The notes under the pieces: generated by a model | Seen by the model: the letters and a program-made list of their open reading frames with translations, nothing else | Database searches by the model: none | Told to the model about the DNA's origin: nothing | Made by a program: the position numbers and the translations under genes | IMG/VR virus record: IMGVR_UViG_3300021431_000096 | Location: 1 to 64,000 of that record | Origin: a virus | Taxonomy: Duplodnaviria; Caudoviricetes | Direction: 5' to 3' (one strand) | Length of the DNA: 64,000 nt | Part shown: positions 1 to 64,000 of the stretch, in pieces | Layout: each line of letters starts with the position of its first letter | How positions within the stretch are numbered: position 1 is the stretch's first letter

Positions 1-342
1 CTGCTGTCGGCCCTGCGCCGCGTCAACCCGTTCAGCAGCGACTCGTCGAACCTCGTCAAGCTCTCCTTCGAGGGCAACGTGCTCACCGTCACCGCCGAGG
101 ACATCGACTTCAGCCGCGCCGCCTCGGAGAACGTGCCGCTGCAGGACACCAACCTGCCCGCCCAGTTCGCCATCGGCCTGAAGAACTCGTCGCTGATGTC
201 GATGCTCCAGGTGGCCGCCAAGACCGAGAACGTCATCATCTCGCTGGCCGACGCCACCCGCGCCATCCTCATCCGTCCAGAGGATGTGAAGGACAGCACA
301 ACGGCGCTCTGTATGCCGATGCTTTTGCAAGGCGGCGAGTAA
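1..342 (+). CDS. dnaN: DNA polymerase III beta sliding clamp, C-terminal part (5' truncated by the window)
   Basis: Frame 1 reads LLSALRRVNPFSSDSSNLVKLSFEGNVLTVTAEDIDFS...IGLKNS...RAILIRP...LCMPMLL, the typical third domain and C-terminus of Bacteroidota beta clamps. Confidence 0.85.
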   Translation: MLSALRRVNPFSSDSSNLVKLSFEGNVLTVTAEDIDFSRAASENVPLQDTNLPAQFAIGLKNSSLMSMLQVAAKTENVIISLADATRAILIRPEDVKDSTTALCMPMLLQGGE

Positions 343-454
343 GTGAGCGACAAGCCGAATCGTATTCGAGCTTGGCCGAACGTGAGCCGGCTCGATGCGA
401 TTAGCATCAATAATGGACTGATTTACTATAAAATGTGAAAAAGATGCGCGAAAG

Positions 455-486
455 TTTGGTCAATATGGAAAATAGTCGTACCTTTG
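455..486 (+). promoter_or_regulatory. Canonical Bacteroidota sigma-A promoter (TTTG-N20-TACCTTTG)
   Basis: TTTG at 455-458, 20-nt spacer, TACCTTTG at 479-486; matches the -33/-7 consensus. Confidence 0.75.
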
Positions 487-489
487 CCG

Positions 490-690
490 TCGCTACAAAG
501 ACAGTGGTTAGCCACTCCGTAAGAGCGAACGGTAATCGCTCACGACATCAGGTAGTGAGCCTTTTTTATAGGCCAAGCGTTTCGCGTACCCTCGTGGTAT
601 GTCCCCAAACGGCTGCCGTCCAGAAAGATTTATGTGCTCTTCGGGGTACTGCTGTCTTTGTAGCAACTGGACGTGCAGCCGTTCCTTTGT
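490..690 (+). ncRNA. Putative structured leader / switch RNA downstream of the promoter
   Basis: Inverted repeats GCTACAAAGACAG (492-504)/CTGTCTTTGTAGC (652-664); GCTCAC/GTGAGC plus T-run (538-567); AACGGCTGCCGTCCAG (608-623)/CTGGACGTGCAGCCGTT (667-683). Confidence 0.5.
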
Positions 691-916
691 TAAATCGGCT
701 GGTAAAAAAGGCTACTATGCAGCAGGAAGAGATTTGGAGAGACAAGACATGTCGCACGGGGGTCAGTCCCCCTGTGTGGCACGACCACGAATTATTCATC
801 AGTTAAACATTCCACGTGTCGGGCTGCGGTGCGGGTCCGCGTGGTGCCCAGGGATTCTTTCAGCCCTGCCAGCGTCGCAGCCATTTAATATTAACTTAAA
901 AAGGAATATAGGCGAT

Positions 917-1453
917 ATGGAAATTACATTAGAAAATTTGCACAGGGCGATTGCAGCGCTTCGCCAGTGCGCTAACGAGAACGCAGGTAAGCCGACCGAT
1001 ACGGGCAACGTCGTGGTGGCTGGCCTTTGTACGGACGTTGCCGACTTCCTCGAAAAGGAGTTCGACACGAGACACAGGCGATGGCTGACCGATGTCAAGG
1101 TTGAGAGCATCTACAACCGCTGCCGGATCGACAAGCGGGAGTTCACCACCGCCGAGGAGCGCAGCCACGTCAGTCAGAGTAGGATGTTTGAAGGTCTGAT
1201 TGACACACGGCTGATTGAGACCCGCGAGGCCGCAGACCCCACCGACGAGTCGGGCAATATGATTGTCGTGCATTCGGAAATGCTCGTCGGCGTGAAGAAA
1301 GGCATCGACCTCGACAAGGAACTGGCGCACGAGGACTATGAACTGGGTTGTGTAGGGCTGAAGACAGAACCAAAGTTCGGGCATTTTGAGACCGACCCAG
1401 TTACAGGAAAGACAGAGTTTGTGAGACCGAAGCGGAAAGATTCTGCTGAATAA
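917..1453 (+). CDS. Hypothetical phage protein (start reassigned to ATG 917)
   Basis: ORF 599-1453; the recurrent GGCGAT-ATG start context is at 911-919. Confidence 0.65.
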   Translation: MEITLENLHRAIAALRQCANENAGKPTDTGNVVVAGLCTDVADFLEKEFDTRHRRWLTDVKVESIYNRCRIDKREFTTAEERSHVSQSRMFEGLIDTRLIETREAADPTDESGNMIVVHSEMLVGVKKGIDLDKELAHEDYELGCVGLKTEPKFGHFETDPVTGKTEFVRPKRKDSAE

Positions 1454-1467
1454 GGAGGCATAAAGAA

Positions 1468-1917
1468 ATGAAACGTGACAAGATTTATATTAGTGGTCCT
1501 GTGAGTTCTATCGGGTTAGACGAAGCACGGAGGCGGTTTGGCGAAGCGGAGAAGCATCTGCAGAAACTTGGTTTCCGTACATCAAATCCAACCAAAATGT
1601 GCTTACCAGTGTTTCTTGCTGCTCGATGCGGGAGCTGGGGGTATCGCGCTTGCGTAGTCCTTCAACTTATTTGGCTCTGCATGACGTGTCAGTGCATCTA
1701 TTTGCTGGACGGCTGGCACACGTCCGATGGCGCAAGGGCAGAGCGTGCCATCTCGCGCATCTTTGGTTTGACCGCCCTCTATGAGCAAAAGCGTAAGCCA
1801 TCGCCCGTCAGCAAGACCGCCGAAGCCTTTGCCGAACTGGGCAAGGCCGTCTCCGCCTGCGGAGTGAATGATAAGACTATCAAACCGAAAAGTAAGAAAC
1901 ATAAAAAGACTAAGTGA
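1468..1917 (+). CDS. DUF4406 family protein (nucleoside deoxyribosyltransferase-like fold)
   Basis: KIYISGPVS...F..AE..L...G....NP...C..IYLLDGW..S.GARAE motifs. Confidence 0.8.
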   Translation: MKRDKIYISGPVSSIGLDEARRRFGEAEKHLQKLGFRTSNPTKMCLPVFLAARCGSWGYRACVVLQLIWLCMTCQCIYLLDGWHTSDGARAERAISRIFGLTALYEQKRKPSPVSKTAEAFAELGKAVSACGVNDKTIKPKSKKHKKTK

Positions 1918-1919
1918 TT

Positions 1920-2279
1920 ATGAGTAAACAAGGACAGAAAAAGGAAACCGACTTTGGCGCAGTCAACAGTTGGTTGGAAGAGAATGTATTGCCGATGTTG
2001 ATGGAAAAGTGCGCAAGCCCGCTGGAGGCCATCTACCTGCTGACATCGTTCGCGAAGAATGCTGCGCTGACCATCGGAGTGGCCGCAGGACAACCGCCAA
2101 AGAGGGTGATAGCTGCCTGCAAGGATATCTTCGACAAGAAGGACTATGCCGAGGAAGCCCTGACGATGATGGCGGCACTGATGGCAAAGAAGATTGAGAA
2201 GAACGGCGGTGTGGCCGACCTCTCCGACGCTATTGACTCAGTTGAAGAGATTACACGCAAGTTGGACGAACAGAACTAA
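1920..2279 (+). CDS. Hypothetical protein
   Basis: Co-directional ORF tightly packed after DUF4406. Confidence 0.65.
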   Translation: MSKQGQKKETDFGAVNSWLEENVLPMLMEKCASPLEAIYLLTSFAKNAALTIGVAAGQPPKRVIAACKDIFDKKDYAEEALTMMAALMAKKIEKNGGVADLSDAIDSVEEITRKLDEQN

Positions 2280-2285
2280 GGCGAT

Positions 2286-2885
2286 ATGAACAAACAGGAA
2301 ATGTATCAGCAGGCTCTATCGAAAGCTATCGAGCAGGCAATAAACGGCAAGAGCGCCGTGGCGGAGTACACATCGCGGTTGGCCGAGATGAAGGCAGAAC
2401 AGATACTAATGGGAAGTCTTGGAAAGGAATTTGCGTGCAAGGGACTTGACTGCCGTGGCCGACTGGTGGCGGTAGGCTACGAGGCGAAGCGCGAATACTG
2501 GGACAGGGATAGTTATGCCTGCCGCGAAGAGACTGCGCTTATAATCACGCTGTGGTTTGCCAGGGACGTGACCGACATGATCGAGGCCAAGGGTGTGACC
2601 GATGCAGAGAAGCGCGAGTTGAAGTCCGTACAGCGACGCTACAATTATGTCAAGAAAGGCTGTTGCTTCGACCACTATTATTGTAGTGGTAGTATTGCCG
2701 ATAGCGAGAACAAGGTTGCCGAGGCAATGGAAAATATACGGAATAATTTGAACTCGCTGAAGAACGGAATCAAAGCCTTGACTTCGGCTACTTACTATTA
2801 TTCCTTAGAGAAAGTCCTGGCTGACGACTTTATGAAAATCGGCCTTAGTTACGACGGACAATCAATACTTTGCAGACCGCTTTAA
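2286..2885 (+). CDS. Hypothetical protein
   Basis: 199-aa ORF with AAGGCGAT-ATG start context. Confidence 0.7.
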   Translation: MNKQEMYQQALSKAIEQAINGKSAVAEYTSRLAEMKAEQILMGSLGKEFACKGLDCRGRLVAVGYEAKREYWDRDSYACREETALIITLWFARDVTDMIEAKGVTDAEKRELKSVQRRYNYVKKGCCFDHYYCSGSIADSENKVAEAMENIRNNLNSLKNGIKALTSATYYYSLEKVLADDFMKIGLSYDGQSILCRPL

Positions 2886-2927
2886 TTCGTGTATAAAAAG
2901 TAACAAGCAATTAAAACATTTACGATT

Positions 2928-3470
2928 ATGAGATCAAGAACAGCACAATGGTTTGAGTGCAAAATCAAGTACGAGAAGGTGATGGAGGACGGGCTGCAGA
3001 AGCAGGTCGTGGAGCAGTATGTGGTCGATGCCCTGTCGTTTGCAGAGGCGGAGCAGCGTATCACTGAGCAGATGTCGCAGTACATCAGCGGCGAGTTTGA
3101 GGTGGCCGACGTGAAGAAGGCGGCCTACAAGGAGGTGTTCTTCGACGATGACAATGCGGAGAGCGACCGCTGGTACAAGGCGAAACTGGACTTCATCACC
3201 ATCGACGAGCGGACGGAGAAGGAGAAGCGCAGCCGCGTGACCTACCTCGTGCAGGCTACCAACCTGAACCGCGCCATGAAGAATGTGGACACGGTGATGG
3301 GCGGCACGATGATCGACTACGACGCTGCCAGCATCAGCGACACGAAACTGGTGGACGTGTTTGAAACGATGGAGCAGCGAGAGCAGAACGGAGCTCGCTC
3401 CAGTTATGCCGAGTCGCGACAGAGTTCGACCGAAGGTCAATACAGCAAAGGCAACGAAGCCGAGAAGTAA
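2928..3470 (+). CDS. DUF4494 family protein, C-terminus extended by a palindromic repeat
   Basis: WFECKIKYEK...G.QK.V.E.Y.VDALSFAEAE.RI...DRWYKAKL.FITIDE...KEKR...YLVQA; tail QREQNGARSSYAESRQ derives from the repeat at 3376-3420. Confidence 0.85.
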   Translation: MRSRTAQWFECKIKYEKVMEDGLQKQVVEQYVVDALSFAEAEQRITEQMSQYISGEFEVADVKKAAYKEVFFDDDNAESDRWYKAKLDFITIDERTEKEKRSRVTYLVQATNLNRAMKNVDTVMGGTMIDYDAASISDTKLVDVFETMEQREQNGARSSYAESRQSSTEGQYSKGNEAEK

Positions 3471-3507
3471 GTTTTAACGACCACGGATTACACGGATTTT
3501 ACGGATT

Positions 3508-4275
3508 ATGATTGAACTTGACAAGATATACAACGAGGACTGCCTGCTGGGCATGAAGCGCATCGCTGACGGAGCGGTGGACTGCATCATCACGGATCTG
3601 CCGTATGGCGTACTCAATGAGCAGAGCGAGGGCGGTTCGTGGGACAGCATCATCCCGCTGGAGCCGATGTGGGAGCAGTTCAAGCGAGTGACCAAACCCA
3701 ATGCGGCCATCGTGCTGTTCTGCCAAGGCATGTTCACGGCAAAGCTGATGATGTCGCAGCCGAAGATGTGGCGATATAATCTGATATGGAAGAAAGGAAA
3801 TCGTACAAGCGGCTTTCTCAATGCGAACCGTATGCCTTTGCGTAATCACGAAGACATCGCAGTGTTTTATCAGCAACTACCGACATACAATCCGCAGAAG
3901 ATCAAAGGCGCGGTCAATCATGGTTCGGGCGATATAAAGTCGTACAAGAATCGCTGTTATGGCGATTTCAATCCAGTGGAGTGCGACAAGTCGGGAATGA
4001 AGTACCCTATATCGGTCATTGACTTTGACCGCGAGTTTGATATTGACCAAATGTCTCACCCCACCCAGAAGCCCGTCGATTTGCTGCGCTACCTTATCCT
4101 GACCTACTCCAACGAGGGTGACACCATCCTCGACGCGACGATTGGCTCAGGCACGACGGCTGTGGCGGCTCTGATGGAAAAGCGTCACTTTATCGGCTTC
4201 GAGACCAACAGGGAGTATTTCGACATCGCACAGCAGCGCATCGACGACGTGCGGCGCAATCCGACACTATTCTAA
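3508..4275 (+). CDS. N4-cytosine/N6-adenine DNA methyltransferase (beta class)
   Basis: DCL.GM...D..VD.IITDLPYG catalytic motif, HPTQKPV.L..YLI.TYSNEGD.ILD...GSGTT SAM-binding motif. Confidence 0.9.
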   Translation: MIELDKIYNEDCLLGMKRIADGAVDCIITDLPYGVLNEQSEGGSWDSIIPLEPMWEQFKRVTKPNAAIVLFCQGMFTAKLMMSQPKMWRYNLIWKKGNRTSGFLNANRMPLRNHEDIAVFYQQLPTYNPQKIKGAVNHGSGDIKSYKNRCYGDFNPVECDKSGMKYPISVIDFDREFDIDQMSHPTQKPVDLLRYLILTYSNEGDTILDATIGSGTTAVAALMEKRHFIGFETNREYFDIAQQRIDDVRRNPTLF

Positions 4276-4339
4276 ATTCGTGAAATTCGTGAAATCCGTG
4301 TTCAGAAAAAATAATTAGTAATTAACAAGCAACAGAGAT

Positions 4340-4717
4340 ATGACACGACAAGAATTAGAACGATTACGCCAGCCGTGGCCGCCGGTAATGGAGATGGCCA
4401 TGAGGGCTGGAGGTTGCGACCTGGAGCCGACGTATATTGAGGAAGGGTACGGCTGCTACTCCACGGGATTCTTCCGCTGGAAGGGGAAGGACATCGCCAT
4501 AACCATCGACGCAGGGCTGTGGCACCTGTCTGCCGCCTGCAACCACACGCTGGGCTACTACGAGCTGAAGGAGATACGCTACACGTTCCTGCCCAACGCC
4601 ATGTTCGTGGCGCAGGTGTTCCCTCCCCGCGAGGACTTCGTGAACGTGCATGAGAACTGTTTCCACCTGTGGCAGCTGGCACCAGGCGGCTACGCGGAAT
4701 ATCAAAAGGAGGACTGA
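4340..4717 (+). CDS. Conserved phage hypothetical protein
   Basis: WHLS...YYELKEIRY.F.P....AQVFPPREDFVNVHENCFHLW motif common in phage early regions. Confidence 0.7.
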   Translation: MTRQELERLRQPWPPVMEMAMRAGGCDLEPTYIEEGYGCYSTGFFRWKGKDIAITIDAGLWHLSAACNHTLGYYELKEIRYTFLPNAMFVAQVFPPREDFVNVHENCFHLWQLAPGGYAEYQKED

Positions 4718-4740
4718 ATAAATTAAAAACAAAAGGCGAT

Positions 4741-5532
4741 ATGTTGATAAAACTTACAAGTAAATGCTCGATGATGTGTCCGCATTGCATGGAGGACGCG
4801 CAGGAAACGGGACTGATGATGACGCTTGACACGTTCAAGCAGGCCGTGAAATTCGGCACGTATATAGGCAACATCCATTTCGTGCTGTCTGGCGGCGAGC
4901 CGACGGAGAACGAGCACATCACTGAAATGTGCGAATGGCTCGACATGGCTACCGGCTGCAACTTCACCATCGTGTCGAACGGCATGTGGCTGAAGGACGA
5001 GCGCAAACGTCAGCGCATCGAGTGGATAAGCCGGCTGCACTGCTACCTCGGTATGCAGGTATATACCAACAGGCAGTGGTACAAGGAATACGACTATGTG
5101 GTGAGCCACAAGCACGAATACGAGCGGTACAACAAGGTGATTGTCGATGCCGACTCTCACATCTTCATGCAGGACCTCGGGCGTGCCAGGACAAACCCCG
5201 ATGCACAGAAGGAGGTGGACCAAAACCCACACTTCATGTCGTGTCTGAACACAACGCTTGCTGCTATTCAGAAGCCCGACCCGCAGGAGTTCGGTATCAC
5301 GATGATGCTGCACCGCCAGTTCTGCAAGCCGTCGGTGGATTGCGAGGGCAACGTACACATGTCAGAGAGCCGCCTGTGCCCGTCAGTTGGCAATGTCAAT
5401 ACCGACAACTTTGCCGACATCTGGCAGCGGATGCGCGAGTTCCGCCCGTGTGGTCACTGCAGGCAGTACCGGAAGTTCATGGAAAGCCCGCGCCCCGACA
5501 TTGCAGCAGCGCGAGCCGTGATGGGGGTGTAG
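4741..5532 (+). CDS. Radical SAM protein with SPASM/twitch-like C-terminal Cys cluster
   Basis: CSMMCPHC (CxxxCxxC), SGGEPT, SNG, C-terminal C...C...CxxC; start moved to GGCGAT-ATG at 4741. Confidence 0.85.
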   Translation: MLIKLTSKCSMMCPHCMEDAQETGLMMTLDTFKQAVKFGTYIGNIHFVLSGGEPTENEHITEMCEWLDMATGCNFTIVSNGMWLKDERKRQRIEWISRLHCYLGMQVYTNRQWYKEYDYVVSHKHEYERYNKVIVDADSHIFMQDLGRARTNPDAQKEVDQNPHFMSCLNTTLAAIQKPDPQEFGITMMLHRQFCKPSVDCEGNVHMSESRLCPSVGNVNTDNFADIWQRMREFRPCGHCRQYRKFMESPRPDIAAARAVMGV

Positions 5533-5568
5533 GAAGAGCAGGAATAAATAAATTAAATTAAAGGCGAT

Positions 5569-6120
5569 ATGAACGAAAAAAAGACAACAGAGCATGCCGC
5601 GAGTGTCATCAAGGCGATGCAGGAAGAGTATGCCAAGGGCGTCATCAAGGATTGGGAGATGCCGCCGCTGGTGAACATGAAGACGGGAGAGACGACGGGC
5701 TTTGCCGTAGTGATCAATGTCGGCACGAAGTACGACTACACGGAAGAGCTGCTGACGGACTGGAAGGAGCGGTTCGATGCCGACGAGTACAAGGTAAGCG
5801 CACGGCGCAACCAACTGACCCTGACGTTCACCATTCGGACGTTTGAGCCGACGGAGGCGCACATCGCAAAGATGAGCCACGCCATCGGTCTCGACAACGA
5901 GCAGCCCGAAGAAGGTGGGTGTTATAAGGCATACCGCAACGGCTCATGGTACGACGACCCCGACCCGCTGTGGGACGAGCTTGTGCTTTCGGGCTTTGCT
6001 ACCGACCAGCGCAAACCGAAGAACTACAGCTACTACGTCACGCCGAAGGGTATGCAGTTCCTCGCACGGCATCATAAGATAATGATTAAGTACACCGAAG
6101 AATATGAGGGGAGGGACTGA
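5569..6120 (+). CDS. Hypothetical protein
   Basis: 183-aa ORF with GGCGAT-ATG start. Confidence 0.7.
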   Translation: MNEKKTTEHAASVIKAMQEEYAKGVIKDWEMPPLVNMKTGETTGFAVVINVGTKYDYTEELLTDWKERFDADEYKVSARRNQLTLTFTIRTFEPTEAHIAKMSHAIGLDNEQPEEGGCYKAYRNGSWYDDPDPLWDELVLSGFATDQRKPKNYSYYVTPKGMQFLARHHKIMIKYTEEYEGRD

Positions 6121-6123
6121 CCC

Positions 6124-6630
6124 ATGAAACAATGCGAACCACTGAAAGAGCCGCTGCACGTGCCGGAGGGATGTGCTCCATGCCCACCGGGACTCAGGAA
6201 CCGCAGACGGTATATGCCGATGGGACACGTCGGCATCGTTGCCAGCGAGCCCGTCGCAGGTGCGTCCGACCTCGTTGCCGTTGACGTAAGGACGCAGGAA
6301 CTGCCCAAGGTGTTCATGCTCCGTGAGCAGTATGACAAACTTGACCCAGCCGTCATCCGTGAGAAGCAGGAAGAGGCGCACTGCATCCTCGTGCCGGTAG
6401 AGCGTGACGAAATGGATAGGATTCGGCAGGAGTCCGTCGTATATACACCGATGCCGGAAATGCCGAAAGTGCCCGAAATCCTTTGGCAGGAGCCTTCACC
6501 TTATTACGGAGGCGCAAACATCGGCAAAGGTCATAAGCACATTGGAGGTCGGCAAGACCCCAAGGACTATGCCAAGAAGAAGAAAGCCAAGCGCCGCCAG
6601 CAGAAGCAGGCAAGGCGCAGGAATAAATAA
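6124..6630 (+). CDS. Hypothetical protein with basic C-terminal tail (KKKKAKRRQQKQARRRNK)
   Basis: ORF coupled to the upstream stop; tail shared with 63505-63675. Confidence 0.65.
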   Translation: MKQCEPLKEPLHVPEGCAPCPPGLRNRRRYMPMGHVGIVASEPVAGASDLVAVDVRTQELPKVFMLREQYDKLDPAVIREKQEEAHCILVPVERDEMDRIRQESVVYTPMPEMPKVPEILWQEPSPYYGGANIGKGHKHIGGRQDPKDYAKKKKAKRRQQKQARRRNK

Positions 6631-6648
6631 ATTAAAAGGAATACGAAT

Positions 6649-7146
6649 ATGATAGAAAAAGTATTGAACGAAACGAGCGTCACGCCGAAGATTACGCTGA
6701 CGCAGACGGAGTACAATCGCCTCGTTGAACTGGCGCAGGCCAATGCCAGGCAGATAGACGAGCGGGCAGTGGAATACTACAAGAAGAACGGTGTGTGCGG
6801 CATACATATCGACGCTTACGTCCGAGAGCAGAACGGCGGCTGCGACAGTATTGCCGACACGTTCCGCTTCGACTGCCAGCCGAGGTACGGCTACGTGACA
6901 CCATCGGACGAGTACGAGCCGAATCCCTTTGCCATCGACCGCGAGACACGGCAGCGTATTATGAAGTTTGCGGCCAACTATGCCACGTCGGCTTTCTACC
7001 GCAAGTTCGGCAAGCAACTGATGCACATCAACAACGCCGAAAGGTATGAGAGCCGTGCCCGCCGCGACTGGCTGATAGGACGAGCCGTTACGCTGACGGG
7101 CTGGCTGCTGGCCGTTCTGATGTTTGTTATCGTAATGCTGAAATAA
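6649..7146 (+). CDS. Hypothetical protein with C-terminal transmembrane helix
   Basis: 165 aa; hydrophobic end AVTLTGWLLAVLMFVIVMLK. Confidence 0.7.
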   Translation: MIEKVLNETSVTPKITLTQTEYNRLVELAQANARQIDERAVEYYKKNGVCGIHIDAYVREQNGGCDSIADTFRFDCQPRYGYVTPSDEYEPNPFAIDRETRQRIMKFAANYATSAFYRKFGKQLMHINNAERYESRARRDWLIGRAVTLTGWLLAVLMFVIVMLK

Positions 7147-7185
7147 TTCGTGAAATTCGTGAAATTATATGTTTATATGACTTTC

Positions 7186-7533
7186 CTCACGCTCGGCAGA
7201 CTTCAAGCGAGCTTGGTCTGCTCTCGCTTAATCGGAAAGTTCGTGTTCAAAGAAAACAGGGCGCTTCAGCGAGTATTCCCCCCGCTTTCTTGCGTCCCGA
7301 TGGTAGCAAGCGGCAAAGCCGAGCGATAGCCGCCCCCCGATTGGCGGGGGACTCATAATGTCCCAATTCCGCCAGCGCGATTTCGTAACTTTGCGATTGT
7401 CATCGCAGACCCTGCTCACGCTCGGCATACTGCAAACGAGTTTGCGTCTGCCCTCGCTTAATCGCAGCGTTGACTTCGCCGACCCTGCTCACGCTCGGAT
7501 GTGCTCGAACAAGATTCGGCACCTCGCTCGCTC
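7186..7533 (-). repeat. Cluster of three REP-like palindromic elements
   Basis: (G)CTCACGCTCGG...TCGCT copies at 7186-7228, 7414-7458 and 7487-7533. Confidence 0.75.
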
Positions 7534-7616
7534 AATCGCAGCGTTAGCACTCGCAAACAATGTCCGCAAGGACTGAGGCAAAAGCAGTACCTTTGCTGCT
7601 GACAGAAAAAACAAGA

Positions 7617-7670
7617 GTGCTTGCACTTTTTCCGAAAAGTGCTTGCACAATCTGGAAAGAGTGCTTGCAC
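7617..7670 (+). repeat. 3 x 22-bp direct repeats (core GTGCTTGCAC) upstream of an HU-like gene
   Basis: GTGCTTGCAC at 7617, 7639 and 7661. Confidence 0.85.
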
Positions 7671-7731
7671 TCCCTGAAAATGGCCATAAGGCAAAACGTA
7701 ATATATTTTTAATTTTTAAAACCAAAAGAAA

Positions 7732-8220
7732 ATGGCACAAATGACAATGAAGGTGCGTAAGGTGAACGCACAGAACCCAAAGACGCAGGCCAAAGGCTTT
7801 GCCGCCCGCGCCATCACCAATGGTAAGCAGTCGTTTGCAGACATCTGCGAACTGGCAGGACTGAACACCACGATGAACGTGGCTGAGCTGGAGGCTGCCG
7901 GCAAGCTGATTCTGCAGGCCGCTGCACGCGAGTTGAAGAACGGCAAGATTGTGGACCTGGGTCCCATCGGTGCCATCTACCCTGCCGTGAGCGGCAAGTG
8001 GGCTGAGAAGGCAGAGGACTTGCAGAAGAGCGACCTGACGCTGAGGGTGAACTACCGTCCGAGCGACGAGATTGACGCTGCCATCAAGGGTGCCAAGCTG
8101 GCATGGGCAAGCGCCGAGGACGAGAAGAAGGAGCAGGAGAACGGTGGCGAGAACACCACGACTGATCCTGACGAGGGCGGCAACACCAGCGGCACGGACG
8201 ATGACAATCTGGAGGGCTAA
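7732..8220 (+). CDS. HU/IHF-like DNA-binding protein (Bacteroidota extended HU family)
   Basis: F..I.E.A..NTT....E...A......A..ELKNGKIVDLGPIG.IYP.VS...VNYRPS; acidic Gly-rich tail ending LEG. Confidence 0.75.
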   Translation: MAQMTMKVRKVNAQNPKTQAKGFAARAITNGKQSFADICELAGLNTTMNVAELEAAGKLILQAAARELKNGKIVDLGPIGAIYPAVSGKWAEKAEDLQKSDLTLRVNYRPSDEIDAAIKGAKLAWASAEDEKKEQENGGENTTTDPDEGGNTSGTDDDNLEG

Positions 8221-8231
8221 ACGCCCGATGG

Positions 8232-8280
8232 CTGATGTCTGATGTCTGATGTCTGATGTAAGACGTAAGACGTAAGACAT
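8232..8280 (+). repeat. 7-bp tandem repeats (CTGATGT)n then (AAGACGT)n
   Basis: Read directly after the HU-like stop codon. Confidence 0.8.
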
Positions 8281-8383
8281 CACCACCAAGGGGTCAAGCG
8301 GGGCTGCGCGGTATGTCCGCAGCGGACAAACGTTCTTCTTACACTTACCGGCTTCGACTAACAGCCGACACCACAAGAACGCC

Positions 8384-8463
8384 GCGAGATGGGTAGCGCC
8401 ATCCGCACCCCGCTCCCTTTTTTTCAAAACGACAACGAGATTTTTTCAAATAATGGCGATATG
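8384..8463 (+). repeat. Leader repeat B, copy 1 (copy 2 at 10384-10462)
   Basis: GCGAGATGGGTAGCGCCATCCGCACCCCGCTCCCT(n)CAAAACGACAACGAGATTTTTTCAAATAATGGCGATATG; copies differ only in T-run length. Confidence 0.9.
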
Positions 8464-9108
8464 AAACTACAAGACGCAATTAAAGGATTTATGACGTTTG
8501 CGATAATCATCGTGAACATTCTATGGGCGGCATGGATATTTGCCGCTATTTGGCGAGGACTTGACCTCACCACAGTATTCAACTCCTTGCTCATGGCGAC
8601 GCTCTGCCTGCTATGCTGGCTGATGTCAAGACGGATGGAACGACTGGCGAACACCAACGCGATGTTGGCCGAAGAGGTGCAGCGGCTGGAAGACGTGAAG
8701 AAGTTCGTTGCCGCCCTGCGCGACATCGCAAAGCACCGTGAGTGGGACAGCGAGGTGGCCGACGTTATGAAGGAGCACTTCGACGAGAACGAACCGCACG
8801 ACACGCCGAAAGTGACGGTAGGGTTTACTAATGATGTGGCCGAGGAAGACCATGAACTGCTCTACGACATCGCAAAGGAAAGTGCGAATGCGATTGTTGG
8901 CCTTGTGAAGGAGAAGAACGAAGACGGTCTGATAATGACCGCAGACGCTCTTGCATCAGAGTGGCGCAAGCGCACCAAGCACGACTATGGCAACCACCGC
9001 CCAGGTGTCCGCATCGACTTTCGCTCGTTTGCGGATGACGGCATCGTGGTCGTAAAGTTCGACCTTGATACGGTAACAAAAGGAACGGAAAGCGTTAAGG
9101 AGGACTGA
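8461..9108 (+). CDS. Membrane protein with two N-terminal TM helices and a coiled coil
   Basis: Start at the end of repeat B; hydrophobic segments FMTFAIIIVNILWAAWIFAAIW and VFNSLLMATLCLLCWLM. Confidence 0.7.
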   Translation: MKLQDAIKGFMTFAIIIVNILWAAWIFAAIWRGLDLTTVFNSLLMATLCLLCWLMSRRMERLANTNAMLAEEVQRLEDVKKFVAALRDIAKHREWDSEVADVMKEHFDENEPHDTPKVTVGFTNDVAEEDHELLYDIAKESANAIVGLVKEKNEDGLIMTADALASEWRKRTKHDYGNHRPGVRIDFRSFADDGIVVVKFDLDTVTKGTESVKED

Positions 9109-9111
9109 CGT

Positions 9112-10068
9112 ATGAAACCACAACCGACATGTACGAACACCATTCAATCGAAGAAACTGATTGAGCTGGGGTTAAGAGAGGACACAGCCGACCTCTACAT
9201 CATCAAGGAAAAAGACTACGCCATCAGCAACAAAAAGACCAAGGATGCCGTACCGTCGTGGTCGCTGGCAAGAATGGTGGAGATAGTGAGCCACTACCCG
9301 ACACCACACCCCGAAGTGTGGCGCGACGTGGACTTCTTCACGGAGATTTACAACGAGCTTTGCCACGCGCTTGTCAACGGCTACTGCTGGGACTACTGGA
9401 GCGACGAGAAACGCAAGCAGGAGAAAGACCCTGAGCGCAACCATTGGAGCAAGGCGGCTGATGCCATCCGCAAGAAGTTACCGAAAGTGTTTCAGTCGAA
9501 GTGGCCCGACCGACAGCAGCTCATAGACTTCTTCAAGAGCGAGGGCGAGCACATTAAGCATCGTGACGACCGCCTTGGCAAGATTTACCGCACGGCGGCA
9601 GAGGAACTGCAAGCCTACGACGACAAGGAGAAGAAGCCGCGACTGATGTTGCAATGGAGCCGTAACACCTTCGGCTATCATCATTTGAGTGCGTGGGCAC
9701 TGAACGACAAGGGCGAGGGCTGCTATGAGTATGCCGTGGTCATTGGCATCAACAAACTGACGGCTTTATGGAAACTCGCTCGTCAGATGAAGCGCATGGG
9801 TTACTTGCATCTGCTGCGATACGTGGTGAAGCAGGAAACCGTGTCAGACATACCAGGCCGCGTGAAGCACTTCCGCATCGAGCAAGTGACCGACACGTAC
9901 TTCCTCATCCGTCAGCGTCACACCCTGCTATTCTTCATTCACTTCTACGACAGCGGTGCCGAACTGCTCTGTCCCGACTATCGGCGCAACTCACGGCTCG
10001 ACGCTATGGACTTCATCAGCAAGACGGCAAGGGAGAAAGGCTTCGACTATCGAATACATGAGAAGTAA
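9112..10068 (+). CDS. Hypothetical protein (N-terminal CT..QSK.L..LGL...TAD...PSWSL motif)
   Basis: N-terminal motif shared with 56233-56691. Confidence 0.7.
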   Translation: MKPQPTCTNTIQSKKLIELGLREDTADLYIIKEKDYAISNKKTKDAVPSWSLARMVEIVSHYPTPHPEVWRDVDFFTEIYNELCHALVNGYCWDYWSDEKRKQEKDPERNHWSKAADAIRKKLPKVFQSKWPDRQQLIDFFKSEGEHIKHRDDRLGKIYRTAAEELQAYDDKEKKPRLMLQWSRNTFGYHHLSAWALNDKGEGCYEYAVVIGINKLTALWKLARQMKRMGYLHLLRYVVKQETVSDIPGRVKHFRIEQVTDTYFLIRQRHTLLFFIHFYDSGAELLCPDYRRNSRLDAMDFISKTAREKGFDYRIHEK

Positions 10069-10131
10069 ATCCCCTCAATCCGTATAATCCGTGTTCAAAA
10101 AAACAAAACCCTCAAAACCAATGGCGATATG
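10068..10131 (+). repeat. Leader repeat A, copy 1 (also 11362-11428 and 13568-13631)
   Basis: AATCCCCTCAATCCGTATAATCCGTGTTCA(n)CA(n)CCCTCA(n)CCAATGGCGATATG in three intergenic gaps. Confidence 0.9.
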
Positions 10132-10452
10132 ACTGATTACACAATTCCGATGATTATCGGCATGACATTGGCCTTCACACTTGGCGCAGCAGTCGGTGCG
10201 CTGTGGGGGCTTAGCCGGCACGAATGGCTCTACTGCCGCGTGACGGCACACCTGACGTGGAGGATGCGCGAGGCGATGAAGTCGCTCGGCATCGACGAGT
10301 GGAAAATCGACAAGGCGCAGGAGTATATGGGCTCGGTGGTTATACCGCCGCACATCCCGATGCCGGAACCGCCCGTGAAGGCTGCGAGATGGGTAGCGCC
10401 ATCCGCACCCCGCTCCCTTTTTTCAAAACGACAACGAGATTTTTTCAAATAA
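10129..10452 (+). CDS. Small membrane protein, duplicate copy 1
   Basis: Nearly identical to 11426-11833 over the first ~86 codons. Confidence 0.7.
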   Translation: MTDYTIPMIIGMTLAFTLGAAVGALWGLSRHEWLYCRVTAHLTWRMREAMKSLGIDEWKIDKAQEYMGSVVIPPHIPMPEPPVKAARWVAPSAPRSLFSKRQRDFFK

Positions 10453-10459
10453 TGGCGAT

Positions 10460-11359
10460 ATGATACAACAACTTGACCTTTTCGGCAACCCGATTCCGAT
10501 GCCACCAAAGCAGGTTGACTTGCAGACGAAAGTCGAGCGAGCCATCCGATTGTTGAAGTCGGCGGAGCGTGCGGCAAAGAAGAAAGGACAACCCGTGGAG
10601 GTGTGCTATTCGGGCGGCAAGGACAGCGATGTTATCCTTGAACTCGCACGGATGAGCGGCATCAACTTTCGGGCTATCTACAAGAATACGACCATCGACC
10701 CGCCTGGCACGATTAAGCATTGCGTAGAGCAAGGCGTCGAGGTACATAAGCCTAAGCAGACGTTTTATCAGGTCATTGAGAACAGAGGATATCCGACACG
10801 TCTGCGCCGATTCTGCTGCGAGGTGCTGAAAGAGTACAAGATATTGGACGTAGCCGTACAGGGCATCCGTCGCTCGGAAAGCATCAAGCGTTCGCAGATG
10901 TACGGCGAACCACAGATATGCCGCATCTACAATGGCAGCAAGAAGAACCACGTTTCAGTGTTCCTTCCTATCCTCGAATGGACTGACAAGGATGTCGAAA
11001 TGTTTATCAAGGAGCGCGGTATCAAATGCCATCCGCTCTATTATAACGAGCATGGCAAATTCTGTGTATCGTGCCGACTCGGTTGTATGGGGTGTCCGCA
11101 AAAGCATGACAATGGACTGCATGAGTTTCGTGAACGACCCGCTTTAGTCAAGGCATGGCTTAGGGCTGGCGAGAAATGGTGGAACACGCACCCCATCGTC
11201 AAGGTCAAGAAGAAGTATCACGACCACTATGAACTGTTTGTCCGCGACGTGTTCTGCAATAGCCACGAGGAGTTCGTCCGAAAGTTTGGGCCTAATCTTT
11301 TCCACGGGGCTATCGACTGCAAGGCATTTCTCTCGGACTACTTCGGCATCGCTCTTTGA
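10460..11359 (+). CDS. PAPS reductase / PP-loop family protein
   Basis: YSGGKDS, NTTIDPP, RFCC..LKE, GIRR.ES..R, PILEW, RLGCMGCP motifs. Confidence 0.88.
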   Translation: MIQQLDLFGNPIPMPPKQVDLQTKVERAIRLLKSAERAAKKKGQPVEVCYSGGKDSDVILELARMSGINFRAIYKNTTIDPPGTIKHCVEQGVEVHKPKQTFYQVIENRGYPTRLRRFCCEVLKEYKILDVAVQGIRRSESIKRSQMYGEPQICRIYNGSKKNHVSVFLPILEWTDKDVEMFIKERGIKCHPLYYNEHGKFCVSCRLGCMGCPQKHDNGLHEFRERPALVKAWLRAGEKWWNTHPIVKVKKKYHDHYELFVRDVFCNSHEEFVRKFGPNLFHGAIDCKAFLSDYFGIAL

Positions 11360-11425
11360 ATAATCCCCTCAATCCGTATAATCCGTGTTCAAAAAAAACA
11401 AAAACCCTCAAAAACCAATGGCGAT

Positions 11426-11833
11426 ATGACTGATTACACAATTCCGATGATTATCGGCATGACATTGGCCTTCACACTTGGCGCAGGATTCGGTGCGCTG
11501 TGGGGGCTTAGCCGGCACGAATGGCTCTACTGCCGCGTGACGGCACACCTGACGTGGAGGATGCGAGAGGCGATGAAGTCGCTCGGCATCGACGAGTGGA
11601 AAATCGACAAGGCGCAGGAGTATATGGGGTCGGTGGTCATACCGCCGCACATCCCGATGCCGGAACCGCCCGTGAAGGCTGCGAGTGAGCGAGAGCAGTC
11701 GGAAGCTCGCTTCCAGAATGCCGAGCGTGAGCAGGCTCGACCGCAGGTCAAGGCTGCGAGTGAGCGGGAGCAATGCCAAACTGGTTTGAGCATTGCCGAG
11801 CGTGAGCAAAATCAAAACGAAAGTTTTAATTAA
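11426..11833 (+). CDS. Small membrane protein, duplicate copy 2 (tail built from two REP-like elements)
   Basis: C-terminus SEREQSEARFQNAEREQ...SEREQCQTGLSIAEREQ is encoded by repeats at 11687-11732 and 11762-11807. Confidence 0.7.
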   Translation: MTDYTIPMIIGMTLAFTLGAGFGALWGLSRHEWLYCRVTAHLTWRMREAMKSLGIDEWKIDKAQEYMGSVVIPPHIPMPEPPVKAASEREQSEARFQNAEREQARPQVKAASEREQCQTGLSIAEREQNQNESFN

Positions 11834-11842
11834 ACGAATTAT

Positions 11843-12856
11843 ATGATACGAACAGTAACGCTTTTTTCCGGCTATGACAGTCAATGCCTCGCCCTGCGAC
11901 GTTTGGGCGTGGACTTCGACTTGGTGGCTTGGTGTGAGATTGACGACGACGCAAGAAAGGCGCACGACCTGCTGTTCCCAGAGTATGCGAACCGCAACAT
12001 TGGCGACATCAGCAAGATAAACTGGCAGACGTTTATGGAAATGCGCAAAGGCCCCGCCGTCGATTACTACACGAAGCAATACCTGCTGTTTGCGCCGGAG
12101 CAGACCGACACTGGCGACGAGCAAGTGGACTTGCTGACCTATTCGTCGCCCTGCCAAGACTTCTCGATTGCCGGACTGCAAGCCGGAGCCGAGGAAGGCA
12201 GCGGTACCCGAAGCAGTTTGTTGTGGGAAAGCGAGCGGGCCATTGCCGCCCTGCGACCGAAGTATTTGCTGTTCGAGAACGTGGGTGCCGTGGTCAGCAA
12301 GAAGTTCAAACCGCTGTTTGAGGACTGGTGCAAGCGACTGGAGGGCTACGGCTACACGAACTACTGGAAGATTCTCAACGCCCGCCACTACGAGGTGCCG
12401 CAGAACCGACTGCGGCTTTACATGGTCAGCATCCTCGGCGAGCACAAGCCGTACCACTTCCCAGAACCATTGCCGCTGGAAAAGAAGTTCAGCGACGTAT
12501 TGGAGCCGACGGTGCCCGAGCGTTACTTCCTGAGTGAAGCGGCCATCCGTTCCATCTTCAACACGCCACCAGGTACGAACTTCAAACCGACGGTGGACGG
12601 CGGCGGCGAGAACTACGCAAGGGCTTTGACCTGCGGCGATCACCTTTGGCGACGTACCGACAACTACGTGACAGCCCCCGACGGGCGACTGCGCCGACTG
12701 ACGGAGCGCGAGGCGTTCCGGCTGATGGACGTGGACGATGCAGACATCGACAAGCTGGTGTCGTCGGACATATCCTTCACGCAATTACAGAAGATGGCTG
12801 GAAATAGCATCGTGGTAAACGTGCTATGCCACATATTCCGAAACCTTTTAATGTAA
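11843..12856 (+). CDS. C5-cytosine DNA methyltransferase
   Basis: LFSGYDS (motif I), SSPCQDFS (IV), FENV (VI), PQNR.R (VIII), RRLT.RE..RLM (IX), AGNSI (X). Confidence 0.92.
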   Translation: MIRTVTLFSGYDSQCLALRRLGVDFDLVAWCEIDDDARKAHDLLFPEYANRNIGDISKINWQTFMEMRKGPAVDYYTKQYLLFAPEQTDTGDEQVDLLTYSSPCQDFSIAGLQAGAEEGSGTRSSLLWESERAIAALRPKYLLFENVGAVVSKKFKPLFEDWCKRLEGYGYTNYWKILNARHYEVPQNRLRLYMVSILGEHKPYHFPEPLPLEKKFSDVLEPTVPERYFLSEAAIRSIFNTPPGTNFKPTVDGGGENYARALTCGDHLWRRTDNYVTAPDGRLRRLTEREAFRLMDVDDADIDKLVSSDISFTQLQKMAGNSIVVNVLCHIFRNLLM

Positions 12857-12861
12857 ACGAT

Positions 12862-13080
12862 ATGACAGAACTAACAACATGCCCCTTTTGCGGCGGTCTT
12901 ATCAATCATGGTAGCGACTGCTTGGCCGCTGAAATGTACGACGGCTATGAAGAAGATGACGATGCCATTGTCAGCTCATACCGCTGCACCCGCTGCGGTC
13001 GTGACATCGAGGTGACGGAGCCATCGGAGAGTGAACGAAACGGCGATTATGCCGAGTATTGGAAATCAAACGAACAGTGA
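12862..13080 (+). CDS. Zn-ribbon protein, paralogue 1
   Basis: CPFCGG...YRCTRCGRDIEVTEP...Y.EYW. Confidence 0.75.
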   Translation: MTELTTCPFCGGLINHGSDCLAAEMYDGYEEDDDAIVSSYRCTRCGRDIEVTEPSESERNGDYAEYWKSNEQ

Positions 13081-13082
13081 TT

Positions 13083-13328
13083 ATGGACTTTCAACAGACA
13101 AGAGAAAAGATAGCCGAACAGAGGTGCATCTTCTGCGGCGGTGAGTTATCGTTCGACGGGCAAGAGCGTGTCGGCACATGGCGCAATGGCTACGGCGGCG
13201 ACAAGGTGGCCATGCTGAACTACGTCCGCTGTAAGAAATGCGGTCGTGACTATGAAATCTTCGACCCAACGGCTGAAGAACGTGCGACTGATTATAAGGA
13301 CTATTGGGATAATGAGGGCGCGAAATGA
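13083..13328 (+). CDS. Zn-ribbon protein, paralogue 2
   Basis: CIFCGG...RCKKCGRDYEIFDP...YKDYW. Confidence 0.75.
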   Translation: MDFQQTREKIAEQRCIFCGGELSFDGQERVGTWRNGYGGDKVAMLNYVRCKKCGRDYEIFDPTAEERATDYKDYWDNEGAK

Positions 13329-13567
13329 TACCGAAGCCAGAAGACATGAAATGCCCCATTTGTGGCGGCAGACTGTACGACCAAGGCAAGAACCGAGCCA
13401 TCGCCGAGCGTTGCTCACATGGCGACGACTTCAAGGCCGTAATCCGTTTCTACTCCTGCGGTCGCTGTGGTCGTGACATCGAAATCATCGACCCTATCGA
13501 AAGCGTCCGCAATGAGTACGGCGAGTATTGGAAAAACCATCAGGACGAACTATGGCAGGACGAGTAA
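13325..13567 (+). CDS. Zn-ribbon protein, paralogue 3
   Basis: CPICGG...SCGRCGRDIEIIDP...YGEYW; ATGA overlap with paralogue 2. Confidence 0.75.
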   Translation: MIPKPEDMKCPICGGRLYDQGKNRAIAERCSHGDDFKAVIRFYSCGRCGRDIEIIDPIESVRNEYGEYWKNHQDELWQDE

Positions 13568-13628
13568 AATCCCCTCAATCCGTATAATCCGTGTTCAAAA
13601 AACAAAACCCTCAAAAACCAATGGCGAT

Positions 13629-13952
13629 ATGAAACAAGAAGACATCAAACACCAATCGACAATGACAAAGACATACGACCGAAAGGCTATGAAGCCCGTG
13701 ATGCCGCCGACGGACGCCGAGGACATAGAGTGGCGCGACGTGGTGGGATTCGAGGGGCGCTACGAAGTGTCGAACTACGGCCACGTGCGCACCATTCCCC
13801 ACTATGCAGATAACCACACAGGGCGCATACTGCTGAAGGCGCGGCTGCTGCGCCCGAACGTGCTGCGGAAAGGCTACCTGCAGGTGACTATCAGCGACAA
13901 GGACTGCCGCCGACACGCCCCAAGATTCTCATCCAATACGGCGATACAATAA
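13629..13952 (+). pseudogene. Truncated NUMOD4 protein lacking the HNH domain
   Basis: EWRDVVGFEGRYEVSNYGHVR...KGYLQV, then ends before the HRLVA...F/HNH motifs. Confidence 0.6.
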
Positions 13953-13969
13953 AATTCTAATTTGGCGAT

Positions 13970-14524
13970 ATGAAAGAAATATGGAAAGACATTGAAGGTT
14001 ACGAGGGCTTATATCAAGTGAGCGACAAGGGCAGGGTGCGCTCCATTGCCACATTCCAAGGAAAATGGAACGCAGTATATAAAAGAAAGGAACCGTCGCT
14101 TCTGACCCAGCAGGCAGACAAGGACGGCTATCTCCGCGTTGGACTCACGAAGAACAGAGTCATCAGAAGGTATATGGTTCACAGGCTTGTGGCATCGGCC
14201 TTTATCGACAACCCTGACGGACTGCCGATGATTAACCATAAGGATCAGGATAAGCAGAACAACCGCTCGGACAATCTCGAATGGTGTACGGCAAAGTACA
14301 ACTCGAACTACGGCGACATCAAGGATAGACTCAGTGCCGCCCGCATCAACCTGCCGTCGGTGTCGAAGCAGGTGAAGATGATTTACGACGATGGCCGCGA
14401 GGAGGTGTTTCCCTCCATCAGCGAGGTGGAGAGACGACTCGGCATCTCATGGAAACGCATCAGGCGGAGCATTAAGCATAACACAAATGTATTCAATACG
14501 GATTTTAAATTCAAATACCTTTAG
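13970..14524 (+). CDS. NUMOD4-HNH homing endonuclease
   Basis: EIWKDIEGYEGLYQVSD.GRVRS, HRLVA.AFI.NP...P.INHKD.DK.NN...NLEWCT..YN. Confidence 0.9.
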   Translation: MKEIWKDIEGYEGLYQVSDKGRVRSIATFQGKWNAVYKRKEPSLLTQQADKDGYLRVGLTKNRVIRRYMVHRLVASAFIDNPDGLPMINHKDQDKQNNRSDNLEWCTAKYNSNYGDIKDRLSAARINLPSVSKQVKMIYDDGREEVFPSISEVERRLGISWKRIRRSIKHNTNVFNTDFKFKYL

Positions 14525-14527
14525 ATT

Positions 14528-14938
14528 ATGGAAATAGTAGGAACAATCATTGCCGTGCTGCCAGCTCAGAGCGGCGTGTCGGCAAGAACGGGCAACCCGT
14601 GGATGTCGCAGGAATACGTCATCGAGGTGCCGGGTATGTACCCTAAGCGGATGTGCTTCCGCATCTTCGGCGAGGACCGCATCAAGCAGTTCGCCCTGCA
14701 GCAGGGTCAGCAGAACGTTACCATTCAGTTTGACATCGACGCCCACGAGCACGAAGGTCGCTGGTATAACGAGGTGCGCTGCTACAACGTGCTACGTGCC
14801 GTGCCAGCCGGACAGGTGGCAGCACCGCAGCCCTACGGTGGCACGACGGGACAACGGCCGGGAGCAGCGCAGCCAGGGACAGCACCGTTCCCTCCCCCGC
14901 AGACCGACCCCGCCACCGGCGAGCCGCTGCCGTTTTAG
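14528..14938 (+). CDS. DUF3127 family protein (OB-fold, SSB-like)
   Basis: MEI.G.IIAVLP..SGVS...GN.W..QEYVIE....YPK..CF..FGEDRI...FDIDA.E..GRWYN...; ends LPF. Confidence 0.85.
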   Translation: MEIVGTIIAVLPAQSGVSARTGNPWMSQEYVIEVPGMYPKRMCFRIFGEDRIKQFALQQGQQNVTIQFDIDAHEHEGRWYNEVRCYNVLRAVPAGQVAAPQPYGGTTGQRPGAAQPGTAPFPPPQTDPATGEPLPF

Positions 14939-15062
14939 GCGTGTCGCCTAAGACTTTCGTCACGACTCGGCAAAGCTGATGCAAGCATCGCTCTGCCCTC
15001 GCTGCTCCGAAAGTTCTGACCGCCGACCTTTATTTTTATCATACATAACAATATTGTGTACC

Positions 15063-15100
15063 GCCCCGCTTGGTCTGTGAAGATCGGGCGGGGATTTTTG
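15063..15100 (+). terminator. Putative intrinsic terminator after the early block
   Basis: CCCCGCTTGGTCT/AGATCGGGCGGGG stem followed by ATTTTTG. Confidence 0.5.
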
Positions 15101-15248
15101 TGTGGACTGCGCATAGAGCAAGCGCTTGTTCTTGCGTCCCGTTGGTAGCAAGCGGCAAAGCCGAGCGCAGACCACCCCTAACCCCTCCTAACTCAGGAGG
15201 GGAAACCAATACCGCAGCGGCGGCTGACTCAGGAGGGGAAAGACGGTT

Positions 15249-15282
15249 GTCCCATTTTTGAATCGGCTTGGTTGTAACTTTC
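15249..15282 (+). promoter_or_regulatory. GTCCC-class promoter upstream of the portal gene
   Basis: GTCCC-N21-TAACTTTC; one of ten copies (see findings). Confidence 0.6.
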
Positions 15283-15310
15283 GGCCAGAAATAATAAATC
15301 GCAAAAAGAT

Positions 15311-17266
15311 ATGGCAACAAAGAAACAGACGAAGAAGGGTGCGACGATGCAGAGCACGACGCTGCCGGAGCACCCTAACGTGACGGTGGTGACAAGCCGC
15401 GAGGAGTTTGAGCGCGAGGCACAGCGGCTGCGCGAGAGCGGATTTACGGAAGTGCCGGGTGCGCTCGGTGGCGGCAGCGGCGGCGGCATCAGTCCCGACT
15501 ATGCCGACTACCTCGAAGCGAAGCTGTCGTGCAGTGAGGGCACGGGCAAGGGCAAGACCTCGCTGCCCCTGCTCCACGTGAGCAGCGGCTATGCACAGCC
15601 AGTGACGGCGGCAAACGGCCACAAGGGAAGCTACATCACCTGGGGCGCTGGCAACCGCATCCCTAACGTCATCTCACTGCTCTGTTCGCTGCTGCCCTAC
15701 ACGGCGGCTGCGCTGAAGTTCAACATCGACCTCTGTTGCGGCATGGGTCCGCGCCCGATGTACGCCTACACGCAGTACGTCGGTGGCAACATCTCGCAGA
15801 AGTCGATACCCTACGATCAGGCCGACAAGCTCATCCTCGGACAGATTCGCGACCTGCAGTTGCAGCTGGTGAAGCTGGAGGCAGAACATCCGGAGTTGAC
15901 TGAGGATGACGGCGCAGCAGGCATAGCGCTTGTTCAGACCACCCCACCTGTCGGCACCCCTCCTAACTCAGGAGGGGAAACAGATACCTCGAAGCCTCGC
16001 AAGTCTGCCGCCGAGCAGATGCGCGACGAGCTGCGGGAGCAGATAGAGAGCCTGCGCAAGGACCTCGCCACGTGGCAGCTGACGATGAAGCAGCTCTACG
16101 GCGACCCCGACGCGACGGAGGCCGAAGACCGCATCGGATTCCTCGGGCGCAACAACCTGCTGCAGACCTTCCAGCAGCTCTACGCCGACATGCTGCAGTA
16201 CAACATCTGCTACCCCGAGTTCGAGTTGCAGAAGACCTACCTCGTGCCCTCGCAGCAGACCGACCCCGTGACCGGCAAGGTGATTATGAAGGACGTGCCC
16301 GCCTCGCAGTGGTCGCCCAAGGTGGTCGGTCTGAAATGGCGCAACGCCAAGACCATGCGCCTCGAAATGATGTCGAACCAAAACCGTATAGAACATGTTT
16401 ACATCTCGAACCAGTGGCTTTCATCGCCCGAACAGACCATCCCAACGCAGGATAGTGATTTCAAGATCGACGCTCTTCCGGCACTCTCCTATCAACAGCC
16501 AGCCCAAGACCTGGAACGGCTTGCGCGAGACGCCCGAACCGCTCGAACTGGCAAAGCGGCCCGACCCACTCATGTAGTGATGCCCGTCACGTACAACGAG
16601 TACGGCCACCCCTATTACCCCGTGCCGGCGTGGTACTCGGTCTTCAGCGGCGATGTCTATACCTACGCCTCGCTGCTCATCTCCGACCGCAAGAAGCGCC
16701 GCGACAATGCCAATGTGATAGGCAGGATTCTGTATGTTTCGGACGAATACATACAACGAATGTATATCCAAAGGCATCTTGACACGCCCGAACAGCGCCG
16801 CGAGTTCTTCCAGAAGGAGATCGTGGAGCCCATCAACAACTTCCTGAAGAACCGCGACCACATGGGAGAGCCGATGCTCGCCTACACGTTCAAGGATGCC
16901 GACGGCAAGGTGTATAAGTCGTGGGAGATCGTCGAGGTGCAGGAGAACAACGCCCAGCAGGCCGAGGCCAACAAGGAGGAGCTGGCCGAGATCTCCAGCA
17001 TCATCCTCTTCGCGTGGGGCGTCGATTCGCAACTGATCGGCAACACCCCCGGCACGACCACCCGCAGCGGCGGCACCGACCTGCGCGAGCGTTACCTGCT
17101 GAAACAGGTGAACATGGCGCTGATGCAGCAGCTGGTGCTCAACACGCTGAATGTCGTCAACGTCCGCAACCAGTGGGACCCCCACCTCCAGTGGCAGATC
17201 AAGAAGGAGGTGCTCACCACGCTCGACAACTCGAAGACCGGCATTACCGAGGCCGAGAGCGCGTAA
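15311..17266 (+). CDS. Phage portal protein
   Basis: WG.GN.IP, YYP.PAWYSVF, I.FA.GV...LIG.TPG....SGGTDLRE.YLLKQ and LTTLD.SKTG C-terminal motifs as in Bacteroides-phage portals; first gene of the structural block. Confidence 0.75.
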   Translation: MATKKQTKKGATMQSTTLPEHPNVTVVTSREEFEREAQRLRESGFTEVPGALGGGSGGGISPDYADYLEAKLSCSEGTGKGKTSLPLLHVSSGYAQPVTAANGHKGSYITWGAGNRIPNVISLLCSLLPYTAAALKFNIDLCCGMGPRPMYAYTQYVGGNISQKSIPYDQADKLILGQIRDLQLQLVKLEAEHPELTEDDGAAGIALVQTTPPVGTPPNSGGETDTSKPRKSAAEQMRDELREQIESLRKDLATWQLTMKQLYGDPDATEAEDRIGFLGRNNLLQTFQQLYADMLQYNICYPEFELQKTYLVPSQQTDPVTGKVIMKDVPASQWSPKVVGLKWRNAKTMRLEMMSNQNRIEHVYISNQWLSSPEQTIPTQDSDFKIDALPALSYQQPAQDLERLARDARTARTGKAARPTHVVMPVTYNEYGHPYYPVPAWYSVFSGDVYTYASLLISDRKKRRDNANVIGRILYVSDEYIQRMYIQRHLDTPEQRREFFQKEIVEPINNFLKNRDHMGEPMLAYTFKDADGKVYKSWEIVEVQENNAQQAEANKEELAEISSIILFAWGVDSQLIGNTPGTTTRSGGTDLRERYLLKQVNMALMQQLVLNTLNVVNVRNQWDPHLQWQIKKEVLTTLDNSKTGITEAESA

Positions 17267-17300
17267 AAGAAAAAAAGTAAAAAGGTAAAACGATACAATT

Positions 17301-18503
17301 ATGTTAATTACAACAATCGAGGAATTAAGACTGTGCTTCCCCAGCCACGCCATCGACCACATCGACGCATTCGTGGGCTATATCGACAACTCGGAGCACG
17401 AGTTCCTGCTGCAGCCTCTCGGACAGCCGCTTTACGACAAACTCTGCGACTGGTACGACCAGAACAAACCCGTGATGACCACCATCGACGACAAGCAGGC
17501 AGGCTATTACAACAAACTCCTGCTCATCGCCCAGCGCTGCGTCGCCTTCGACGCCATGTCGAGAGCCATCGACCAGCAGGCCATCTCGATCAACGGCTCC
17601 GGCATCAACTTCGCCAGCGCCGAGGACTACAAGGCTGCCGACGGCGAGGCCATCAACCGCGCCAAGCAGTCGTACCAAAAGGAAGCCCACAGCGCACTCA
17701 ACCGCCTGCTCTATACCCTGGAGCAGTGGACTGCGCAATGTCCGACCGAGGAAGACGTGACCGCTGAGACGCAGGAACTCTACGAAATCTGCAAGTTCTG
17801 GCGCTCGTCGCGCTACTTCTATCTCGCCGCGCAGCTGCTCATCCCGAGCGCCACCGTGCTGCAGGAGTACCTGAACATCTACGACAGTCGCGAAAAATTC
17901 ATCCAGATGCTGCCCGATTTGCACTTTATTCAGGAAGAGCAGATCGCCCAGGCGATTGGCGAAGACTTCTGCGAGTTCCTCGTTGGTATGCAGATTAAAG
18001 GCGGTACCAAGCGCGACGCCACCGCCGCCACGAGCAGCACGCCGAAAGTCCTGGCCGACGACAGCGACATTCCGCCGACCACCCGCCGCCTGCTCCACAA
18101 ACTCCGCAAGATCGAGGCCACGCTGCTCGAAGGCCGCACAAAGGTGCTGCGCGTCGAAAAAGACCGCCGCATCGCCGCCCACGACGAGGGCATCCGTCTG
18201 CTCGGCCAGTGGCGCGAATACTGCCAGCAGCACCAGTCGGCGATCCTGAAAGACCTCGACACCATCCACGGCCTGCCCGCCACCGCTGCGGCCCTGCTCT
18301 CGCCGACCGACCGCGAACAACTCGCCCCAGACGTGCTCAACGCCTGCCTCGAAGCCGAGCAGCCATTCACCGACAGCCCCATGTTCGTCGCCCCCGTCTT
18401 TGAGACCCCCGCCGAGTCCAAAAGCCCCTGCGGCTGCCGCTGCGACTCCGACAATCTCAACCATGACGGCATGGCCATGCTCGTCACGCCCCCATTACTC
18501 TAA
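17301..18503 (+). CDS. Putative head-tail adaptor (DUF6712-like)
   Basis: MLIT..EELR...P........F......SE..FL...LG..LY; follows the portal. Confidence 0.55.
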   Translation: MLITTIEELRLCFPSHAIDHIDAFVGYIDNSEHEFLLQPLGQPLYDKLCDWYDQNKPVMTTIDDKQAGYYNKLLLIAQRCVAFDAMSRAIDQQAISINGSGINFASAEDYKAADGEAINRAKQSYQKEAHSALNRLLYTLEQWTAQCPTEEDVTAETQELYEICKFWRSSRYFYLAAQLLIPSATVLQEYLNIYDSREKFIQMLPDLHFIQEEQIAQAIGEDFCEFLVGMQIKGGTKRDATAATSSTPKVLADDSDIPPTTRRLLHKLRKIEATLLEGRTKVLRVEKDRRIAAHDEGIRLLGQWREYCQQHQSAILKDLDTIHGLPATAAALLSPTDREQLAPDVLNACLEAEQPFTDSPMFVAPVFETPAESKSPCGCRCDSDNLNHDGMAMLVTPPLL

Positions 18504-18515
18504 AACCAAGAAACT

Positions 18516-21269
18516 ATGCACAGTGAGATTGATATTCAGGTGAACGGGCAGTCGATGGCGCTGCCACAGGACTTCTCGCTCGACGTGACGGAGGAGAACC
18601 CGCTGTTCCACGACGTTGAGATGCACAGCGACCCCGTGCAGGCGCCGATGGATGGCAACCGCCATATCTTCGGCAACGTGGACGACCCGCAGAGCCACCA
18701 ACGGCCTGTGGACTTGGAGCACACCCCCGCCAAATGGTCGGTCAGCGGCATCCCGTTCCGCAGCGGTACCATCGCCATTCAGGAGGACGACGAGCTGGAC
18801 GGCGCCTTCTCCTTTAACATCGACGAAGCCCGCCAGTCATTCAATGATCTTATCGGCGACCTGAAGTGTCAGGATGTACCTTTATATAATAACGAACTTA
18901 TCCCCATCGGCGAGAAGGTGTGCGACGTGAACGTGGAGCTCAGCGTCGAGGTGGACGTGCGCTGCAAGGTGAGCAGCACCTTCGGTTACGTGAAGGGTGA
19001 TTTCCTGAACAACCGCCCTTGGTCTGTCAGTGGTCAGTTCGATCCGCAGGCCCTCGGTTTCTCGTTCCCCGGCAAGGCCAACGTCAGTTCGTCGAACAAC
19101 AAGCCACGCACCTACCCAGAGGGCATCTCGGTGAACCACCCCGCAAAGACAAAGGACTACATCAACGTGAGCGAGCCCTACGAGTCCAACGGCGGCGTGC
19201 CAGCAGCGGGGAAGTTCCGCTATTGCAACGCCCGCGTCTGCTACACCCACCACGGGCTGAACGCCGACAAGGCCAGCGGTGAGACCACGGCGGAGGGCGG
19301 TCAGAAGATTGCAGGCACCATCGGCGAGACCACCGACGACATCATGAAGGTGGACGACAACTACGGCACGTATGAGAATTACGGCCCTTATTGGGTGTTA
19401 GATGCCGACCGCCAGCAGTCGGGCATCTGTTTCTATGTCTTATATTTCCTCGACTGTCTCTTTAATCACCTCGGCGTGGTGTTCGACAACTCGGCATTGA
19501 CCGCCATCGAAGATTTACGAAGACTCTGCTTCTTCACCACCAAATGTAAATTCATGACCGACACGGCGCATCCCGTGCAGACGCTCAGCGGCATCGACGC
19601 CATCAACAAGTGGCTCGACGACCGTGGCTGTGGCGGACGCATCGAGTTCCCCGACAGCGACGAGAAGAACTTCGACGAGGCGGGCGACTCGATTACCGTC
19701 TACGACTACGACACGCAGCGGGAGTATAAGATTATCGCCGGTCAGCTGGTGCATGGCGTCGGTCAGGTGGAGAGTTTCAAGACCTACGCGACGGTGCAGA
19801 GCGTCACCTCTGCCACGGCGAAGGTCTGCACGATGTACGCCACGAACGAGAACTTCCCCGACGAGGCGGTCTCGACCGTCATCAGCAGTCTGGAGAACTC
19901 CTTCGGCATCCGCTTCCATTACGACTACCAGCATAACAAAGTCACCGCTTATCTGCTGCGCGACGTGTTCCGCCAGAAGGACGGCAGCGGCAACGCCCTC
20001 GCGCCGATTACGCTGCCCTGCACGGTGCTGAAGGTGAACAAACTGAGCGAGAAGATTACAGGCGTCCGCATGAAATACTCCGCCGAGAGCGACGGCAAGG
20101 AGCAGATGGAGAACATCCGACGGGCAAAGCGCGACTATGACACGGACTTCGACTATATCGACTACCGTCAGGACCGCACGAAGGTGTCTGCAGACGGCTA
20201 CAAAAGCATCGCCAGCGACCTGAAGACCGAGAACGTCACCTGCTACGTCGACCTGAACACCGCCGATGCCTTCCGCTTCAAGATATCGAAGGACGTGGAC
20301 TCGGGCGACGTGGCCTATCACCGTCTGTTTGAGGTCGGACAGTTCCACGGCATCGAGGTGGGCGACTGTTCGCCAGCCAACGAGGACTTCATCAAGGAGT
20401 TCGTCTCGGATTTCCAGCCTATGTCCTGGAACGACGTGAATGCCTATGCCGAGCTGAAGAAGGGTTCGACGGAACCCATCCTCGCGGCCTATATCGACGA
20501 GGACATGGAGCATGAGTTCGTGACGCAGAAGATCAACCACCCCGTCTATACCGACAAGGTGGACATCTACGCCTCCGAGGTGCTGCGGCTCGTGGAGTCG
20601 TATGACCCGACGGGTACCGAGGACGGCAATTCGCCGCTGCAGGATATGGACTGGGGACTGGCCATCGCCATCATGCGCGGCGGCGGCACCGATGCCACTG
20701 TGCAGAATTTCGACAGGAATTACGATAATTTTGACAATTCAAAATGGCGGCAGGTCGCTGGCGGCTATGCGATGTCGAGCGACTCGATGGACCAGTACGG
20801 CACGCAGTATGACTATAACGGCACGCAGGAGGGTATCGGCGACGGCGAGCGGTTCTCGCTGAAGATTCGTTCGTGGAAGCCATTCCTCTATTATAATGAT
20901 TCAAGCGGCAAGACCCATGTCACCAGCGACCTCTCGCTCGAAGGCAAGCCCGTGGAGGGTGTCAGCGGCAAGACATGGCTCAAGCCGTGTAACGCCGACG
21001 AGAAAGACAGCAGCGGCAAGGTCGTCAAGCGCATCGCCACACGCGGTCTGGCCGACGTGTTCATGGCGGAGGTCATCCACTTCTTCCTGAAGCGCCGCAA
21101 GCTGCGCATCCACCTCCTCGCCGAGGCAGCCGCGCTTGTTGATATCCCGAACCACTGGCGCCGCCGTTTCCGCATCGGCGACAACGTGGGGTATATCGAC
21201 AAGATCAACTATTCCATCTCAGCCGAGACGGGCATCGGCGAAGTCACCATCGACCTCTTTGAGATTTAG
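18516..21269 (+). CDS. Tail/baseplate structural protein
   Basis: 917 aa; N-terminal LP.DFSLD..EENPLF..V.M.S.P motif; position in the structural block. Confidence 0.55.
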   Translation: MHSEIDIQVNGQSMALPQDFSLDVTEENPLFHDVEMHSDPVQAPMDGNRHIFGNVDDPQSHQRPVDLEHTPAKWSVSGIPFRSGTIAIQEDDELDGAFSFNIDEARQSFNDLIGDLKCQDVPLYNNELIPIGEKVCDVNVELSVEVDVRCKVSSTFGYVKGDFLNNRPWSVSGQFDPQALGFSFPGKANVSSSNNKPRTYPEGISVNHPAKTKDYINVSEPYESNGGVPAAGKFRYCNARVCYTHHGLNADKASGETTAEGGQKIAGTIGETTDDIMKVDDNYGTYENYGPYWVLDADRQQSGICFYVLYFLDCLFNHLGVVFDNSALTAIEDLRRLCFFTTKCKFMTDTAHPVQTLSGIDAINKWLDDRGCGGRIEFPDSDEKNFDEAGDSITVYDYDTQREYKIIAGQLVHGVGQVESFKTYATVQSVTSATAKVCTMYATNENFPDEAVSTVISSLENSFGIRFHYDYQHNKVTAYLLRDVFRQKDGSGNALAPITLPCTVLKVNKLSEKITGVRMKYSAESDGKEQMENIRRAKRDYDTDFDYIDYRQDRTKVSADGYKSIASDLKTENVTCYVDLNTADAFRFKISKDVDSGDVAYHRLFEVGQFHGIEVGDCSPANEDFIKEFVSDFQPMSWNDVNAYAELKKGSTEPILAAYIDEDMEHEFVTQKINHPVYTDKVDIYASEVLRLVESYDPTGTEDGNSPLQDMDWGLAIAIMRGGGTDATVQNFDRNYDNFDNSKWRQVAGGYAMSSDSMDQYGTQYDYNGTQEGIGDGERFSLKIRSWKPFLYYNDSSGKTHVTSDLSLEGKPVEGVSGKTWLKPCNADEKDSSGKVVKRIATRGLADVFMAEVIHFFLKRRKLRIHLLAEAAALVDIPNHWRRRFRIGDNVGYIDKINYSISAETGIGEVTIDLFEI

Positions 21270-21299
21270 TTCATAGTTCAAAATTCAAAGTTCATAGTT

Positions 21300-22310
21300 A
21301 TGGCAACCAATCTTAAACTCTATTCGGGTTCCAAGCTGATAGGCAGTCCTGTTGTATTCGAGGTGACGGCGCACAACCTTGATGCCAGTGCGACGTTCCA
21401 CCAGGTGCGCATTGTGCTGACTGCCAACGCCTCGGTGTTCGAGTTCTCGCAGCCCGCTTCCAACGGCGAGAAGTTGTACTTCGACATCAGCAGCGCCTTC
21501 CGCGCACTCGCCGAGAAGTATGAGTACACCGCAGCAGGCATCAACCCTATTCCTAACGGCGGCTATCCCAGTTACGGCAATGCCGCCGGTGACAATATCA
21601 AGGCTTGCGACGACTATCTGCTCAACGGTGTGGAGCACCGTGGCGAGCATGAGGTGACCGGTACGCTCGCAGGACCGTACTACCAAGGCTATCTTACCGA
21701 TCGCGAGCGGTTGCTATATGGCACGAATGTCCAGGAGTTGCCGTCGCAGTGGAGCCGTAAGCCTAAGTCGGCATCGCCGGAGATTTGCTTTATCGGCAAT
21801 CCGCACTTGCATGCCGGAGCGTTCGGCAATAATCCGTCGGTATCATCTACCCAAGTCACCAAGGGCATGCAGACCATCGGCGGACATCAGATTTATGGTA
21901 TCAACCAGCCTGCTGACGGCTTCGAGCTGCGCTTCATCAACTCCCTCGGCGTTCACGAGAATGTCTTCATCACCTGTCTGCGCCAGAGCGAGGTGAACAT
22001 CAAGAACGATTTCTACACCATTGCAAGGCTGGAAACGTTGAAGAAATTCTCCCGTGGCGTCAGTGTGAAGCAGAACGACTACGAGACGTGGAAGATGTCG
22101 AGCGGCCCCGTTGACCGCGCCTGGCAGCAGTGGTGGCTCCATGAGCCGCTGATGGCAAAGTGGGCGTGGCTCAACGTCGACAGCCAGTGGCTGCCCGTGC
22201 ATATCGTCCCAGAGGAGACTACCGTCGGCATCGACCGCGCCAAGGGCAACCTGCTCGAAGTGCAGTTCACCCTCCGCTTCGACATCAATGGATCGCCGTT
22301 CAAATCATAA
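21300..22310 (+). CDS. Tail-associated structural protein
   Basis: FINSLGV.E...SSGP....W..WW..E.L.....W......W.PV motif typical of Bacteroidota phage tail-tip genes. Confidence 0.5.
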   Translation: MATNLKLYSGSKLIGSPVVFEVTAHNLDASATFHQVRIVLTANASVFEFSQPASNGEKLYFDISSAFRALAEKYEYTAAGINPIPNGGYPSYGNAAGDNIKACDDYLLNGVEHRGEHEVTGTLAGPYYQGYLTDRERLLYGTNVQELPSQWSRKPKSASPEICFIGNPHLHAGAFGNNPSVSSTQVTKGMQTIGGHQIYGINQPADGFELRFINSLGVHENVFITCLRQSEVNIKNDFYTIARLETLKKFSRGVSVKQNDYETWKMSSGPVDRAWQQWWLHEPLMAKWAWLNVDSQWLPVHIVPEETTVGIDRAKGNLLEVQFTLRFDINGSPFKS

Positions 22311-22370
22311 AGCTCAAAGTTCAAAGCTCAAAGTTCAAAGCTCAAAGTTCAAAGCTCAAAGTTCAAAGTT
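22305..22370 (+). repeat. Heptamer tandem array (TCAAAG[C/T])n
   Basis: About 9 units directly upstream of ATG 22372; similar arrays at 21270-21298 and 30681-30717. Confidence 0.85.
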
Positions 22371-22371
22371 T

Positions 22372-25300
22372 ATGGCAGTCACGATAACAACCGCAGCGAA
22401 TTATTGGATAGCACCCAACGCCCTCACCATCACGCTCAATGCGCTTGGCGAGGCTAACCGCATACAGGCCAGCGTGGCCAGCGGCGCAGTCATTATGGTA
22501 TATATGCGAGGCATCAAACCCGCAGACCCGTCAGACCCCGACACGGCCCTGAACGGCGACGGGCTTGAGTTTGACAACGGTCACAACTACCGCCGCTGGC
22601 CGCTCAGCATCTCGCCAACGTACTTCAATTCAAACGACGAGAAGTACATCTATGTCGCCATCCCGCGAAAGGCGAGTGTCGGCACTGACGCCGTGGTAGT
22701 GTTCCCGTCGCAGAAACTCGACATCTATGGTTACTCGATCAAGGAGGTGCCGAAGCGCAACGCCCGTGGTCAGATGATTGACGAGGACGGCTACCCGACC
22801 GATGACATCACCAAGGCTGTGAAGGAGGAGGAACAGGACGAGCAGCTCGGTACCGACGACTACTGGTACGTCTGGCTGCAGGGCATCATCACCGAGACCA
22901 ACGGCACGAGCCTGCGCGACTGGGACGCCCACTGCGAGAGCGGCTACCTCGACTCCGACGAGGCCATCTCATCACTGGAGACAGACTGGTACAAATGGGA
23001 TCCGATTTCGGGCACGGTGACGTTCCTGAAAGAAATCTTTATGGACGCTGGCAGCATCTTCAGCAATCTGAAGGCGAAGGTGGCCGAGATTGCCGACCTG
23101 AACGTGACCAACCTGCTCGACGCCATCAAGGCAAAGATTGACGATATCCGTTCGCATAACTTCGAGGAGGGACTGACCGACGGCAACGGCTTCCGTCTGA
23201 CCGCCGACAACGGCGAGGGAAACAGCGAACTGGAGGTGGATTTTTTGAAAGTCCGTAAGAAGGCTACGTTCATGGAACTCGAAATCCGCAAAGAGACGTT
23301 TGTCGGCGGCAACCAGAACTATTCGCCTGCCGGATCGGTCATCTACCGCGTGGAATACCTCGACGTGAACAACGAACCGCTCGGTTATAAGACAAAGAAA
23401 GTGCCCTGGCTGTTGAAGGGATTCGCCTTCCTTGGCGGTCCGTTTGCCGGAGCCTACCATCTCGCCACGAAGCGCCGCGTCTATGTCGGCATGACCGACG
23501 AGGAGTGGCCGAAGTGCCACCATTTCCGCTGCTATCTGATTTCCGACGACGGCACCACCGCCACCCGCAACTGGTGGCGCTACGGCGACCAGGCCAAGTG
23601 CCAGAGTTTCAATAAAGCCGCGTCGGTGCAGAGCAAGCACGATAATACTTATAACTCTGGTACGAGCGTCGTGCCCGATCCCGCCACGCCGATGGCGGAG
23701 AAGACCTACGCCTCGCAGCCCGTGGAGACCTCTTACTGGTGGCGCATGGTGACGAACACGGGCTCGAAATTGCTGGAGGACGGCTATGTGTATGACTTCG
23801 TGGACTTCCCTTACGAGGGCTGGGATGTGGTCATCGGCGGCACCCGTCACCGCTATTCAGAGATAGAGAAGAAAGGTTTCCGCGACCCAGGCAGCGGCAT
23901 GCCTATGGCTGGCGACACGCTCGTCTGCATCGGCAACCGCATTGAGGAAGACCGCATGAACCTGATCAATCTCAGCACGACGGGTGACGATAACGACCCG
24001 CCGTCGATACGTGGCTACCGTGGCATCCATAATTTCAAGATGGAGAGGAGCAATCAGGTATTCAAGATTTCGCCGGAGGAGACACTGTTCCGCTCGAAGC
24101 GGTTCTATCTGCTGAATGACGACGACGAAGCCTTCCGTGTGCCGCTCGAAAGGGGAGAGTGGGAGATGGGTCAGCGCTACCACTGGTACGACCGTGTGTC
24201 GTGGGACGGCAGCATCTGGCTCTGCGTCGTGGCCGACGAATATGTATGGCAGGACGCTAACGGCAACGACTACCGCGAACTCGACGTGACCGACATCGAC
24301 CAGGGCGAAGGCTCGTTCACCTACTACGCCTACGACCGTCAGATTCCCGACCTCGACGAGGACGGTCGCGAGGACGGCGACCTCGTATATAGCGGCACAG
24401 ACCACTACTATGCCACGGGCAAAGTCGGTTCGACTACTGTCTATAAGATAAAGGTATATACCTACTTGGAGCCTTCCGACGAGCACAACGCCGTCTGGCT
24501 CTGCGAGGTCAGCAAGGGTACGGAGATTACCCGCAGCGAGATTCACTATGCCGCCTCGCTCGACGGTATCAACCATCCCGACGACGAGAGCGATGACTGG
24601 AAGGACACCATCGAGGCAACGGGCGTGCTGGCAGGTCAGTACCTGTGGACGCGCACCACCACCTACTACCGCGACAAAAACGACCCCGACCGCGAGCCGA
24701 CGCGGACGTATAGCGTTGCCCGCTGGGGCATCGACGGCGACGGCATCAGCGAGATTGACTCCTACTATACCTGTATGTTGGAGGAAGTCAACGACATGGC
24801 CACGTATGAGAAGACCCACACCGTGTCGTGGTACTATACCTTTGAATCGGCCATTGCCGCCACGGGCAAGACCATCGGCGAGTTGCAGGGTTGGTATATT
24901 TGGGAGAAGACTCAAATCGTCTATGACATGGCACCTGCTCCCGATGGCAGCGCCCGTCCGAAGCCCGACCTGGTTAACTACCGCGTCAGCCGTATCGGTC
25001 AGGACGGCCAGATCGGGCAGGAGGAATACTACTGCCTGCGTGAGTACGACACCTACGAAAAGGCGTTCCCGCCGTCGTTCGACTGGGCGGCACCGTTCGA
25101 CGTGGGCATCCAGTGGTACAACCAGCGCAACCCCGCCGCTGACGACTGGAGGCTGTTCAACAGCGACAGCTGGGTGGATAAGATTTGCACAGAGCAGACG
25201 AAACAGTATGACCCGTGGAAGCAGACCACGCGGCACCCGAACTGTCCCGTATGGTCGCCGATTATGCCTGCTTACGACGAGAACAAACCGACGTTTAAGT

Positions 25301-28300
25301 TTCTGTGGAACTTCGAGCAGCGCGTCGATGGCATGGGTACGCAGTACGCCACGAAGCCCATCTGCATCGGCAACCATGCCCGTGGCATCAAGGGTGTGAT
25401 AGAGTTCTATGCCCTGTCCGCCTCGCAGACGCCGAAGAGCGCCTCGATACTCATTCCGCAGGACCTCTACGACAAGAACGGCTACGGTGTGATTCCCACC
25501 AGCGGCTTCACTGACAAGCAGGTGTGGAGCGACGAGAAGTACGACCGCGCCCCGACGGAGCAGCTGCCGTATCAGTGGAACTGGACACGGACGCTCTACG
25601 ACGTGGCCGATGCTAACGGCAAGACCTATGAGGATCATTATCATGTCTCGTCGGTGAAAGGCACCAAGGGTGAGGACGGTGCCGGTGTGGAGTATATCTA
25701 CTGCCGCACAGCCGATGCAAACCCTCCGCAGGGATATCTGAACCATAATGGTAACGTGACAGGGTGGGGACATGTCACAGAGAACGAGGGCAAGACTATC
25801 AATGGCGTTTGGGTTCCGCGCTGCAGGTATGAGGATGACTTTGTGCCTGATGCGAAGACCGTCAGCGGCGTCACCTACACGTGGACCGACAATCCGATGG
25901 GCATTACGCAGGAATATCCCTATGAGTGGGTGTGTGAGCGTAAGAGTGAGTCGTACCTGCTCAACGGCAAGTTCTCCGGCGGACATATCTGGGGAGAGTT
26001 CTCCGCGCCGAAGGAGCGGTCGAAATGGGGCTACAACGGCGAGGACGGCGACGGCACGGAGTATGTGTTCATGCGGACGAGCAAGGACGTGGCCCCGGCG
26101 TTTAGCACCAACGACGTGATTTCCGGCTACACCAGCGACTACAAGAGCGACGAGTGGCGGCCATATATCAATAATAAGGATGCCTGCGGAGCGGAGAGCA
26201 ACCGCACGACCGACGACCCGAAGGGCACCTCCCGCGACTGGCCCTACGAGTGGGTGGCCAAGCGCAACAAGGCCGCTGCCGCCTCGAAGACCGCCGGCGA
26301 GACGCAGGGACAGCGCCAGTGGAAGTCTTATTATGAATGCACTGCAGACAACTCGCACAAGATGTCGAAATGGAGCACCTACTCGACGCTCAGGCTCGAC
26401 ATCGACAACGAGATGGACATGATACCGACGGAGAGCGACAACAAAATCAGTGCCGCCCGCACGGTGCAGACCGTCGTGCATTTCTACGACGGCTCGACGG
26501 AGGTGAACATCAGTGCCGCCACGCTCAGCGTCACGGGAGGCCCCGCCGATAGCATCGCCACTTACAGCCATGCCGCTCAGGGCTATGGACAGAAACTGTC
26601 GTGGTCGTTCATCGCCGGCAAGACGATGGCCGACGCCTATAACATCACCATAGGCTACACCTACAACGGCATCACCTACACGGCGGTATTCACCGTCTCT
26701 GCGTCGAAGGGACAGCGCATCTATCAGCTGCGCCCGAGCCATTCGTCGCTCATCTGCAAGCGCAACACGAACAACACACTGGCCGATCCAGACCCGTTGT
26801 CGCTGATTATCGACCGCATCGACGGCAACAGCACGACACAAATCAGCAGTCCCACAGCGGATGCCACCTATAAGGACGGCGATGTGACGCTGACTGTGAA
26901 ATATAGCACCACGTCGATGCCGACTTCTGCAAGCAGCGGCTCGTCGTGGCCCAAGGCGAACAGCGTGCAGATATCAGGGTCTGGCAGCGTCACGAACGTC
27001 TATCTCGCCCTGTTCAATAGCAGCGGCGTGCTCCTCGACCGCGAGACAGTCCCGGTAGTTCGCGACGGCAAGAACGGCGAGAACACCGTCCGTCTCGACC
27101 TCGACAACGAGAACGACTCGATGCTCTATACGGGTGGCGGCACGCTCGTCAGCGGCAATGTCACTTCGACCGCCTATATGTTCGACGGTGCGAGCGACGT
27201 GTCTGGTTCTACCACGTTCTCCATCAGCGCGAGGGAGGGTTGCACCAGCAGTCAGGCCACCATCAGCGGTCGTGTCATCACCGTGACGGGCATCAACGCG
27301 GCTACGGCAAAAGTCACCGTGCAGGGTGTCTATAAGGACGGCAACAACAATACACATACGAAGACTGCCGTGCTGACGATCAAGAAAATCGTGGACGGCG
27401 ACAAGTACGACCTCGTGATATCGCCGAACGCCATTCCCTACAACGCCACCACGGACACGCCTGCAGAGACCACCGTGTCAATCAAGGTCTACAAGACGTC
27501 GGTGAACAGCAGCGGCGGCGCTACCCGCGCTCTCTCCGCCCCGCCATCCGGCTATAGCGTCTTTGCAGGCAGCATGGCGCTCGACGCCTCGTCGACGGGC
27601 ACCTACTCGACGAAGACGGACAACAGCGAGATAAGTTCGCTGACCGTGAAGATTGCCAAAAGTGCCACCTCTACGGACATCCTCGACATCGAGACCATCC
27701 CCATCGCGAAGGTTGAGAACGGCAAGAGCGTCACGAAGAAGAGCGAGAGCTACCGATATGCGACGAACAGTACCGGCACGCGGCCTGCGGCATCATCGTC
27801 CGACTGGCAGACCACGAAGCCGACGCTGCAGCAGGGCTACTGGCTCTATACCGAGACTACCATCACCTGGAGCGACAACTCGACCACCGTGCTCTACACC
27901 GACGAGCGCAATCCGAACGATGGCGTGGCCGGTCAGGACATCATCGTCGATGGCTCGACCGAGATGAAGTACTACGTGGGCGACTCGAACACGTCGCACC
28001 CTGCCGAGTCGAGCTCAGATTGGAAGGACCTGTCGCAGGTTACGCAGACGCAGGGCAAGTGGCTCTGGTCGAAGGCCACCACCTACTACCGCAAGGCTTC
28101 GTCAGCAGCGGGCAGCAAGGATGCCGGCCATTCGGTGAACTACAACGTGAGCTACATCTCGAAGGACGGTGCCGCAGGTCGTGCCGTAACAGGAATCACG
28201 GAATACTACAAGGCCACCAGCAGCAACGCCGAGATGCCTGTGCCTACGACCGACAGCGGATGGAGCACCAACCCGAACGTGTCGAACTGGGGCGCCACCG

Positions 28301-29766
28301 ACAAGTACCTGTGGAACTACGAGAAGGTGACATACAGCAGCGGCACGACCGTGGAGCGCACCAAGCCGCAGATCGTGGCCATCTGGACGAAGGACGGCAA
28401 GGGTATCGACTCCATCACCAATTATTATAAAATCACCTCGTCGGCCACGGCTCCGTCAAGACCATCCACCGACGGCGGCGACGGCTGGGATGATGACCCG
28501 ACAGCCCCCGGCGCAGGCGAATACCTCTGGAACTACGAGAAAGTGACCTACACCGACGGCTCCGTCTTCCGCTCAGAAGTCCAACTCATCGGACATGTGG
28601 GAAAGGACGGTCAGAATGGCAAAGACGGTAAAGACGGCAAGGATGGCAAGGATGGCAAAGACGGTCAGGACGGAGCAGCAGGCCACGTAGGCCGCTGGTA
28701 CTACTATGCAGGCGAGTGGAATGCCACCACGAAGTATAAGTTCGAGGCGACCAAGGCGCCCTACGTGAAGCGCGGCAGCAACTTCTATATGCTGGACTGC
28801 GCTGCATGGCCGTCCACGCAGCAGTCGAGCTCGACGTACACCAGCAAGGACGAAGACCCGGCCGACTCGGACTTCAACAAGGGCAACCCGTGGAGCCAGA
28901 TGACAGCCGTGTTCAAGTACATCATCACCGAGGCTATCTTTTCTGGTTATGCACATCTCGGCTCGTTCATCATCAACGGCGACTGGCTGATCTCACAGAG
29001 CGGCACCATGTACGGCACCGACGGCTCCGCACACACAATAGGGCCTGGTACTTCGTGGAACTATCCCGGCGGCTCGTACACGATTTACAACTCATACGAG
29101 AAGTTCGACCCGTCGTATCCGAACTCGTCGAAGTCTGGCGTCGTCAACTTCGCCCCGAACTATGCCGTGGACGGCAAGACGGGCAAGACGTATCAGAACG
29201 ATGCGTATGTGAAGGGCACGATAAGTGCCGACGGTTCGTTCATTGCAAAGAACGCCAATGGTGCCGGTGTGGTGATGGTCAACGGTGGCACCACATCCAC
29301 CACGACCAACGAGACGGGCGTTACAGTCCTTGATGCGGCAGGTATCTATTCGCGTACGAATCAAGACGGATTCCGCCTGAACGCCAGCAATGGTCTGCAG
29401 CGATACGACTCGCGTAACGGATGGGGTCCGATGTTTGCCGGGCGCCGCGTGGACAAGGTAACTGCAGCAAAGACGCTCGACGATACCTATGACTTCATTA
29501 TCGCCGACCCGTCGAACTATTCCGGCGGTTTCACCATCACCCTGCCATACAATCCGCCCGACGGAAAAATCATCACTATACAGTGTACGAGTTATGATCG
29601 TTGGGTGGACGTACAGCGGAACACGATTGGCTACATCAAGGTGCTCGGACAGGCATCGGGACTGCCAGCCAATACCTTCGTGAAGGTGAGGATATCCAAC
29701 TTCGAGCGAGGCGAGTTCGTCGCTTTCGGCGGCAACTGGTATGCAACGAAGTCGGCTTGGGATTAA
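22372..29766 (+). CDS. Large tail fibre / central tail protein (~2464 aa)
   Basis: SELEVDFLKVRKKATFMELEIR motif; many YLW.R/YEKVTY repeats; LDLDNE.D repeats; collagen-like GKD repeats at 28600-28680. Start moved past the heptamer array. Confidence 0.8.
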   Translation: MAVTITTAANYWIAPNALTITLNALGEANRIQASVASGAVIMVYMRGIKPADPSDPDTALNGDGLEFDNGHNYRRWPLSISPTYFNSNDEKYIYVAIPRKASVGTDAVVVFPSQKLDIYGYSIKEVPKRNARGQMIDEDGYPTDDITKAVKEEEQDEQLGTDDYWYVWLQGIITETNGTSLRDWDAHCESGYLDSDEAISSLETDWYKWDPISGTVTFLKEIFMDAGSIFSNLKAKVAEIADLNVTNLLDAIKAKIDDIRSHNFEEGLTDGNGFRLTADNGEGNSELEVDFLKVRKKATFMELEIRKETFVGGNQNYSPAGSVIYRVEYLDVNNEPLGYKTKKVPWLLKGFAFLGGPFAGAYHLATKRRVYVGMTDEEWPKCHHFRCYLISDDGTTATRNWWRYGDQAKCQSFNKAASVQSKHDNTYNSGTSVVPDPATPMAEKTYASQPVETSYWWRMVTNTGSKLLEDGYVYDFVDFPYEGWDVVIGGTRHRYSEIEKKGFRDPGSGMPMAGDTLVCIGNRIEEDRMNLINLSTTGDDNDPPSIRGYRGIHNFKMERSNQVFKISPEETLFRSKRFYLLNDDDEAFRVPLERGEWEMGQRYHWYDRVSWDGSIWLCVVADEYVWQDANGNDYRELDVTDIDQGEGSFTYYAYDRQIPDLDEDGREDGDLVYSGTDHYYATGKVGSTTVYKIKVYTYLEPSDEHNAVWLCEVSKGTEITRSEIHYAASLDGINHPDDESDDWKDTIEATGVLAGQYLWTRTTTYYRDKNDPDREPTRTYSVARWGIDGDGISEIDSYYTCMLEEVNDMATYEKTHTVSWYYTFESAIAATGKTIGELQGWYIWEKTQIVYDMAPAPDGSARPKPDLVNYRVSRIGQDGQIGQEEYYCLREYDTYEKAFPPSFDWAAPFDVGIQWYNQRNPAADDWRLFNSDSWVDKICTEQTKQYDPWKQTTRHPNCPVWSPIMPAYDENKPTFKFLWNFEQRVDGMGTQYATKPICIGNHARGIKGVIEFYALSASQTPKSASILIPQDLYDKNGYGVIPTSGFTDKQVWSDEKYDRAPTEQLPYQWNWTRTLYDVADANGKTYEDHYHVSSVKGTKGEDGAGVEYIYCRTADANPPQGYLNHNGNVTGWGHVTENEGKTINGVWVPRCRYEDDFVPDAKTVSGVTYTWTDNPMGITQEYPYEWVCERKSESYLLNGKFSGGHIWGEFSAPKERSKWGYNGEDGDGTEYVFMRTSKDVAPAFSTNDVISGYTSDYKSDEWRPYINNKDACGAESNRTTDDPKGTSRDWPYEWVAKRNKAAAASKTAGETQGQRQWKSYYECTADNSHKMSKWSTYSTLRLDIDNEMDMIPTESDNKISAARTVQTVVHFYDGSTEVNISAATLSVTGGPADSIATYSHAAQGYGQKLSWSFIAGKTMADAYNITIGYTYNGITYTAVFTVSASKGQRIYQLRPSHSSLICKRNTNNTLADPDPLSLIIDRIDGNSTTQISSPTADATYKDGDVTLTVKYSTTSMPTSASSGSSWPKANSVQISGSGSVTNVYLALFNSSGVLLDRETVPVVRDGKNGENTVRLDLDNENDSMLYTGGGTLVSGNVTSTAYMFDGASDVSGSTTFSISAREGCTSSQATISGRVITVTGINAATAKVTVQGVYKDGNNNTHTKTAVLTIKKIVDGDKYDLVISPNAIPYNATTDTPAETTVSIKVYKTSVNSSGGATRALSAPPSGYSVFAGSMALDASSTGTYSTKTDNSEISSLTVKIAKSATSTDILDIETIPIAKVENGKSVTKKSESYRYATNSTGTRPAASSSDWQTTKPTLQQGYWLYTETTITWSDNSTTVLYTDERNPNDGVAGQDIIVDGSTEMKYYVGDSNTSHPAESSSDWKDLSQVTQTQGKWLWSKATTYYRKASSAAGSKDAGHSVNYNVSYISKDGAAGRAVTGITEYYKATSSNAEMPVPTTDSGWSTNPNVSNWGATDKYLWNYEKVTYSSGTTVERTKPQIVAIWTKDGKGIDSITNYYKITSSATAPSRPSTDGGDGWDDDPTAPGAGEYLWNYEKVTYTDGSVFRSEVQLIGHVGKDGQNGKDGKDGKDGKDGKDGQDGAAGHVGRWYYYAGEWNATTKYKFEATKAPYVKRGSNFYMLDCAAWPSTQQSSSTYTSKDEDPADSDFNKGNPWSQMTAVFKYIITEAIFSGYAHLGSFIINGDWLISQSGTMYGTDGSAHTIGPGTSWNYPGGSYTIYNSYEKFDPSYPNSSKSGVVNFAPNYAVDGKTGKTYQNDAYVKGTISADGSFIAKNANGAGVVMVNGGTTSTTTNETGVTVLDAAGIYSRTNQDGFRLNASNGLQRYDSRNGWGPMFAGRRVDKVTAAKTLDDTYDFIIADPSNYSGGFTITLPYNPPDGKIITIQCTSYDRWVDVQRNTIGYIKVLGQASGLPANTFVKVRISNFERGEFVAFGGNWYATKSAWD

Positions 29767-29873
29767 TAAAAATCGGTCTTGCGGGGCGGCCCTCGAGGCC
29801 CATTGTCCCAAAATTTTTCGGGCACGACACTAAATTTGTCGGTAGAAAACGCGGGCGGTCGGCAGAGAGTCCC

Positions 29874-29969
29874 CGCAGGTGGTACGACGTATCACATGGC
29901 GGCTGGCACGACGGAACACCTCGCAGGTGATACGACGTAGCACCCGGCAGGTGGCACGACGGACGCGCC
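29874..29969 (+). repeat. 4 x 24-bp degenerate tandem repeat upstream of an HU-like gene
   Basis: Units start at 29874, 29898, 29922 and 29946; core GC(A/G)G.TG..ACGACG. Confidence 0.8.
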
Positions 29970-30017
29970 GCAGACAGAAAAAAAAGAATATTCACCAACA
30001 ACAAAAAAGTAACAATT

Positions 30018-30596
30018 ATGATTGACATTAACATTTACGTGAATCAGGGCGTCGAGGCATTCGGCACGACCGGACGGACGCTCACCGTGAACGAACTGCC
30101 CAAGGAAGTCTCGCTCGACTTCGTGGCCGAGGAGCTGCACCACAAGATGCGCCATCTGGAGAAGGACGACATCACGATGGTGCTGTCGCGCTTCCTCGAC
30201 GTGGCGGCACGCATGATGGCCGAGGGATTCGGCATCCAGTACACCAACACCAAGGAGGCCGTGATGATGCGACTCTACACCGACGCCCGGCTCGACCTGC
30301 CGACGAAGAGCATCAACCTGCAGAAGGCGCAGGAGCTGATGCCCGACGTCGTTCACACCGAGCAGGACATGGTGGACCATGCCGTCGAACTCGTGGCGAT
30401 GGTCGGCGTCAGGCTGCGCCCCTACGTCGAGGTGAAGCAGAAGTTCCATGAACTGCTGGCCGACTACAAGCCGAAGTATCAGGTGAAAGATACCGTTGAG
30501 CGGGCCTACGTGGAGAAGAAGGACGGCTCGGGCTCCGGCTCCGACGATAACGGCGGCTCTGATGACAACAACGGCGGCGACTCGCTGGAAGGATAA
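30018..30596 (+). CDS. HU-like DNA-binding protein (divergent)
   Basis: VSLDFVAEEL......L...DI..VL..F.DVAA.MMAEGF.I; acidic Gly-rich tail ending SLEG, like 7732-8220. Confidence 0.55.
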   Translation: MIDINIYVNQGVEAFGTTGRTLTVNELPKEVSLDFVAEELHHKMRHLEKDDITMVLSRFLDVAARMMAEGFGIQYTNTKEAVMMRLYTDARLDLPTKSINLQKAQELMPDVVHTEQDMVDHAVELVAMVGVRLRPYVEVKQKFHELLADYKPKYQVKDTVERAYVEKKDGSGSGSDDNGGSDDNNGGDSLEG

Positions 30597-30721
30597 ACCA
30601 AAACACAGAGATACATAGACACAGAGATTAAAGAAAGAAAAGCTCTGTACCTCTGTACCTCTGTGTTGAAAAAAAGTAATCATAAAGCTCAAAGTTCAAA
30701 GTTCAAAGCTCAAAGTCCACT

Positions 30722-32239
30722 ATGGCAGTATCAGATGATTTCCGCAAGCAATGGCTCGAAATGGAGGAGCAGTACGGCAAGAACATCGAGCTGGGCGACA
30801 TCCAGAAGATGGAGGTCGGCCAGGTCGACGAGACCGTCTCCATGCCCGCCGTGAAGTTCACCGACCAGACGCTCACCGTCTTCCAGGAGTACCGTCACGT
30901 GCCGATGAACACGTTCATGAAGCCCATCACCGACAAGGTGGCCGAGGCCGAGACGCGAGTGACAAAACTGGAAAGCGACGTCAGCACCGCCGTCACCCAG
31001 GCCAATGCCGCCCGCGACAATGCCAACAACGCTGCCGGGCGCGTGGACACCAGTATTGCCAATGCCAATGCTGCCGCCGCCACCGCCAACGCCGCCGCGC
31101 AGAACGCCGACTCCTCCCGTCAGGCCATCGAGGCCAACGAATCGACGCGACAGACCAACGAATCGACGCGCCAGTCGCAGGAATCTACACGCCAGAGTCA
31201 GGAGGCCACACGTCAGGCTCAGGAATCGACGCGGCAGTCGCAGGAATCCACCCGTCAGAGTCAGGAGTCCGCCCGTGAGACTCGTGCCACCAGCGACCAC
31301 AACCGTGCCGAGACTGACCATACCACTGCCACCACGGATCACTCGACGGCTACCAGCGACCACAGCCGCGCCGAGACCGACCACACCGCCAGCGTCAGCG
31401 CCACCAGCGAGGCGTCGAACGTCAATGCGCAGCTGGAGGGCATGACCGTGACCATCACCAACCGCAGCGGCGTGCAGACGAGCGTGAACATCGGCTTCGA
31501 GATTTACCGCACCTACACGTCCGTCGCAGCCATGCAGGCCGACGCCGCCAACGTGCCGCAGGCCAAGTTCGTGATAATTGCCACCACCGATGCCACCGAC
31601 CCCGACAACGCGAAGCTCTACGCCAAGAACGCCGCAGGAGGCTTCACCTTCCTCAGCGACCTCGACCAGGCATCGAGCGCAGCCTTCGCCGACTGGCTGG
31701 AGAACTACAAGCCCGTCATCGAGGCCGACCACACGCAGGCAGGACTCGACCATCAGCAGGCTGTCAGCGACCACTCGACTGCTGCCAGCGACCATACGCA
31801 GGCCGGCACCGACCATGCCCGCGCCGAGAGCGACCACACCACGTCGCAGACCGCCTCCGGCTATGCCAACGAGCAGGGCGACTATGCCAAGAACATGGCC
31901 GACCACCCCGCCTACCTCGCCGACGGCACCGCCGCCCATCCAGGCGATGCTGGCTATCTCTACACGTGGGACTACGCCCGGCAGCAGTATGTGAAGGGCG
32001 CACGCATTTCGCTCGACTTCGATTCGATGACGCCCGAGCAGAAGGAAGAGTTGGCTGATGCCGTACTCGCCGCCATCGGATTCGACACCGTTCCGACGGA
32101 AAACTCCGACAAGGCCGTTACCAGCGGCGGGCTATATATCGCATTTCAGAATGTCAATACCGCTCTCGCCGGCAAACAGGACACGCTGACGTTTGCCACC
32201 GACGCAACCTGCGAGGCCATCATCGACGAACTCGTCTAA
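30722..32239 (+). CDS. Coiled-coil fibre-like structural protein
   Basis: Heptad repeats ESTRQSQ and xDHxxAx; DTVPTENSDKAVTSGG motif; C-terminal ATDATCEAIIDELV. Confidence 0.7.
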   Translation: MAVSDDFRKQWLEMEEQYGKNIELGDIQKMEVGQVDETVSMPAVKFTDQTLTVFQEYRHVPMNTFMKPITDKVAEAETRVTKLESDVSTAVTQANAARDNANNAAGRVDTSIANANAAAATANAAAQNADSSRQAIEANESTRQTNESTRQSQESTRQSQEATRQAQESTRQSQESTRQSQESARETRATSDHNRAETDHTTATTDHSTATSDHSRAETDHTASVSATSEASNVNAQLEGMTVTITNRSGVQTSVNIGFEIYRTYTSVAAMQADAANVPQAKFVIIATTDATDPDNAKLYAKNAAGGFTFLSDLDQASSAAFADWLENYKPVIEADHTQAGLDHQQAVSDHSTAASDHTQAGTDHARAESDHTTSQTASGYANEQGDYAKNMADHPAYLADGTAAHPGDAGYLYTWDYARQQYVKGARISLDFDSMTPEQKEELADAVLAAIGFDTVPTENSDKAVTSGGLYIAFQNVNTALAGKQDTLTFATDATCEAIIDELV

Positions 32240-32302
32240 CGTCGTTGTCCCATTTTCGCAGAAGCATTTTGTAACTTAGCATCAGCAAAAGTACAAAGGA
32301 AT

Positions 32303-33001
32303 ATGGTAACGACAATCAACATACCAGTGGTGCCGCCGGGGACGGATTTGAAGTTCCGCGTGACGGTGACAAAGGAAAACTTCGACCTGACACGCGACCC
32401 GTTCAACATCGTCATCAAGAACAGTTGGGGTCGCGTGGTGGCCCGCTTGCTGAAGAGTGACTGCTATCAGGACTCTGAGGGCCGCTGCTATTTCAATATA
32501 GATAATGTAAAGGAGGGCGAGTACATGGCCGTGTTCGTCGGTGCCTATGCCGATGCCGACTACGCCAAGCAGCATCGCATGTGGAACGACCGCCAGCCGC
32601 TCTACATCGGCAGCAACGACTGCGAGACCACGAAGCGGCACTGCTGCGACGGGCATCCCGTCGAGTATGAGCAGATATGGACGGTGAACGTCAGCGACGG
32701 CGAGTATCTGGCCGACAGCGACGGCAACTTTGTCTATACCTCCGACGGCCAGCGCATCTCGTTCAGCGACCGCTCGACTGCTGACGGTAAGGTGCGCCTC
32801 TCGATGACTGGCGACGAGTTTCTCAAGCTCATCGAGGGCCGCGAACCAAACAGCGAGGTGAACACCATTCCGGAGATGATGGACGTGATGCGCGGCATCA
32901 CTGACGACGAGACCATCCCGCAAAAGATTCAGCAGGAAATCGACGGGAGTCAGGAGGAGAATGAGGCGAGCGACGCCGACATCGACAGCATTTTCGACTA
33001 A
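32303..33001 (+). CDS. Structural protein with C-terminal ASDADIDSIFD motif
   Basis: GTDLKFRVTV...F N-terminus (Ig-like, inferred); preceded by a GTCCC promoter at 32247-32279. Confidence 0.65.
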   Translation: MVTTINIPVVPPGTDLKFRVTVTKENFDLTRDPFNIVIKNSWGRVVARLLKSDCYQDSEGRCYFNIDNVKEGEYMAVFVGAYADADYAKQHRMWNDRQPLYIGSNDCETTKRHCCDGHPVEYEQIWTVNVSDGEYLADSDGNFVYTSDGQRISFSDRSTADGKVRLSMTGDEFLKLIEGREPNSEVNTIPEMMDVMRGITDDETIPQKIQQEIDGSQEENEASDADIDSIFD

Positions 33002-33013
33002 AAAAATAACGAT

Positions 33014-33316
33014 ATGGCAACGACAGACAAATATCCAAGCTACCTGCCCGAGGACTTCAAGGGACTGGAGTCGATTCAGGAGGGCAACCAGCGGTACTAC
33101 TATAAGACGGTGGACGGGCAGAATCTGCTCATCGGCGCTATCGTCGGCAAGCGGCATTTGGTGATCCGCTTTCCCGAGGGTTCGACTATCGACGTGATTC
33201 CGAAGGACTCGGTCGGCACGGACGAGATCAAGGACGGCGGCGTGCATCAGGAGGATCTTGACCCAAACATCGAGGCCGCCGATGACGACATCGACAATAT
33301 TTTCAATAATCAATAA
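33014..33316 (+). CDS. Small structural protein with C-terminal ADDDIDNIF motif
   Basis: DSVGTDEIKDGGV fibre-type repeat. Confidence 0.65.
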   Translation: MATTDKYPSYLPEDFKGLESIQEGNQRYYYKTVDGQNLLIGAIVGKRHLVIRFPEGSTIDVIPKDSVGTDEIKDGGVHQEDLDPNIEAADDDIDNIFNNQ

Positions 33317-33322
33317 GGCGAT

Positions 33323-33622
33323 ATGAACAAGACAAAGGAATTGGAACTTTTCAAAATGTCCGACGGGTTCTGGGCAGGACACCAGACCGCAGACGGAAAA
33401 CGCATGAAGGCGGGCGCTCACAAAATCACCGCCGAGGAAATCATGACGATGTTCACCGAGTTCTTTCAGGACTACTGCAAGGAAACTGGCGAGTCGAAGC
33501 TGCTGATGCAGGACGGAAGCGGCAGACTGTTCGTCACGATGCGGGTGCCAGACAAGCAGGCAGAAAAGCCGAAGAAGTCCGCACAAAAGCCAGCACACAA
33601 GAAGCGCAAGGCTAAGAAATAG
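33323..33622 (+). CDS. Hypothetical protein with basic C-terminus
   Basis: GGCGAT-ATG start; internal ITAEEIMTMF motif. Confidence 0.65.
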   Translation: MNKTKELELFKMSDGFWAGHQTADGKRMKAGAHKITAEEIMTMFTEFFQDYCKETGESKLLMQDGSGRLFVTMRVPDKQAEKPKKSAQKPAHKKRKAKK

Positions 33623-33715
33623 CCCGCACACCAACCAACAATATCCAACACAAGATAGAATGAGACTAAATCTCAGCATAGTTCACTGATTTATTAACTA
33701 AAATTTGTTTGCATT

Positions 33716-34687
33716 ATGGCAATTACAAATCCAACCAAGTACGTTTCCGTACAAAGACTGAGCCGCTTCGAGGCTAAGCTCGCTCAGAAGTATCAGACAC
33801 AGGCCATCACCGCCATCACTGGTCTGAATGCAGAAACCGTAGAGGCCGCTCTGGCTGAGTTGCTCGGCAAGATCAACGCGCTCCCCAGCGCCATCATCCC
33901 CAAGGGCTCCAAGGCTTTCGCAAGCCTCGCTCCCTCGACCGACCTGGCTGCTGCCAACCTCGGCTTCATGTGGAACATCACGGACGCCTTCACCACCACA
34001 GCCGACTTCGCCGAGGGCGCTGGCCACAGCATCCCCGCTGGAGCCAACGTGTATGTGGCCAACGTAGGCACCGCCGCTGAGCCCGTCTACAAGTACGACA
34101 TCTTCGCCGGCATGTACGACCTCTCAGGCTACGCCCTGAAGAGCGAGATGTCTATCACCGACGGTGAGGGTGCCGACGCCGACAAGACCACTATCCAGCT
34201 GAAGAGCGGTCTGTCGAAGCAGGTGCTCATCGCCCACCAGGACATCAGCGGCAAGGCCGACAAGGTGGCTTCTGCTACCAGCGGCAACCTCGCCGGACTG
34301 GACGGCAACGGCAACCTGACCGACTCTGGCATCGCAGCTACTGACGTGGCTACTATCGACGCCGACGCCGTGGAGGGCAACATCGCCGAGTTCGACGCCA
34401 ACGGCAACCCCGTGGACAGCGGTCACGCACTCTCTGAGTACAAGACCAAGCAGACGGCTGTGGCTGATGCTGACGCCACCACCAGCGGCAACGACACGAC
34501 CTTCGTGGACAGCGTGACACAGGACACCAACGGCGAGATCTCCGTCCACAAGAAGACCGTTCCCAACGTGTCTGCCTCTACCTCTGGCGCAGGCGGCACC
34601 AACGGCCTGATGCTCGCCACCGACAAGGAGAAGCTCGACCTGCTGCTGGAGTGCTCCGACGACGACATCGACAGCATCTTCGCGTAA
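33716..34687 (+). CDS. Fibre-like structural protein
   Basis: HQDISGKADKV..ATSGNLAGLDGNGNLTDSG and GLMLATDKEKLD fibre repeats; N-terminal KYVSVQRLSRF..KL and C-terminal SDDDIDSIFA. Confidence 0.75.
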   Translation: MAITNPTKYVSVQRLSRFEAKLAQKYQTQAITAITGLNAETVEAALAELLGKINALPSAIIPKGSKAFASLAPSTDLAAANLGFMWNITDAFTTTADFAEGAGHSIPAGANVYVANVGTAAEPVYKYDIFAGMYDLSGYALKSEMSITDGEGADADKTTIQLKSGLSKQVLIAHQDISGKADKVASATSGNLAGLDGNGNLTDSGIAATDVATIDADAVEGNIAEFDANGNPVDSGHALSEYKTKQTAVADADATTSGNDTTFVDSVTQDTNGEISVHKKTVPNVSASTSGAGGTNGLMLATDKEKLDLLLECSDDDIDSIFA

Positions 34688-34699
34688 TCTCTCTATCCC

Positions 34700-34734
34700 A
34701 GGTCAGCAGGGTTCGACTCCCTGCTGGCTTGCCA
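34700..34734 (+). other. tRNA-minihelix-like hairpin (12-bp stem, UUCGACU loop, 3' GCCA)
   Basis: AGGTCAGCAGGG-TTCGACT-CCCTGCTGGCTT-GCCA. Confidence 0.5.
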
Positions 34735-34757
34735 AACATTTTAAAACATCAAGAGAT

Positions 34758-34895
34758 ATGGCACTAACAAACGAAACAAAGTACGTGACCGTGCGACGGC
34801 TCAATCGGTTCCGTAACAAACTGAGGGCAGAACTGCCGAGTACGACCGTTGCATCCGACGCCACCTGCGAGGCCATCGTCGACGAACTCGTCTGA
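34758..34895 (+). CDS. 45-aa putative adaptor peptide (absent from the ORF track)
   Basis: MALTNETKYVTVRRLNRFRNKLRAELPSTTVASDATCEAIVDELV; N-terminus resembles 33716, C-terminus is near-identical to that of 30722-32239. Confidence 0.8.
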   Translation: MALTNETKYVTVRRLNRFRNKLRAELPSTTVASDATCEAIVDELV

Positions 34896-34933
34896 CGCCG
34901 TGACATTTGTATAACCAATAAAAAGAAAAGAAT

Positions 34934-35839
34934 ATGGCAGATGAATTAGAGAACAACGGCCAGCAGGTGCAGGGCACCAGTGGCCATGAGAGCGAGACCG
35001 TCAGCGTCGGCGGCCTGAAAGCCTCGCTGCAGAAACTGAAGACCGACCACATCGACACGAAGTACACGAAGCCGTCAGGCGGCATTCCGTCCACGGATAT
35101 GACCTCGGCGGTGCAGTCGTCCCTTGGCAAGGCCGACGCCGCCAAGGCACTCCTCGACGACATCGTGCCCGCACAGGCGTCGGATCAGAACCAGCTTGCC
35201 GACAAGAGCTTTGTCAACTCGTCGGTTTCGACGGCAACGGCCACCCATCGCGGCACGTTCAACCTCGTCAGCGACCTCTCGCTGACCGTTTCGGCCACGC
35301 AGTCGCAGATTGCCACCGCACTCGGCACCGCCATCCAGACGGCAGACAACAACGACTACGCCTTCGTACAGGTGCCGACGGCCGACGACAATCCGACGGA
35401 GATTGCCCGCGTGGACCGCTACAAGCATAACGGCACGGCATGGGCGTTCGAGTACAGTCTGAACAACTCTGGCTACACCGCCGCGCAGTGGGCAGCCATC
35501 AACTCGGCCATCACCAGCGCGAAGGTGAGCGGATATGACTCGCACGTTGGCAACTCCGATATTCACGTGACCACGCAGAACAAGACGGCGTGGAACGCCA
35601 AGTACGACAAGCCCAGTGGCGGCATACCAAAGACAGACCTTTCCAGCGGCGTGCAGTCATCCCTGGATAAGGCCGACGCTGCCGCCCCGCAAAGCACCAC
35701 CTACTCGAAGACCGAGGTCGACCAGAAGTTCGACGAGTTCGCTGGTCCGACCTACGATCCCGCCACGCGGGCCATCATCTTCCCCGCCACGGCGAAGGTG
35801 TCATACGACGCCGCCAACCGCGCCGTCGTCTTCGGATAA
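34934..35839 (+). CDS. Fibre-like structural protein
   Basis: Two KY.KPSGGIP.TD....VQSSL.KADAA repeats; QASDQNQLADKSFVNSS and AAQWAAINS motifs. Confidence 0.75.
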   Translation: MADELENNGQQVQGTSGHESETVSVGGLKASLQKLKTDHIDTKYTKPSGGIPSTDMTSAVQSSLGKADAAKALLDDIVPAQASDQNQLADKSFVNSSVSTATATHRGTFNLVSDLSLTVSATQSQIATALGTAIQTADNNDYAFVQVPTADDNPTEIARVDRYKHNGTAWAFEYSLNNSGYTAAQWAAINSAITSAKVSGYDSHVGNSDIHVTTQNKTAWNAKYDKPSGGIPKTDLSSGVQSSLDKADAAAPQSTTYSKTEVDQKFDEFAGPTYDPATRAIIFPATAKVSYDAANRAVVFG

Positions 35840-35875
35840 GCAGTACAAGTATTCACTCATTAATTTATAAGCATT

Positions 35876-37285
35876 ATGGCACAGGAATTTGACATTTTGA
35901 AAATCGGAGGCGTTCCCATCAACGCCTGCGACGTCGTGGCACGCCAGCGCATCGACGAGCTGGCAGCAGCCAGCGGCGTGACCTACTTCGGCCGCGTGTG
36001 GAACCTCCAGAACTCCACGCCCGTGGCCGACCACTACATCGGCAACCTCGCCTTCGGACAGCAGCTGCCCGAATGGCTCGGACTGGGCTGCTACATCGTG
36101 AAGAACGACCACAGCCGTAAGAAGCTGATGGCCGACAACCATTATAAGTACGAGAACGGTGCTCCCGCCAAACTGGATGGTACAGAAGGCCATTACCAGT
36201 GGGGATGGGGCAAGAAGTTCTATATCGTGGTGAAACAGCAGGGCGACGAGCTGGCGCTGATTATTGCCAAGGGCAAGATTCCCGGCGAGGTGAACTACAC
36301 CATTCCCGTGGCCTCTGAGTCTGCGGCTGGATGGGCTACGATGGAACGCAGCACTGGTAAGCTGGTAAGCTACATCAATATGGGTGCCGACTACCGTGGT
36401 GGTAACAACGACAGCAGTCGTGACGGACAGTATAACACTATGCTCGGACGCCCTGCATCTTCTATGACTACCAACGCATTCCTGACTGCCGCCCGCCTGA
36501 ATGGCGACGGATGGCTGGGTGCAAGTATGCGCTTTGACTGCGTGAAGGCCATACTCTTCTACGTCATCTTCGGTAACCTGAACGTACAGGCCGCCTATAA
36601 TGCCAATAAGGACGCCAATGGACTGTATCAGGGCGGACTTGGTACTGGTCCTACCAATGCAGGCGGTTGGTGGGGAGCCAACTGGGACTATTATCCCGTG
36701 TTCCCACTGAGTGCAGGTATAGAGTTGGGCGACCGTTGTGGCGTGTTCAACTATGTAGTGAAGGACGGTGAGGACAATACGTTGCAGACCATGCAGGGTA
36801 CCTGTTTCTTCGGATTGAAGAACGGCATGGGCGGTATCATGTGGAAGATGATGACCGACGAGTTGCTGCAGTGTAATGAGGATAAGAGTCAGACGCACCT
36901 GATAGCCGAGAAGATTTGTAAGGTGGACGGCAATTACACCTACAGCATCGGCAACAGCGCTACGGGCTTTAAGGTTGGTGGTACCACACCTGCTTATGAG
37001 AGTGCTGCATGGAACAGTATCAGCCGCGTGCTCTTCAAGAATCTTGAGCTGCTGCCTATCGGTGTCGGTCAGACCAATCGCTTCAGCGATGATTATTACA
37101 ATCCTGCTATAACCTCCGGGTTCCGTCTTGTGCTCCGTTCCGGCTCTCTGGACCATGGTGGTCGGTGTGGCCTTTCGTTTGTCCTTGGTTACATTGGTGT
37201 CGGGAATGCCTATGCGTACGGCGGGTCGTCGCTCTGCGAAGTGACCGAGGAGTGGAGCGTGGACGGAGAGTACGTCGAGGTCTAA
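35876..37285 (+). CDS. DGR target protein (probable receptor-binding protein with C-terminal variable region)
   Basis: Carries the VR at 37114-37234; the G.R...R.G.......CG........G.......G..LC pattern fits C-type-lectin/FGE-like DGR targets. Confidence 0.9.
   Translation: MAQEFDILKIGGVPINACDVVARQRIDELAAASGVTYFGRVWNLQNSTPVADHYIGNLAFGQQLPEWLGLGCYIVKNDHSRKKLMADNHYKYENGAPAKLDGTEGHYQWGWGKKFYIVVKQQGDELALIIAKGKIPGEVNYTIPVASESAAGWATMERSTGKLVSYINMGADYRGGNNDSSRDGQYNTMLGRPASSMTTNAFLTAARLNGDGWLGASMRFDCVKAILFYVIFGNLNVQAAYNANKDANGLYQGGLGTGPTNAGGWWGANWDYYPVFPLSAGIELGDRCGVFNYVVKDGEDNTLQTMQGTCFFGLKNGMGGIMWKMMTDELLQCNEDKSQTHLIAEKICKVDGNYTYSIGNSATGFKVGGTTPAYESAAWNSISRVLFKNLELLPIGVGQTNRFSDDYYNPAITSGFRLVLRSGSLDHGGRCGLSFVLGYIGVGNAYAYGGSSLCEVTEEWSVDGEYVEV
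37114..37234 (+). repeat. DGR variable repeat (VR)
   Basis: 121-bp match to TR with 15 mismatches, all at TR adenines. Confidence 0.97.
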
Positions 37286-37342
37286 GGATTACGATGTGGT
37301 CAATGTGTTCAACAGGTGACAAAGGTTAACAAAAAGGGGGCA

Positions 37343-37372
37343 AGCACGCCCCGCCCCAAAGCGGGGCGTGCT
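37343..37372 (+). other. GC-rich perfect hairpin/cruciform between VR and TR
   Basis: AGCACGCCCCGC-CCCAAA-GCGGGGCGTGCT, extendable by AAGGGG/CCCCTT. Confidence 0.7.
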
Positions 37373-37411
37373 CCCCTTCGCTCTAAAAAACATGGTAGCT
37401 CTCGTTAAAGA

Positions 37412-37532
37412 CTCCGGGTTCCGTCTTGTGATCCGTTCCGGCAATCTGAACAATGGTGGTCAGTGTGGCCTTTCGATTGTCAATGGTAACAATGGTGTCG
37501 GGAATGCCAATGCGAACAACGGGTCGTCGCTC
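37412..37532 (+). ncRNA. DGR template repeat (TR)
   Basis: Ten AAY codons plus ATC, CAG and ATT in the VR frame (23 adenines); lies just upstream of the RT. Confidence 0.97.
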
Positions 37533-37687
37533 ATCTTTATTGGAATATTCAAAAATATACATTGGACGACGAGAGTGCCACGCCTCATGGCGGAAAATAA
37601 ACTGGGGGTGCAAGTGTTGGTAGGCTCACGCGGAAGGACCGTAACAGAGTGCGAAGACAGGAGCATCTAATGAATAAAGCAGAATAG

Positions 37688-39220
37688 ATGAAGACGATAA
37701 AACGACTATCGGACGACATAGCGACTGTCAATAATTTCATCGAAGCGCATGAGAACTACACAGAGACAAAGCCTTATAGGACTGATATCCGTGAGTTTGA
37801 AAGCAACTTCACTGCAAACATCAGAACACTTCTTAGAGCATATAACCTTGGCAACTGGGTGCCACCAGAATACGAAGAGCGTACTATCGTAGAACATAAC
37901 AAGCTACGGAAACTTGGTGTTTATCCTGCGGCAGAGCACAATATAGAATGGGCAGCACTGAATTATCTGGAGAAACCGTTGACCGATACATACATCCGCA
38001 ACTCTTGCGCCTGCGTCAGAGGACGAGGACAGAATGACTTTATTGATATCATATCCCGCGCCATGCGCAACAGTTATGATGACACACGCTACGGCGTGCA
38101 ACTGGATGCGCACCACTACTTTCAACTGATAGATCACAATATCATAGAGTGTGTGCTTGAAAGGAAGATCAAGGACGAAAGGTTGATGCGGTTACTGCAC
38201 AATATCCTGAGTTCTTTCATGAACGGATTGGTGCTCGGTACTAAACTCAGCCAGATAGAGGCGAACTTCCAACTGTCGCCCTTTGACCACGGAGCACAAT
38301 CATTATGGGGTGTTCGCAACGATGTGGAGAAGATGTGTTACTGGCGCCGAAGATATGTTGACTGGTGCATAGCAACCGTGCGAACCAAGGAACAGGCCGA
38401 GGAGCTCGCCAAGGGCGTGCAGTACCTGAACGCGAAGTTCGACAGCCTTGTGGACAAGGGCGTGTTCTATGCCAGGTTTGCCGACAACATCATCATGCTC
38501 TCTGGAGACAAGGCATTCTTGCATATCGTCACCGAAATTGCCATTATGGTGCTGGCACGGGACTATCACTATCAAACTAACAAGTCGTGGAATGTCCGAC
38601 CTGTTGAACCCGATGGCATAGACATCTGCGGTTATGTATTACATCATTATTATAGAAAAGTAAGAAAACGCATTAAACAAGATTTATGGAGAGAGGTCAT
38701 ACAGCTTCGCAAAAAAGGGAAATCGCCAGAGGAAATACGCCTGGCATGTGCCTCGCGTATTGGGTGGCTAACGCATGGCGACTGTAGGAACCTTCTCAGG
38801 AAAATGAATGTCAATATGGAAGAACGGCTTGGCGATAAGATTAAGAAAAAGAGAATAATGATTCCTTTTGAAGGTATGACGAAAGAACAGCGACGTTCTA
38901 TCGAGGACTTTCTTTGTTATACTGACGAAGACGAAAATGATAAGATGATTCTCCTTTTGGAATATACTGTCGGCAAGTCGATATTTCCAGGAAAAGAAAA
39001 CCGTGCTGCGTTAAGGTTCAAAACTTCAAACGGAATCATTCGTCATCCCGATGGTACCACAGAGCATCAGTGGAGTGAAGAGGAACTTTACGCATGGACT
39101 GGTTCACAAATACTGATAGAACAGATGTTGCAGGAGTTCTCACCAGAAGATTTGCCTGCGCCGACGGCCATTCACGAAAACACGAACAAATACGGAAAGA
39201 AATATTATAAGTTCACTTAA
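37688..39220 (+). CDS. DGR reverse transcriptase with a C-terminal extension
   Basis: SCACVRGRG, QLDAHHYFQLIDH, GLVLGTKLSQ..AN, ARFADN, GIDICGY; adjacent to TR/VR. Confidence 0.93.
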   Translation: MKTIKRLSDDIATVNNFIEAHENYTETKPYRTDIREFESNFTANIRTLLRAYNLGNWVPPEYEERTIVEHNKLRKLGVYPAAEHNIEWAALNYLEKPLTDTYIRNSCACVRGRGQNDFIDIISRAMRNSYDDTRYGVQLDAHHYFQLIDHNIIECVLERKIKDERLMRLLHNILSSFMNGLVLGTKLSQIEANFQLSPFDHGAQSLWGVRNDVEKMCYWRRRYVDWCIATVRTKEQAEELAKGVQYLNAKFDSLVDKGVFYARFADNIIMLSGDKAFLHIVTEIAIMVLARDYHYQTNKSWNVRPVEPDGIDICGYVLHHYYRKVRKRIKQDLWREVIQLRKKGKSPEEIRLACASRIGWLTHGDCRNLLRKMNVNMEERLGDKIKKKRIMIPFEGMTKEQRRSIEDFLCYTDEDENDKMILLLEYTVGKSIFPGKENRAALRFKTSNGIIRHPDGTTEHQWSEEELYAWTGSQILIEQMLQEFSPEDLPAPTAIHENTNKYGKKYYKFT

Positions 39221-39247
39221 TATTCATCATTTTAAAATGTTTTGATT

Positions 39248-39901
39248 ATGAAAACAAGAAGTTATCAGTCAGGTTTGACTTACGAAAAGTATGATCGCGA
39301 CCACATTGCAATCTACTTCAACGAGACAACAAAGGAAGTGCCTTCGGGTAATGATAGGGAATCGACACAGGTAGAGTATGAATACGATACTGTGCTTGTG
39401 GCTGCTGAGACTCCTTCAGTAGAGGCATTTGCAGCAGCCCTTGTGGCTAATGGCATAGCCTTGCTTGATGCACAGGCTATTGCTACGGGTATTATCTTTG
39501 CTTCAATCCAAAAGGGGCAGTTGGAGGGTGATGAGCTTGCTGCAGCCAAGGAGATGGTACGAGCCAAGATTACTGCCTACGACTCGTCATCGGCAGTTAA
39601 TGAGTTTACCTATCAGGGAACGCCGATGTGGCTTGACAAAGACACACGTGCAGGTTTGATGCTGCGACTGAATGCCGAACAGGCTGGTGGTCACGAAAAC
39701 ACAACGTTATGGTATGGCACACAATCCTTCTCGTTGCCTGTAAGCAGTGCTATACAGATGCTTACCGCATTGGAACTTTACGCATCGGCTTGCTTCGACA
39801 TGACGGAAGAGCACAAAGCCGCTGTTGATGCCAAACACACGGTTAACACCGTATTGGCATACGATTATACGCAAGGCTATCCCGAAAAGCTGGCTTTCTA
39901 A
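39248..39901 (+). CDS. DUF4376-like tail-fibre-associated protein
   Basis: I.AYDSS.AVNEF...G..MWLDK.TR.GL...L..LELYA..CFD.T..HKAAV...YDYT.GYPEKL.F. Confidence 0.75.
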   Translation: MKTRSYQSGLTYEKYDRDHIAIYFNETTKEVPSGNDRESTQVEYEYDTVLVAAETPSVEAFAAALVANGIALLDAQAIATGIIFASIQKGQLEGDELAAAKEMVRAKITAYDSSSAVNEFTYQGTPMWLDKDTRAGLMLRLNAEQAGGHENTTLWYGTQSFSLPVSSAIQMLTALELYASACFDMTEEHKAAVDAKHTVNTVLAYDYTQGYPEKLAF

Positions 39902-39936
39902 TCGTTTGTCCTGATTTTCAATAACGCAGAGTAACT

Positions 39937-40440
39937 ATGAGCGTTTCGATAATGCTTTCTATCCTCCTGGTGGTGTCCTTTGTGGGCACCACCATTTGGA
40001 AAGAGAAAGAACTGCCAGATAGCATCAGCGCAATGGTGTGGGTGCTTCCCGAAGGCGGCTTGCGGTGGCTGTGGTCAATATGGCTCGTTGCCGTGTCCAT
40101 CCTTACCTTTGCTCCTGCCATCGGCATCCTCGACGCAAGGGGTCTTGGTGTGTTCGGATTTCTGCCTATGGTATGCCTCGGCTTTGTTGCAGTGTGGCCT
40201 CTCTTCGACCAGGAACACGTCAAATGGCACTACGTGATGGCAGTGGTCGGCGGCATCCTCTCGCAGGTCACGGTGGCTTTTATCAATCCGTGGTGGCTAT
40301 CCGTCTGGCTCTTGATGGCTGTAGCGCTATGGAAGCCCATCAGAAGCAAGGCTGTGATGATATCGGAGTGTCTATGCTATGTGGCGATGGTTGGCGCACA
40401 AACAAGCACAGCTCTTTTCGTCCACACGCAAAATCCATAG
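39937..40440 (+). CDS. Multi-pass membrane protein
   Basis: LPDSISA motif and about five hydrophobic segments. Confidence 0.7.
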   Translation: MSVSIMLSILLVVSFVGTTIWKEKELPDSISAMVWVLPEGGLRWLWSIWLVAVSILTFAPAIGILDARGLGVFGFLPMVCLGFVAVWPLFDQEHVKWHYVMAVVGGILSQVTVAFINPWWLSVWLLMAVALWKPIRSKAVMISECLCYVAMVGAQTSTALFVHTQNP

Positions 40441-40460
40441 CAATAAATCTTTTTTTCATT

Positions 40461-40720
40461 ATGACTAACGGCGAAGAACAGAAATCACGGAGTTACTTTT
40501 ACCGCTTCGAGGCCAACACGCGGATATCAAGCCCGACAAGTTCGGTGGCGCACAGGTGGCCACGCCCGACATGCTGACCGCCGATATGTTGACGTGGGGC
40601 ATCAAGGCCGAGATAGACCGCAAGTTCTCCAAGGTTTTCGCTATGAACAAGCAGACCGCGCGTCCAGGACGGCACCTCATCCGAAGGCGGTGATAATGGC
40701 GACAACGGCGGCTTCGCTAA
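40461..40720 (+). pseudogene. Frameshifted remnant, possibly of a fourth HU-like gene
   Basis: Pieces in different frames read DIKPDKFGGAQVATPDMLTADMLTWGIKAEIDRKFSKVFAMNKQ and QDGTSSEGGDNGDNGG (acidic Gly tail like the HU-like genes). Confidence 0.35.
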
Positions 40721-41102
40721 ATTCAGCGGCACGCCCTCTCCGGCAAAGCGCCACCGTCTGGATGAATGTTTACAATGGTCCCAGACGCGTTGGAACGGCA
40801 AAGGTAGGGAATGTTTTCGGAACGGCAAGCGTTCGTTAGCATTATTTAAGGAAAAGCACAAGGGGAGTCCCCGCCGTCCGAGATGGATGGCAGGGATGAC
40901 TTTGTGGTGTTCTGGCAGCTACCTGACGACGACCGTCAGCTCCGATCCGTCCGTGAAGATGATGTCCTGATTGTGATACAGAGGTGGTTGCCGTTATTTA
41001 GTCCCAAACGAAAAAAGCACATATTGTAAATTTGCTGATAGAACGCCGCCCAGATGCGGTTAACAGCGCCAGCCGCAGACAGCGGCTTACTCTCGCGAAG
41101 GG

Positions 41103-41255
41103 AAAAGAAAAAAGTTCAGGACTTGCGGGCGAACCTGCTACAATTCTAACGGACATGAACCGTCTGTACCCGCAAGGAACCTGAACTAAAAGGTCTCCTT
41201 TCTGATACGACGGTTCAATATTTTATTCCGTAAGAATTGTAGCGATGCAAAATTA
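41103..41255 (-). ncRNA. Putative structured antisense RNA with a -7 box and terminator
   Basis: TAATTTTG on the - strand at 41248-41255; stems 41137-41147/41233-41243, 41156-41164/41209-41217 and 41114-41129/41169-41186, followed by a T-run. Confidence 0.5.
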
Positions 41256-41559
41256 TAACAAAAATTACAATCGAGAGAATATCCATCACATCAGTGGGTA
41301 CAATTTAGTGAAACTTAACGCTTATAAACTGAAATTAATGCAGGCTCTCGGCATCAGGGTGGAGGACGTTAAAAACCTTGCTCCTTACGAGGCTTATCAC
41401 AACATGATGGGCATGAATATCGACCGAAAGCGCATGTATGCTTTCATCCGGCAGGAGTACGGCATCAGCAGGACGAATATGCAGAATATAGCGAAGCGTT
41501 TTGAGCAGACGGTTGACAATGATGCCGGTGATTTCGGGGAGGAAATCGGAGACGGATAG
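41245..41559 (+). CDS. Hypothetical protein, possible helix-turn-helix regulator
   Basis: L.....GIRVEDVK.L..Y..Y..M...RQEYGISRTNMQNIAKRF pattern; start uncertain. Confidence 0.5.
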   Translation: MQNYNKNYNRENIHHISGYNLVKLNAYKLKLMQALGIRVEDVKNLAPYEAYHNMMGMNIDRKRMYAFIRQEYGISRTNMQNIAKRFEQTVDNDAGDFGEEIGDG

Positions 41560-41814
41560 TTAAGGTTTGTCAATAGAGTGACGCGGGTTTTGGCTGACGG
41601 TAGCCAAAACAGCGGTTTTCGGGCGGTATGGCTGTGGCTGTATCGCTCGAAAGCCTTTTATACAGGCGGTTTCTGCGTAGCCAAGAACGGTGGCTGCGCA
41701 TTAACGCTTTTCTTTGGCAGGTGTGGCTTCTTTTTCCGAAATTTGCTGTCGGAAACGAGGAAACTCAAATCCACTACAATTCACTTTATTTATTAACACA
41801 AAAACTTTAAGACT

Positions 41815-42384
41815 ATGGCATTAGAGATGAATGATTTGATGATGCTCCGTGGGATGGACTCCAAGGAAGGTCTGTCGCCCTATGAGCAGGTGAAGCTCGA
41901 CCACATGACTGCAAAGAATCACACTGGCGGTGTGGCAGTAGCAGGACTGGTGACTGGCGTGGCTGGTGTTACCATCGCCGCAACGGCATGGCTGTTCGGT
42001 GGTATGTACTCCAATGCGAAAGCGAAGGAGGCCAAGGAGACGGCTATTGCCGCCAAGGAGATTGCAACCCTGCAGAACGGCGCTACACAGCGTCAGCTCG
42101 ATCAGTTGACCAACCTGTTTGCTGCTGAGCGTCAGGAGCGCATCGCTGGCGACGTGACGCTGAACCAGACCATCACGGACACCGTGAGCGGTCAGCAGGC
42201 CAGCACCCTTACTGCCCAGCAGCAGGCAGAACTCATGGCCTCGCAAGCTACGCAGCAGGTGATGACGAAGACCTATGAGGACTTCGTGACTGGTCGCGCT
42301 TCGCTGAACCCGACTCCCGTCAGCCTGTACTCGGCTCCACAGCCTTGTGCTTGTCCTGCCAGCGGTTGCGGTTGCGGCGCGTAA
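41815..42384 (+). CDS. Membrane-anchored coiled-coil protein with C-terminal CxC...GCGCG
   Basis: GGVAVAGLVTGVAGVTIAATAWLFGG hydrophobic segment; Gln-rich coil; PQPCACPASGCGCGA. Confidence 0.75.
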   Translation: MALEMNDLMMLRGMDSKEGLSPYEQVKLDHMTAKNHTGGVAVAGLVTGVAGVTIAATAWLFGGMYSNAKAKEAKETAIAAKEIATLQNGATQRQLDQLTNLFAAERQERIAGDVTLNQTITDTVSGQQASTLTAQQQAELMASQATQQVMTKTYEDFVTGRASLNPTPVSLYSAPQPCACPASGCGCGA

Positions 42385-42468
42385 GCGATTTGAGGGGCTG
42401 TGACTGTCCCGTATGCTGCGGCACTGCCGCAGCCTCTCATTTCCAAATTCAATTCACGGCAATATGAT

Positions 42469-42834
42469 ATGTTTGGATATGGTAAACGAAAACGACGTAT
42501 GCAGATGGTACAACAGGGATTAAGGGCGACGAGCAAGAGCAGTCTGAAGCTGCAATGCCTCTTTTGTGCAAAGGGCGACCTGAAGGAGGCAAAGGAACTC
42601 TACGACTTCTTTGCGAGCGACATGCCCGACCTTCCGGACTACGACCCTGTGCCGCCGACTTGGCAGCAGAACACGGCACAGACCATCAACGGCATCATGG
42701 ACTGGGTGAAAGAGAACCAGGGGGCGTTGGCACAGGCTTACGACTTCATAGCAGGCATCGTCAGAAAGCGGGGCATACCGCCAACGGCTGCGCCCGAGCC
42801 GCCAGCCGCACCGCTGCCACCCATCAATCAGTAA
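42469..42834 (+). CDS. Hypothetical protein
   Basis: ATG in GATATG context; Pro-rich tail. Confidence 0.7.
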   Translation: MFGYGKRKRRMQMVQQGLRATSKSSLKLQCLFCAKGDLKEAKELYDFFASDMPDLPDYDPVPPTWQQNTAQTINGIMDWVKENQGALAQAYDFIAGIVRKRGIPPTAAPEPPAAPLPPINQ

Positions 42835-42852
42835 CAACTAATTCACGGCATT

Positions 42853-43074
42853 ATGAATGAGAAGAAAGAAATCAAGGTGTTCCCCATCACGTTCGAGGTG
42901 TATGCCTACGATGCGCAGGAGGTGGAGGAACTGCGCAGTGCGATAGTGGACTTTATCGCCACCAACGCCCAGCGGAAAGTGCCTATACTGGCTGGCAAGG
43001 CCGCACAGGGCATCAGGGCATGGGATAAGAACCCGTTCGTCAGGAACAGGATTATCCAACACTTCCAAGTTTAG
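42853..43074 (+). CDS. Hypothetical protein
   Basis: 73-aa co-directional ORF. Confidence 0.7.
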   Translation: MNEKKEIKVFPITFEVYAYDAQEVEELRSAIVDFIATNAQRKVPILAGKAAQGIRAWDKNPFVRNRIIQHFQV

Positions 43075-43121
43075 AAAGAATCAGAAAGTTTTGCAAGAAT
43101 TATCAAAAAATAGCAAGGATT

Positions 43122-43457
43122 ATGGATCAGACAAATCAGAATCAGAATCAGCAGAGCGGGCAGTTCAAGTGTCCAGGCAACTGTCTGCAGTGCCTGCCCG
43201 CACAGCGTCAGTATTGTGCCTCGCAGCACGCCTACTCGAACATGAAGGTGCTCGACAAAATCATGGAGACGCTACTCGGTATGAAGAACCAGATGGACGC
43301 GATGCAAGGCACGGTCGCGGAGCTCTCGGCGAAGATCGAGGCCATCCAGAACGGCGAGGCTGCCGTGTTCGACCCCAATGGCGAGGGCGAGCTCTTCCCG
43401 AAGGAGTTTGCCGTCGCGGAGCCCGCAACCGACGCACCTGCAGAGGCGGCGAAATAA
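43122..43457 (+). CDS. Cys-motif plus coiled-coil protein
   Basis: CPGNCLQC...QRQYC followed by a heptad region. Confidence 0.7.
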   Translation: MDQTNQNQNQQSGQFKCPGNCLQCLPAQRQYCASQHAYSNMKVLDKIMETLLGMKNQMDAMQGTVAELSAKIEAIQNGEAAVFDPNGEGELFPKEFAVAEPATDAPAEAAK

Positions 43458-43475
43458 GCCCCTGAAAATGCCGAT

Positions 43476-43548
43476 GGACTTTTACTACCAACAAAAGTCC
43501 ACTTTTACTACCAATAAAAGTCCACTTACGCTCCAACAAAAGTCCACC
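43476..43548 (+). repeat. About 3.5 x 22-23-bp repeats (CCAA[C/T]AAAAGTCCAC)
   Basis: AAAAGTCC at 43493, 43516 and 43538. Confidence 0.8.
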
Positions 43549-43627
43549 TGCACAAAAATACAGCGCAAGACGGGTAGCGGCGCACCAAAAGGCTCCCAAG
43601 ATAATCAACACAAAAAACTAAAGTATT

Positions 43628-44107
43628 ATGGCAAACTGTAATTGTAATTGTCGTAACGGACAGGATGCACTCGACTTCCTGACTTCCGTACCAGGCGGCA
43701 CCGCTGCCAACGCAACGTATCAACTGGGACTGACCCACTACACTTGTGGAAACCGCAAGATGCTCGTGGCTGACCCGACGCATCCCGTCATCGCACAGCT
43801 GACGGCTACGCCCGTCGGTACGCCCATCGACCTCGGCAACGACACCTTCTGTCAGGAGTGCCAGATTGCGGGCACCGTCACCTACAAGCCCTGTAACTCC
43901 TGCTCGCCGCAGACCGAGTATGTCAGCCAGCGCGTCTGCCTGCCGTGCTCGTCGGCTGTGTCGCCCACGCTCACCATCGGCACCGTGGCTGCTTCGCCGA
44001 AGCCTATCACGTACTACGCAAACAATGGCTGCGGATGCTGCCAGGGCACTTACCCATGCACCAACCGCATCGCCATCACCACGTCGATTAACGTGACAAC
44101 GGCATGA
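43628..44107 (+). CDS. Cys-rich hypothetical protein
   Basis: ANCNCNC, THYTCG, FCQEC, PCNSC, VCLPC, GCGCC. Confidence 0.75.
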   Translation: MANCNCNCRNGQDALDFLTSVPGGTAANATYQLGLTHYTCGNRKMLVADPTHPVIAQLTATPVGTPIDLGNDTFCQECQIAGTVTYKPCNSCSPQTEYVSQRVCLPCSSAVSPTLTIGTVAASPKPITYYANNGCGCCQGTYPCTNRIAITTSINVTTA

Positions 44108-44484
44108 ACTGGCCCGATGTACTGATGATTGTCTTCTCCGCGACAGCCGCCAACCACCTCGGTCTGGCGGCTGCCGCAGAGAGCGTCGTCCGTCACCGCC
44201 TGCCAGTCCTGAACTGTCCCAAGTGTGCGGCATTCTGGAGTGTGATAGTGTACGGTGTGGCGGTAGCAAATTCTTCACTCTTCACTCTTCACTCTTCACT
44301 CCAAATCCTCGCCGCCGCCTTCCTCTCCGCATGGTCAGCCGTCTGGCTCGACCTCTTAATGGGAATCATTGACCAATTATATATAAAGGTATATGACACG
44401 TTTTATCCAACAACAGATACCACCGACACCGACGCGCTCGATACCGCAGACCCCGTGTCCGATGTGTCCGACGGCCAAGGTTGA
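44104..44484 (+). CDS. Membrane protein with CPKC motif
   Basis: ANHLGL...LNCPKC..FW; in-frame TTCACTC repeat (NSSLFTLHSSL). Confidence 0.7.
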   Translation: MNWPDVLMIVFSATAANHLGLAAAAESVVRHRLPVLNCPKCAAFWSVIVYGVAVANSSLFTLHSSLQILAAAFLSAWSAVWLDLLMGIIDQLYIKVYDTFYPTTDTTDTDALDTADPVSDVSDGQG

Positions 44485-44666
44485 GTCTGTCGCTGTGCCA
44501 CAGCGACCGCAGCCCAAATCCGAAACAATATCGGAAAAGGCACCGAAACCGATGCCTAAACGACAAAATAAGAAATAAAAATCGCCGATTTCCGCTTGTT
44601 TCCGCAGAAATCCTGCAAATAAGCAGGTTTAAGTCGGCTTAAAGTCTAATTTAAACAGAAAATAAG

Positions 44667-45167
44667 ATGAACTCAACAGAATTGAAAGACCGCTACATGG
44701 GTCTTTATGACTACATGGCGCAGAGCCGCGACCCGAAGAATATGAAAGCCTTCGGTTGCGTGATGACAGAGATGATGGACTACCTCGTGGCCAACAAGCC
44801 CGACGTAGCCGAAGAGATGATAGACAAACTGGAGGCTATCAAATGGCGTCAGTACCTCACGCCAAAAGAGGCCGAGAAGATTGTCGCCGGTATGGAACCG
44901 AAAGCACCGTGGAGTCGCGAGGTGTGGAAGAACGCTATGGAGTCGTTCGGACTGCCACTGGAGGAGATGCCAGCCTACAACCGCTGTGCGCTCTGGGTGG
45001 AGATGAACAAGATTTACTCCGACTTCGGCGAAGAGATAGCCGCCTTGCTCGGCAAACCGCTGTCAGCATCCGACAAGGATATCATCTCAGCCTGCTACAA
45101 GATGGCGCTGAAGAACCTGAAGGATAAGGACGGCGTGTACGACATCCGCAAGTATTTCCTCTGGTAG
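44667..45167 (+). CDS. Conserved helical hypothetical protein
   Basis: YLT..EA..IV..M.P...WS...W.......YN..ALWV.MN..YSD...A...LKD.D....IR.YF. Confidence 0.75.
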   Translation: MNSTELKDRYMGLYDYMAQSRDPKNMKAFGCVMTEMMDYLVANKPDVAEEMIDKLEAIKWRQYLTPKEAEKIVAGMEPKAPWSREVWKNAMESFGLPLEEMPAYNRCALWVEMNKIYSDFGEEIAALLGKPLSASDKDIISACYKMALKNLKDKDGVYDIRKYFLW

Positions 45168-45209
45168 GTCAAAGTAGGTCAGAGAAGGTCAAAGTAGGTC
45201 AAGTTTTGT

Positions 45210-45497
45210 ATGGACTATGCCGCCGCTGCTGATGCACTCATGCGCCGCAAACTCTTAGAGCAGATGTACGACCGCATGACCGACGAAGAGAAGCGACTCT
45301 TCGCCATGATGACAATGCAGAACAAGAGCAGCGACGAGATCCTGCAGGCTATTCAGAAGAACCAGCAACACTTGCAGCACCTCGTGGAGCACGCCGACCG
45401 CGACCAGTGGTACAAAGCCTTCGGCTCCGACGTAGCCGCCAACGTGCTCACCACCTCTGCCTTCTGGCTCCTCGGCAAGCTCTTCGCCAAGCGATAA
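45210..45497 (+). CDS. Hypothetical protein
   Basis: FGSDVAANV C-terminal amphipathic segment. Confidence 0.7.
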   Translation: MDYAAAADALMRRKLLEQMYDRMTDEEKRLFAMMTMQNKSSDEILQAIQKNQQHLQHLVEHADRDQWYKAFGSDVAANVLTTSAFWLLGKLFAKR

Positions 45498-45528
45498 AAC
45501 TATCCATTCGATATCGCCGTGAATGGTC

Positions 45529-45570
45529 GCGGGCGCATCGGTTTCACAGCCCTTGCGCCCGCCTTTTTTG
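45529..45570 (+). terminator. Intrinsic terminator
   Basis: GCGGGCGCA...TGCGCCCGC followed by CTTTTTTG. Confidence 0.7.
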
Positions 45571-45656
45571 CCTGCAAATGCGCCCTTTCCGCAGCCTTAT
45601 ATCCCAAAAAGTTCACCGCCCGTCTATATCTTTGCAGAAAAGAAATCAGACAAGAC

Positions 45657-46022
45657 ATGACAACATTTATTAATGACATCCAACCCATCCTGTTGACCGC
45701 CCTCGTTGGCGTACTCATCGCCTATGCTCGCTACGTGAACACCCTGAAAACCCGCGTGGCAGTGTTAGAGCGAACCATCGAAGATTTGCTGAAGACCATC
45801 GACAGCATGCAGAAGCGGCTCGACTCGCACTCGAAGAAACAGGACGAGATTCACGACACGCTCAACGACGTGAAGAGCGACATGAAGGACATGAAGGTGG
45901 AAATCGTGAAGGAGATGGGACAGATGGCCTCGAACCTGAGCGGACTGGCCTCCGACCTGAAAGGACTCAACAACCTGCTCGCAATCTCTGACTACGGCAT
46001 CCGTGCCAACAAACCGCAATAA
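45657..46022 (+). CDS. N-terminal TM plus coiled-coil protein (holin/lysis-associated candidate)
   Basis: PILLTALVGVLIAYA then heptads; downstream of the ATCCC-N21-TATCTTTG promoter. Confidence 0.55.
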   Translation: MTTFINDIQPILLTALVGVLIAYARYVNTLKTRVAVLERTIEDLLKTIDSMQKRLDSHSKKQDEIHDTLNDVKSDMKDMKVEIVKEMGQMASNLSGLASDLKGLNNLLAISDYGIRANKPQ

Positions 46023-46025
46023 AAT

Positions 46026-46466
46026 ATGATTCATCACGACCGATATCCCAATCACTCCGTGCCTCCGGCTCGCCACAAAGTCGGAAATCGCCGCACTTGG
46101 GCTGACCGCTTCGGGCTAAACGTCTTGCGCCAGCGGTGGTCAAACGCCATGCCAAAGTTCTTCAAGCGTGTATGCTGGCTGTCGGCTCTCGTCGGCGGAA
46201 CCGCCCTCGCCGTCAATACCGCAATAACATCTGGCGGCGGAACGACGCACGAATGGTGGAACGACATCTATCCATATTTATTGGGTGTTCCTGCTGGAGC
46301 CGCTTTCGTGGCCAAGTTCACTCAGAACTATGATCGAGACGGCAAGCCCATCAAAAAGGAACTTCCAGAGGGCGACAATCCGTCAGCCGTAAACTACTCC
46401 GATATTGAGACCGTTTCGCCTGCTGAGCATGAGAAAATCGACATCGACCCGTACAATGGCGATTGA
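46026..46466 (+). CDS. Holin-like two-TM protein
   Basis: RW...MPKFFKRV.W....V.G.A......YL.G..AGAAFVAKFT pattern. Confidence 0.5.
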   Translation: MIHHDRYPNHSVPPARHKVGNRRTWADRFGLNVLRQRWSNAMPKFFKRVCWLSALVGGTALAVNTAITSGGGTTHEWWNDIYPYLLGVPAGAAFVAKFTQNYDRDGKPIKKELPEGDNPSAVNYSDIETVSPAEHEKIDIDPYNGD

Positions 46467-46673
46467 CATATATCATTGCTAAAAGATGCGCTTCTCGATA
46501 TACCCAACAAACAAACGTTAAACAGAAGCTTAAAATATCTTAAACTATTGTCTAAGAACACCCCAAAAACGGACATCAAAGAAAGAGTATCAAATTTTGG
46601 TTGATTTCTGAACAAAAAGCGGAAGAAAAGACAGAGACATTCTATAATATATAAGGTATAAAAGGACAACGAT

Positions 46674-47216
46674 ATGACACAGAATTGGGAGTGCGAAGAA
46701 TTATTTCTTAACGAGGTGGTGCGTGTAGAACTGGTACCGGCGAGCAAGGCTGAATTGCTCGTGCCGTTCAATGTCGGCGAGGTGACGGCAACGGCAGGAT
46801 GGAAAGAGATTGACGACCCTGATAAGCCAGGCAAAAAGAAAAACGTGTCGCGGGTCGGCACGGCGGTGATGGTGATTGACGCGACGGCGACAGACGCGAC
46901 GGGAAGGCTGGTGTCGCCGCCGACGCTGAAGACCACGGAGAAGCCCGACAGGGCGGGATATATCCGCCAGCACGACCTGCAGATACCCACGGAGGGCGGC
47001 TACGAGGACATCCGCAAGAAGCGTGGAGAGCTGGCAGGCGTGGACTTCAACGTGGTGCTGGAGATGCGCAGCGGCTCGCGGTTTCTGATCTATGCGCTGC
47101 CGAACTCATCGACGGTGGCCGTGGAGGATCAGTTCAGCGGCGAGGGCAAGCAGACGGTGAAGGTCTCTCTTCAGTCGATGTCGAACATGATCCGTCTGAC
47201 CGATTCAACGACATAG
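46674..47216 (+). CDS. Hypothetical protein, probably structural
   Basis: Beta-rich 180-aa ORF upstream of the head genes. Confidence 0.6.
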   Translation: MTQNWECEELFLNEVVRVELVPASKAELLVPFNVGEVTATAGWKEIDDPDKPGKKKNVSRVGTAVMVIDATATDATGRLVSPPTLKTTEKPDRAGYIRQHDLQIPTEGGYEDIRKKRGELAGVDFNVVLEMRSGSRFLIYALPNSSTVAVEDQFSGEGKQTVKVSLQSMSNMIRLTDSTT

Positions 47217-47548
47217 CGGGCGACCGCTCCATATCTTCATATAGCTGACAGACACACAATCTTTAAAGTCTAATTTAGTTTATAAATTGTCCCGACGGCG
47301 TGGTGCGTGAGCATCGCGCCGTCTTTCGTTTATCCCTTAAAAACGCCTTTTGACCTGCGGTCGAAATTGCTCACGCTCGGAAATGCTGATGCGGGGCATC
47401 GCATTTCGCTCGCTTACTCGCAATTTTGCCCTAAAAACGGCTTTTGCGGGCGAAAAAGCAGTCCCAAAGAAATCGCACGTGCTATACCTTTGCCGATGTG
47501 GACGCGACGAGCCACGACAGCAAAATTGAAAATCGAAAAATCAGATTT

Positions 47549-49297
47549 ATGAACGGACTATTTGAAATACTCAGCAACAAGGAGTGGATGATTCAGCAGG
47601 AGTTCCTGCACAGCATCCTGCCTACGCTGCAGTACAACATCACAAACCATGCCTCTCTCGGCATCGAGCGCGAGAAGAAGTCGCCAATGGCCATCGGTCA
47701 GCATGGACAGGACTTCATTCGTGAGTATCAGGTGACACAGGACGGAAAGACGCACGGTCGTTATGGCTGGCGCGGCGACAGCCTGTCAGAGTTGAATGAA
47801 CCTTTCGTCAATGTTATGCCTATTGACGGACCTATCACCCGCAATGGCGGCGCTTGCAGCTACGGGTCGATGGAAATCCGCGACTGGATGATGGAGGCTG
47901 CTAACAATCCTGCTTGTCAGGGTCACGTATTGAACATCAACACCCCCGGCGGCAGCGCTTGGGCAAAGAACGACTTCCAGCAGGGTATCGACTATGCTCA
48001 CGCCCGTGGTCAGCGCGTCATTGCCTTCATCGACGGACTTTGCGCTTCGGCTGGCATGTATCTCGCTTCGCTCTGCGACGAGGTGTATGTAATGAACCCG
48101 AAAGACCAGTTGGGCTGCGTCGGTGTAATGGCTGCTTTCTGCACCATGAAGAACGGAGAAAAGTATCAGTGGGGCGAGACCTACCACGAATACTACGCTA
48201 CCAAGAGTATCAACAAGAATAAGGAAATGCGCGACATTGCCGAGAACGACGACGCCAAGCTGCTCATTGAAGAGCTCGACAAGCTGGAGGCTGAGTTCCG
48301 TGCCGACATGAAGGCTGCTTTCCCCAATGCCAAGGACGAGCACCTGGACGGCAAGGTATTCGACGCTAAAGATGTGATGGGCATCCTGTGCGACGGTGAG
48401 ATGATGCTCGGCGACGTGATCTGCCGCGTGTTCAACCTCGCCAACGGCACCGAACAACCCATCGCCCGCACCGCAGGCCGAAAGGTCGCTAAGCGTCAGC
48501 AGACGGCAGGTCGCGGCACGTCGGCTGGTCAGCAGGCATCCGTCGGCAACTGTGCATCCGCATCCGTCCGCATGACCGCCGCGCAGGCTAAGGAAAACAT
48601 TTTATCACCAACAAATAACAGTATCAACATGAAAGAGAATTATCCCGCAGTGTTTGCGCTTCTCGGAGTCGAGGAGATGCAACTTTCAGAGGAGGGCACT
48701 TTCTTCAACAAGGATCTGCTCGCCACGCTGAACAGCGCCATTGAGGCGAAGAACAAGGAGACGGCTGACGCCAAGGCTCTGGCCGAGCAGCTGACCTCAG
48801 AGAAGAACGAGCTGACCGCTCAGATTGAGACGCTGAACGCCGACCACCAGAAGGCCATCGACGACCTGAAGGCTGAGCACGCCACGGCCATCGAGGAGAA
48901 GGACAACCAGATTTCTGCCCTGGAGCAGGAGAAGGCCGACCTCACCGCCGCCGCCACGACGAAGGACGAGGAAATCGCCACGCTGAAGACCGACGCAGAG
49001 GGCAAGGCTTCACAGATTGAGCAGCTGACCACCGACCTGAACGGTGCGAAGGAGAGTCTGACCACCGCCGAGGGCACGATTGCCGAGCGCGACCAGACCA
49101 TCAGCGACCTGAACGCCCAGATTGCCGAACTCCAGAACAACCCCGGCGCAGAGCCCGCAGCAGGCGCAGCCCCGAAGAACAACGGCGGCGGTGCGGAAGC
49201 CCCAGGCGTAGCCGTCAACCAGTATGTCTATGACCCCTCACTCTCCTACGAGAAGAACATGGAGGCCAAGGAAAAGTGGGAGGCCGAGCACAAGTAA
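47549..49297 (+). CDS. S49 (SppA/ClpP-like) prohead protease with C-terminal coiled-coil scaffold
   Basis: IDGPITR.G, L.INTPGG, IDGLCASAGMYLASLCD, GCVGV; long acidic coiled-coil tail; precedes the capsid gene. Confidence 0.88.
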   Translation: MNGLFEILSNKEWMIQQEFLHSILPTLQYNITNHASLGIEREKKSPMAIGQHGQDFIREYQVTQDGKTHGRYGWRGDSLSELNEPFVNVMPIDGPITRNGGACSYGSMEIRDWMMEAANNPACQGHVLNINTPGGSAWAKNDFQQGIDYAHARGQRVIAFIDGLCASAGMYLASLCDEVYVMNPKDQLGCVGVMAAFCTMKNGEKYQWGETYHEYYATKSINKNKEMRDIAENDDAKLLIEELDKLEAEFRADMKAAFPNAKDEHLDGKVFDAKDVMGILCDGEMMLGDVICRVFNLANGTEQPIARTAGRKVAKRQQTAGRGTSAGQQASVGNCASASVRMTAAQAKENILSPTNNSINMKENYPAVFALLGVEEMQLSEEGTFFNKDLLATLNSAIEAKNKETADAKALAEQLTSEKNELTAQIETLNADHQKAIDDLKAEHATAIEEKDNQISALEQEKADLTAAATTKDEEIATLKTDAEGKASQIEQLTTDLNGAKESLTTAEGTIAERDQTISDLNAQIAELQNNPGAEPAAGAAPKNNGGGAEAPGVAVNQYVYDPSLSYEKNMEAKEKWEAEHK

Positions 49298-49359
49298 ACC
49301 CCAACCAACACAAGACTCATAAATAACAAAAATTATTCACCAACACATTTTTTTCAACT

Positions 49360-50625
49360 ATGGCAAACGAAAAATTCATCGGATTGGAGAATGTGCAGTC
49401 GGTAGCCGACAAGCTCTCTCCGAACATCGTGATCGGTCCCGCATACTACATGCGTGACGAACTGGACCGCCTTGGCATCAAGGTCGAGACAGGTGTGCAG
49501 TACCAGCTGACGAAGACCGTCTTCGCAGGCAAGGGTGGTCAGACCCGCCGCAAGGAGGTTGGCAACGTCGAGGAGAAGAAGCTGGGATATCTCTTCACCC
49601 GCAAATTACAGGCGAATATCTGCGTACACCGCATTCGCTGTAATGAGGACGACTTCCAGGAGAAGCCCGGCAACATCGCCATCAACGGCTCTGCCGAGAT
49701 GCACTTCGAGAAGACCGAGCTGTTCATGACCGAGCAGGCCAAGCTCTTCGCTCAGGACATCTGGAACAACATCATCGGCGGCGACGCAGCCAGCGACGAC
49801 GAGGAGATGAACCTCTTCGACGGTCTGCTCACCGTGATGGCCACCGATCTGAACGACGGCACCGTCAACAAGGCAGCCAAGAATCTCATCCCCAGCGGCG
49901 TGTTCGACAAGCCACAGAGCGAGGGCGACAGCCAGGCTTACGACGAGTTCGTGGAGTGGCACAACCAGTGGTCTCCACAGCTGAAGAAGCAGAAGGCCAA
50001 CGTCTATATGCCTACCGACGTGGCTCAGGCCATCGCCGATGCCTACGAGCAGAAGCACCGCTCACACAAGAGCGTCATCGAGCTGGAGAACGGCAACTAC
50101 CGCATCAACAGCGACGGCCTGTCTAAGCTGACCTTCGTTCCCGTGGACGACATCAAGGGCAACCTCGTGTTCGCCACCATCGAGGGCAACCTCCTGCTGG
50201 GCGTGAACAATGAGAGCGACTCTTCATTCGTGAAGGTTCTCCCAGAGCCCTCGCATGATGTAAAAGACCTCGTGATGCAGATTCAGGGAATCTTCGGATT
50301 CATGCTGGTTGACCCCTCTGCCCGCGCATTCGTCACCAACGGTGGTGCTGCCGAGATGGAGTTCAACAGCGGCGACTATACCAAGGATGCCGTCTATGTA
50401 ACCTCTAACAACGAGGAACTGGGTACCGTAGCCATCACCAACGGCACCGCCCCCGTAGAGAGCGGCACTGAGGTAGCCAAGGGCACAACCCTGACGCTGA
50501 CCGCCACCGCCAAGAAGACTGGTGCTAAGTTCGTGAAGTGGAGCAACGGCTCGACCGACAATCCTGCCACCATCGTCGCCAACGGCAACCCGATGGCCAT
50601 CGTCGGTATCTTCTCGGGGGAATAG
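49360..50625 (+). CDS. Major capsid protein with C-terminal Ig-like domain
   Basis: Follows the protease; LFDGL.T....D motif; C-terminal LTLTATA..G.KFVKWS.G.TDNP.T Ig-like repeat. Confidence 0.75.
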   Translation: MANEKFIGLENVQSVADKLSPNIVIGPAYYMRDELDRLGIKVETGVQYQLTKTVFAGKGGQTRRKEVGNVEEKKLGYLFTRKLQANICVHRIRCNEDDFQEKPGNIAINGSAEMHFEKTELFMTEQAKLFAQDIWNNIIGGDAASDDEEMNLFDGLLTVMATDLNDGTVNKAAKNLIPSGVFDKPQSEGDSQAYDEFVEWHNQWSPQLKKQKANVYMPTDVAQAIADAYEQKHRSHKSVIELENGNYRINSDGLSKLTFVPVDDIKGNLVFATIEGNLLLGVNNESDSSFVKVLPEPSHDVKDLVMQIQGIFGFMLVDPSARAFVTNGGAAEMEFNSGDYTKDAVYVTSNNEELGTVAITNGTAPVESGTEVAKGTTLTLTATAKKTGAKFVKWSNGSTDNPATIVANGNPMAIVGIFSGE

Positions 50626-50927
50626 GAGCCGGGGATGAGCCGGCTGAACAAGCATCGGATAAGGTAAGTTACAACTTCACTTCGTACAGCGCGGACGGCG
50701 AGACCGAGTACGGCAACGGAACGGTCGAGACCACAGGCGAGAAGAAGACCTTCAACGGTGTCGAGTACACCGAGGCCGAGGTGAAGACGAACACCGAGCC
50801 CGAGTGGGTGGGACGTAAGTTCTACATCATCTCGACGGCGACCGCAGACGGAACGACCAAGTACCCGCTCTACGACGCCGAGGGCCAGGAGGCCGGAGTT
50901 CTGGTAACTATCACGCCGACGGCGTAA
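50616..50927 (+). CDS. -1 frame extension of the capsid protein (probable programmed frameshift)
   Basis: G5 run just before the MCP stop, hairpin at 50627-50645, open -1 frame to 50927 with phage-like codon usage. Confidence 0.6.
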   Translation, partial: GGIGAGDEPAEQASDKVSYNFTSYSADGETEYGNGTVETTGEKKTFNGVEYTEAEVKTNTEPEWVGRKFYIISTATADGTTKYPLYDAEGQEAGVLVTITPTA

Positions 50928-51034
50928 ATCTCTCAAAGGGGGTACGGGAGCCCCAGGCGCTTATATCGCCCGCCGACGGGCTCCCTCCCTTTTCTCAAAC
51001 AAAAGTAGTAACCAACACAAAAACATTTATTGAT

Positions 51035-51595
51035 ATGGCAGACATCACATGTCCAACATTGCAAGACATCCTCAAGAGCAATGAGTGCCTTGAGAATCTG
51101 GCAGGTATCAGCTCCGACGTCTATGTCGGTGTTAAGAGCGACCTTGCTGCGCCTCTGACCGCAAACGAGAACTTGTATGGCACGCCCACATTCTCGTCGT
51201 CCGACGGCAAGAAAGGTCTCTACAAGATTCAGGGCAAGAACGAGGCCCAGAAGATTGCTTTCTCCAGCCTTGGCCCGCGTAAGGGTTACGAGTTGACCAT
51301 CACGGTGGTCATCGAGTCTCTCAACCAGGCGTTCAGTAAGGTCGGCAGAGCTTTGAACAACCTCGATCTGTTTTTCATAGTAGAGGATGGAGAGGACTCT
51401 CTGATCATGTACGACCCGCAGCGCCGCTGTGAGGCCGAGTCGGGTGGCATCGCTGGTGACACTGGCGACACCGCAGACAGCGACCGTCAGGCCACCTGCG
51501 AGTTCAAGCTGAAGCCCGTTAAGTACCCCTTGCTGTATGTCACCAAGCCCTCAGATCCCAAAGGCTGGGACTCTCTGCTCGCAAGTGCACAGTAA
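51035..51595 (+). CDS. Major tail / tail-tube-like protein
   Basis: C.ENLAGI...VY......LNNLDLFFIV.D......YDP....G...DTG.....DR pattern of Bacteroidota phage tube proteins. Confidence 0.6.
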   Translation: MADITCPTLQDILKSNECLENLAGISSDVYVGVKSDLAAPLTANENLYGTPTFSSSDGKKGLYKIQGKNEAQKIAFSSLGPRKGYELTITVVIESLNQAFSKVGRALNNLDLFFIVEDGEDSLIMYDPQRRCEAESGGIAGDTGDTADSDRQATCEFKLKPVKYPLLYVTKPSDPKGWDSLLASAQ

Positions 51596-51665
51596 AACTC
51601 TCGCTCACCGAAAGTCATAATTGATTGGTTTCATAAGTTAGTATTGATTTTAGGTTAGTAATGTG

Positions 51666-51701
51666 AGCCCCGCGTCACGAGTTGGCGCGGGGCTTCTTTT
51701 T
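51666..51701 (+). terminator. Intrinsic terminator between convergent genes
   Basis: AGCCCCGCG...CGCGGGGCT followed by TCTTTTT. Confidence 0.75.
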
Positions 51702-52347
51702 ATTCCGTCGGCAGCTCGGCGGTCGGCTGTCCGTCGGATTCCTCCGCCTTCGGCTCGTCCTTCTTCTTCGCCGCCTTCTTCTTCGGCTCGGCAGGCTGCC
51801 CGGCGGCCTCGGCCTTCTTCTGCTGCACGCGGAACAGCGACTGCAGGATGCCCACCAGCGAGCCGACGATGCCCTCGCTGCCCATCATGCGGTTGACCGA
51901 CCCAGAAAGGACGGAATAGTTGGCGATGCTTGACTTCGGCGACGCCTGCAACAGCATGGGGCCGCTGACGACCACCGTCTCCGTGTCGCCGACGACGCAG
52001 AACAGCTCCATCTGCTGGCCCTCGCGCCAGCCGTACTCCGTCTGCTTCATCCACGCCTCGCCAAGTTCCGACGCCACCAGCTCCGACTGGTCGCCGTCGG
52101 TCAGCAGGTGCAGGCGGCGGATCCACCCACGGTCGTACCACCGCTTCAGGAAGCGCATCAGCGTGATGTCAACCTCCTTCACGCAAATCCAATACTCGCC
52201 GAAGCCCGCATTGGCCACACAGCACAACGCGCCCATCAGCCCTTTCATCGTCACGTCGCCCTGCGTCTGGAACAGGGCGGCACCGCCGGAACTTCTAAGC
52301 ATTCGCGGCAAAACGTTCTCTACGCAACATGGTTCTACAAATGCCAT
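51700..52347 (-). CDS. Hypothetical protein
   Basis: MAFVEPCC...FQTQGDVT; driven by a divergent GTCCC promoter. Confidence 0.7.
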   Translation of the reverse strand: MAFVEPCCVENVLPRMLRSSGGAALFQTQGDVTMKGLMGALCCVANAGFGEYWICVKEVDITLMRFLKRWYDRGWIRRLHLLTDGDQSELVASELGEAWMKQTEYGWREGQQMELFCVVGDTETVVVSGPMLLQASPKSSIANYSVLSGSVNRMMGSEGIVGSLVGILQSLFRVQQKKAEAAGQPAEPKKKAAKKKDEPKAEESDGQPTAELPTE

Positions 52348-52377
52348 AGTCTTAATTATTTGATGATTACTACGACA

Positions 52378-52449
52378 CAAAGATACGGCTTTTGTCGTCT
52401 GTTTTGGGACAAGATAGTCCCATTATATATATATAAGGTATTACCTTTG
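52378..52449. promoter_or_regulatory. Back-to-back divergent GTCCC-class promoters
   Basis: - strand GTCCC(52410-52406)-N20-TATCTTTG; + strand GTCCC(52417-52421)-N20-TACCTTTG. Confidence 0.7.
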
Positions 52450-52482
52450 CCATTGAAATCAAACAAAAAGGCGATATAGATT

Positions 52483-54087
52483 ATGACACAGAGACTTTAC
52501 ACCGAAATGAATGCCGACGAGCAGTTGCAGTGGGTGACTGAGTTCGGCGAAATCATGGAGCAGCACGGCGAACGGCTCGCGCTGCTGACGAAAGGCAAGG
52601 CCACGGCAACCACCGATGATGCTGCCGCCATCCGACGCATTTTTTCTCTTCTCGCAGCTTGGCCATTCGCACAGGACTTCTGCGACAAGGCCCAGCGCTA
52701 CGGCGACTACATGGCCCGCACCCCCCGACTGCCTATATATATAGAAAAGGTGAAGGAAAAGCTGGCCGACGGACTGACCATGACCGACGCGCAGGGTAGG
52801 ATAGTAGCTTACGTGAATCCTTCCACACCGCTTCGCCGCCGTGGACGTCCGACGAAAGAAGAAGTGGCAGCCCGTCTGCGCGGTGAAACAATCACCATGC
52901 AGGACGGAGACGACCCCGAAGCCCGCAAGCGCCGTACCATCGCCAAGATGCTCGGCCTGGAAGTGGTGATCCACGGCGATGCACCGCGAGAAAAAAACAA
53001 TGCCGAGATTGCCGCCGAGAAAGCCGCGAAGCAGCGGGAATATGAAAGAATGAATCCGAGCCTTTTCGCCGCGCAGCCCGGCGGATCATCGGGGACTGGC
53101 TCCATGCGTGCTGTCGAAGATGGCACACTGGTGCCTGTCCCCAGTGATTCGCCCGCTCCCCAGAGCGGAAACACCGCCGCCTCTTCTGTCTCCGGCGTCC
53201 CGTCTGTTGCCGTACCACAGCAACCCCAGTGCCCCACCATGTCCGAGGTCTATCAGGACCGCATCGAACAGGACCGCCTGCGCCTCTCCGACCTCGCCTG
53301 GCTCTGCTCCGGCGACCTCCGCAAGCGCATCGAGACCGTCCGCGCCCTCCGTGTCACCGCCGAGTCAGCCTCCGAACGCGCCAAGACGATGGCCGACCTC
53401 GGCCAGCCCGCCGACGCCATCGCCCCCTATGCCCAGCAGGCCAAGGAAGCCGTCGATGGCTACATGGCCATCTATCAGGCCGTCGACGAGGAACTCGCCA
53501 TCCAGTTCAAGCGCCTCAGTATCGACCTGCCATATCAGGAAAGATTCAAGCGTCGCTTCAAAGGTGTCGATCTGGAGAAAGTCCTCCATATCACCCGTCC
53601 GTATTATGAAAAGGTGAAGAAGGACAATCCTGCCATTGACGTCCGCATCAAGCAGGCCATCGAGACCGACAATCCCGAGTACGCCGCCAAGCTGAAAGCC
53701 GAGGAGGAGAAGAAGCAGGAACTCCAAGCCCTCCACCGCTACATCATGCGTAAGGACAAGGAGGCCAGTGACGAGCGTGTTCGCACTATGACAGAACGAA
53801 TCGCCCGCATCCGCGAACTCGCCGGCGACGCCGTGGCCGACACCTATCTTCCCGTCCTCGAAAAGACCAGGGCCGACAACCTCGCCTGGCGTGCCGCCAA
53901 GGGTAAACCCGCGTCGGACAAACCAGCTGACACCGTGGGGACTGTCCCTGCTGTGGGCAGCGACGCTCAGGAGCGAACTACAGATGGACTGTCCCCATCC
54001 GTGTCAGTCGCTCCCAAAGAGCGAAAGAAGCCTTCGGCCAAGCCTGCCGACAAGAAACCCTCTCCGAAGAAGCCCGCCAAGAAATAA
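52483..54087 (+). CDS. Hypothetical helical protein with an AT-hook-like RRRGRP motif
   Basis: 534 aa; RRRGRPTKEE; Lys/Pro-rich tail. Confidence 0.7.
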   Translation: MTQRLYTEMNADEQLQWVTEFGEIMEQHGERLALLTKGKATATTDDAAAIRRIFSLLAAWPFAQDFCDKAQRYGDYMARTPRLPIYIEKVKEKLADGLTMTDAQGRIVAYVNPSTPLRRRGRPTKEEVAARLRGETITMQDGDDPEARKRRTIAKMLGLEVVIHGDAPREKNNAEIAAEKAAKQREYERMNPSLFAAQPGGSSGTGSMRAVEDGTLVPVPSDSPAPQSGNTAASSVSGVPSVAVPQQPQCPTMSEVYQDRIEQDRLRLSDLAWLCSGDLRKRIETVRALRVTAESASERAKTMADLGQPADAIAPYAQQAKEAVDGYMAIYQAVDEELAIQFKRLSIDLPYQERFKRRFKGVDLEKVLHITRPYYEKVKKDNPAIDVRIKQAIETDNPEYAAKLKAEEEKKQELQALHRYIMRKDKEASDERVRTMTERIARIRELAGDAVADTYLPVLEKTRADNLAWRAAKGKPASDKPADTVGTVPAVGSDAQERTTDGLSPSVSVAPKERKKPSAKPADKKPSPKKPAKK

Positions 54088-54157
54088 CTTCTTTTCATTT
54101 AGCTATAATTGTCCCCGCCCGCATGTCTCCCTCCGAGACCCCTGCGGGCGGTTTCCG

Positions 54158-54478
54158 TCACCACTCGTCATGAGCCTTGATCGCACCGTCTATACTTGCG
54201 TATTGTATATTACAAGCATCAACGTCTTCTGTTGGCTCTTCTACAAGTTCGTAGTCTTTTTCCGCACTTATTGGGAATCCCCATCCTTTTCCATGATAAC
54301 AACCGCCAGATATGCTCGTTATCGTATATTCTGCCTTGCTTCCTTTTGGACGGATTGTATCACCTATATCAAACTTTGGCTTAGGATCCTCTAAATAATC
54401 CAGCACATCCTTTAGCAGATAATAAAAATCATCTGCCATTTCTTTTATAGTCTCTTGTAAAAACATCCCAAGGCTCAT
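54158..54478 (-). CDS. Hypothetical protein (PKFDIGD KOW-like motif)
   Basis: ORF track; start uncertain. Confidence 0.5.
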   Translation of the reverse strand: MSLGMFLQETIKEMADDFYYLLKDVLDYLEDPKPKFDIGDTIRPKGSKAEYTITSISGGCYHGKGWGFPISAEKDYELVEEPTEDVDACNIQYASIDGAIKAHDEW

Positions 54479-54551
54479 AATACTCTGATGATCTCAAGTC
54501 AAAACTTCTATTATTGCGTATGCTGTCTATTAACTCTTCCTTTGTCATACG

Positions 54552-54950
54552 TTAGTCCTCTTGCTTGTAATTACTATACCACTCGTCGATGGGTCTCATA
54601 CCAGCCACCGTGAGACGGTGCTCCAGCAGTTTGAGCCAGTCCTCTGACTTCTTCAACTGTTCTGCCAGCGCATCCTGACCGCTCTCTACGGCCTTACGCA
54701 TTGCCCCGTTGATTTGCATTGCTACCGCACCGAGAGCATAGTCATCATCACGGCTCCACGTCAATTCCGGCATCACATTCTGCTGCACCCCTTCATCCTC
54801 CTTCGGCAGTTTGTCGAGGTCGAACATGTCGAGGTAATACCCGTCCCTTACGATGCAGTGTTCTGGCACCATCGGTGTACCGTCCACATACGCCTTGATA
54901 GCCTTCCACGTCGGAAGGTGTTTCATCATAATTCTTGTTTCTTTGTTCAT
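54552..54950 (-). CDS. Hypothetical protein
   Basis: TACGATT-ATG start context; ends QED*. Confidence 0.65.
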   Translation of the reverse strand: MNKETRIMMKHLPTWKAIKAYVDGTPMVPEHCIVRDGYYLDMFDLDKLPKEDEGVQQNVMPELTWSRDDDYALGAVAMQINGAMRKAVESGQDALAEQLKKSEDWLKLLEHRLTVAGMRPIDEWYSNYKQED

Positions 54951-54973
54951 AATCGTATTTATATTTTTACCAT

Positions 54974-55744
54974 TCACACCAGCTCCTTTACCATTTTCCT
55001 GATATTCTTCACATACCCCCGCGTCATTTCGATGAAGTTGACCTCCGGGTTCTTCGAGAGGGCGCAGATGAGCAGCGGGTTATGCACCACGGCGATGATC
55101 TGCGTGTGCGGCTTGTGGAAGTCGAGCACGGACTTGATATGCCCGATGTTCTCGATGTCGAGGTTTCTGTCGGGCTCGTCCATCAGGATGGTCCACTCGT
55201 CGCCCTCGACGATGTGGTCGGCAACGTAATCCGTATAGGGCTTGTAGTTGTCCTTGAACCGCGTGTAGTCGAACATCAGGTTCGCGCCCTTGCTGAACAT
55301 CCTGGCGAAGAGCGCGTTCAGTGCCACGATGACACCCTCGCCCGTTGACGACTCCCGCTGCCCGAGGAACTCGCTGATGGAGTGGTCGTTCTCGAATATC
55401 TCGTCGTTGTGCTGCCTCTCCCCCGCATGGCACAGGCGGAACGTGTTGCGCCTATAGTCGGCATACACGTCGGCACCGGCATACATGTGCTTGTCGTCGC
55501 CAAGGCCGAAGCAGATGGCATTGATGTTGCTGTTGAACATACCCGCCGAGCACTCCGACAGGTCCACCAGCAGATACTTCCTTATCAGGTTCATCAGCGT
55601 GGTCTTGCCGCAGCCGTTCTTGCCGACGATGATGTTCACGCCAGGCTTGAACTCATACGTCTTGCCGTTCTTGAACGCCCCGAGTCCGCTCAGGTACTCG
55701 ATGGGCGTGTCCCCGTTGTTGTTGATTACCACCTTTGTTATCAT
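54974..55744 (-). CDS. ABC/AAA-type ATPase
   Basis: Walker A GKNGCGKTT, S.GE signature, Walker B ILMDEPDRNLD, H-loop VVHNP. Confidence 0.88.
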   Translation of the reverse strand: MITKVVINNNGDTPIEYLSGLGAFKNGKTYEFKPGVNIIVGKNGCGKTTLMNLIRKYLLVDLSECSAGMFNSNINAICFGLGDDKHMYAGADVYADYRRNTFRLCHAGERQHNDEIFENDHSISEFLGQRESSTGEGVIVALNALFARMFSKGANLMFDYTRFKDNYKPYTDYVADHIVEGDEWTILMDEPDRNLDIENIGHIKSVLDFHKPHTQIIAVVHNPLLICALSKNPEVNFIEMTRGYVKNIRKMVKELV

Positions 55745-55927
55745 AATTTCTTATTCCTTTTTTTTATTTCGCCGTGCTCCGTCGGCAGACGTGCGATAAT
55801 TCATACTGCCGTGGGCTTCCTGCTGTCTCCCTGCGTGGGGCTTTCTGTTCTCGCCCGACAAACCTTATTAGTCCTCCTTGCGGTTGGGACCGTCTGCCCG
55901 ACGGTGAGCGCGTCGATGTATTACCTT

Positions 55928-56236
55928 TTATATATTACGCGAGTGTTGCCAGTGATAGCCTGATTTGCACCATCCTCGCAGGTCGCGGTCTCGTCGCGGT
56001 GTGAATGCAAACCTGCTTGTGTCGCCACACATGACCGATTCGTCGTAGTCCTGCTTATACACCCACCTACATCCCTTGTAGGGCTTGCCCGTGCGGATGC
56101 TCCTGAGTATGCTTGTGCGGTCGAGGTGGTAGAGTTTCATTGCGTCCATGATGCCCTCAAACCATCCGTTCAACGTTCCGTCTGGAAAGACTGCCACTAC
56201 AGGCTTCGGCTTACGTCCTCGCTTTGTCATCGTCAT
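55928..56236 (-). CDS. NUMOD1-like DNA-binding protein
   Basis: KPVV....DG....WFE.I.DA.......TSI...I..GKPYKG.RW.Y. Confidence 0.6.
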   Translation of the reverse strand: MTMTKRGRKPKPVVAVFPDGTLNGWFEGIMDAMKLYHLDRTSILRSIRTGKPYKGCRWVYKQDYDESVMCGDTSRFAFTPRRDRDLRGWCKSGYHWQHSRNI

Positions 56237-56691
56237 TCGTCGTCATCTTCCGCAAGCTGCGGTTTGTTCGTCAGATACCATTTCAGCATCTCAAAGGCCG
56301 CGTCGCGCAGGGTCGGCTGGGTGTTGTGGGCATAGCCCTTACCCTCACCCTTGCACTCGTAGAGGATATTCCACGAAGCGTACTGGTCGCGGTAGATGTA
56401 GATGTGGCACACGTTGCCGTCGATGCAGACGTGGGCTGGCAGCAGTCTCAGCATTCTGTCTGTTGACCATGCCGGAGTGCCCGTTGGGTCTTGGCTCGTT
56501 GTTGCGCCAGGGTAGCAGAACGGTCTATACTGCTCCTCGCCGTAGATTCTCTTCGGTGTAAAGATGTCGCTTATCCACGTCATGTCGCTGGTATCGGCAC
56601 CCAGTCCGAGGTCTCGCAGTGTGCGCGACTGTTCAAGCGTCGTGCAGATGGTCTGCGGTTCTTTCTCTCTGTCAATGTCAAGTACGTTCAT
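56233..56691 (-). CDS. Hypothetical protein (CTT.EQS..L..LGL..DT.DM family)
   Basis: PAWS...L..LLP and DAAFEML.W motifs; paralogous to the N-terminus of 9112. Confidence 0.7.
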   Translation of the reverse strand: MNVLDIDREKEPQTICTTLEQSRTLRDLGLGADTSDMTWISDIFTPKRIYGEEQYRPFCYPGATTSQDPTGTPAWSTDRMLRLLPAHVCIDGNVCHIYIYRDQYASWNILYECKGEGKGYAHNTQPTLRDAAFEMLKWYLTNKPQLAEDDDE

Positions 56692-56725
56692 ATTCGTTTC
56701 GTTCTATTCGTTCAATTCGTGCTCG

Positions 56726-57211
56726 TTAAAAAGACTCGTCGTTCAAGTCCAGCGGATAGCGGTCGTCGTCGAAGTCATCGTCGTCATCCTTGACACCCTT
56801 CTGGCGATTGCGGCTGCGCTGCACCCAGTCGAGCGTGCAACCTACGTCATAGAACGCCCGCTTGGTCTTCTTCGACGGTTCCCAGGAGAGGAAGCCGCTC
56901 GTGCCGTGCAGGTTCATGTCCTCCTCGCGCTTCACCCAGCCCGCGTCCTTGATCTTCGGGTGCAGGTAGCCCAGCACGCCCATGTCGATGCTGAAGCCCA
57001 TCTGTATGCGGTCGATTATTTCACGCGCCAGCTGGTCGAATATCAGTGCCGCCATGCGCGGCTCCACCAGCAGCCGCCTGCCGATTTTCTCGGCCACTTC
57101 CTCCACGCTCTCCGTACCCGACGACTGCACGCGGAACGTCCATCCCAACTCCTTTGTCTGCGGATGGATTATCTTCACCTTGTGAACTGGTATGTAATTC
57201 CTTCTTGCCAT
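56726..57211 (-). CDS. HU-like DNA-binding protein
   Basis: EEVAEKI.......P......F..L..EI......GFSIDMGVLGYLHPKI; acidic tail; start moved to 57211. Confidence 0.7.
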   Translation of the reverse strand: MARRNYIPVHKVKIIHPQTKELGWTFRVQSSGTESVEEVAEKIGRRLLVEPRMAALIFDQLAREIIDRIQMGFSIDMGVLGYLHPKIKDAGWVKREEDMNLHGTSGFLSWEPSKKTKRAFYDVGCTLDWVQRSRNRQKGVKDDDDDFDDDRYPLDLNDESF

Positions 57212-57349
57212 ATACCTTTTCTTGTTGTTTCCTATACCTCTTGCGGTTGGTCCCAGTATCGTTCCTGTTGCGTTCCCGTACCTGCCATTGAGGTTTCCTA
57301 TACCGTTTGTGTCACATTCCCTATACCTTTTGTGTCTCACCCCTATAAG
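57211..57349 (-). repeat. About 7 x 22-bp degenerate repeats upstream of an HU-like gene
   Basis: TATACC-like cores at 57211, 57233, 57255, 57277, 57299, 57322 and 57344. Confidence 0.7.
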
Positions 57350-57541
57350 GTTCTCTGATACAGCTAAGGATTTTGCTGTCGGAACATTGCCCGTCAAGCA
57401 TCGAACCCTTGCGCGTCAAACGTCCGTCACTCGCACGTCAAGCTCCGAGACCTTGCGCGTCAAATTCAAGGGATAAATAGTGTCAGGCATCTTTTCTTTC
57501 GTCTTTCTATCTACTATCTTCATCGTTCAGTCCTCCTTGAT

Positions 57542-58096
57542 CTAAACAATATCTTTCTTCTCTGCATCCCACTCGAAGCCCATAGCCTTCAGTTTAGCAA
57601 ACAACTGTTCGCACTCGTCTTTGTAAGCCTTGCGGTAGGTTCTGCTTCCAAAACTGCCGACACCTATGCTCGGCCCAATGGAGGTGTGTCCGTCCTCGAT
57701 GTTCGTGCAAGCATGGTAGATAATGGCTGTGTTCGTGCCTCCGAACTTACCCTCCGTGTCGATACCTTTATAGATAAATATGCACTCGCCCGCCATCAGG
57801 ATGTCGCCGTCCTGAGCCGTGCCGTCGGCAGCATTCACACGCTCAATGACTGGTTCGTGAGTGTTGCCGTTGTACTTGCGCCCGTCACCGCACACGATGT
57901 TGTCGTCATCGTCATAATGCCAGCAGTCGGGGCAGTATTGCCGTCCGTCAATATCAAGCCAACCGCTCGATGTAGCCTCCGACAGCATATTGCCGCCGTC
58001 GGGATCATCCGTGTAATATGTAAATCCGTCGTCGTTGACGAAATGCTCACCGCAGCTATCGCATACGATGATAATGGTTTCTACTTTCTTCTTCAT
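57542..58096 (-). CDS. Zn-binding hypothetical protein
   Basis: CDSCG...GW..IDG..YCPDC plus a DGDIL...FIYK domain; start MKKKVET at 58096. Confidence 0.7.
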   Translation of the reverse strand: MKKKVETIIIVCDSCGEHFVNDDGFTYYTDDPDGGNMLSEATSSGWLDIDGRQYCPDCWHYDDDDNIVCGDGRKYNGNTHEPVIERVNAADGTAQDGDILMAGECIFIYKGIDTEGKFGGTNTAIIYHACTNIEDGHTSIGPSIGVGSFGSRTYRKAYKDECEQLFAKLKAMGFEWDAEKKDIV

Positions 58097-58113
58097 AATC
58101 CCAATTCCTTTTA

Positions 58114-58776
58114 TTACATTGCAAACGAGATAAAGTGGCTTGCGCCGTAGATGGCTCCGATGGCGATGATGATCATCTTCAGCCAATAAAACACCCATGC
58201 ACCGAAACCTACCCAGTCGGGATAGTCGCTGAGCACGATGCCCGTGCGCTTGATGCGGCACTTGACAAGCCAGATAGTCACCGACTGCCATACATACTGC
58301 ATGGTTGACAGCAACAGATAGAGCAATGCCGCACCGCCCAGCACATAGAACTCCGCATACTTCGAGCCGCCAATGAGCTGACCAGCCAGCAGGACTATCA
58401 TCGCCCATGCCAGCTGCTCGGCACGGTCGCCCGACGTCTTGCTGCGGTTCTGATACTCGTCGTAGGCAGCCTGCTCGGTAAGTGGCTGGTCGGCATCGTC
58501 CTCGCGCTCAAAGACAGGCTGACGTACTTCCTCCGTCGCTGGGTCAACCAGTTCGAGGTCATCCTCTAAGATCTCCCACAACTCTGTTCCGAACTTCACG
58601 TCATATACCATGCGATAGGTGTCAACATCCATCACATAGCCTGTGCGCCCTGCCAACTCTTTCGTCTGCTTGGCCCACACATGGTCGCCCTTCTTAAACT
58701 TTGGCTCTACTGCGCCCCCCGATAAAGATGCAGGTACCGCATCAGGACGCTGGTTCTTTTTGTTTTGTTCTGTCAT
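58114..58776 (-). CDS. KOW-like domain plus membrane protein
   Basis: PKFKKGDHV N-domain followed by three hydrophobic segments. Confidence 0.7.
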   Translation of the reverse strand: MTEQNKKNQRPDAVPASLSGGAVEPKFKKGDHVWAKQTKELAGRTGYVMDVDTYRMVYDVKFGTELWEILEDDLELVDPATEEVRQPVFEREDDADQPLTEQAAYDEYQNRSKTSGDRAEQLAWAMIVLLAGQLIGGSKYAEFYVLGGAALLYLLLSTMQYVWQSVTIWLVKCRIKRTGIVLSDYPDWVGFGAWVFYWLKMIIIAIGAIYGASHFISFAM

Positions 58777-58848
58777 AATCGTATTCCTTTTAATAATTCG
58801 TGTCAATTAGTGATAATTCGTGTTCAAAAGAAAGTGAAGAGTGAAGAA

Positions 58849-59295
58849 TTAGAGGTCTTTCACCTTATCATAGCAGATGCCGATGTCTATCTGGCAGCAT
58901 CGGAGTATGTGCTGGAACAGATGCAAGTAGTCGGCAAAACCCTCGAAGTATTGGAAATTGTCGGTCTGCTTGCTGTGCCCGTGACGCACGCACACCCACC
59001 AGTGGTCGAGTTGCGTGTGGTCAACGCAGATGTCAATGCGCTTCTCGCTGTCCTCGTATATCCACTCGTTAGGTGCGACGCTCGAAGTAAATCCGAGAGC
59101 CATCAGCAACTTCTCCGACATCCGCATGGGGGCAATGCCTCGCATGGTGTGCGATTCAAGTCCGTTGCCCTTGCCTTGATAGATGGTGATGTCCTGCTGC
59201 CCGAATGAATACTCGATGCCGCTTGTGCTGACTATCTCAACGGGCTTTCCCTTGCGTAGAACGATGTCGCCTACCATTAGTTCGTCTGATTTCAT
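58849..59295 (-). CDS. Hypothetical protein (ELMVGD...L..LGF...YLH.FQ..L family)
   Basis: Paralogous to 60053-60514. Confidence 0.7.
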   Translation of the reverse strand: MKSDELMVGDIVLRKGKPVEIVSTSGIEYSFGQQDITIYQGKGNGLESHTMRGIAPMRMSEKLLMALGFTSSVAPNEWIYEDSEKRIDICVDHTQLDHWWVCVRHGHSKQTDNFQYFEGFADYLHLFQHILRCCQIDIGICYDKVKDL

Positions 59296-59298
59296 ACG

Positions 59299-59775
59299 TC
59301 AGTCCTCCTTAATCTCTTTCCTGAAAGCGCTGACAATCGTATTGATGTTGGCTTTCGATGTTTCGTACTGTGCCATCACCCTTTCGAGGGCGGCGATACA
59401 CTCGCGCTTGGTGTCACGAATGGCATCCTTGCGGTAGTAGTCGAGCGCACCGCAGGGCATTTCCTCCGTGATGTCGCGCTTCTTCACCAGCCCGTTCTGG
59501 AACTCCAGCCCGTTGTCGTGCAGCGCCTTGATGTAGCCGTTCATAAACGACAGGCTGACCTCGCAGAACTCGTCGCCTACATAATTGCCTATGATGTCTC
59601 GCCAGCCGTGCATCATGCAGACGTACTTGGCATAGACGTCGGTCACTTCCCTCAGTGCCATCTTCTCGTCGATGCAGGTCATGCGGTCTTGCAACTCCCT
59701 TTCCAACTTGACCACGGCCTTCTCCCGCTTCCGCAGAGCCATCCACTGCCTGATGTAATTGATCATTCGTTTCAT
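59299..59775 (-). CDS. Hypothetical protein
   Basis: 158 aa, ends KED*. Confidence 0.7.
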   Translation of the reverse strand: MKRMINYIRQWMALRKREKAVVKLERELQDRMTCIDEKMALREVTDVYAKYVCMMHGWRDIIGNYVGDEFCEVSLSFMNGYIKALHDNGLEFQNGLVKKRDITEEMPCGALDYYRKDAIRDTKRECIAALERVMAQYETSKANINTIVSAFRKEIKED

Positions 59776-59807
59776 CGTATTCCTTTTAAGTTATTTATTC
59801 CTGCGTT

Positions 59808-60002
59808 TTAATGGCATCGCTGCACGGCGGCACTCGACTGAATACGATACTCCTCCTCGCTCTTGTAGAAGTTGCCGTCGGCACCACGATAACCATACTC
59901 TCCCGTGACATTGTTCAGCGTGTAGCCCTCCAGGAAGGCTCCGCAACGGCTGCAAGTTCTCTTTGCATCGCCGTTCTCTTCTCCGCATTGTTTACATTTC
60001 AT
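59808..60002 (-). CDS. Small Zn-ribbon protein
   Basis: MKCKQCG.EN......CSRCGA.L. Confidence 0.65.
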   Translation of the reverse strand: MKCKQCGEENGDAKRTCSRCGAFLEGYTLNNVTGEYGYRGADGNFYKSEEEYRIQSSAAVQRCH

Positions 60003-60052
60003 TGTCGTATTCCTTTTAATTATATTTTGGCTGAAAGAAAAAGAGGAGTCAT

Positions 60053-60514
60053 TTACGGTTCATCTTTTCTTATGTCATCAATATCAATATACTTGTGAAT
60101 CCCTGCCATCCTCATGGCATTCTGTAGTTCGTGAACAAAACGTATCTTAATCAGACCGCCAACCATCCACAATCCTATTCCGCTTTCGTTTGGCCATTCA
60201 ATCATTTCAAGTTGGAATGGACTCTCGCGGTCTAACGCTGCGAAGTTCTTGTGGTAATACTCGAAGCCAATCCTTTTCAATATGGCATCCGTCAGCGGAA
60301 TGGGCGCAACGACCATCTGATAATCATCGTTGCATATCTGTAAGAACACCCTGCGGATAGTCTCATAGTCCACTTTGTGATAGTGGTTGAATCTGCCTTC
60401 ACCTACGCAGATTGCAACAACCAAGTCGCCAATCATCAAGTCCTCGGCATCGACCCTGAAACCACAATCAAGCCAGTGGTTTTCCATGTTTGCTTCGTTG
60501 TATGGTTTACTCAT
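60053..60514 (-). CDS. Hypothetical protein (DLMIGD...PIPLT..IL..IGF...VHELQNA family)
   Basis: Motifs typical of Bacteroidota phage early proteins. Confidence 0.7.
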   Translation of the reverse strand: MSKPYNEANMENHWLDCGFRVDAEDLMIGDLVVAICVGEGRFNHYHKVDYETIRRVFLQICNDDYQMVVAPIPLTDAILKRIGFEYYHKNFAALDRESPFQLEMIEWPNESGIGLWMVGGLIKIRFVHELQNAMRMAGIHKYIDIDDIRKDEP

Positions 60515-60516
60515 CG

Positions 60517-61134
60517 TCAGTCCTCCGTAAATTTATCCTTGTTCCTATGATACACTACCAGCCAGCCGATGTTGTCGATGGCGCAGCACAGGCCCCAGAT
60601 GAACATAGCCACTTTTAGCGAGGGCATGAACAGCAGAGCGCAGACGTAGCCGGCGATGCAGTAGATGCCGCACACAACGTCGTTGTTGTTGTCATAGACC
60701 TCGCGTTCGTGCTCGTTCCACAGCTTCGGGCGAAATGTCATCAGACACTTGCCGATGAACTCCGACACCAGTGTGCCGTAGAGCAAGCAGGCGATGGCGA
60801 GTACCCACACGTTGTACTCCACGAAACAGAGCCACATGCCGACGCAGAAGCCCGCTGCCGACTCGATGATGCAGAGCGCCGTGAACCATTGGATAGCCTT
60901 GCGGCGCACCCAGCCTTTCCATATCATGCCGATAAACAGTCCGACCACGGAATAGACGAGCGACTGGAACGCGAGCCATTCGGCAGGCAGCTCCGTCACC
61001 CACGCCTTCGAGATAGCTGGTCCGACGTAGGCATCCAGCAGCCCGACGATGAACAGCGTAGATAGCGTCCACCGCTGGTTCTCGTCGGGGTGGATGTTCA
61101 GAAGATCGAGTAATCGCTTGAATAGTTTCTGCAT
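60517..61134 (-). CDS. Multi-pass membrane protein
   Basis: About six hydrophobic segments in 205 aa. Confidence 0.75.
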   Translation of the reverse strand: MQKLFKRLLDLLNIHPDENQRWTLSTLFIVGLLDAYVGPAISKAWVTELPAEWLAFQSLVYSVVGLFIGMIWKGWVRRKAIQWFTALCIIESAAGFCVGMWLCFVEYNVWVLAIACLLYGTLVSEFIGKCLMTFRPKLWNEHEREVYDNNNDVVCGIYCIAGYVCALLFMPSLKVAMFIWGLCCAIDNIGWLVVYHRNKDKFTED

Positions 61135-61138
61135 CGTG

Positions 61139-61495
61139 TCAGTCCTCCTTGATGTTCAGTTGCATCTTCAGCCACGCCATAAAGTCCGTCACGCTGCTTT
61201 CGACGCTGATAAGCCCGCCCTTGCAAGGCTTGTCGGCACGGCTGGCAAAGTCAATCAGGTTGTTGGCCTGTTCGTACTCCTCACGCATCTTCTTGATGAT
61301 ACGCTGCTCGATGTCAGCGTTCCACCGTGGCTGCTGCACGAAGTTGCGGTTCTTGATTTTCCTCTCGTGGTTGGCACCGCCGATAAAGCCTGACGTGAAC
61401 GCCCGCTTTTCTGCCTCAGTGTACTCCTTGTGGCTCTCGTCCATATCGGCACGAGCCGCCTTTGTCAATTCTGACAGTCTGCTAAAATCTACCAT
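61139..61495 (-). CDS. Hypothetical protein
   Basis: AAGGCGAT-ATG start; ends KED*. Confidence 0.7.
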   Translation of the reverse strand: MVDFSRLSELTKAARADMDESHKEYTEAEKRAFTSGFIGGANHERKIKNRNFVQQPRWNADIEQRIIKKMREEYEQANNLIDFASRADKPCKGGLISVESSVTDFMAWLKMQLNIKED

Positions 61496-61510
61496 ATCGC
61501 CTTATTCCTT

Positions 61511-61864
61511 TTAATAATTCGTTTTGAATCTATCCCAGTCCGACGGACACAGACCGCCCAGCATCTGATTGCGCCATTCTTCGTATGTCGGCATGGTTGA
61601 ATCTCTCTTCCACTCCATCGCCTCGCGCTTGACGAGCACCACCTGCCCTGGCTTGTAGAGCTTGGCTATCGGCAGTTCGTCGATGTGGACGTACTTCACA
61701 ATCTTCCACCCGCCTCGCTGGGCTATCTGCTCGATGGTGTCGCGGCTGTCGGTAGAACGGCAGTAGCACACTATTTCCGTTCCCGCAGGCCAGTCGGGTA
61801 GTTGGAACGCCCTCTTTACGTCTTCCTCGCTGAAGAAGCGTGAAATTTCGTCGGTGGTCATCAT
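61511..61864 (-). CDS. Hypothetical protein
   Basis: Co-directional packed ORF. Confidence 0.65.
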   Translation of the reverse strand: MMTTDEISRFFSEEDVKRAFQLPDWPAGTEIVCYCRSTDSRDTIEQIAQRGGWKIVKYVHIDELPIAKLYKPGQVVLVKREAMEWKRDSTMPTYEEWRNQMLGGLCPSDWDRFKTNY

Positions 61865-61867
61865 GAG

Positions 61868-62257
61868 TCAGTTCTCCTGCTTTTTGACTTTAGGAATTGT
61901 CTTGTTCATATCCTCTGCATAGCACCAGCGGTCGATGCAGTGCCACATGCGGCAGCTCTGCCCGTTGCTTATCCACGGCTCACTATCGTTGATGAACGTG
62001 CCAGTCATATACTCATACTGACCGTCGCCGAGGTCTTCGGCGGCAATGATGTATGAGTCTGGTTCTGGTTTCTCCAGTCGGTTGCGCCACTTGAACTTCT
62101 GCCACTTCTTGCGCTCATGTTGCAGTCCTCGCTTGAAAGCCTCGATGAAGATTTTCTTTTCGAGGTCTATCACCGCACAATTCTGTTCTTCCTCCCACTC
62201 GCGGCAAGCCTTGCCTGCAGCGTAGCCGTCATCTGTATTTTGCTTGAAGTCTATCAT
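61868..62257 (-). CDS. Hypothetical protein
   Basis: W....EKP...I.RWCY.ED motif. Confidence 0.65.
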   Translation of the reverse strand: MIDFKQNTDDGYAAGKACREWEEEQNCAVIDLEKKIFIEAFKRGLQHERKKWQKFKWRNRLEKPEPDSYIIAAEDLGDGQYEYMTGTFINDSEPWISNGQSCRMWHCIDRWCYAEDMNKTIPKVKKQEN

Positions 62258-62303
62258 ATTCCCAATTCCTTTTTAATCCATTCAATATGTGCCATATTCC
62301 TTT

Positions 62304-62567
62304 TTATTTACTCTTTGCTATTTCTGCCTCGCCGCCATAGACCACCTTCATCTTAGGCTTGCGGCGCGGCTTGTCAACGAACTTGTAGTGTACCCAGTAT
62401 TCCCTGTCCTCATACCACTCCTGGTCGATCGGCACAAGGTGGAACATCTCGCCATCAAAGTCCACACCGATGAGCATACACTCCACGTCGCAGTCGGGGT
62501 GTTTCGTGTGCCACAACATCACCTCAGAGTGACGGTAGTGGTAGTTGGCGAACTGGTTCTGGGTCAT
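62304..62567 (-). CDS. Hypothetical protein
   Basis: ATGA overlap with the upstream ORF. Confidence 0.65.
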   Translation of the reverse strand: MTQNQFANYHYRHSEVMLWHTKHPDCDVECMLIGVDFDGEMFHLVPIDQEWYEDREYWVHYKFVDKPRRKPKMKVVYGGEAEIAKSK

Positions 62568-62764
62568 ATCATCTTGTATTTCTCCATTACCTGTTTCATT
62601 TTCCGAACCATGTGGTAATAGCCCTCGTTGATCAGGTAGGTGTTAGGCTTACTGCGTAACGTACTCATAACAAGTTGCCACTGCTCGTCTATTTCCTCTG
62701 CCACATCCAGTGCTTTCGCCTGCCAGAAACGGCTTTCCGTCGATTGGTCAAATTCCTTTGGCAT
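62564..62764 (-). CDS. Hypothetical protein
   Basis: AAAAGGAATACGATA-ATG start context. Confidence 0.6.
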   Translation of the reverse strand: MPKEFDQSTESRFWQAKALDVAEEIDEQWQLVMSTLRSKPNTYLINEGYYHMVRKMKQVMEKYKMI

Positions 62765-62910
62765 TATCGTATTCCTTTTAATTATTTCCGATTGTTAATG
62801 ATGTGTTAAAAACCGTTCAAAGCTTTCGCACACCCCCTTTGAAAGCTTTCAGCCTTTCTCTCGATGCGTTTCAGCCTTGCTCGGTCTCTTTCCATTTCGC
62901 TTTCATCTGG

Positions 62911-63492
62911 TCAGTCCTCCTGCTTGTTTTCTTCCTTGTCGGGCCACCACGCCCACGCTGCACTCTCGGCGCGGCTGATCATCCAAGGTTCGATACCTTT
63001 GATAATCTCGTCGTAGTATGCCCACGCCACGGGCAACTGCTTACGCCCCTCGCTGTCGTGAAATTCGCACTCGGCTGGCAGCACATTGGGAGAGAGGAAC
63101 CGCACGGATTCAAACACGTACTGACCTTCTTTCAAGTCTTTTCTCGTAAGCGCCATCAGCACCCGTCGCTTTCCGGGGCTCTCCGTGGCAGGCTGCCATG
63201 TGAATGAGGTCGGCTTCATGTCTGGGTATTTGTTTTCGACCATCGTAAAAGGTCTCTCCAGTCCGTGCTTCTTATCCCACGCTCTCAGTCGTGGGCATGA
63301 CACGTCTGGTGTGCAGCCCAACAATACGCCACCGCCAACGTGACACTCGTAGCCTTTATTGCAGAGCGTGCCCAACTTGTTGTGCTTGCACTTCTCGCGG
63401 AACTTGATGCGCTCCTTGGGCTCCAATATCCATCTGTGCCCGTGCTGGTTTTTCTTCAGAACCTTGAACTCTATTTGTTTCTTTTCTGCCAT
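62911..63492 (-). CDS. Hypothetical protein with Cys cluster
   Basis: CKH......C....C........C.....C; ends QED*. Confidence 0.7.
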   Translation of the reverse strand: MAEKKQIEFKVLKKNQHGHRWILEPKERIKFREKCKHNKLGTLCNKGYECHVGGGVLLGCTPDVSCPRLRAWDKKHGLERPFTMVENKYPDMKPTSFTWQPATESPGKRRVLMALTRKDLKEGQYVFESVRFLSPNVLPAECEFHDSEGRKQLPVAWAYYDEIIKGIEPWMISRAESAAWAWWPDKEENKQED

Positions 63493-63504
63493 AATTCCTT
63501 TATT

Positions 63505-63675
63505 TTATTTATTCCTGCGTCGCGACTGCTTCTGCTGGCGGCGCTTGGCTTTCTTTACTTTCCTCGTTTTCGGTCCTATGCCATGACGGTAGTCGTGGTG
63601 GGGCATGATGGCATTTGCGCCAAGCATCATCATGGCCATAGCCTCCATTGTCTGCTCTCTGAGTGGTTTGTGCAT
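63505..63675 (-). CDS. 56-aa basic peptide (absent from the ORF track)
   Basis: MHKPLREQTMEAMAMMMLGANAIMPHHDYRHGIGPKTRKVKKAKRRQQKQSRRRNK; tail matches 6124-6630. Confidence 0.65.
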   Translation of the reverse strand: MHKPLREQTMEAMAMMMLGANAIMPHHDYRHGIGPKTRKVKKAKRRQQKQSRRRNK

Positions 63676-63689
63676 ACGTCAGTCCTCCT

Positions 63690-64000
63690 TCATAATGATT
63701 TCACAAACTCGTTGATGTGGTTGATCTCGTCCTCGGCGAGCTTGCAGACGAGGGCATTGAAGGTGTCCTCGCTGATAACCGCCTCTTTTACTTTGTCGCC
63801 TTCCGCGTATGGCAGTTTAACCGTGACCTTGATCTCGGCTGTCGTCGGATAACTACTCAGCAGGTCGAACACCTCCTGCAGCTTGCGGCGCTTCTTGGCC
63901 ATGCGCTCCGCTGTCTCTAATTTCTCTGGGTCCATAATCTTTGCTCTTAATTCTAATATTTCGATACTCTCTTCTATTTTCTTGCGCAGATAGTCCACCA
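63690..64000 (-). CDS. Hypothetical protein (5' truncated by the window)
   Basis: Open frame running off the end of the window. Confidence 0.6.
   Translation of the reverse strand, partial: VDYLRKKIEESIEILELRAKIMDPEKLETAERMAKKRRKLQEVFDLLSSYPTTAEIKVTVKLPYAEGDKVKEAVISEDTFNALVCKLAEDEINHINEFVKSL

Follow-up and report, generated by a model that had tools for sequence, protein, structure and literature searches.

The locus considered here lies in a window of 64,000 nucleotides from a virus of the Caudoviricetes (positions 1 to 64,000 of IMG/VR record IMGVR_UViG_3300021431_000096; "the window" is this whole stretch) and raises the question of what a phage makes with a run of small cysteine-rich, coiled-coil and membrane proteins of no recognisable phage function. 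A preliminary description had counted eight or nine co-directional genes in positions 41815-45497, seen no enzyme motifs among them, and proposed a coherent unknown system, for example a metal-binding or disulfide-crosslinked coat or membrane assembly, or a host-envelope modifier. The block comprises ten small genes, namely an HTH gene (g0) and the nine genes g1 to g9 behind it, several with conserved Cys clusters and three with membrane segments (Table 1). We consider it possible, with a probability of about 0.4, that the cassette encodes a membrane-anchored, Cys-stapled multi-protein assembly built in the infected cell.

Table 1. Genes and transcription signals of the cassette, in window coordinates; counts out of 17 are over 17 related loci.
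Feature	Position	Strand	Description	Alignment or occurrence
g0 promoter	41001..41034	+	phage-type, GTCCCA, 20 nt, TAAATTTG; upstream of g0
g0	41245..41559	+	small HTH protein, 104 aa; likely dedicated operon regulator
Hairpin between g0 and g1	41614..41655	+	terminator-like; 19 pairs, then TTTTATAC
Inverted repeat	41674..41700	+	10 bp, just 5' of the -33 element; read from the sequence
Operon promoter	41713..41745	+	Bacteroidota sigma-A type: TTTG, 21 nt, GAAATTTG (-7 box)
g1	41815..42384	+	bitopic membrane protein, TM plus coil, ending CACPASGCGCGA	A3
g2	42469..42834	+	helical, Pro-rich tail ending LPPIN[EQ]	A6; 17 loci
g3	42853..43074	+	about 70 aa	15/17 by tblastn; also L020, BS162P1
g4	43122..43457	+	111 aa	A5
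g5	43628..44107	+	Cys-rich, all-beta, 8 conserved Cys	A1
g6	44104..44484	+	three-TM membrane protein, CPKC at start of TM2
g7	44393..44578	+	basic CPxC peptide, 61 aa; +1 frame, overlaps 3' end of g6	17/17
g8	44667..45167	+	all-helical DUF7841 protein	Pfam PF25223
g9	45210..45497	+	helical, hydrophobic or amphipathic C-terminus	13/17; also L020
Operon terminator	45529..45570	+	intrinsic; 9-bp G+C stem, then CUUUUUUG

A gene set of fixed order that moves as a unit

The genes singled out in the preliminary description can all be placed: its TM-plus-coil protein, with the end given there, is g1, its CPGNCLQC...C protein g4, its very Cys-rich protein g5 and its membrane CPKC protein g6, which has three TM segments; the possible gene containing PCPMCP proves real (g7), being kept in all related loci, and the closing terminator folds at the position assigned to it. 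The order g1-g9 is retained in 17 rumen loci (13 IMG/VR contigs and four MAG contigs) at 27-98% identity. It recurs in L020, a phage contig of low GC that is only distantly related, and in BS162P1, a phage of Bacteroides salyersiae available in culture. The latter carries the complete cassette in g1-g9 order, including a small gene absent from its GenBank annotation. Co-occurrence of nine genes in the same order is far beyond chance. The carriers are rumen and gut phages of Bacteroidota, the hosts being strict anaerobes.

The surroundings of the cassette vary between phages. In the window, L002, L007 and L008 it precedes the head protease and shares its strand; in L001, L009-L013 and L019 the protease gene is inverted and the cassette faces it; in L017 and L018 the protease comes first; in L020 it lies downstream of DnaB and methylase genes and in BS162P1 downstream of DpdA/QueE-like genes. 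The cassette relocates as one unit relative to the head genes. One relative with a 95%-complete genome and a terminase 48% identical (G012) lacks it, and none was detected in three closer relatives that are 61-76% complete (G001-G003); the cassette is thus dispensable for the basic lytic cycle. Median identity over the related loci reaches 69% in g5, 68% in g7 and 75% in g8 against 50% in the head protease, and the cassette is under strong purifying selection. No integrase was found in four complete genomes, two of which have direct terminal repeats; the carrier phages are probably non-integrating and virulent.

The proposal of a coherent system is borne out by synteny across deep divergence, by movement as a unit and by the cassette having its own promoter, terminators and upstream HTH gene. 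In the survey of synteny and HMMs that the preliminary description had suggested, the genes co-occur elsewhere and none was assigned to a known unrelated function. Searches of Pfam, PHROGs, NCBIfam and PADLOC yielded DUF7841 (g8) alone, in agreement with the reported lack of enzyme motifs, and the defence profiles of PADLOC-DB 2.0 matched none of g0-g8 and gave weak coil-type matches of 14 bits in g9. As no match to a known protein family, fold or phage function was otherwise obtained, the genes probably encode an undescribed multi-protein assembly. None of the nine sequences, read directly, has a signal peptide or lipobox at its N-terminus.

Proteins of the cassette

The most Cys-rich protein, g5, is also with g7 and g8 among the three most conserved (60-97% identity across the 17 loci for g5), and its relatives form 168 clusters, with 48 representatives among 1.84 billion proteins. 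Its AF2 model (pLDDT 90.9) is a compact beta-sandwich of 150-160 aa. Prediction with three copies gave head-to-tail self-association at an ipSAE of 0.86 against 0.00 for the best control; this score expresses model confidence, and in its calibration, which used two copies whereas g5 was run with three, 20 of 30 proteins solved as pairs attained the same mark, as against one of 23 solved as single chains. At least 84% of contacts were common to the runs, with partner pLDDT of at least 85. The modelled interface places C40, C75 and C104 on one face and C6 and the residue adjoining C137/C138 on the other, so that conserved Cys would lie where the g5 copies are predicted to meet. Its structural neighbours in PDB and BFVD include no convincing match and no virion protein, the best in PDB (Z 5.4) being generic sandwiches, and Pfam gave no match at E <= 0.1.

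Among the membrane proteins, g1 starts with a conserved tail, crosses the membrane once through a glycine-zipper TM and continues as a coiled region to an invariant PCxCP..CxC at its C-terminus; it is present in the 17 loci at 43-86% identity and is matched by hhalign to BS162P1_00095 (99.8%). Flank charge leaves its topology ambiguous, and the C-terminal Cys cluster may be periplasmic, in which case g1 would be unable to meet g5. The CxxC of g6 is kept in every locus read, including L020, L022 and BS162P1, and by the positive-inside rule its loop would lie on the cytoplasmic face. The overlapping g7 is 48-87% identical across the related loci, and in the distant loci L020, L022 and BS162P1 a basic CPxC peptide of about 23 aa still overlaps the end of g6 in the +1 frame; the overlap suggests coupled synthesis. 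The Rad50 zinc hook is made of two CxxC half-sites with one Zn between them; the single conserved CxxC of g6 and that of g7 could similarly pair into an intermolecular tetra-Cys site, although neither protein is homologous to the hook.

Of the soluble proteins, g2 likely starts at 42469 rather than 42400, and g4 combines a Gln-rich N-terminus, an invariant CX3CX2CX7C, a coiled coil and an acidic tail with G[DEN]LF. The CX3CX2C spacing is that of a radical SAM enzyme, an assignment rejected for g4, which is mostly coiled coil, has no Pfam match and at 111 aa falls short of the core's roughly 200 or more. Cys clusters by themselves are no proof of metal binding, a point to be set against reading the cassette as a stapled assembly. 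The match of g8 to PF25223 (43 bits, E 6.2e-11, with the same site returned by a six-frame search of the genome) exceeds the gathering cut-off of 25.2 and so makes g8 a true member of DUF7841, a family without a described function or paper. Relatives of g8 fall into 1593 clusters, and its AF2 model (pLDDT 87.7) has no convincing structural neighbour. No fusions of DUF7841 were found; the family also occurs without g5, alone in other mobile elements, so the parts of the cassette are not strictly interdependent.

Transcription signals and the upstream HTH gene

A gene of 75-100 aa with a C-terminal HTH (..YG[IV][SC].R.VY.I..RL) precedes g1 by 120-180 nt in 14 of 18 loci. The window's g0 belongs to PHROG 17790, where no function is described, and its promoter is one of 12 sites of the form GTCCCA-N18-20-TAnnTTTG in the 93-kb genome, a class that also precedes the head protease, the 52483 gene, the tape measure and other genes. 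The operon promoter is without a GTCCCA box, and a -7 box TAnnTTTG lies 55-95 nt 5' of the g1 ATG in nearly all loci. The 5' leader of the operon is conserved, with a hairpin and AACACAAAAAC. The inverted repeat next to the -33 element may serve as an operator or may form another hairpin, and analogous dyads (GGGTCA-N4-5-TGAACC) are found in L002, L011, L012 and L019.

This arrangement resembles the Mor/C late operons of phage Mu, in which the gene of a small protein with a C-terminal HTH likewise immediately precedes an operon that has its own terminator and a promoter unlike the main phage class. Identification of g0 as a Mor/C activator (PF08765) was rejected, the window's g0 being unmatched and the homologues in L011 and L013 scoring 14-15 bits (E 0.02-0.05) against a cut-off of 24.9. 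Activation of the operon by g0 is what we infer here.

What the cassette may build

In the reading that we prefer, an autonomous accessory cassette of regulator gene, own promoter, nine structural genes and terminator would produce a single assembly of several subunits at the cytoplasmic membrane of the host. Within it g5 would form a head-to-tail homo-oligomer, either a closed trimer or an open polymer, and the all-Cys motifs would join the parts, either by sharing metal (Zn or Fe-S) between proteins or as thiol staples, with tetra-Cys sites in g1, g4 and g5 and half-site CxxC pairs in g6 and the overlapping g7. Membrane anchorage would fall to g1, g6 and g9, and g2, g3, g4 and g8 would be soluble adaptors, conserved short C-terminal motifs being carried on the flexible tails of g2 and g4. 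Transcribed from the general phage promoter, g0 would switch the operon on, and the most likely role would be a late cell-envelope function, for example in controlling membrane integrity, in the timing of lysis or in shutting out other phages.

The mode of action of g5 may be best compared to that of CsxA and CsxC, Cys-rich self-assembling proteins of the Clostridium spore envelope with the SPOCS/DUF3794 fold (bioRxiv 10.64898/2026.09.03.749163). That fold is a barrel built from two three-stranded sheets, and it goes with a strand-swapped trimer. Like g5, these are small Cys-rich beta proteins made in the cytoplasm without a signal peptide, and are predicted to form strand-sharing oligomers with Cys at the subunit contacts. 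Unlike them, g5 shows no sequence or HMM relation to that family, and the host of the cassette is a non-sporulating diderm: a search of the whole genome with the PF12673 (SPOCS/DUF3794) profile gave nothing at E <= 10, the Atlas feature score for a DUF3794 cluster (0.84) is below the noise mark, and no SPOCS or CotE chain is among the PDB/BFVD neighbours listed, a list that does not exclude families outside it. In a more far-reaching and, in our view, doubtful version of the preferred reading, the phage would build a new kind of intracellular structure, a Cys- or metal-stapled lattice or ring of g5 anchored in the inner membrane through g1, g6/g7 and g9 and provided with its own activator, which would remodel or guard the envelope of the infected cell as an independent functional counterpart of Cys-rich spore-coat lattices in a Gram-negative host.

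The likeliest of the rivals, although itself improbable, is a module for lysis or lysis timing in diderm Bacteroidota, with g6 as a three-TM holin-like protein, g1 resembling T4 T or an i-spanin, g9 as an antiholin-like membrane binder, the soluble Cys proteins as regulators and g8 as a lysis accessory. There are three membrane proteins and a dedicated late-type regulator; g6 has the size and three TM segments of a class I holin, g1 shares with T4 holin T and i-spanins a short N-terminal tail, one TM and a C-terminal domain of about 130 aa with conserved Cys, and the end of a membrane-protein gene contains g7 in its +1 frame, much as lambda Rz contains Rz1. Searches of the 95%-complete genome found neither six common endolysin families nor DUF5675, which is a candidate C82-like lysin (bioRxiv 10.64898/2026.04.11.717860); the lysis genes of the phage are thus left without assignment. 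One Bacteroidota genome has DUF7841 immediately behind a PF05105 holin and a DUF5675 protein. That link is a single locus, however, and holin, spanin and endolysin HMMs (Pfam, PHROG) match none of g1-g9. As known holins, g1, g6 and g9 were rejected on the lack of a holin profile match and of an endolysin family in the genome; g7 was rejected as an Rz1-type o-spanin, for it overlaps g6, not g1, and starts MTRFIQQQIPP, with neither hydrophobic signal nor lipobox. The model of g8 has no lysozyme-like or peptidase-like neighbour, the conservation of the cassette, unusually high in g5 and g8, much exceeds that usual in phage lysis genes, and relatives free of the cassette must lyse in some other way. 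The DNA-metabolism context in BS162P1 and L020 also speaks against lysis, and the T4 T-RI/RIII and lambda S-Rz/Rz1 systems have no counterpart of the five additional soluble proteins, of which three carry Cys motifs.

Somewhat less probable than lysis is superinfection exclusion, defence or counter-defence, in which an accessory membrane complex would block incoming DNA or neutralise a host system. A self-contained, movable and patchily distributed unit with membrane components and its own host-type promoter would suit such a role, as would its place at module borders, where accessory genes gather. PADLOC, however, gave no meaningful match, nine genes in fixed order with g5 so strongly conserved are unlike fast-evolving arms-race genes, and the apparent absence of integration makes prophage-type host protection unlikely. 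Less probable again is an optional addition to the virion, for instance a trimeric decoration protein or a fibre whose cap is Cys-linked; the hydrophobic segments would then be buried helices or belong to proteins that insert into the membrane after ejection. It would accord with the strong conservation, with a compact beta-sandwich predicted to oligomerise, many decoration proteins being of similar size and form, and with the location between tail/DGR and head genes in the window and several relatives. Yet g6 is a typical polytopic membrane protein, structural genes lie far from the operon in L020 and BS162P1, and the structural searches found no virion protein. The metal-bound or disulfide-linked coat or membrane assembly first proposed is compatible with these data, and the predicted self-association of g5 with Cys at the interface, the predicted cytoplasmic CxxC of g6 and the lack of signal peptides speak for it. 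A virion coat is less likely, as the operon lacks the GTCCCA promoter of the head and tail genes and stands among DNA-metabolism genes in two phages; the other suggestion, a host-envelope modifier, is a possible role. Least probable of all is a redox or metal auxiliary, a small membrane-bound unit for electron transfer or metal sequestration in which the motifs of g4, g1 and g5 would hold Fe-S or metals; invariant four-Cys motifs in three proteins, membrane partners and strictly anaerobic hosts are compatible with it, but the searches revealed neither a family nor a fold that binds cofactors or is typical of oxidoreductases, g4 is far below the size of a radical SAM enzyme, and in BS162P1 the Cys of the divergent g5 are less numerous and differently placed.

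Bacteroidota phages dominate gut and rumen viromes, and most of their genes are without an assigned function. Relatives of the cassette number in the hundreds to thousands in public metagenomes, and BS162P1 provides an experimental handle. If the cassette supplies the missing lysis control, a long-standing gap for Bacteroidota phages would be filled; if it encodes a Cys-stapled membrane assembly, it would represent a new kind of phage-made cell structure.

The proposed operon and its distribution

The preliminary description had marked out a self-contained operon of Cys-rich, coiled-coil and membrane proteins as a coherent unknown system. Every open reading frame that it named exists in the window sequence, and the observation is confirmed. 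The analysis adds to it a promoter and two terminators, a regulator gene (g0) and, with g7, a tenth gene that is real. The view of the block, g1–g9, as a coherent system stands, the unit being conserved, movable and accessory. A pattern scan for g5 found 13 IMG/VR contigs and a scan of species genomes four further ones, and when all window proteins were compared with 17 loci by tblastn, the order g1–g9 proved identical in 17 of 17, with g3, g4 or g9 undetected at a few. Median identity to the window over these loci is 75% for g8, 69% for g5 and 68% for g7, followed by g1 and g9 (both 53%), g6 (47%), g2 (45%), g4 (43%) and g3 (42%), the head protease standing at 50%. The doubted gene g7 is accepted as real because it is conserved in relatives, and where it overlaps g6 the conserved frame is that of g7; a frameshift extension of g6 was dropped as an explanation, g7 having its own ATG at every locus.

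Coordinates of the block, its signals and neighbouring features (window positions unless stated)
Feature	Position	Strand	Remarks
DGR target gene	35876-37285		tail-type
DGR reverse transcriptase	37688-39220
g0	41245-41559		small HTH gene
Hairpin with T tail	41614-41655	+	strong; separates block from upstream gene
Operon promoter	41713-41745	+	TTTG-N21-GAAATTTG; without GTCCCA box
g1	41815-42384	+	TM plus coil; C-terminus CACPASGCGCGA
g2	42469-42834	+	start is ATG at 42469, in agreement with relatives
g3	42853-43074	+	~70 aa
g4	43122-43457	+	CPGNCLQC...C, then coil
g5	43628-44107	+	Cys-rich
g6	44104-44484	+	CPKC; three TM segments
g7	44393-44578	+	PCPMCP; tail basic
g8	44667-45167	+	helical
g9	45210-45497	+	helical; C-terminus hydrophobic
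g10	45654-46022		TM plus coil; weak PHROG matches to Rz-like spanin and holin
g11	~46149-46466		two TM segments
Head protease/scaffold gene	~47549-49297
GTCCCA sites, window	7360, 29805, 41001, 47461, 52405(-), 52417
GTCCCA sites, genome	71187, 75137(-), 75160, 82145(-), 87013(-), 87034
GTCCCA near variants	15249, 32247
Divergent GTCCCA promoter pairs	52385/52442, 75117/75186, 86992/87060
g7 counterpart in phage BS162P1	L063:6918-6992		OP172706.1 ~67776-67850

An exhaustive profile search with g5 over 1.84 billion representatives returned only 48 clusters, and the family is therefore narrow. The 72-kb low-GC phage contig L020, which has a distant g5, carries the entire operon in order, including g7 as a 23-aa version; an HNH/NUMOD homing endonuclease gene (L020:6373-7158) is inserted there between g1 and g2, the flanking genes being intact. 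At another locus, L021, a g5-like gene directly adjoins a gene of DUF7841, the Pfam family of g8. In the cultured Bacteroides phage BS162P1 (OP172706.1, host B. salyersiae), the HTH gene and g1–g8 are genes 00094–00101. Its g1 homologue is recognised with an hhalign probability of 99.8%, while its g5-like protein aligns weakly (23%, E 9e-4), occupying the same slot and having motifs in common; the g7 counterpart is a 24-codon gene, MAKYIRPKPAKGIVPRPIKCPNCK, overlapping the end of BS162P1_00100 and unannotated in the GenBank record. In BLAST searches against 50,697 phage records, block DNA, g5 and g1 had no match, and g8 alone recovered BS162P1. The phage contig bearing locus L015 has at its end a gene (L015:10987-13038; genome 90987-93038) for a 683-aa TnpB/IS605 OrfB-like protein with OrfB_IS605, a Cas12f-like TNB domain and an HTH, as well as weak AAA_5 similarity in an extra N-terminal stretch of ~250 residues.

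The window makes up the first 64 kb of a virus record of 93,359 bp in a single contig, ~95% complete. The virus is a tailed phage with a diversity-generating retroelement (DGR) and with tape measure and terminase genes. Contigs of four block relatives are binned in rumen Prevotellaceae or Bacteroidales MAGs, which points to a Bacteroidota host. The block-bearing phages look non-integrating, since no integrase was found in four complete relatives, two of which have direct terminal repeats, and g5 is present in only four of ~185,000 species genomes, each time on a phage-sized MAG contig; lysogenic conversion was dropped on the same grounds.

Within these phages, the block changes its place as a whole. 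Its position is upstream of the head protease, on one strand with it, in the window, L002, L007 and L008; it is faced by the protease gene in L001, L009–L013 and L019, and is found downstream of the protease in L017 and L018, after DnaB and methylase genes in L020, and after DpdA/QueE-like genes in BS162P1. G012, a relative that is 95% complete and has a terminase 48% identical, is without both g5 and DUF7841, neither was found in three closer relatives that are 61–76% complete, and from this pattern of presence and absence the cassette is accessory across the wider clade and fixed within a large subclade. The genes directly downstream in the window, g10–g12, are not part of the block, as g12 stays beside the protease in relatives without it. 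In the relative G001, g10 and g11 (window 45627-46466, with their own TAtcTTTG box) likewise accompany g12 and the head protease and are independent of the Cys-rich operon; both are candidate lysis proteins.

Transcription signals

The terminator placed by the preliminary description at 45529-45570 is borne out: its stem is 9 bp of G+C, and a U run comes directly after it. The operon promoter has the pattern of the Bacteroidota host sigma-A (TTTG-N21-GAAATTTG). Nearly every locus has the -7 box 55–95 nt upstream of g1 and, after it, a conserved leader containing a hairpin and A-rich sequence. This 5' leader (window 41746-41814) is conserved across L001–L019 where the proteins are only 45–55% identical; it comprises a hairpin of the GGATATCC-GAAA-GGATTTCC type, then TTCACTTTATTTATTAACAACACAAAAAC, and may serve in regulation or in transcript stability. 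Rfam gave no match over 40400-46100, leader included. A small gene whose product has a C-terminal HTH stands 120–180 nt upstream of g1 in 14 of 18 loci, with sub-threshold matches to Pfam Mor, and we infer that g0 controls the operon. The ~800 bases between g0 and the membrane-protein gene at 39937-40440 (window 40441-41244) hold no convincing open reading frame.

A phage-specific promoter class of the form GTCCCA-N18-20-TAnnTTTG has 12 exact sites across both strands of the 93,359-bp genome. Such sites stand before g0 (site 41001-41034), the tape measure, the gene at 52483 and the protease gene. The GTCCCA element stands in place of the usual Bacteroidota -33 TTTG element, which suggests a phage-encoded factor redirecting the host polymerase.

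The block proteins and self-association of g5

Cys motifs and membrane segments recur throughout the block. In alignments, PCxCP..CxC is invariant at the extreme C-terminus of g1, the topology of which is ambiguous from flank charge; in g4 an invariant CX3CX2CX7C precedes a coiled coil and a tail with G[DEN]LF, and g2 ends in LPPIN[EQ]. The CxxC of g6 falls within a basic loop after TM1 that is probably cytoplasmic by the positive-inside rule, and g7 has a single CPxC. Direct reading of the sequences found no signal peptide or lipobox in any of the nine proteins. Searches of all nine against Pfam, PHROGs, NCBIfam and PADLOC gave nothing meaningful except DUF7841 for g8, a family mentioned in no paper in the literature, and profile searches with g5, g8 and g1 against PDB sequences gave no match below E 0.05. 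Fused or longer DUF7841 forms were not found, itself weak evidence. The model of g8 (pLDDT 87.7) has seven helices and no convincing neighbour by Foldseek and VIA, the best Z of 5.4 being confined to residues 1–45; the ESM Atlas gave no usable match. A likeness of g8 to Erv2p/ALR was set aside as noise, the rows concerned having a probability of 0.03 and g8 being without a CxxC.

The g5 alignment of 30 sequences has eight conserved Cys residues (C6, C40, C75, C89, C92, C104, C137 and C138), and the model is all-beta (pLDDT 90.9). Foldseek against PDB and BFVD gave no match at E <= 0.001, and a wide VIA-align search returned generic sandwiches only (best Z 5.4, 68 aligned, rmsd 3.0). Prediction of three copies gave an ipSAE of 0.86 (runs 0.87, 0.84 and 0.86) against 0.00 for the best control; of the proteins solved as pairs, 20 of 30 attain the ipSAE mark, against 1 of 23 among those solved as single chains, counts that apply only roughly as they were calibrated with two copies. 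At least 84% of contacts agree between runs, with a partner pLDDT of at least 85. The predicted interface is head to tail, residues 11–31, 40, 67–75 and 98–106 of one copy contacting residues 4–6, 16–34, 116–121, 128–130, 139 and 151–155 of the next, with strand 67–73 beside the C-terminal strand 151–155. Three conserved Cys residues lie on one face, while the other has the N-terminal Cys arm together with the region of the CC pair. The modelling supports g5 self-assembly, and the predicted contacts would fit a closed trimer as well as an open polymer. Enrichment of conserved residues at the interface was slight (19/47 vs 35/112) and was not used as an argument.

The best analogy for how a self-assembling, Cys-rich g5 could work is provided by Cys-rich spore-coat proteins (bioRxiv 10.64898/2026.09.03.749163), although family membership is unsupported: the PF12673 (DUF3794) profile had no match in the genome, and no SPOCS/DUF3794 chains occurred among the PDB neighbours of the g5 model. 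In the ESM Atlas, the nearest named clusters were CryBP1, DUF8305 and SipL at 0.84–0.86, under the trust mark, and the score against a DUF3794 cluster (0.84) is within noise.

Possible roles of the cassette

The coat proposed in the preliminary description is only partly supported. The best reading here is a membrane-anchored assembly, centred on oligomeric g5 and joined through Cys-based sites, to which we give a probability of about 0.4. Oligomeric g5 would form the core, Cys-based sites would join the parts and the membrane proteins would act as anchors; a late envelope-related role for such an assembly is more doubtful than the assembly itself. Control of lysis is an unlikely alternative which gains from a profile search of the 93,359-bp genome, where six common endolysin families (Amidase_2, Phage_lysozyme, Peptidase_M15_4, SLT, GH25 and GH108) and DUF5675 found no match, and from a Bacteroidota chromosome (G415:C10, L061:7665-9215) in which a DUF7841 gene directly follows PF05105 holin and DUF5675 genes. 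DUF5675 has been proposed as a C82-like lysin domain (2026 preprint, bioRxiv 10.64898/2026.04.11.717860). This three-gene cluster is flanked by a large RHS-like gene on one side and by housekeeping genes on the other, its DUF5675 frame seems broken, and its DUF7841 protein had no IMG/VR relative by pattern scan. Against lysis, however, a second DUF7841 gene occurs in an unrelated small integrase-bearing element, holin and spanin profiles match none of the block components, g7 is without a lipoprotein signal, and in two phages (L020 and BS162P1) the neighbours of the operon are genes of DNA metabolism.

Exclusion of other phages or counter-defence is rated somewhat less probable than lysis control, an accessory of the virion lower again, and a redox or metal module improbable. 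Known families and folds do not explain the block, which is to be seen as a conserved cassette without assigned function, as against a demonstrated new mechanism. With BS162P1 in culture, the cassette is directly testable.
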